DNA from: Catajapyx aquilonaris
Taxonomy: Eukaryota
Length of the DNA: 27,303 nt
Assembly: GCA_000934665.2 (NCBI GenBank)
Contig: JYFJ02000290.1
Location: 124,001-151,303, forward strand
Direction: 5' to 3'
A program made the translations under genes and the position numbers. How positions within the stretch are numbered: position 1 is the first letter of the stretch; every line of letters starts with the position of its first letter. The notes under the pieces were generated by a model that did not search any database, was not told the origin of the DNA, and worked only from the letters and a program-made list of their open reading frames with translations. Positions 1 through 27,303 of the stretch are shown one piece after another.

Positions 1-6
1 GTAATT

Positions 7-3000
7 TCAATCAGTGTAATCCATTGTCTTGATGAACTCAACGGCTGAGCAGAATTGAGTCCACCAGTACTGCTCCTCTCCGGTCATGCGCGATCCGTAG
101 AAGTTGTTCACGTACTGAACCGTCGAGAGCAGCGACGGTGGATTCGCCTGGAAATAACCGGAATCAGTACGAGCGACCAGAATCGTTAGGAATCTTACTT
201 TGATTAGGACGAAGACGAGAACAGGTATGATGTCGTCTGCGGCTGCGGAGGATCCCGATTTGTCGAACGCCAACGAGAGAAGGTTGACGATTGTGGCCGA
301 GCATCTCAGGACGCAGCGGACTTTGTCTCGTGGCATCTTGTAGGCGCTGATGGCCGCGATTTCCGCTTGAGCCGACGGCCAGGGACACTCGTAGTGGTAA
401 ACCTTTGGGATCCGCAAGTCCTTGTGGTTCACGCTGATCACTGTGGACAGCTTCTTCACATGCTCGTGCAGCACCCTGCGGCACAAGTAAATTAGGATAA
501 CGTTGTGGCGCATTTGCAGCGGAACTTACTGGTCTCGGGAGATGTCCCCGTCTCCGTTTGGATACAGAGCGTGCAGGTACACCTGGCTCATCACGGCTTG
601 TTCCACGGCCAGTTGGGCCATCTGCTGCTGCCCGGGACATCCCTGCCATATGGGATCGCGGGACAGCTGCTCCCCCATGGCCTGCAGGAACCTTTCGACC
701 AAATCGGTCTTCTCGTCAGAAGCCGTCAGCCGCTGAAACTCCTGTCCCAACGCTTGAAGCTGGCCTTCCCTGCCCTCCAGGAAGATCCGGACGCAGACGG
801 ACACCAGGAATCGCCCGCACATGGAACGATCCTGCTCGAGCCGCTCGGTCAGCCGCTCCAGGTGATGTAACGTGGACAGCAGGCCCTGGCGGGATCGGAC
901 CAAGTACGCGACGTACGGAGTGCGCCGGCGGTACTCCTCCCGCATTGAGCGGAACAACCGGCAGCATCCTTCGTCGTCGAACAGCATGACGCATCGTAGT
1001 GTCTCGTGCAATTGGGACGTCAGATGCCGATCCTGCAGGTTGATAGCTTCAGCTAGTTGCAGGCGGAGTAGGCGCAACAGCGGATTGTCGCCTCCTTGTA
1101 ACGCCAAGCTTCCAAGTCCGGTCAGATTATGCAGGTCCGTCCCGCTCAGTACGAGCCGCAGCTTGCGCTTTGCATCCGAGAAAGCGTAGGAAGTGTCGCT
1201 CAGCATGTCTGCGTTCAACATCGCAGCGTCTTCCTCCGCCTTGACTGTTGCGTCCGACTCGACTGCTGACTCGGGCGCCGTCGTTACGTCCTCGGCAGCA
1301 CTTACTTTGCACCTGTGATAAACATTCGTTATTCGTGCACCATCAGTAAACACAGTGATACGCACCTATATTTTGCAAGGATGTCGTCGGAACTTTCAAC
1401 CGGGTGCGCATCCTCCGAGAGTGACTTTCGGAGCCTCGGGTGCTCCTCGGGTCGTAAAAGGTCGCTCCCTCCGCCCCACCCGACGTAGCTCTTCACGCGT
1501 TCCTCCTGCTGTTGGCCCCGCAGCATCTTACGTCGCCCTTTGAAAGGTAGCTTGAAGCTTCGGAGGAATCCGCGGCGGTGCTTCCCGCCCTCCTCCTCCA
1601 CGCTGTCCCAGTCGCCACGTTCGGCCGTCTTGTCGAAACTGATGCTCTTTGGGATTGCGCCGCTCGATGCGGACGGTACATCGTCTGCGTTAGTCTGGAC
1701 CTTGACAGGCCCGTTTTGCAGTCCGTCCCCGTCACCCTCGTGCTTCGACCTCCGTCCGTACGACACTGTCGTTGGGCTGGCTGGAACTGGTCCGTCCTCT
1801 TCTGAGCTGGTGCGTCCCGGCTGATGGTGGTGGTGGTGGTGCCTGTGCCGGTGGTGGTGATGCGGTTGAGGATGAAGCTGCCCCGGTATCGTATCCAAAG
1901 TCGGGAGTGAACCAGTCGCAACCACAGGAACAGGCTTTAGGGTCTGGGCTTTCGGGTAACTCTCGATGCTGCGTGGGCTGTCCGGCGGCAGTGAATCCAT
2001 TGCGACTGTAAACAAACTCGTAAGTGCTCACTCGCTGAGGGTAAAAGCCAGCGATTTACCTAGCCGTTGAAGGCTGGCGGAACTGTCCCGTCTGCTGCTA
2101 GTCCCACTGAGGCAGCTATCAACCTCGTCTAGCGATGTCCGCTCGTCCAGCCGCCGTTCGGGGCTACGTGGCAGGAGCGCGCCTCCGTCAATTCGCAAGG
2201 GAGGCGGCGGGAGGCCACGTGCGCCCGGATTCTCCTCCCGAATTGGGCGGAACAAGCTTCCAGACACTGCAACGAATGTGTTAAAACAAGTGCGAGTCAC
2301 ACAGAGATGAAACGTACCATTGGGCCTGAGGGTTCCGTCGTCGCTTCCGTCAACAGCGACGTCCGATCTGAGTGAATACTCAACGGATGGAACTTCGACT
2401 TCAACTTCGGACCTGGCCGTGTCGTCCGACCTTGCGACGCTGCTTGTGTCGTCCGTGTCCACTTCGCCCAACCTGTCCGAGTCCGATGCTACGACGTCCA
2501 TGCTCCAAGCTTCCGAAGCCGTTTCCGATATGTCCAGCAAGTTCCCAGAGGCGCCGGTCCCAGTTCCGCCGTCAGACAGCTGCCGTCCGGTCGTCAGTAT
2601 GTCAGCTCCTGGCGGATGTTCCGCTCTGTCCTGCTGCTCCAGGGTCTCGCTGTCACTCGCAAGAACGTCGGTGGACCAAGTGTCGCTCACCATGGACACC
2701 GTCTCGTCCCCTTCAATCAGCGGCTTGATCTCAAAGCGGCCAAACTTGTCCTCGATGTCGGATCGCGACTGCTGCTTGTGGCGGTCACGTGAGACTGGAA
2801 GGTCTTCTAGGGAAGCCGCACGTGGACTAGGGGCCGTCCTGAGGGGAGCCCTGGGGTCGTCCTGCCCTTTGTCAGCCGCTGCTCCTTGTTCGCCCTCGCC
2901 TTCAGTCACCTACAGCCAGATGAATTATTATAATATGTAATTTACAAGCATGTAACGAGTAACCATACCTGCGACGATGGCGTGTCTCGACCGGACACGT

Positions 3001-5184
3001 TGGGCGAACCGCGTCCGGACACGTTTGCTGAGACCATATCGGACAGATTGTCCACCTGATCCTCATTCTCAAGCTCCAACGACGACGCGACGCTGTGATT
3101 AGACGCAGCTTCCGACACGGCCTCCAGATTATCCGACGTGTTTCCGATCGAGCCTTCGTCGTGTGAAAGCGAGAACCGTGTCCGCTTCTCCGTCGTTTCT
3201 CCGACGACTCCGCCACCACCGGCTGACGATGTGACGACACTTGCGACGCTCGCTTCCCCTTCTTCAAGAGGCTGCGAGGACGTCGCGGAATGGGACTGGT
3301 GGTGATGGTTGCTCAGATTCATCCGAACCCGGTTCTTCCCCTGCGCTTGAACCAGCGACAGAACCTTTTGCTCCGACATCATCCCGACGCATTCGGCTCT
3401 GGCGTTTGGAAAGGAGATGACCAACACCGGCTCCATTCTGCCGGAAGCGTCGTCCTGTCGTCTCGTATCGGCCACATCCTCGGATGAGTCGTGAGGTGGA
3501 CGATTGCGACTCCGGCTCACTGTAAAGTGCGATAAGTAAGTTCATTGCTGCGTTACAGTGCGGACGACTGACCTTTGCTTAGGAGGCTCCGTTTCGGCGT
3601 GTCCGGAATCTCATCGCCGCCGTTGAGCAATTGCGGGGACGCATTTGGCGGAGTACTGTTGTGATTCTGAGCAGGTGGAGTAAACGTGGGCGAGAAGAGC
3701 GCAGGCGGAGTCGCAGGAAGCGGCGCCAGTATAGCCATCAGTGCCTTTGCCACCTCGTGCAACGGTGGACAGGAGCTGTCCTTGTTGTTGTTGTCCGTCG
3801 CCTCAGTTGAATCCAGATGCTGCGAGACGGACCGCAGATAGCAGATCAACTGTTGAAGATCAGTCTCCGTAGCAAGTGCGGCTGAACGGGTCAATCGAGC
3901 GGCGGACGATGCGGATGATTCGCACAGTGGCGGATCCTCCTCCAGGTGGCCGTCCAGCATCGAGTCCACAAACGACGTGAGGCATTCCTGCAATTGCTGT
4001 AATTAGTAAAAGTGTAACATTGCTAAACGAGACATACCTTGTCGAAGTTCCCATACAGGTCGTCCTTCAAGTCAAAGTCGCCCATCGCAAGAACCTGCAA
4101 GATCTGCGCCACTTGCATTAGGTTGAAGCGTGCGACCGGCCCAATCGGGACGTCCACAATTCCATGCGGCTCAGGGTTGACCACAGCCGGACACACGAAT
4201 AGCGAGAAGACCAAGTCGCTAGCGACCGCCCTGACCTCCTGGTCGCCACCGCCGGTCGCTAGTGCAACCTGCTGAACCAGCCACGCCAGATGGGCCGGAA
4301 AACAGTGCGTGTACGACCGTAAGCTGTCGACAAACCGGCGGGTTAGGCCAACGAGCCTATTGACAGTCAGGTCACGGTATGCCCTAAGCCGCTCGGGATA
4401 CTCCGGCGAATCCTCCGACCCGATATGCCTAGCCCGTTCGTCCGCAGTAAGCCGGAACGCACCGCGGTTCACGTCCGGATCCAAGAACGTCTGGTCCTCC
4501 TGCAGCAAGTGCATTATGGGCTCGTGTAACGCGGCGGTTAGGAACAAACGTGCGGCGAAGGATCCTTCGCTGAACGCACGGTACAGGCGGCTAAAAGCGC
4601 AGTTGCCCCGCTTTAGGATTAAGCGAGGTCGATCTGCTGTACGTAGCTGCGATTCGACTAGGAAGCGGAGTAATCGCAGCGCCAGTACTTCGTCTTCTGG
4701 TAGTACGCAGTAGCCGTACAGCGTACCGAGCACGGTGTTGATTACAGACTGGCTGCTTTCCAGTGTCAGCTTGTCGCCCAGGGTCAGACATGACGCCAGC
4801 AGCTTCGGGTTGTCTCGTAGCGACTGAAGGAACTCGCCGTATATCGACTCCTGAAAGTACGGCCGGTTACGACATGTATCGCAAGTACGAGCGGGTACGT
4901 ACCTGTATGCCCAATTGCTTGTAGCCGTCGACGAACGTGGCTTGATCTAATGCGGCGGCTCGTTGGCAGCACGACTGCGGGCTGCAGTCGGGTCGGGCCA
5001 CCACCAGCGAGTCCAGGTTCGCCCTCTGCTGACCCGTGACCCAAGCCAAATGGAAGAGCCTCTCTGCACCTTTCATCACTCGCTCGTTAAGCGACTGGAG
5101 CTGCTCCCTCTCCGCGCTAACGAAGAACTTCTCCTGCCGAAGCTGCTGGGCCAGCTCCGTCACCTCACGCTGAAGCCCGTCCAT
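7..5184 (-). CDS. GAPVD1: GTPase-activating protein and VPS9 domain-containing protein 1 (GAPex-5/RME-6), RasGAP-like plus VPS9 domains, 10 coding exons, ~1566 aa
   Basis: Exons (minus): 5184-4903, 4850-4038, 3987-3573, 3519-2969, 2909-2318, 2266-2060, 2005-1366, 1312-530, 475-199, 147-7. All introns are GT-AG (50-59 nt) with consistent phases; total 4701 nt. Motifs match GAPVD1 as recalled: [42 protein letters not shown] (RasGAP-like), [38 protein letters not shown], and VPS9 [45 protein letters not shown]. Confidence 0.96.
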
Positions 5185-5306
5185 CGCAGGTCAAAGGTCA
5201 CACTACAAATCAGGCAAACGTCCAGCGCTGTACGCACATCTGTAATGGACATGATTAAGCAATGGTGTAGGTAGACCCAACAATAATGACTGGTGTCATT
5301 AATGCA

Positions 5307-5620
5307 ATTATTTCAAGGGTCATACTGTGTGTGACTTGTCGTACGTAGTGTACTTAGTGTTGACATACATCCGAATTGTCCGATACGCACTGATGGTCTT
5401 ATTTGTCAAGTACCACGTCACTTATTATTTATTATTAGGGTGCAGTATGACCCTCACACTAATTACAAGGGTCATACTGCAAGTTGATGTATAATAAATC
5501 ATAAGTGTCGGTGAGTCGTACTTAACGAATAAGATGATCAGTACGTACATGTGTAGCGGACGAGTACGATGTATGTCGACACTAAGTACGCTACACGCAC
5601 AGTATGACTCCTTGAACTAA
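5307..5620. mobile_element. Foldback/MITE-like element with ~55-65-bp imperfect inverted ends, just upstream of GAPVD1
   Basis: 5307-5372 (ttcaagggtcatactgtg..gtacttagtgttgacatacatc) is an imperfect reverse complement of ~5568-5620 (gatgtatgtcgacactaagtacg..cacagtatgactccttgaa). An internal hairpin cagtatgaccct..agggtcatactg lies at 5443-5479. No clear TSD seen. Confidence 0.6.
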
Positions 5621-6788
5621 CCCGCGTTAATTACACTAATTGCGGTACTTACAAAGGGAAGGTCATGCTGCCAAGTGTATGACCAACCTTTTTTTTTTAC
5701 ATCAGCATAGAACGCAGCCTGACCTTTTCTCGACCCCCTCCGATTCTACGACCACATCTTCTTGGGGGGGGGCAGAAAAGACTTTGACCTCGCTGACCCC
5801 TGCAGAACGGCTCAAGTTCCAAAATTAAAAATTAGGGGGAAGGAAAAATAATAATAATTAAAGAACAACACAAAAAATAATATACGCAGAGAAGTCTGGA
5901 GATTCGAACGGGGACTACTCCCTGTGCTGCCGCCCACCCGAGCTTGGACACCCACTTCCCCCAGTTCTGATATCGAAATAATTAGTGTAGCATCTATATT
6001 TAGACATTTTAATTTTAAAGAAATATCGGAGCATGACTTTAATAGGCGATAACTTGCATTTTTTCTGCTCCCAGTTAATGTGCACAGGTATGGGGCTGGC
6101 GAGAGACGGGCAGCGCCACAGGGGAATGAGCGGCATGCCCTTGTACTACCTTTTCTTTTGGATACAGTACCTTGAGAATACGGTGCTTCCCAAATCTTTT
6201 ACAGTTGGCGACAGACACCCCACTTCAAATACAATCCCTTCGCAAAAAATCTCTAAAGGAAAATCTAAAGGTGCGCTAGCGAGGTATGGTTGCCAACCTG
6301 TGCGGTAATAGTGGGGGGGCATACGGTTTTTTTTACACCTTTGTACACAGTAGTGTATGGTAATGACATGTACAGTACTCTGTAAAATCGCTTTCATGTA
6401 CTGAAAATAAGATGAAACAAAAAAAATAAAAATAAATTGGATATAAAAAATTATTTCCGACGTGTGTATATAGGAGGAGCCCATATTTTCTTTCAATTTA
6501 AAATATACACCCAACTTATAGAAAACACAATATCATAGAAATTATTTATTTTAAACAGCTTTTTACAGTATTTTACAACGACGATTTTTCAATGCAATCC
6601 ACATTTTACATATTTTACAAAGAGTTATGGCCACTGACTTATTATGCAGCAAATCAAATGGCTCATGGGAATAATGGGTGGGTCATGGTCAGCCTGAAAG
6701 GAGATGATAACACACATATTAGACGTGATGGCCCATGCTTGAATGTATTATTTATGTGTGGCACACTATTCAAAGCTTCATTTTACCG

Positions 6789-9442
6789 TCAGTATTGAGG
6801 TGCCGCAAATTTGAGGAGAGTTGCTCCAGTTTCTCCACATAGGCGCCTCATGATATCCAGTTGTGCCTGAGTGAGAGGCAGGAAAGTATGTCAAAATTAA
6901 CAGGGATTATGTGATTCCATCATTTCTTAACAAGATCCCAATGCATGCCAAGTACTATAATATGAAATTGACACAATGGGGCCTTCCAGACGGGCCGACC
7001 TTAGCCGCGGCTGGTCGAGGCCGCGACGGTTCACACGGCAACGGCCACGGCTCAGAAGTCGGCCAAGTTGGCCGACTTCCTGGAAGTTGGCTCGCTGCTT
7101 GGCCACGGCTTGGCCTTGGCGACGGATACTGCGCGTCACTTGTTTTTCGTCGCTGCCATGACTACCGGCCACTATTACTAATAAATTAAATATGTGCCCG
7201 TCTGAACGGGTACCGTGGCCAGCCGTGGCTCCGCAAGCCGGTGCCGGGGCCGGTGCCGGTGCCTGCCGCGGCTAAGGTCGGCCCGTCTGGAAGGCCCCAT
7301 TGACAAACATACCTTCAGTGCCTTGTTTTCTGATAGAAGAGTGACGCAATCATTGCTCTCTTTGGCTAACTCCTCATTCTTTTTGCTGCAAGAGATTGAT
7401 TTAAAACCAGCTCCTGCTGTAAGAGTGGAACCGTTACGAACCTCAACTGCTCCATGAGGCTATCCATGGTTGGTTCCACAGTGTAAGTTCTCCTGCATTC
7501 CTGCAGCGACTGATGCTCTGAAGAGGAGTTGATCATAAGCATGTTTTTACAAATTTATCTCTTACCATCTGATACCTTTAGGCACTTGAATGAATTTAAT
7601 ATACCTAACATTATTGGGAAAACAGCAAGATATTGTGCATTCCTGCTGAATTTTACACTACAGTCAGATGTACAGGGTGTTCCAGATTCGTGGGTCACTT
7701 TTTGATAACTGATGTAGCGCAATGGCAGTTGTTGTTTTTTTTTTGCAGCTTGTTGTGCATCTAACTGTGTGCTCCATTCTATAGCACCTGCTATATTCGA
7801 CCCCCAGTGGGATATCAGTTCATCAAACAGTGACCCACGAATCTGGAACACCCAGTATTTGCCATTAAGCCGTTTATTACTAAGTTACGTTAAGGTGCAT
7901 TTACATGTCAGCGATTTGACGAGCGAAGTCATCACAGAGGCTGAAATTGACAATCGATTTTCGCCTCGAACAATATTGGTTACTTGGGTCACATAGCCTA
8001 GCCGAAGATTTCGCTCCCTCATCAAATCGCTCACATGTAAACATGCCACGCTAACTTACAGGTAGATGATAATTATCAAAGGCATTTGTTGTAGGTCTCT
8101 GGCTGAAAGGAAGCATCCCTTTACTGATTAAATTCCATTATCAAGATTTTGCCACTGCAAATGACCCACGTAGAACATCTGCTGTGTGGCAATCACACGC
8201 TGTATATCCCAATTGTATGGCAGCAAGGTATGAGTGTGAATGAGCACACCCAAGGTCACAGTGACGTATCTGCCTCCTAAGTATATTCATTGTATATCAT
8301 TGTGACTCCTTTGCTCTAATTACACATGTAGCTCCTGCATTACACCTTCTAAAATTGCACCTCATGTACTTAACATACCAGGTGGCTTTTCTTCATTAGG
8401 TGATGGAGCTAGAGCAACCCTGATGGTGGCTGGGCCCACCTTCGCCTTTTTGGTGGTTGGCTGCAAAACATAGCGTGAAGTTGCTTTGGATGCAGCAGGT
8501 CGGGTCCGGTTATCCAATCCCAATGGCGACACATAGTTCTTGTTGCCACTTTTGGAGACCGTTGCGCCAACCTTAGTAGGCCCAGAAGGCACTGCCAAGG
8601 AAAAACATGTAATCAAATTGTTCTCGCATTACACAACATTGCATGTTTCAAGACATGCTGGTATTTCACTCATGATAATTATGCAAAGGGGAAAAATTCC
8701 TCGTTGATTTTTTATTTATTTATTTATTATACTGCAGGTTCCACTACTAGCCTTCTCTCTCATTTTGAGGTTGGGTCAGCAAAAAGTCACATTATGGAAG
8801 CAGACAGGATGAAAGTGTTTTCAACATCCAGCATTGACTTTTGGAAGAGGAAGGTCAGAAAGCCTTGTCCTCTGTCCAATTAATGGATGGATTAGCCCTT
8901 ATTGCTGAATGGTGGATCCTAAGACTACAGCAGTGTTTACATGTGAGCAATTTGGAGAGCGAAGTGTTCGCCGAACGATAACATCGCTGAGTAACCGATA
9001 TTGTTCGAGGTGAAAGTAACATTTTGGCATCAAATACTGGTTACTTGGGTTATCCAGCGATATTATCGCTCCGCGAAGAGTTTGCTCGTCAAATCACTCA
9101 CATGTAAAGGCGGCTTAAATCAAGTGCCAATACCCCCCCATGTGAGTGGGTGGCATTATGGAGCCCCTCGAACCCAAAAATGTAAAAATCAATTCACCCA
9201 ACTACCGCATCTCCCTCACCAGCATATGGTCTGCCTCTCTGCAGATTCCGCCCACTCAGCAAGTCATTGACGCTCATGGAGCGCTTCCTCAGCCCCCTTA
9301 TGTGAGGCACAGCCGATGTTGCTGCTGGGTTCCTGGTCAGCTTTATACTATACTTTCCAGTTAAGGGCATGCGATGACTCTTCATCCCGGATGCTGCTGT
9401 TGGCGTGACCGACACCTTGGGCTCCTCCTCGTCATCTGCCAT
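6789..9442 (-). CDS. Uncharacterised 233-aa protein: basic, low-complexity N-terminal region plus C-terminal coiled coil; candidate cell-cycle protein
   Basis: Exons (minus): 9442-9220, 8591-8379, 7604-7566, 7517-7442, 7385-7313, 6866-6789. All six join through GT-AG sites in consistent phase (702 nt, ATG to TGA). Two introns are 48 and 56 nt, like those of neighbouring genes, and the three long introns each contain MITEs. AATAAA on minus near 6546-6551. Translation: MADDEEEPK..RKRSMSVNDLL..KKAKV..MEQLSKKNEELAKESNDCVTLLSENKALKAQLDIMRRL..PQY*. Confidence 0.75.
6978..7298. mobile_element. MITE with perfect 34-bp TIRs and AT target-site duplication (ISL2EU/PHIS-like non-autonomous element)
   Basis: ggggccttccagacgggccgaccttagccgcggc at 6978-7011 and its exact reverse complement ending at 7298. 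Flanked by AT on both sides (6976-6977, 7299-7300); the empty site would read caattg. Superfamily inferred only from the AT TSD and GG termini. Confidence 0.88.
7673..7855. mobile_element. Tc1/mariner-type MITE (183 bp, TA TSD)
   Basis: ta|cagggtgttccagattcgtgggtcact ... agtgacccacgaatctggaacacccag|ta: 27-bp TIR with one mismatch and TA on both flanks. Confidence 0.88.
7894..8048. mobile_element. Short MITE (PIF/Harbinger-like), copy 1
   Basis: Inverted ends tttacatgtcagcgatttga / tcaaatcgctcacatgtaaa; shares ends and the internal tggttacttggg with the copy at 8929-9116. Confidence 0.7.
8929..9116. mobile_element. Short MITE (PIF/Harbinger-like), copy 2
   Basis: Inverted ends tttacatgtgagcaatttg / caaatcactcacatgtaaa, followed by taa; same family as 7894-8048. 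Confidence 0.7.
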
Positions 9443-9711
9443 CACCTGGTTAAAGGCACACGATGCATCAGCAACCCTGCATTTTTGATTAGCCTGTGCC
9501 TCAGCAATCACCTTACCGGCCAACTGTGGGGTATCTGATGTGGCAATAAGCCTAACGTCTGTCGCCTTGACCACCGACGGCGTGTGCAGCAGGCCTGCTT
9601 CGACACTGCCCCTGACTTCGACGACCGCAATGCACCAGGGTAGGCAGAAGAAGCACCAAAATGGACAGTCTCTTCCCTAGAGACTCTCCAACCAGACACC
9701 AACGGTCACTT

Positions 9712-9786
9712 TTCAAATCCACCGCTTTTTATAATGGAAAGGAGTATCGATATTTACACAAACATCGATAGTGAGAAGTATCGATG
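9712..9786 (-). promoter_or_regulatory. Promoter cluster: three DRE sites, TATA-like box and CDE-N4-CHR, between the divergent 233-aa gene and DNase II
   Basis: TATCGATA at 9745-9752, CATCGATA at 9763-9770, TATCGATG at 9779-9786. The minus strand reads TATAAAAAGCGG-TGGA-TTTGAA (9733 to 9712). Confidence 0.6.
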
Positions 9787-9804
9787 CGATATATTGCTTT
9801 ATTA

Positions 9805-9845
9805 TAAATTATTATTATTATTATTATTACTATAATTATATTATA
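9805..9845. repeat. Imperfect (ATT)n microsatellite
   Basis: attattattattattattac..attattat tract. Confidence 0.7.
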
Positions 9846-10094
9846 TAACTACTAGTAAAGCATGTCTTAATATTAAGTCATGTTTTTATTTTATTTTTTT
9901 AAAAACTATAGAGTGGACACAAGCGCCACTTGCGGCCAGTTTCAGCACCACTATTTAAAGTGTTCTAATGTTCTAAAAGGATTGCAAAAATTTGCGAATT
10001 AATTTGCAGATTTTTTGTGCCAATTTTTGTTATCTACGTGGTGTGGTCATACATGCTGCGGTTATGATTCATGAGCACTGCTCATGTGCTCAAT

Positions 10095-11347
10095 ATGAAG
10101 TGTACGCTGCTGGTACTTGCATTGTACTTGGCGTACGTAGCAAGTCTGAGCTGTAAGGACGAAGCAGGAAGCGACGTGGACTGGTTCGTTTATAATATTA
10201 CATGATTATACACGTAATAATACATGGTGTAATACAATGCAGGTTCGTCGTGTATAAAGCGCCTCGTGAACTCAACCCGTCAGGTACGGTGTACTACTTC
10301 ACGACATCCGCATCCGACACGTACAACCTGACCCTGTCGAAGTCCGCCATAACCGACTCGCACTCGATAGTCGGACGGACACTACAGCCGCTTTGGAGCA
10401 ATGAAACGGTATGTACACAGCTTCGTACATTGCTACGTACCGGTTCTCACATATTACTTGCAGCTGCTGTACTTGCTGTACAACGACCAGGCACCGGAAA
10501 GGAAAACGTCATTTGCGCATGGTCATGCGAAAGGCGTGGTACTCTTCGATTCCAAAGCTGGAGTTTGGCTCGTACATAGCGTACCGCACTTCTTGAACTT
10601 CACGCAGGATGGGTACCAGTATCCGCACTCGGGACGGATGAACGGGCAGGCTTTTCTGTGCGTTACATTCCCAGCAGATGCGGCTGACTTGATAGGTATG
10701 GTTTCCAGTTTGTGTGTGGTACACTCTGACTTGTCACGTAACTATTGCAGGTCGCCAGTTGCTGTACATCAACCCGTATGTGTACCAGTTCAACATCCCA
10801 CCGTCAGTGAAGGATAACGTGCCCAATCTGGTCGGGGTGGCTCACAACAAGACGGTGACCCAGTCGCCGTGGATTCTCCGGACTGAACTGCGGTCGTCCG
10901 GTGGCGTTACATTCGTATCGTATGCTAAGTACCACAAGTACGCGCACGACCTGTACTCAAGCTGGTTGGCACCATCGCTCAACACGAGCTTGTACGTCCA
11001 AAGTTGGCCGAATGGCGCGAATCCTCTCCCATCAGACTGTAACGAGCCGCAGTAAGTCGTACTGTTCGTTGAATGTATGTACATATTAATGTCCGTGAAC
11101 TTGCAGCGTGATGAACGTGGAGTACGTGCAGCTTCCATTTGCACAACCGTACTCCAGCCGTGTCGACCACTCCAAGTGGGCCGTTTCAGCTTCCAGTGCG
11201 TCTCCGTGGTTATGCGTGGGTGATCTGAACCGCATGAAGCCGCAGGAACGCAGAAGCGGCGGAACCGTCTGCATGCAACAAAAGTCACCCTGGGCCGCAT
11301 TTGCTTCCGTCGTAGCCATGTTGCAAGCATGTCCAGCGCACTTATAA
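10095..11347 (+). CDS. DNASE2: Deoxyribonuclease II family protein (DNase II/plancitoxin-like), signal peptide, 342 aa, 5 exons
   Basis: Exons 10095-10183, 10243-10408, 10464-10695, 10751-11051, 11107-11347 (1029 nt); GT-AG introns of 59, 55, 55 and 55 nt. Signal-like MKCTLLVLALYLAYVAS; LSCKDEAGSDVDWFVVYKAP; YNDQ; both PLD-type HxK motifs (GHAKG, DHSKW); WLVHSVP; CVGDLNRMKPQERRSGGTVC. AATAAA at 11510. Confidence 0.95.
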
Positions 11348-11683
11348 GCTACCGTTACCTGAAAAATGAAGTGCCCAAACAATACATCACGAGTAAGACC
11401 TCCGTGGCTGCATGAAAGTACTGACACAATGCAAGTACGACCTTCACCAATTATTTTCATTCCGCCACGGACCTATTTTTTTTATATTCAACATAATGTG
11501 TTCTTATGAAATAAATTTTTTGTACTCACCTTCAACCGTATCGTCTCACCAGTACTTGACCTGCAAGGAGTCATGCACATTTTGGTTGAAGCAAACGCGC
11601 TTTAATAACCTTCCAGTTGCTTTATTTGGGACGTATTGCGTTCAACCCTCTTCGATTTAAGGCTTCGCTTGCAATTTGCGAGG

Positions 11684-12662
11684 TCAGTACCCTTCATCCG
11701 ACCAGGTGATGTTGCTTCCGTAGCTCGGATACTTCTTCTTCAGCAGGTCCACAGTTACCGAATGATCCGCTTTGCCAAATCCCTGCGAAATAAATAACTC
11801 AGTAAGTCGTTTGATATCGGCACAAACCTACGGAAAAAGCCGATCACTGATGAAAAATTAATTGCCGGATAAGCTATTGTTGAGATGACACATCAATAAA
11901 ACATTGTGACCTGAGAGGCCAATGGATCAGGTTAGTTTATGTTATTTAACCTAACCTATAGATGAATTGGTGAAGGCATGGCAAATGTACCGTAAGTGAA
12001 CAAATTGCTTTTTAAAGTCCGCAAGATTGTGCTCTGCTGTCCCCACTCTGTCGCTTTAAATAAAAATTAGGATGAGAGGCCTTCTTCTTATCCAGCCTCG
12101 TTTACCTGGAGATGAATTATCCGTGGAAGCTCCGGTTGTAATTACCACAGAATCCTTTATAATCCCCGCAGTACAAGGTCGGGCAGCGGGAGGAAAAGAA
12201 AAAGAAGGAAATGTCCCCCTCAGGTGTATAGATTTTCTCGTTTCCAGCTACATGTGGTGGAAACTTCTGAGACGTTGCTCGCAATTCTAGGAAATCACTT
12301 CGGGGTCAAAACTGTTTACTCGGATTAGTCCGCATTTCCTTGTTAGTTATGCAGTACTCTACATAGGTACAGGATAACTACTCCTATGAGACGTGTTGTG
12401 TCAACTAATATTTTTGACAAAAGCCGCAGATTATTAATTTGTCAAAATTGTAGCGATGCTTCCCAATATACAGTAATTTGCAACTATTAACTCGTACGTT
12501 GCATGCATACAAGCAGTGCACGCTTTAGTACCTGCGAGTATCCGAAGACTTGTATGGTCTTCTCGGATGCCTTGTGCAGTATCCGGCCACCTCCGAGGCA
12601 CTCTGTGTCCAGCCCTGGGCCCATACCCTGCACCGTACCAGACACCTTGTCGTATATGTCTC
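11684..12662 (-). CDS. PHPT1: 14-kDa phosphohistidine phosphatase (janus/ocnus family), last two coding exons only; 5' exon not located
   Basis: Exon 12662-12532 ([32 protein letters not shown]) splices GT-AG over 749 nt to exon 11782-11684 ([32 protein letters not shown]). This matches human PHPT1 [23 protein letters not shown] as recalled. Minus-strand AATAAA at 11621-11626. Confidence 0.92.
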
Positions 12663-13701
12663 CTGAAACAACACCAAAACGACAGGTAATTAGTTTAAGA
12701 ATATAAATTAAATTTAAAATACGGCACACTTGACACTAACCAAAGTACAAGTTTAGACAATAGTAGTACCACATTCCTTACATAGATGGCTGATGACTCA
12801 CCTTGGGACAGACAAAGTCACAGGAGCCAATTTTATGTCGTCTCGACCGCGTCTAACTGTCACTCAACATTGTACAGACTGATCCATCCCGTGCCCTAGA
12901 GGGCAACAGGATTGATGGGTCAGTGTGCCAAAAAATCTCGCAAATTTTACTCTCTCTACTTTATCCAGCGCAGTAAAGAGCAGTTAAAATGGGAAAGTGG
13001 GCTTGGGGCTACGGTTAATTTGGCAATGTGCTAATGGGTCTAGTCATTTACTCTTCTTTTCCCGCCCTGAAGCTACATGCTAATTCGGTTGCAAATAACT
13101 TCAATGGATTTTTTTTTTTTTTACTAGTTCAGTTTCGGAGCGGCTCTGCGAAAAAGGCGCGTTTTGCATATTGTTGACAATCAGTCATTCACGCTCAGTG
13201 TTAATTAACCGGCAGTGATTAAACAATCAGCAGGAGGGAGTCAATGCCGATGATGCCATAATTAAATGGTTAGGTCATTTTACATTGTTCTGAAAAGGCG
13301 AATTGTTAATAATATAATAACACCAATAATTAAAGGGACATACACTCCACTCAAAATTCCAGTCGTGGGCTCTAAAAATCGGGCAAAAAAAATCCTGACT
13401 CCGAGGGTATATAAGCAGTTTTTCTGAGAGACGAACGGTAAGGCCAGGGCGAAGGCTGGAAGTGTGTCGTTCGAAAACCGCGCTCAAACGGGCTCGGCGC
13501 CCAGCAATGTTCCCAGCAGTGTCACTTTCCCAAGTGAACAATTGTATATACAGTTCCGCTCATAAAGAATGGTACGACTCTATATGGACGACATGTCTAT
13601 TCTGACTATCCAGCATTATTTCCAACCTGATTTCGTCGCGACACTATGGACAACCTTGTCCTAGATCCCATAAACGTAGGCAGGATATTGCTTCCAACTA
13701 T

Positions 13702-14342
13702 TTATTGCCACATCCCACATGGTGTGCTCTTATGGCATCTCGAGTTACAGAGTACGTTTTTCTGGAAGCAACCACATCTAGCAGTTCGGCATCGTACCTT
13801 TGACAGCTGGCACATACACTTCCTGAACCCTTGTCCCCCCGAAAACGCAACCACTGCCTCCCTGACTGACAAAGTCTTATACTGACGCACATCATCAAGG
13901 GTCACAAACTGCACCAGGGTCTTGCGCAGGTCCTCTTCCCTATATACTGCCAGCCGTTGATTACACAGCGCAAAAAAAAAAGATTATAATTCGGCGTGTT
14001 ACTCGGAAACCACTATGTACTGTACATCATGTTAACCAAAGTAGCTGGGAAACGCCCGGGATTTCTCTCCTAAAATGTGCAGGGGGTCAGGGTGCCGACA
14101 CTCCATGATTTGGTCTTGTGGTCGTGCAACCAAGCCCGCAGCATCTTCTCCACGTCTTGATTGCTCCTCTCCACGCTCCCCTGTGTCTGGGGGTGTCTTG
14201 GCCTGCCATATGAACAATGATGCATTCTGGCCACATTGTACGCAGTTCCTCGATGACGTGATTCACAAATTCCCGTCCGTTATCGCTCTGTAGGATGACT
14301 AGGAGCTGAGGAGCTCCAAACACCAGGAAGATGTCACTCATG
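13702..14342 (-). mobile_element. Degenerate KRBA2/SCAND3-like (rve integrase, Ginger/GIN-type) transposase fragments
   Basis: 14342-14095 reads DIFLVFGAP..ILQSDNGREFVNHVIEEL..WPECIIVH, then after a 2-nt frameshift GRPRHPQTQGSVERSNQDVEKMLRAW (second D and E of the DDE triad). 13914-13702 encodes the Cys-rich tail SVREAV..GGQGFRKCMC..CRTARCGCFQKNVLCNSRCH. Internally deleted. Confidence 0.88.
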
Positions 14343-14985
14343 GATGACCTTAGCGACCCAGAAACCTCCTGAAACCACATCTCACATACGATATGTAGGG
14401 TAAAACACGCCAATAAGTTGTAATTAGGCTATATAGGAAATGGTGTAATCTCGGACCCATCTTGTTTTTGGGATACAAGGACCCAAAATCCAGAGTGCTA
14501 ACAGCGATTTTCGAAATCAGCATGGTCGAATTAATCTAAAAAGGCTCGTTAGCAGCTTGTTTCCAATTCTGCTTCTAACCATCAGAAGGAGACACGTTTT
14601 TTTTTCAGATTTTTTTCCTATAGACTGGTTGGCTGGTGTGACTGCCCCCCGCGCGCTTGCTGTGTGAACACTACTGTTGAGCAATTTCTGCATAAATTAG
14701 TAGTTTACCTGACATGAGTCCACGTCAGCAGATCTATTGCTGCTCCCGGAATTCGAGGCGTGCCGGAGTTTTTTTTTTTTGCGGCAAGAAGACAAGGTCA
14801 CAGCTGGCTTCTTCTTGGCGCAAAAAAGAAAACAATGCTCTGGGCGTTCCACCAGTGTCACGGTTGGGAGGGTCAGTCAACTTGGTTACATCACAACTCT
14901 CTTTAACAGAAACCTTGATCATTATTGGGCTAATAATAATTATAATAGGGATAAATTAAAGAGAGCGATAAATGGGGGTTAGATT
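14339..14985. repeat. Duplicated block, homologous to 19341-20050; its first ~250 bp is an inverted copy of repeat E
   Basis: Shared anchors agggtaaaacacgccaataagttgtaatta, cttctaaccatcagaaggagacacg, ctctttaacagaaaccttgatcattattgggctaat, ttagattaat. Confidence 0.85.
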
Positions 14986-16039
14986 AATCTCCTGCCTACG
15001 GGAACCTTCGGTTTTATTTGGCAGGAAAAACCTCCAGACATAGATTTACAGGTGAATAATCATCTGTTCAGTACAGGAAGTCCGATAAAAATTTACGTTG
15101 GGTACAGTACGACCAAATACAGAGACAACAGAGTGTCTGAGCGGGAAGTCCCATTTTTTAAAGTAGATCCTGCCTGCGACCGACTAATATTTCTTGGAAT
15201 ACTGACCGGAAATGGTCGCGACATTATCAGTCGGAGAAAGGAGCTGGTGTGAAGCCCCTTTTGGCGCGCGTTTGGTATGCGTTGCATATTTCTAGCGCCC
15301 CATAATCCACCAATCTTTTTAGGGGTCTTTTACACGAGGACATACAAGTACAAGCGGTTGATACAACCGTGCCGTGGGGTCTTTTAGGACCTCACGCCAT
15401 ATTTTAATTTTTATTAATTTTTATATAATATACTTTTCAATGTATTGACTATAATTATACAATCATTCTTTGAACAATGCCTAGAATGATCGCTAACTCA
15501 AAATAAACATGCTCTTCCTGGAGCCTATCCGTCCTCTTCCTCCACTGAGGATTACGATTTTGAACTACGTGAGACAGCTGAAGGAGGGGAGGAGGAGGAA
15601 GAATGTGCCGCAGTCAAGACACATATTACGATAACCTCTATAGAAGAGTGTGCCAGCTCAATCCAGAGATTTGCCACTGTCCCTGATGAGGCTTTGCCTG
15701 TGTTGCTTGAAGATTGGGGCGAACCTCCTGATGATCAGGATGAGTGGGAGAAGAGGCGGGAGAGGAGAACCAGGGCAGACCTGGGGTTGGATGGAGAAGA
15801 CAGAACAGAGCTCAAGTAGAACGTGTGCAAAGTGAACCGCATTGGCCAGTGGATCCCAGCGCTGCTAGCTGCTTCCCATTCAAGCTTGCATTGCTTCAGA
15901 AGAGCTCATCACAGTCGGAGGTGTCTCGTGCCTGCAGGAAAACCTCTGGATTTCAGACCCAAGTTTGACCAGGTCACAGGTAAGCAATGACCAGTTGTTC
16001 AGCCTTATTATAGTCCTTGAGAAAAATCAGTATTCCGCG

Positions 16040-16315
16040 CCTGATGGTTATAGAAGAAGAAAAATAATTGGAAACAAGTTTCTATAACGCAAGCCTTTTT
16101 ATACTATAATACCATATTTACAACGTGCTTTACACTAATCGCAAATGAAGTGTGGTTAGTGGTTTTAGGGAGTTTTCTGGGTCGCTGTGGTCAATCAGGA
16201 AATACTCCAGGTCGTGTGATGTCACCGTAAGTAGAAAATCTGAAATGACCGTTAATAATTATGGGCCTACTTGTACAGATTTGAGAGGTCTTGATTATAA
16301 CACGTACACGTTATA
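16040..16315 (+). repeat. Repeat E (~350-bp dispersed repeat, probably derived from a non-autonomous DNA element), plus copy
   Basis: ctgatggttatagaag..aattggaaacaag..aagccttttt and tttctgggtcgct are reverse complements of 14339-14590 and 19240-19590; direct homologue at 20881-21190; partial copy at 16765-16860. Confidence 0.75.
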
Positions 16316-16331
16316 GAGCATCACAAAATGC

Positions 16332-16580
16332 GGGGTTGGTGTAGTGTACTGCAACACAGCACTATGTAATAGTTGTGAGGTAGGACGTGATGTCAATGCC
16401 AATAATTTGGGTTCCCCGCCACTTGCGGACTTGACCTTCGTACCTGTGCCAATTGCAAAGGGACTGAGATAGGAATTTAGGAATGCTCGCAGGCTAATTT
16501 ATGCAAAGAGAGGGTATGTAATTATAGAGGGCGCGCTATACATTACAGCATCCTTAGCAGCAACAACGCAACTGCCGAAG
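16332..16580 (+). repeat. Duplicated block C, homologous to 20056-20400, promoter-like
   Basis: Shared ttgtgaggtaggacgtgatgtcaatgccaataattt, ccaattgcaaaggg, ggaatgctcgcaggctaatttatgca, ttagcagcaacaa. Confidence 0.85.
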
Positions 16581-17104
16581 ACTTCTGTAGATTGGCGGCG
16601 GCCGGCGATCCCATCCATTCCCACCAGCCCGCCTGATTGAGAAAGGCTTCTCCAAGTCGGAGGTGTAAACTCTCGTGTCTACACAAGCCTCCGCATTTTT
16701 CACCAATTCCAGCAGAAGTACTGACCAAGGCCAATGGCCATGCAGCAGGTAAGAAATCATCTGTTCAGCGACCCCGATGATTACGAAATTAGCAATCTGG
16801 ATATTTGGGCCCTTGTGCCCCCAAAACAAGGTGCCGTCCAAGATAGATTCATTTCCCATTCAGACGAAGAAGAAAAAAACGGTCATACAGCAAATTTCCG
16901 GATGGGTTTGTCGCGACATCTTATACACAAAACGAAGGCCGTACCGGTGTAGTATTTTGACACACTGACAATAATTGAGCGTTCGGCTTTGTTCAGGACA
17001 CCCCCCCCCCCCCATCCCTCGTAAAAAAAAGAGCGCCCAGTCAGATATGGAAGCAACGAATATTTGCATCCTTGCACTATTGGGTAACCTCGGTCAGGTC
17101 ACTC

Positions 17105-17105
<1 letters not shown>

Positions 17106-17186
<81 letters not shown>
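17106..17186. repeat. Perfect (AAT)27 microsatellite
   Basis: 81-nt uninterrupted AAT run; it explains the poly-I and poly-Y ORFs in the track. Confidence 0.97.
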
Positions 17187-17187
<1 letters not shown>

Positions 17188-17242
17188 GATAACAATGTTT
17201 CCCCCTCTTCTCTCCCTATAGACTCCAGAGCGCAATCCAATG

Positions 17243-19060
17243 ACACGCAGCCCACGGCTTCCACACACACCACGCAAAAGATTCATTCTCAGGGATTCTC
17301 AAGGTTAAAGCCCAGGGCAGTGTCAGTAGTATTAAACACAGCCATCAAGTAATTGAACACAGCCGCCGAATCTGCCTCCCACGTGCTACTAACTAATCCA
17401 TTTTCTTTGAATGTTGGCCCCTGTGTTTGATGGCGGATATCTATCTCACGCATTGATAATAATCCAAAGTATCATTGAAGCGACCTTGTTTAAAAGCTGC
17501 GTAACATGTGGTGTGTATGAGTGGCCAAATTCGCTTGAACTCCGTATACTTTTTATCTGAAAAGGACGAGCCTCAGCGCGAAACCAAATTTTGAGGATAA
17601 CACAAAATATTAGTCCTGCTCGTGGTTCTGCCCATTCCGGCTATTTTATTTCCTTTGGCTATTACTTTATTATCTTACAGTTAGTGAATATTCCTCATTA
17701 GTAAAAGAATATTATAATGTCGTACATTACATCTAAAAATTGTCCATGAAAGTTGCATTTGAATGTAAACTTTTCATAATAATAACAGCTTGGATTTCAA
17801 AGGGCAGGAAAGATTTGTCTGTGTGAAATTATTTTTAAAATATTGTTACACAGTTACAAATTAATTTCCATGATTTTATGCTTCGTCATTACTTTCTGCT
17901 GCATTCGTTCATAAAATGCCATGTGTTTTGGGGGGGAGGGGGGGGGGGGTGTAGTAGCCTCTCCTTGGGTGTTTCCAACTCACTTTCACTCGAGGATATT
18001 TTGTATCAATTGTCATGTAACAATCTCACATTGCGTAATCAGGAGTGAGACACGGATATGAGAGGGAACCATCCATATTATATCTGCCAACTTGGAAAAT
18101 GGCAATGCAACTCTGCGACGGAGTCGGTTTAATTACTTGCTCCAATAATACCCCATTTATCATGTACAGAAGCATTTGAGTCATGCCGTTTTCATTCATA
18201 CCTGTAACACTCGTTGAAACTCAAGAGCAGGCGCCCGGAGAAATATATAAAACGCTAAGGACCATGATGCAAATCAATATTATGAATTGGTATTAAACTG
18301 CAACAATCATGCTATTGTTTGTGAAGGTTGCTTGCCCCAATCTGTCACTCATTTTATTTGCACAAAAGGAACCAGGACAGAGCCCTGTGTACAGCGAGAT
18401 ATAATGAGAAGATCGGACACTTTCAGCACTTGATGTGATGGCAAGTCATTTCCCCCCATCCTTACACTCTCATTTGCACAGTATTGTGATCTTGCTTTTA
18501 ATTCATCAACATCAAGTCGATAGCTGGACTTGTTTAAAAAGTGGGACTTCCCATCACTGAAACACGCTCTATTTTTTCAGGACCAATCCAAAATTCCGTA
18601 TGTAATGCAAGGATTGGCAAAAATCAATCATTTTGCAATTAGGCAAATGCGACAATTTACTATGAACTACGAATGCAGGGTGCACATTATATTCGGCGAC
18701 AACTCAAATATCTTGACTCAAGAGAGTCCACTGACATACCTATATACCCCCACTGTATATCACTAATTTGCAGGTGCGTAGTCGACTCATGTGCATGTTT
18801 TCTCATTTTCAGAAGCCAGGGATAAGGTTCGACGCAGGCTTACCTTTGACAACAAGATCGACCACGAGGAAGTGGTGCAGATGCAGAGGGCCGAAGTGGA
18901 AAAAAGTATTAATGTGGCTACGGGAGAAGTACACGTTCGAGTGGGTGAAGGTGACCCCTGAGGCTGACGCTTGAGGAGGAAGAGCCAGGCTGCCTTCAAG
19001 ATGAGAAGGCGAACGGAGTATAGTACTGCAGTTACTTAGTCATTTTTTAAAAAAACGCTT
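17243..19060 (+). repeat. Segmental duplicate of the CDK-inhibitor locus (22127-24060)
   Basis: Collinear anchors: aacacagccg..gaatc, tggccaaattcgctt, cgttcataaaatgcca, aacactcgttgaaactcaaga, aaaacgctaaggacc, ggtattaaactgcaacaatcatg, ttttatttgcacaaaaggaacc, caggtgcgtagt, ttttcagaagcca. Confidence 0.9.
18818..18974 (+). pseudogene. Cip/Kip CDK inhibitor pseudogene (paralog of 23766-24029)
   Basis: After the same acceptor (tttcag|aagcc) the ATGTCT is absent. It reads RDKVRRRLTFDNKIDHEEV.., then frameshifts to REKY[NFD..PLDG missing]TFEWVKVTPEADA*. Confidence 0.82.
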
Positions 19061-19239
19061 TGTGTATATGTATGTACAGTACACGGGTAGCAAAGATACA
19101 CATCAGATACGCAATGCTTGGCATGCAAGTATACTGTAAGTACCGGTACTGGACTTGTTTGATGGTTACAATCCTTTGACTATACATTTGTCATAATACA
19201 GTATAATAAAATATTGCTAGTGACAACGTATTCTGTTAC

Positions 19240-20050
19240 ATCCTTATGAGTGTGTTACAAGCAAGACCTTTCAAATCCATACAACTTCCAGCCATTTCAG
19301 ATCTTCTATTTTCGGTGACGTCATATGACCTTGGGTCACCCATGGCTGATCTTAGCGACACAGAAAACCCCTAAAACCATATCTCACATGCGATATTTAG
19401 GGTAAAACACGCCAATAAGTTGTAATTATAGGAAATGTCGTAATCTCGGACCCCATCTTGTTTTGGGGGGACAAGGACCCAAAATGCAAAGTGCTAACAG
19501 CGATTTTCGATATCAGTGTGGTCGAATTAGTCTAAAAAAGCTCGTTAGCAACTTGTTTCCAATTAAGCTTCTAACCATCAGAAGGAGACACGAATACAGA
19601 TTTTTCTCCTATTATTATAGACTGCCCCCTGCGTGCTTGCTGTGAACATTACCGTTCAGCAATATCTGCATAAATAGTAATGGATGGGTGCTGCTGGCAA
19701 ATCCCCGCACCCTATTTACCTGACATGAGTCCACTTCTGCAGATCTATTGCTCCCGGAAATGAAGGTCAAATCATATTCGGGGCGTGCCAGTTTTTTTGC
19801 GCCAAGAAGACAAGGTCAGCTGCTGCCTTCTTCTGGGCAAGAAAACAAACGCAAAAACAAGCAAAAAAAAAACTCTGAGCATTGCACCAGTGTCACTACG
19901 TCCCACTACCTCGTTGGACGAGATGGTTGGGAGGGTCAGTCAACTTTGTTACATCACAACTCTCTTTAACAGAAACCTTGATCATTATTGGGCTAATCAT
20001 TATTATAATATGGATAAATTAAAGAAAGAGATAAATGGGGATTAGATTAA
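19240..20050. repeat. Inverted repeat E copy (19240-19590) plus the block shared with 14590-14985
   Basis: The reverse complement of 19240-19345 (aggtcatatgacgtcaccgaaaatagaagatctgaaatg..tttgaaaggtctt) matches 16210-16292 and 21093-21191. Confidence 0.8.
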
Positions 20051-20880
20051 TATAGAGGTTGGTGTACTGTACTGCAACCTAGCCAACGAACCCAGCACTA
20101 TGTAATAATTGTGAGGTAGGACGTGATGTCAATGCCAATAATTTGTATTCCCCGCCCACTTCCGTGCGGACTTGACCTTCATATACCTGGGCCAATTGCA
20201 AAGGGGCTGAGATAGGAATGAAGGAAGGAATGCTCGCAGGCTAATTTATGCAGAGAAGGTGTATATAGATGGCGCGATTCTCTTTGCCCTCCACCCCCTC
20301 CCCGCCCCTCGCCCTTTCATTGGGGGTGGATTCATAATAATTACTCCCGTCGCATACATTACAATGATTACATCATTAGCAGCAACAATGCAACTGACTG
20401 AATTCCGTACCAATGGAAATGAAAAATAAAGGCAGTGCAGCATCCTCCAAGGAATGGGTATCACACATGTGAGTTGCTTTTCGATGCGTCTAAACCGTCT
20501 AGAAGTCGTGGTTCCCATGCAAACTTTTTTCGGGTCGCGACCCTCTATGATAGTCAAGTAACCTGCGAGCCTCAGCCCCCGGAGTATTAGTAGAAGATTA
20601 ATGTAGTGCAGACATATTAAAACATGGTTTTAAAAAACGTTCGTTGTGAAATTTCCTATAAAATTGAAAGTGAAAGTCACCGCGGCCACCGCGCGACTCC
20701 CCCGGAAGAGGCTTCGTGACCATACACCCCCCCCCCCCCCCCCCCCCCCCCACNTTCCATGAACAGTTTCGGCAGGACAAAGCCTCCTGGATTTTAGACC
20801 TTCAAACGGAAGCCTTCAGTCAGGTGATCTTTCAGCTATAGTCACCATATAAGTGTTAGTCGTGCAAAACCAGTTGTTCT

Positions 20881-21190
20881 CGGATGGTTAGAAGCAAGAA
20901 ATGGGCCTTTGTAGACCCGAAATTAGCACTCTTGATTTTTTGGTGTTTGTGCACCCAAAGACAACATGGCACCAATATTGCGCCATTTCCTGGCCAATTA
21001 CAAAGCATTAGCCTGCTTTACCCTACATATCGCGGAGTGAGGTATATGGTTTTTACGGAGGAATCTATAAGACCAGCTGTGTGAGTGACTCGAGGTCATG
21101 CGACGTCATCAGAAGTACAAAATTTTGAACCGATGATGGATAATTTTATGGATTCGAAAGGTCTTGTTCATGTCATACACACGTATAAGG
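20881..21190 (+). repeat. Repeat E, plus copy
   Basis: gatggttagaagca, ttagcactct.gatttt, tttaccctacatatcg and aaggtcttg..ataagga are shared with the other copies. Confidence 0.75.
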
Positions 21191-23765
21191 ACCGCGTTCC
21201 TGAATAAGTTGCGTCTAGCAATATTTTTCGAATCCTTGAAACCATCGATGCCAAGTTTTTAATGGTATTTTCATATCCTAGCACGACATGCGAGTTTAGA
21301 ATACTCCGCACGTATGCACACAATATGTAATGTCATAATTATCATGTCATATTCCAATAACGCAATATTCTGTAATAATAGTCTACAGACTATTATTATA
21401 TACTCGTACATAAATATAGATATTTATTCGACAGCATAATGAGAGACTCCGCATAAAGCCCACGAGACAATGTTGCTTAATTTGTTGATATGTTGTAAAT
21501 AATGTTACCGTAGCTGAGAAAGCGTACCCAAATATCCGACGGGTTTCTAATATCGGATACACGCGTATTCTCTGCTCAACAATGAAAATCTGCCACATCG
21601 AAATGGGGAAGTAACCTTCATTTTGGAAACTACATAATAAAATCGCCCATATTTTTTGGATTTTTTTGGCATATTCCGTTTTACGATATCAGTTTCAGTT
21701 CCGGAGAAAGTAACAATAGCAACAACTGAGCCCTGATTTCAGTTTGCAACAAGTCACATTTCAACAAAGAAATTAAATGCTGTAGTGTCCCCTGATCCCA
21801 CGGCGCGTCAGGAACACCTCGCTAATAACTGGCCCCGGACAGCTCTTATAAACAGTTATATTCTCCACAATAGGTAAACACCTCTGTTCTATTACACAGT
21901 CAGTGAAAGACTAATCGTTCCAAACAGTCAAACATATCAACACTGCAGCTCCCAGCATAACAACGGTTTCCAATAAGTAATCCTCCTGACAACAATACAG
22001 TTCTGTTGCCAGGACTCGAACCACTACAATACTATGCTGTCTCCTGCCTTTTATGCAGACGCTCTCATTATATACTGCGGAATAAATATATCATTACTTT
22101 ACGTTATTATTGGGATTATTGGGTGCCACGCAGCAAGCAGCAGCCGTATACACCACGCAGAAGAATAATATTCTCAAGGTAAGCCCAGGGTATGCGGAGG
22201 CTAACACAGCCGACGAATCCGCCTCCAACTACGTGTACTAACTGTATAATAACACTGGGGAACAAATTTTTGGTTGCATTGATACCAGCACTACTTGTTC
22301 TTACCTAATTTGAATGTGCTGAATCCAAATACGATTTTAGTTTTTCTCTGTAAGCTCCAGAAGTCTAGATTTTCTACAATTCATTTTTTTTTTTGGTTGC
22401 GACATTTTGACTCCTGTCGCATGATGACATGATCTCTCCGAGGAATTTATGGTCATACAGTCTTGAAATTAGGCTTAAACAACCGTCTTGGTAAAGATAT
22501 ATTCTTTTTCATTCACAAAAAAGTCGTAGGTCCATCACAATATGCATTAAAGTCTGAAAAAAGTCAAAAAATATCGGAAAAGTATGTCCCAATTTTTAAA
22601 TCCTGTAACTTGTAGACCTATCTTCATGATATAAGTTTTGAAATGCTAAGAAATGTCAAACGTTTTGGGATCACCTTAGTTTGTTTCGATATGAGCTCCA
22701 TTTGTCGCTAGGCAAATGTAGATTAATAGTAATCGGCGTCGTGCCTAACCCACTCAGACATGTCTTGCGTTACCGTTGCTCTCTTTTCCCTGTTTATTAC
22801 CCCTGTGTTTAAAATCTGTTTGACATGTGGTATATGAATGGCCAAATTCGCTTTAACTCTATAATTTTCATCGGAGGAACAGAGAAATGTGTGTTTTCCT
22901 TTGTCTGCGTGATATTATTTTTCATTTGGTTACACAGTTACAAATTTCACGACTTTATGTTTCATCATGTACTTTCTACTGTAGTCGTTCATAAAATGCC
23001 ACGTGTTCTAGGGGGATGTATTTAGCCTCTCCGTGGGTGTTTCGGCCAACTCACTTTAACTTCAGGATATTTAGTATCAATCGTTGTCATAAAACAATGT
23101 CACATTGCCGGATTGCGCAATCTGCAGTGAGACTGCACGAATAAGGGAGGGAACACAGGACAATGCATTGCGTACATGTTCGTCGTGAAAAGCACTCCCA
23201 ATGCAACACCTGTCATGAATAATCCGCCATGTCCACTTACATTTGAGCCTTGCCGTTTTCAACACTCGTTGAAACTCAAGAACAGGTGTCAGGGGAATTA
23301 TTTAAAACGCTAAGGACCCTGATGCAAATCGATCAATTGGTATTAAACTGCAACAATCATGTCGCAATCTGTAATTCATTTTATTTGCACAAAAGGAACC
23401 ATGACAGACCCCTGCGTAGCGACACACAATGTGAATAAGGTCGGACACTTTCAGCAGTTGATGTGATGTGCAAGTAATTTCCCCATCCTTACATATATGC
23501 ACTCTCATTTGCATATTGCGATACTGTTAATTCATCAAGTCGATCGCAGGACTTATTCGAAAAGTTCCCACTGAAACACCCTCTATTTTTAGGACCAATT
23601 CAAAATTACGTACGCAATGCAACGATTGGCAAATTTATCAATCATTTTGCAACTAGGCAAATGCGACAAGAGAGTCCATTGACACCTACCCCCAATGTAG
23701 GCCCATGTCACTAATTTCCAGGTGCGTAGTTGACCCATGTGCATATTTTCTCCTTTTCAGAAGCC

Positions 23766-24029
23766 ATGTCTAGGGACAAGGTGCGACGCAACTTGTTCGG
23801 GCCGGTCAACCACGAGGAAGTGTCCGAGATCTTGAGTGCCCAAATGATGGACATCAGCGATGAGGCTAGAGCGCGGGCTATAGAGAAGTATAACTTCGAC
23901 ATCCTGACTGAGACTCCGTTGGATGGGCCGTTCGAGTGGGTGATGGTGACGGCGACCCCTGAGGCTGACCCCTGGGGAGGAAGAGGCCAGGCGGCCTTCA
24001 GGATGAGAAGGCGGCCGCGGCCGGAGTAG
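23766..24029 (+). CDS. Cip/Kip-family cyclin-dependent kinase inhibitor (p21/p27/Dacapo-like), 87 aa
   Basis: Strong acceptor ttttctccttttcag ending at 23760, then gccATG. MSRDKVRRNLFGPVNHEEV..ARAIEKYNFDILTETPLDGPFEWVMV matches the CDI domain as recalled (p27 RNLFGPVDHEEL..KWNFDF..PLEGKYEW; p21 RWNFDFVTETPLEG). Basic tail RMRRRPRPE. Candidate 5'UTR donor AAG|GTAAGC at 22179. Confidence 0.88.
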   Translation: MSRDKVRRNLFGPVNHEEVSEILSAQMMDISDEARARAIEKYNFDILTETPLDGPFEWVMVTATPEADPWGGRGQAAFRMRRRPRPE

Positions 24030-24559
24030 TATACCGTTGTAGTAATTTTTTAAAACGCTTTACAGATCTGGAAATGCACACTGCACCAAAGTATCCAGTG
24101 AGATAGGTGCTAGTGAATGTTAACTCTAGTCGGGAGGAAATGTGAAGGAGTGCTGTGAAGTAACTGGTTGGTTGTGTGCATAAAAGATCGTACATATGCT
24201 TTCATGCTTTTAATTTCATGTTGACACACCTTACCCATTTTTTTACAGGAGCTCCGTAAGTAACACTCCACGTAATGTAGAGGATATGCATTTTATAGAA
24301 TCGATGCCAATAAGTTGCACCACAGCAGAATGGCGATGATTTATCCTTATTATTTCTTGCCATTTTCATATTCGAGCACGACATACGAGTGTAAAATAAT
24401 AATCAATGGAGTAACAGACGTATGAACTCATTATGTTAGACATGCCATATTAGCCCAATAATGTAATACAGCAGAATAATGAACGAGTATGTATAAAGAA
24501 CATGAGGTAATGCTCCTTAATTCCTTGATACAGTTATGTTGCAAATGGCTAATTCCACG

Positions 24560-25929
24560 CGTGACTTACACGACATGACATTCACATCAGTTCATGCCTA
24601 TATCTTTAGCATGTAAGGAAATGGTGTTTAATCATAACTAAGCAGTAAGTATCTATGTGATAATTAATGGTTTCATTTTTTACAGCTACACATTTCAGTT
24701 ATATAAATATAAAAACTTTATAAATGAATTCGTGACTTACACGACATGAAAGCCATCATTGGTAACAGAGGCTTCAGATGTAAACGTAAATTTCTTTCCA
24801 TTTATAACCTAAATGTCACTGTTTTTTAGGCGAGTACATTTCCAAAGACCCAATAATTTCTTTTGTGGCCTACACGACAATTTTTTTTAAATGTTACTTA
24901 CACGGCGACACTTGTGTCCTGATTGCTTTCTGATTCGATTTATGAGATTTTTATTATTATTTGTAGGACAGAAAGAAAGTAATCTCTGTTACATGTTCTT
25001 TTAATAAAACATTTAAATGATATGCCAACATGAGAAAGTCCAGGGCTTTTGAACATATCTAAGGCCGTCAAATTACCCATCTGCTGGGATGAATTAGCGG
25101 TATACCGGAAGCTTGTGGTGTACAATGTCTTTAATAAGTCTAGTGAAAAATGAACACTGATTTTTAAAACTCGAAATAGGAAAATTTGGAAATAACAGAA
25201 TGCTCTAGTTCATAATCCCCAAGTGTATTAAAATAATTAGATTTTCTTAGTCAGGAAAATAAACAACTTCTTTTCCACATTTCATCAAGCGTAGCTATTC
25301 TTCTTTCAATATCTCTTGATCCGATGAATGTAATTATTACATATGATAAACTGTACAGGCAACTTCTGCAAATTCTTCATCTGTGTTTGAATCAAACTGT
25401 CTGGCATTGATGGTTTCTCAAACTCGTCATTTTGCCTCTTCAAGGCTTCTCTCTCATCAAAAGTAACTGCTTTTAAAAAATTACACCTTTCCTTTTGCCT
25501 AACCCTGTAATGCCCACTGGGTCATATTTGGCACACACCTTAGTGCAATTTTTGCAATTTTTGCAATTTTTATATTTCCTGTAAGTGCCAAATTGCTCTA
25601 AATGGTGTGCCAGATATGACCCAAGGGGCATTACAGGGTTAAATGCACTTATTTTGAACAGTTCTTACACTTATCTTCCTGCTTTTTCTTCTTTTCTGCT
25701 ACTGTAAGTGCTACTTTAACTACTGGCAAACATTAGTGACAGTGGCACCTAAGCGTAAACGTGACTTACACGACAAAAATTAAACGGCTATAACAATGTT
25801 CCGACCAAAATCACCCAAATATTCTTTATTATTTGACGGGTACTACTGTGTAATGAGAAGGTAATTAATAACAACTATTAGATTTTTAAATTACATATAA
25901 GGAATTGAAAAATCGTGACTTACACGACA
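24560..25929 (+). repeat. Dispersed 16-bp motif CGTGACTTACACGACA (4 exact and 2 degenerate copies), probably transposon subterminal repeats
   Basis: Exact at 24560, 24731, 25760 and 25914; degenerate at 24864 and 24892; all in the same orientation. Confidence 0.75.
25503..25638. mobile_element. piggyBac-type MITE (136 bp)
   Basis: ctaa|ccctgtaatgccc..tgggtcatat.tggcacac ... gtgtgccagatatgaccca..gggcattacaggg|ttaa: CCC/GGG termini with a TTAA-like TSD (left copy has one mismatch). Confidence 0.85.
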
Positions 25930-27303
25930 CACAAAGATGGTATTTAAATGTGCTATTTTCAATTCTGAATAAGTCATTGCAGTACAAAGGTAAATATGTA
26001 ATACATTCACCTATAGATCTTATGTGATAGAAATCACAGTTTACTGCATGAAAAAACTATACCTTACTTGTTGAATATACGAGTATTATGAAGATTTATA
26101 TGGGGCCTCAGAACAAAGACATTTGCACACACGCCACATTGAAAATAAACGCTGTTGTTAACTCGAATTTATGTGAAAATTGTCGAATATATTTGTTTCA
26201 AAAATTAATAAGCTCTTAGAAAGGACCATAGTATCATAGGCATGATTTATTGTATAATCTGACAACTCCGTTGCATACATTTGCATGGAATTAGCCAAAT
26301 ATGCAGCTGTTTAGCTAAGAAAAGTACCAAAATATCTGGCAGGTTTCTAATAATGGACGGCAATGAAAATCTCCCACAATCATATAGAGATTCTTATCTA
26401 ACTGTAAGTAGAACTCAATCTAGTAACATGACGCCACAAAAAATGCCCACTCCTCCTCTGTCATTGTTGCAGTTTTTTTTTGCACTATACAAAGTGCAGT
26501 GCGGGAGTCGAAATTAGCGTGGAAATTGCTTGGCATCACATTATGACGCGACCGTAAAATGAAAACGTCGGATCCGATTGGCCCATGCAAATTCGAAAGG
26601 ACCAACCGGACACTGATGGACCGCGACTCCAATCGCTTTGCATTATAAAGCTTAAAAGTGCAGCACGTGCCATCATATCAAACACATTTTTGCAACGTAT
26701 ATTTGTGCGAAATTGGCATGTAAAAATTTGGCCAGTGACGGATCGATATCCATCATGCGGACAATTATTGCGTCTCAGTGGTGCAATTCCCAACATGTAA
26801 GTTGAAAGGGAATTGTTCACTTCAGCAACCAGCTTTACTTGTATAGGGTATAATTATGGTAAAACAATATGTTGCTTCTCAATTTAAGGTGGAAATGAAG
26901 CGACTTGCTAATCAAATGAGAGTCTAGAATTGGAATGTTAATAAGAAGGGCTAAAATCAGGGAAACATACGCAACCGATGCAGCAGTAAATGCTGTTCAA
27001 TCCTATGCATTCCATTCGAATCTGCGTTTTAAACTCGATTTAATATGGGCCTATTACCGGCTGCAAGTTTTTGTGCGCAGGCGCCATTTTCACGACTGCC
27101 AACTTAAACATGGTATTTGGAGGTGTGCTTAATATTTTTTATTTTTGATGGAAATCGATTTAATCCGGTCGTAATTACGAGGTCCCTATTTGTCATGGCA
27201 TTTTTTAAAGTTCAGTTCCGAAAGGGGAGCCTGTAGCTCTTCATTTGTGTCGGATTTGGAACACGTTCAGTTGGTACGCGGGTGACAGATAGAAGCGGCA
27301 ACG

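Follow-up and report, generated by a model that had tools for sequence, protein, structure and literature searches.

The question raised by this locus is whether the stretch of Catajapyx aquilonaris DNA that separates a GAPVD1-like gene from a DNase II gene holds a further protein-coding gene, and, if it does, what kind of protein is encoded there. The window, i.e., the whole stretch of DNA that was analyzed, is 27,303 nucleotides long. In our view, the best explanation of the minus-strand locus is a real spliced protein-coding gene that is currently unannotated, with a probability of about 0.6. The verdict on the locus is, then, a probable real gene, whose family we leave unassigned. The candidate gene is located tail-to-head upstream of the GAPVD1-like gene and head-to-head with the DNase II gene, and consists of six exons, joined here by coordinate (a slash marks the splice junction):

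9220..9442, minus strand: coding exon 1, 223 nt, ATG at 9442, donor CTG/gtgagg; residues 1-74, with the acidic start, the basic region and the RKRSMS site
8379..8591, minus strand: coding exon 2, 213 nt, residues 75-145; rich in Ser, Thr, Pro and Lys, and carries KKAK and RVALAPSPN
7566..7604, minus strand: coding exon 3, 39 nt; more doubtful than the other internal exons, and possibly skipped
7442..7517, minus strand: coding exon 4, 76 nt; start of the predicted helical C-terminal part
7313..7385, minus strand: coding exon 5, 73 nt; heptad core, with NEELAKE and LLSENKAL
6789..6866, minus strand: coding exon 6, 78 nt including TGA; two further heptad turns

A preliminary description of this DNA had proposed that six exons splice in frame through canonical sites, despite being visible only as unconnected open reading frames. 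Both parts of this proposal hold. The joined exons form a frame of 702 nt from ATG to TGA, which encodes 233 amino acids and has no internal stop; all five introns (628, 774, 48, 56 and 446 nt) are of the GT-AG type; and the exons are listed as parts of separate open frames of 160, 88, 109, 62, 93 and 33 amino acids. The splice sites were ranked without regard to reading frame, with generic matrices that were written from general knowledge and not fitted to C. aquilonaris. On this scale, the donors of exons 1-5 rank 7, 6, 3, 13 and 1 among the 188 GT dinucleotides of the 3.3-kb region, and the acceptors of exons 2-6 rank 2, 16, 6, 10 and 3 among its 202 AG dinucleotides. The two short introns, 3 and 4, resemble the short introns of the neighboring genes (50-59 nt), intron 3 being shorter than every one of the eight GAPVD1 introns, which span the same range.

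The exon chain exceeds chance. We used a purpose-built simple gene finder, which combines generic splice matrices with codon usage learned from the neighboring genes alone, and it recovered exons 1-5 unaided. The six-exon model scores 52.1 and the program's own best model of the locus 54.9, as compared to 16.7 for the opposite strand of the same region. None of 200 dinucleotide shuffles reaches 52.1 (mean 16.4, sd 5.9, maximum 35.9), and 12 non-genic tiles score between 7.7 and 34.6, while the known genes of the window score 46.5 (CDI), 51.3 (DNase II) and 322.5 (GAPVD1). The gene finder is crude, because in the positive control it failed to find the first and the last exons of DNase II. Its own model of the locus prefers a different last exon, 6693-6625, and adds an exon at 7940-7905, which lies within an inverted-repeat element and looks spurious.

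Codon usage gives a similar picture. With a table derived from GAPVD1 only, the joined frame scores +41.9 bits, versus -53.0 and -62.1 bits in the two other frames; per codon, this is 0.18 bits, and the DNase II exons reach 0.24. Out of 74 non-genic open frames, two attain 0.18 bits per codon, and none attains the total of +41.9. The coding-type usage is borne by exon 1 (+14.3 in the model frame versus -29.2 and -8.6), exon 4 (+10.0 versus -12.2 and -0.7) and exon 5 (+10.3 versus -14.1 and -8.9), and the remaining exons are weak or neutral. Exon 2 has a weak preference for the model frame (+2.2 versus -2.8 and -16.1), and in exon 6 this frame is not favored (-5.3). Third-position G+C of exons 2, 3 and 6 is 0.47, 0.33 and 0.35, respectively, versus 0.66 in the training genes.

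The model is weakest at exons 3 and 6 and in its total number of exons. Exon 3 combines a weak acceptor (score 1.3) with a donor that scores 5.1, and its G+C content is 0.31; a five-exon model without it keeps the frame, encodes 220 amino acids and scores 50.1. Two replacements for this exon were rejected. The one at 8102-8060, which sits beside a repeat and has a tttcag acceptor and a gtaagt donor that both look strong, breaks the frame set by exon 2. Lengthening it to 59 nt (8118-8060) restores the frame at the price of acceptors that score -2.0 and -1.9, and the total falls to 39.4. The donor of exon 4, GAG/gttcgt, is also weak (1.7). At the 3' end, there is a competitor to exon 6:

6625..6693, minus strand: alternative last exon, the gene finder's pick

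No acceptor of the region scores higher than that of this exon, tatcatctcctttcag/GCT, at 7.1. Alternatively, the exon could belong to the 3'UTR, preceded by an intron of 93 nt that begins at 6786; the donor of that intron, ACG/gtaaaa at 6787, scores 1.4.

The following signals and repeats surround or interrupt the coding exons:

9745..9786: three ATCGAT (DRE/BEAF-type) sites about 300 bp upstream, one of them a perfect TATCGATA
9446..9516, minus strand: candidate 5'UTR intron, acceptor ttaaccag/GTG, three bases 5' of the ATG
6545..6550, minus strand: AATAAA polyadenylation signal, about 240 nt past the stop codon
8929..9115: inverted-repeat (MITE-like) element in intron 1, of the same family as 7890-8043
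7890..8043: inverted-repeat (MITE-like) element in intron 2
7671..7857: second inverted-repeat element of intron 2, 36-nt arms, 94% complementary
6974..7302: G+C-rich inverted-repeat element, most of intron 5, 41-nt arms, 98% complementary

The ATCGAT cluster is found midway between the ATG of the candidate gene at 9442 and the ATG of DNase II at about 10095, and when the window was dinucleotide-shuffled 300 times, three such sites never fell within 45 bp. It is probably a bidirectional DRE-type promoter element, common to both genes. According to two papers (PMC2475616, PMC12549938), DRE/DREF and BEAF sites occur at the promoters of proliferation and housekeeping genes. The putative 5'UTR intron would begin at CCG/gtaagg (exon end 9517, score 4.5, rank 5 of 188) or at AAG/gtgatt (exon end 9512, score 4.9, rank 4), and its acceptor scores 1.5. 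All four inverted-repeat elements are intronic, and the G+C content of intron 5 is 0.57. Within the window, there is no second copy of the candidate exons, and an Rfam scan of the whole window gave no matches.

Could such a chain exist without coding for a protein? It might keep its frame by chance, or its exons might be real and non-coding, as parts of a lncRNA or as alternative 5' exons of GAPVD1. The latter gene is directly downstream on the same strand and has an acceptor at 5239, just 5' of its ATG at 5184, so that an upstream non-coding exon is needed; the absence of clear coding codon usage in exons 2, 3 and 6, and of any homologue in single-exon searches, would also suit a non-coding transcript. 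GAPVD1 has, however, moderate donors at 5549-5724, which supply its own first exon at closer range, and neither variant accounts well for a stop-free frame of 233 codons that runs across five junctions ranked irrespective of frame, for codon scores that turn strongly negative out of frame, for a gene-finder score that no shuffle and no non-genic tile approaches, or for a chain that closes with a stop codon followed by AATAAA. We consider a non-coding locus unlikely. What can be read directly from the DNA is an exon chain that keeps its frame, splice sites of good quality, coding-type codon usage in exons 1, 4 and 5, and signals of the promoter-like and polyadenylation kinds.

The predicted product of the candidate gene has 220-233 residues, a mass of about 25 kDa and a pI of 9.8. 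Its layout had been outlined as an acidic start, a basic, Ser/Pro-rich region that contains RKRSMSVNDL, and a heptad-like C-terminus, and each of these parts can be located. Five of residues 1-10 are Asp or Glu. Residues 11-145 have a pI of 11.6, with Ser, Thr, Pro, Gly and Ala making up a fraction of 0.49, and this region is, judging by its sequence, probably disordered. RKRSMSVNDL is found at 52-61, within the basic stretch, and heptad periodicity extends over residues 175-218 or so. The latter segment, between Pro174 and Gly219, resembles a leucine-zipper helix of about six heptads. Nine of its 12 a/d positions are hydrophobic, a count matched by 56 of 2000 shuffles (p ~0.03); in the best heptad register, 13 of 19 a/d positions are hydrophobic. 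With the register assigned by hand, the d positions are L179, K186, E193, L200, L207 and M214.

Several short motifs precede this helix. RKRSMS (52-57) fits the RxRxxS pattern and is close to the mode-1 form of 14-3-3 sites; KKAK at 122-125 is an NLS-like basic motif; and RVALAPSPN at 132-140 fits RxxLxxxxN, and so is D-box-like. This last motif is short: there are three RxxL in the product, with about one expected by chance, and matches to the complete RxxLxxxxN pattern are not unusual. Tryptophan is absent from the product, and its six tyrosines are never followed by W or Y.

Homology searches were done with single exons as queries, and our statements about family rest on comparisons at the exon level. 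A word-index protein search with exon 1 found no relatives among proteins of longer or near length. Exon 2 had no match among 1.84 billion representatives that were scanned in full with HMMER, and the ESM Atlas gave no usable match to exons 2 and 1. Five single exons compared to Pfam produced only FANCL_d3, with exon 1, at E = 0.21, i.e., below the cut-off, and the sole match of exons 5, 6, 1, 2 and 4 to PDB sequences was a designed protein at E = 0.69, which we take as chance. Like the preliminary description, we assign no family, and all these blanks carry little weight. In a control, a 100-aa exon of DNase II, which scores 86.5 bits against Pfam, also had no match in the word-index search; the exon 1 blanks in that search therefore say little about C. 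aquilonaris. Likeness to securin, PAWR/Par-4, HAUS8/Dgt4, TSC22, Swi5 and bZIP proteins is limited to short coiled-coil or motif resemblance, and relationship to them is not claimed.

It is possible, though less likely, that the gene is real and that its product belongs, in divergent form, to a known family, e.g., geminin, Chibby or some other small regulator with a coiled coil; such a product would be recognizable by a search with its full length, and nothing about it would be new. In size, in how its features are ordered and in having a DRE-type promoter, it suits small cell-cycle or centriolar regulators, and a family is easily overlooked with single-exon queries and a word-index search that missed the DNase II control. 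Geminin, as described in PMC4488664, has the layout of an unstable regulator, and the product has candidates for its parts, i.e., a D-box-like RxxLxxxxN, a short basic NLS-like motif, and then a putative coiled coil of the parallel-dimer type; the two are also alike in length (about 200-230 amino acids) and in a promoter with a DNA-replication-related element. The coil of geminin, however, consists of eight heptads, dimerizes and binds Cdt1, whereas that predicted here has about six. The first heptad of geminin has a Y-W-K-type motif (YYK in Drosophila, YWE in Anopheles; PMC4488664), which is absent from the tryptophan-free product, and this supports the earlier caution that the likeness to geminin is generic. 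Moreover, the D-box of geminin is near the N-terminus, and the D-box-like motif of the product is at residue 132. Past its coil, geminin has an acidic tail, and the product lacks one. Single exons had no significant match in Pfam or PDB, the best Pfam E-value being the one given above. For Chibby (CBY1), a small protein in which, according to PMC2686680, Akt phosphorylates a serine in the N-terminal part and thereby recruits 14-3-3, the resemblance is in the order of features, i.e., an Akt-type RxRxxS/14-3-3 site followed by a C-terminal leucine zipper. RKRSMS likewise lies in the N-terminal part of the product, a likeness at the level of the motif. Against this, human Chibby has 126 amino acids and the product 233; the Chibby zipper has Leu at four successive d positions, as compared to six heptads with Lys186 and Glu193 at two of the d positions; Chibby has a C-terminal NLS past the coil, whereas the last 15 residues of the product contain a single Lys and no basic NLS; and, unlike in Chibby, about 120 residues of basic character separate the RKRSMS site from the coil. 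Exon 1 alone had no Pfam match above the cut-off.

Least probable of the readings considered here is a motor-less protein similar to the tail of the Drosophila kinesin-14 Ncd, which the preliminary description had proposed along with the alternative of another lineage-specific mitotic protein, and in which 14-3-3 bound at the phosphoserine would block attachment to microtubules, and Aurora B, acting two residues upstream, would release it. In Ncd, the 14-3-3 site S96 (RxxpS/pTxP) is two residues past the Aurora B site S94, within the microtubule-binding tail (PMC5626551). The analogy holds at the level of the motif: S55 and S57 of R-K-R-S55-M-S57-V-N are spaced like S94 and S96, and at +2 the product has Asn in place of the proline. 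Its basic region, with a pI of 11.6, holds an R-x-S-x-S whose first Ser comes after basic residues and whose second Ser conforms to a 14-3-3 site; a dimerizing coil would pair two such tails; and 14-3-3 proteins regulate several microtubule-associated proteins, as reported in PMC9203013. On the other hand, the resemblance comes down to six residues of a very common type, the searches with single exons link none of them to kinesin tails, and there is no SxIP or other microtubule motif in the product. Unlike Ncd, it has no motor and no detectable sequence relationship past the motif, and its binding to microtubules would be hypothetical.

If, as we prefer, the locus is a protein-coding gene, its product may work as follows. 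The C-terminal zipper would join one chain to another and thereby make their basic tails act jointly, and the paired tails might engage a polyanionic partner, such as DNA or chromatin, RNA, or the surface of a microtubule. At the R-K-R-S-M-S site, a basophilic kinase and 14-3-3 could switch the binding of the tails or the location of the protein; KKAK could drive nuclear import, and RVALAPSPN could act as a destruction box for the APC/C. Expression of the gene, and the disorder, dimerization, phospho-regulation, degradation and partner of its product, are all things that we infer. Put together in full, this would be a lineage-restricted cell-cycle protein, i.e., a DRE-driven, dimeric basic-tail adaptor with a two-serine switch operated by 14-3-3 and Aurora and with removal by the APC/C via RVALAPSPN, analogous and unrelated to geminin and to Ncd-tail-like regulators; as a complete scheme, we think it has little chance of being right.

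The present evidence neither opens nor settles a larger question. The main value of the finding lies in the good statistical support for the exon chain; each functional label is still a guess. If the gene is real, it would be another small, fast-evolving, disordered regulator that escapes both ORF-based views and homology-based annotation, and its kinase/14-3-3 site, D-box-like motif, zipper and DRE-type promoter would mark it as a candidate proliferation-linked factor of the lineage, and one that can be put to the test.

On the minus strand, between the GAPVD1-like and DNase II genes, lies a chain of six exons that is probably a real small gene (we put the chance at about three in four). Its surroundings are eukaryotic, with short introns and numerous inverted-repeat elements.

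Features of the window
About 7-5184, minus strand: GAPVD1-like gene (Pfam RasGAP, E = 1.9e-21; VPS9, E = 5.2e-25)
9442-6789, minus strand: candidate gene, six exons
From about 10095 (10095-11350), plus strand: DNase II gene (Pfam, two exons, E = 1.3e-27 and 2.5e-24)
Core 23764-23945, plus strand: CDI-domain gene (cyclin-dependent kinase inhibitor, p27/dacapo-type; Pfam CDI, E = 4.3e-15)
7890-8043, 8929-9115, 7671-7857 and 6974-7302: inverted-repeat (MITE-like) elements of three kinds, in the candidate's introns

Spliced together, 9442-9220, 8591-8379, 7604-7566, 7517-7442, 7385-7313 and 6866-6789 make up 702 nt (233 codons) without internal stops, and all five introns (628, 774, 48, 56 and 446 nt) are GT-AG. 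This reproduces the six in-frame exons with canonical sites and the 233-aa product of the preliminary description, and the plain ORF list, as stated there, has the exons as separate, unconnected open frames. The exon 3 that yields this length is the 39-nt segment 7604-7566; placement of exon 3 at 8102-8060 is out of frame. Introns of GAPVD1 and other neighbors measure 50-59 nt (about 53-55 nt in DNase II), so that the 56-nt intron lies within the usual range and the 48-nt one falls just below it.

The chain was scored with our own gene finder, which combines generic donor and acceptor matrices, not fitted to the species, with codon usage learned from the neighboring genes alone. As positive controls, nine GAPVD1 exons were rebuilt, and DNase II was rebuilt in part, with its first and last exons missed; for the CDI gene, a five-exon, 146-aa model was obtained (23322-24749, plus strand, score 46.5). 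On the minus strand of 9750-6450 the best model scores 54.9 and recovers exons 1-5 of the proposed chain unaided, differing from it in one doubtful extra exon inside a repeat and in another last exon; the six-exon chain itself scores 52.1, the same chain without exon 3 scores 50.1, and the opposite strand 16.7. None of 200 dinucleotide shuffles of the region reached 52.1 (mean 16.4, sd 5.9, maximum 35.9). A further 16 tiles of 3.3 kb covered other parts of the window. Scores were 7.7-34.6 for the 12 tiles free of known genes; of the four that overlap the CDI locus, the two plus-strand tiles gave 46.5 and the minus-strand ones 14.5 and 17.4. The donors used rank 7, 6, 3, 13 and 1 among 188 GT, and the acceptors 2, 16, 6, 10 and 3 among 202 AG. 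Scored by the codon usage of GAPVD1 only, the joined exons give +41.9 bits in frame, versus -53.0 and -62.1 when the frame is shifted. Among 74 non-genic open frames at least 60 codons long, two reach the candidate's 0.18 bits per codon and none its total (maximum 18.3).

Exons 1, 4 and 5 carry the codon signal, which is close to neutral in exons 2 and 3 and negative for exon 6 read in its own frame. For exon 3, the acceptor is weak and the G+C content 31%, and its omission leaves the frame intact (220 aa). Exon 4 has a weak donor, and the strongest acceptor anywhere in the region (6693) goes unused in the six-exon model; it could open either a 3'UTR exon or a different final exon. The exon number and the C-terminus of the model are thus provisional.

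The candidate and DNase II, whose first exon at about 10095 is signal-peptide-like, are divergent, with start codons only about 650 bp apart. Midway between these, three ATCGAT sites, one of them a perfect TATCGATA, fall within 41 bp (9745-9786); none of 300 window shuffles places three such sites within 45 bp. TATCGATA is the DNA-replication-related element, to which DREF binds. DREF is described as an activator of proliferation-related genes (PMC2475616), and BEAF as binding close to the start sites of housekeeping genes (PMC12549938). A 5'UTR intron of 66-71 nt is suggested by good donors at 9517 and 9512 and by an acceptor three bases ahead of the ATG, and an AATAAA lies about 240 nt past the stop. 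The GAPVD1-like gene presumably starts at 5184, judging from GAPVD1 N-termini; it has a splice acceptor at 5239, 55 nt before this ATG, and moderate donors at 5549-5724, 300-500 nt further upstream, so that it probably has its own non-coding first exon and its own promoter, just some 1 kb away from the poly(A) signal of the candidate.

The four inverted-repeat elements occupy introns 1, 2 and 5 and spare the exons, a placement not significant by itself. Two copies of one family (7890-8043, 8929-9115) carry TTTACATGTGAGC-type ends, and one element, rich in G+C, has 41-nt arms with 98% complementarity. Elsewhere, open frames of 93-113 aa at 13702-13983 (minus), 14087-14428 (minus) and 15490-15819 (plus) have no Pfam match at E up to 0.01; the second looks somewhat integrase-like, and all three may be mobile-element remnants. 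Long ATT/ATA-type microsatellites occur at 9806-9830 and about 17090-17200, the latter reading in one frame as about 37 Ile in a row; position 20754 is a single N.

The predicted product (25.4 kDa, pI 9.8) has the acidic start, the basic region with RKRSMS and the heptad-like C-terminus initially noticed. The first ten residues are acidic; the stretch 11-145 combines 24 K+R versus 4 D+E with a pI of 11.6 and an S+T+P+G+A fraction of 0.49. Heptads span about 175-218, bounded by Pro174 and Gly219, with hydrophobic residues at 13 of 19 a/d positions in the best register and Asn at an a position; the best 42-residue window (9/12) is equalled in 56 of 2000 shuffles. RKRSMS at 52-57 fits RxRxxS and RSxS, KKAK occurs at 122, and there are three S/T-P and three RxxL motifs, one a full RxxLxxxxN (RVALAPSPN, 132-140); KEN, PIP, SxIP and RVxF are all absent.

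Single-exon queries, the only ones used, found no homolog in Pfam, PDB sequences, the ESM Atlas or large protein libraries. A 100-aa DNase II exon, with 86.5 bits against Pfam, was also without a relative in the word-index search; that library is therefore blind to kin of this organism, and the blank searches are no evidence of a new protein.

Geminin, with which a loose and generic coiled-coil likeness had been noted, is described as a parallel dimer of eight heptads that has a D-box, an NLS and a first-heptad YWK, replaced by YYK in Drosophila and YWE in Anopheles (PMC4488664). In the candidate the predicted coil is shorter, its D-box-like motif lies well away from the N-terminus, and there is no YWK-type motif nor any tryptophan; geminin identity was not adopted. 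Chibby (126 aa, with Akt-phosphorylated Ser20 that binds 14-3-3, leucines at four d positions and an NLS at the C-terminus; PMC2686680) has a similar order of features, but its size and d positions do not fit, and the candidate lacks the C-terminal NLS. In the Ncd tail, microtubule binding is switched by a 14-3-3 site (S96) together with an Aurora B site (S94) (PMC5626551); of the proposed motif likeness, the S-x-S spacing (S55-x-S57) holds and nothing beyond it.

Judged by its sequence, the product is best summed up as a basic, probably disordered protein that carries a basophilic-kinase/14-3-3-type site and, at the C-terminus, a predicted dimerising zipper; all functional statements beyond this architecture are inference.
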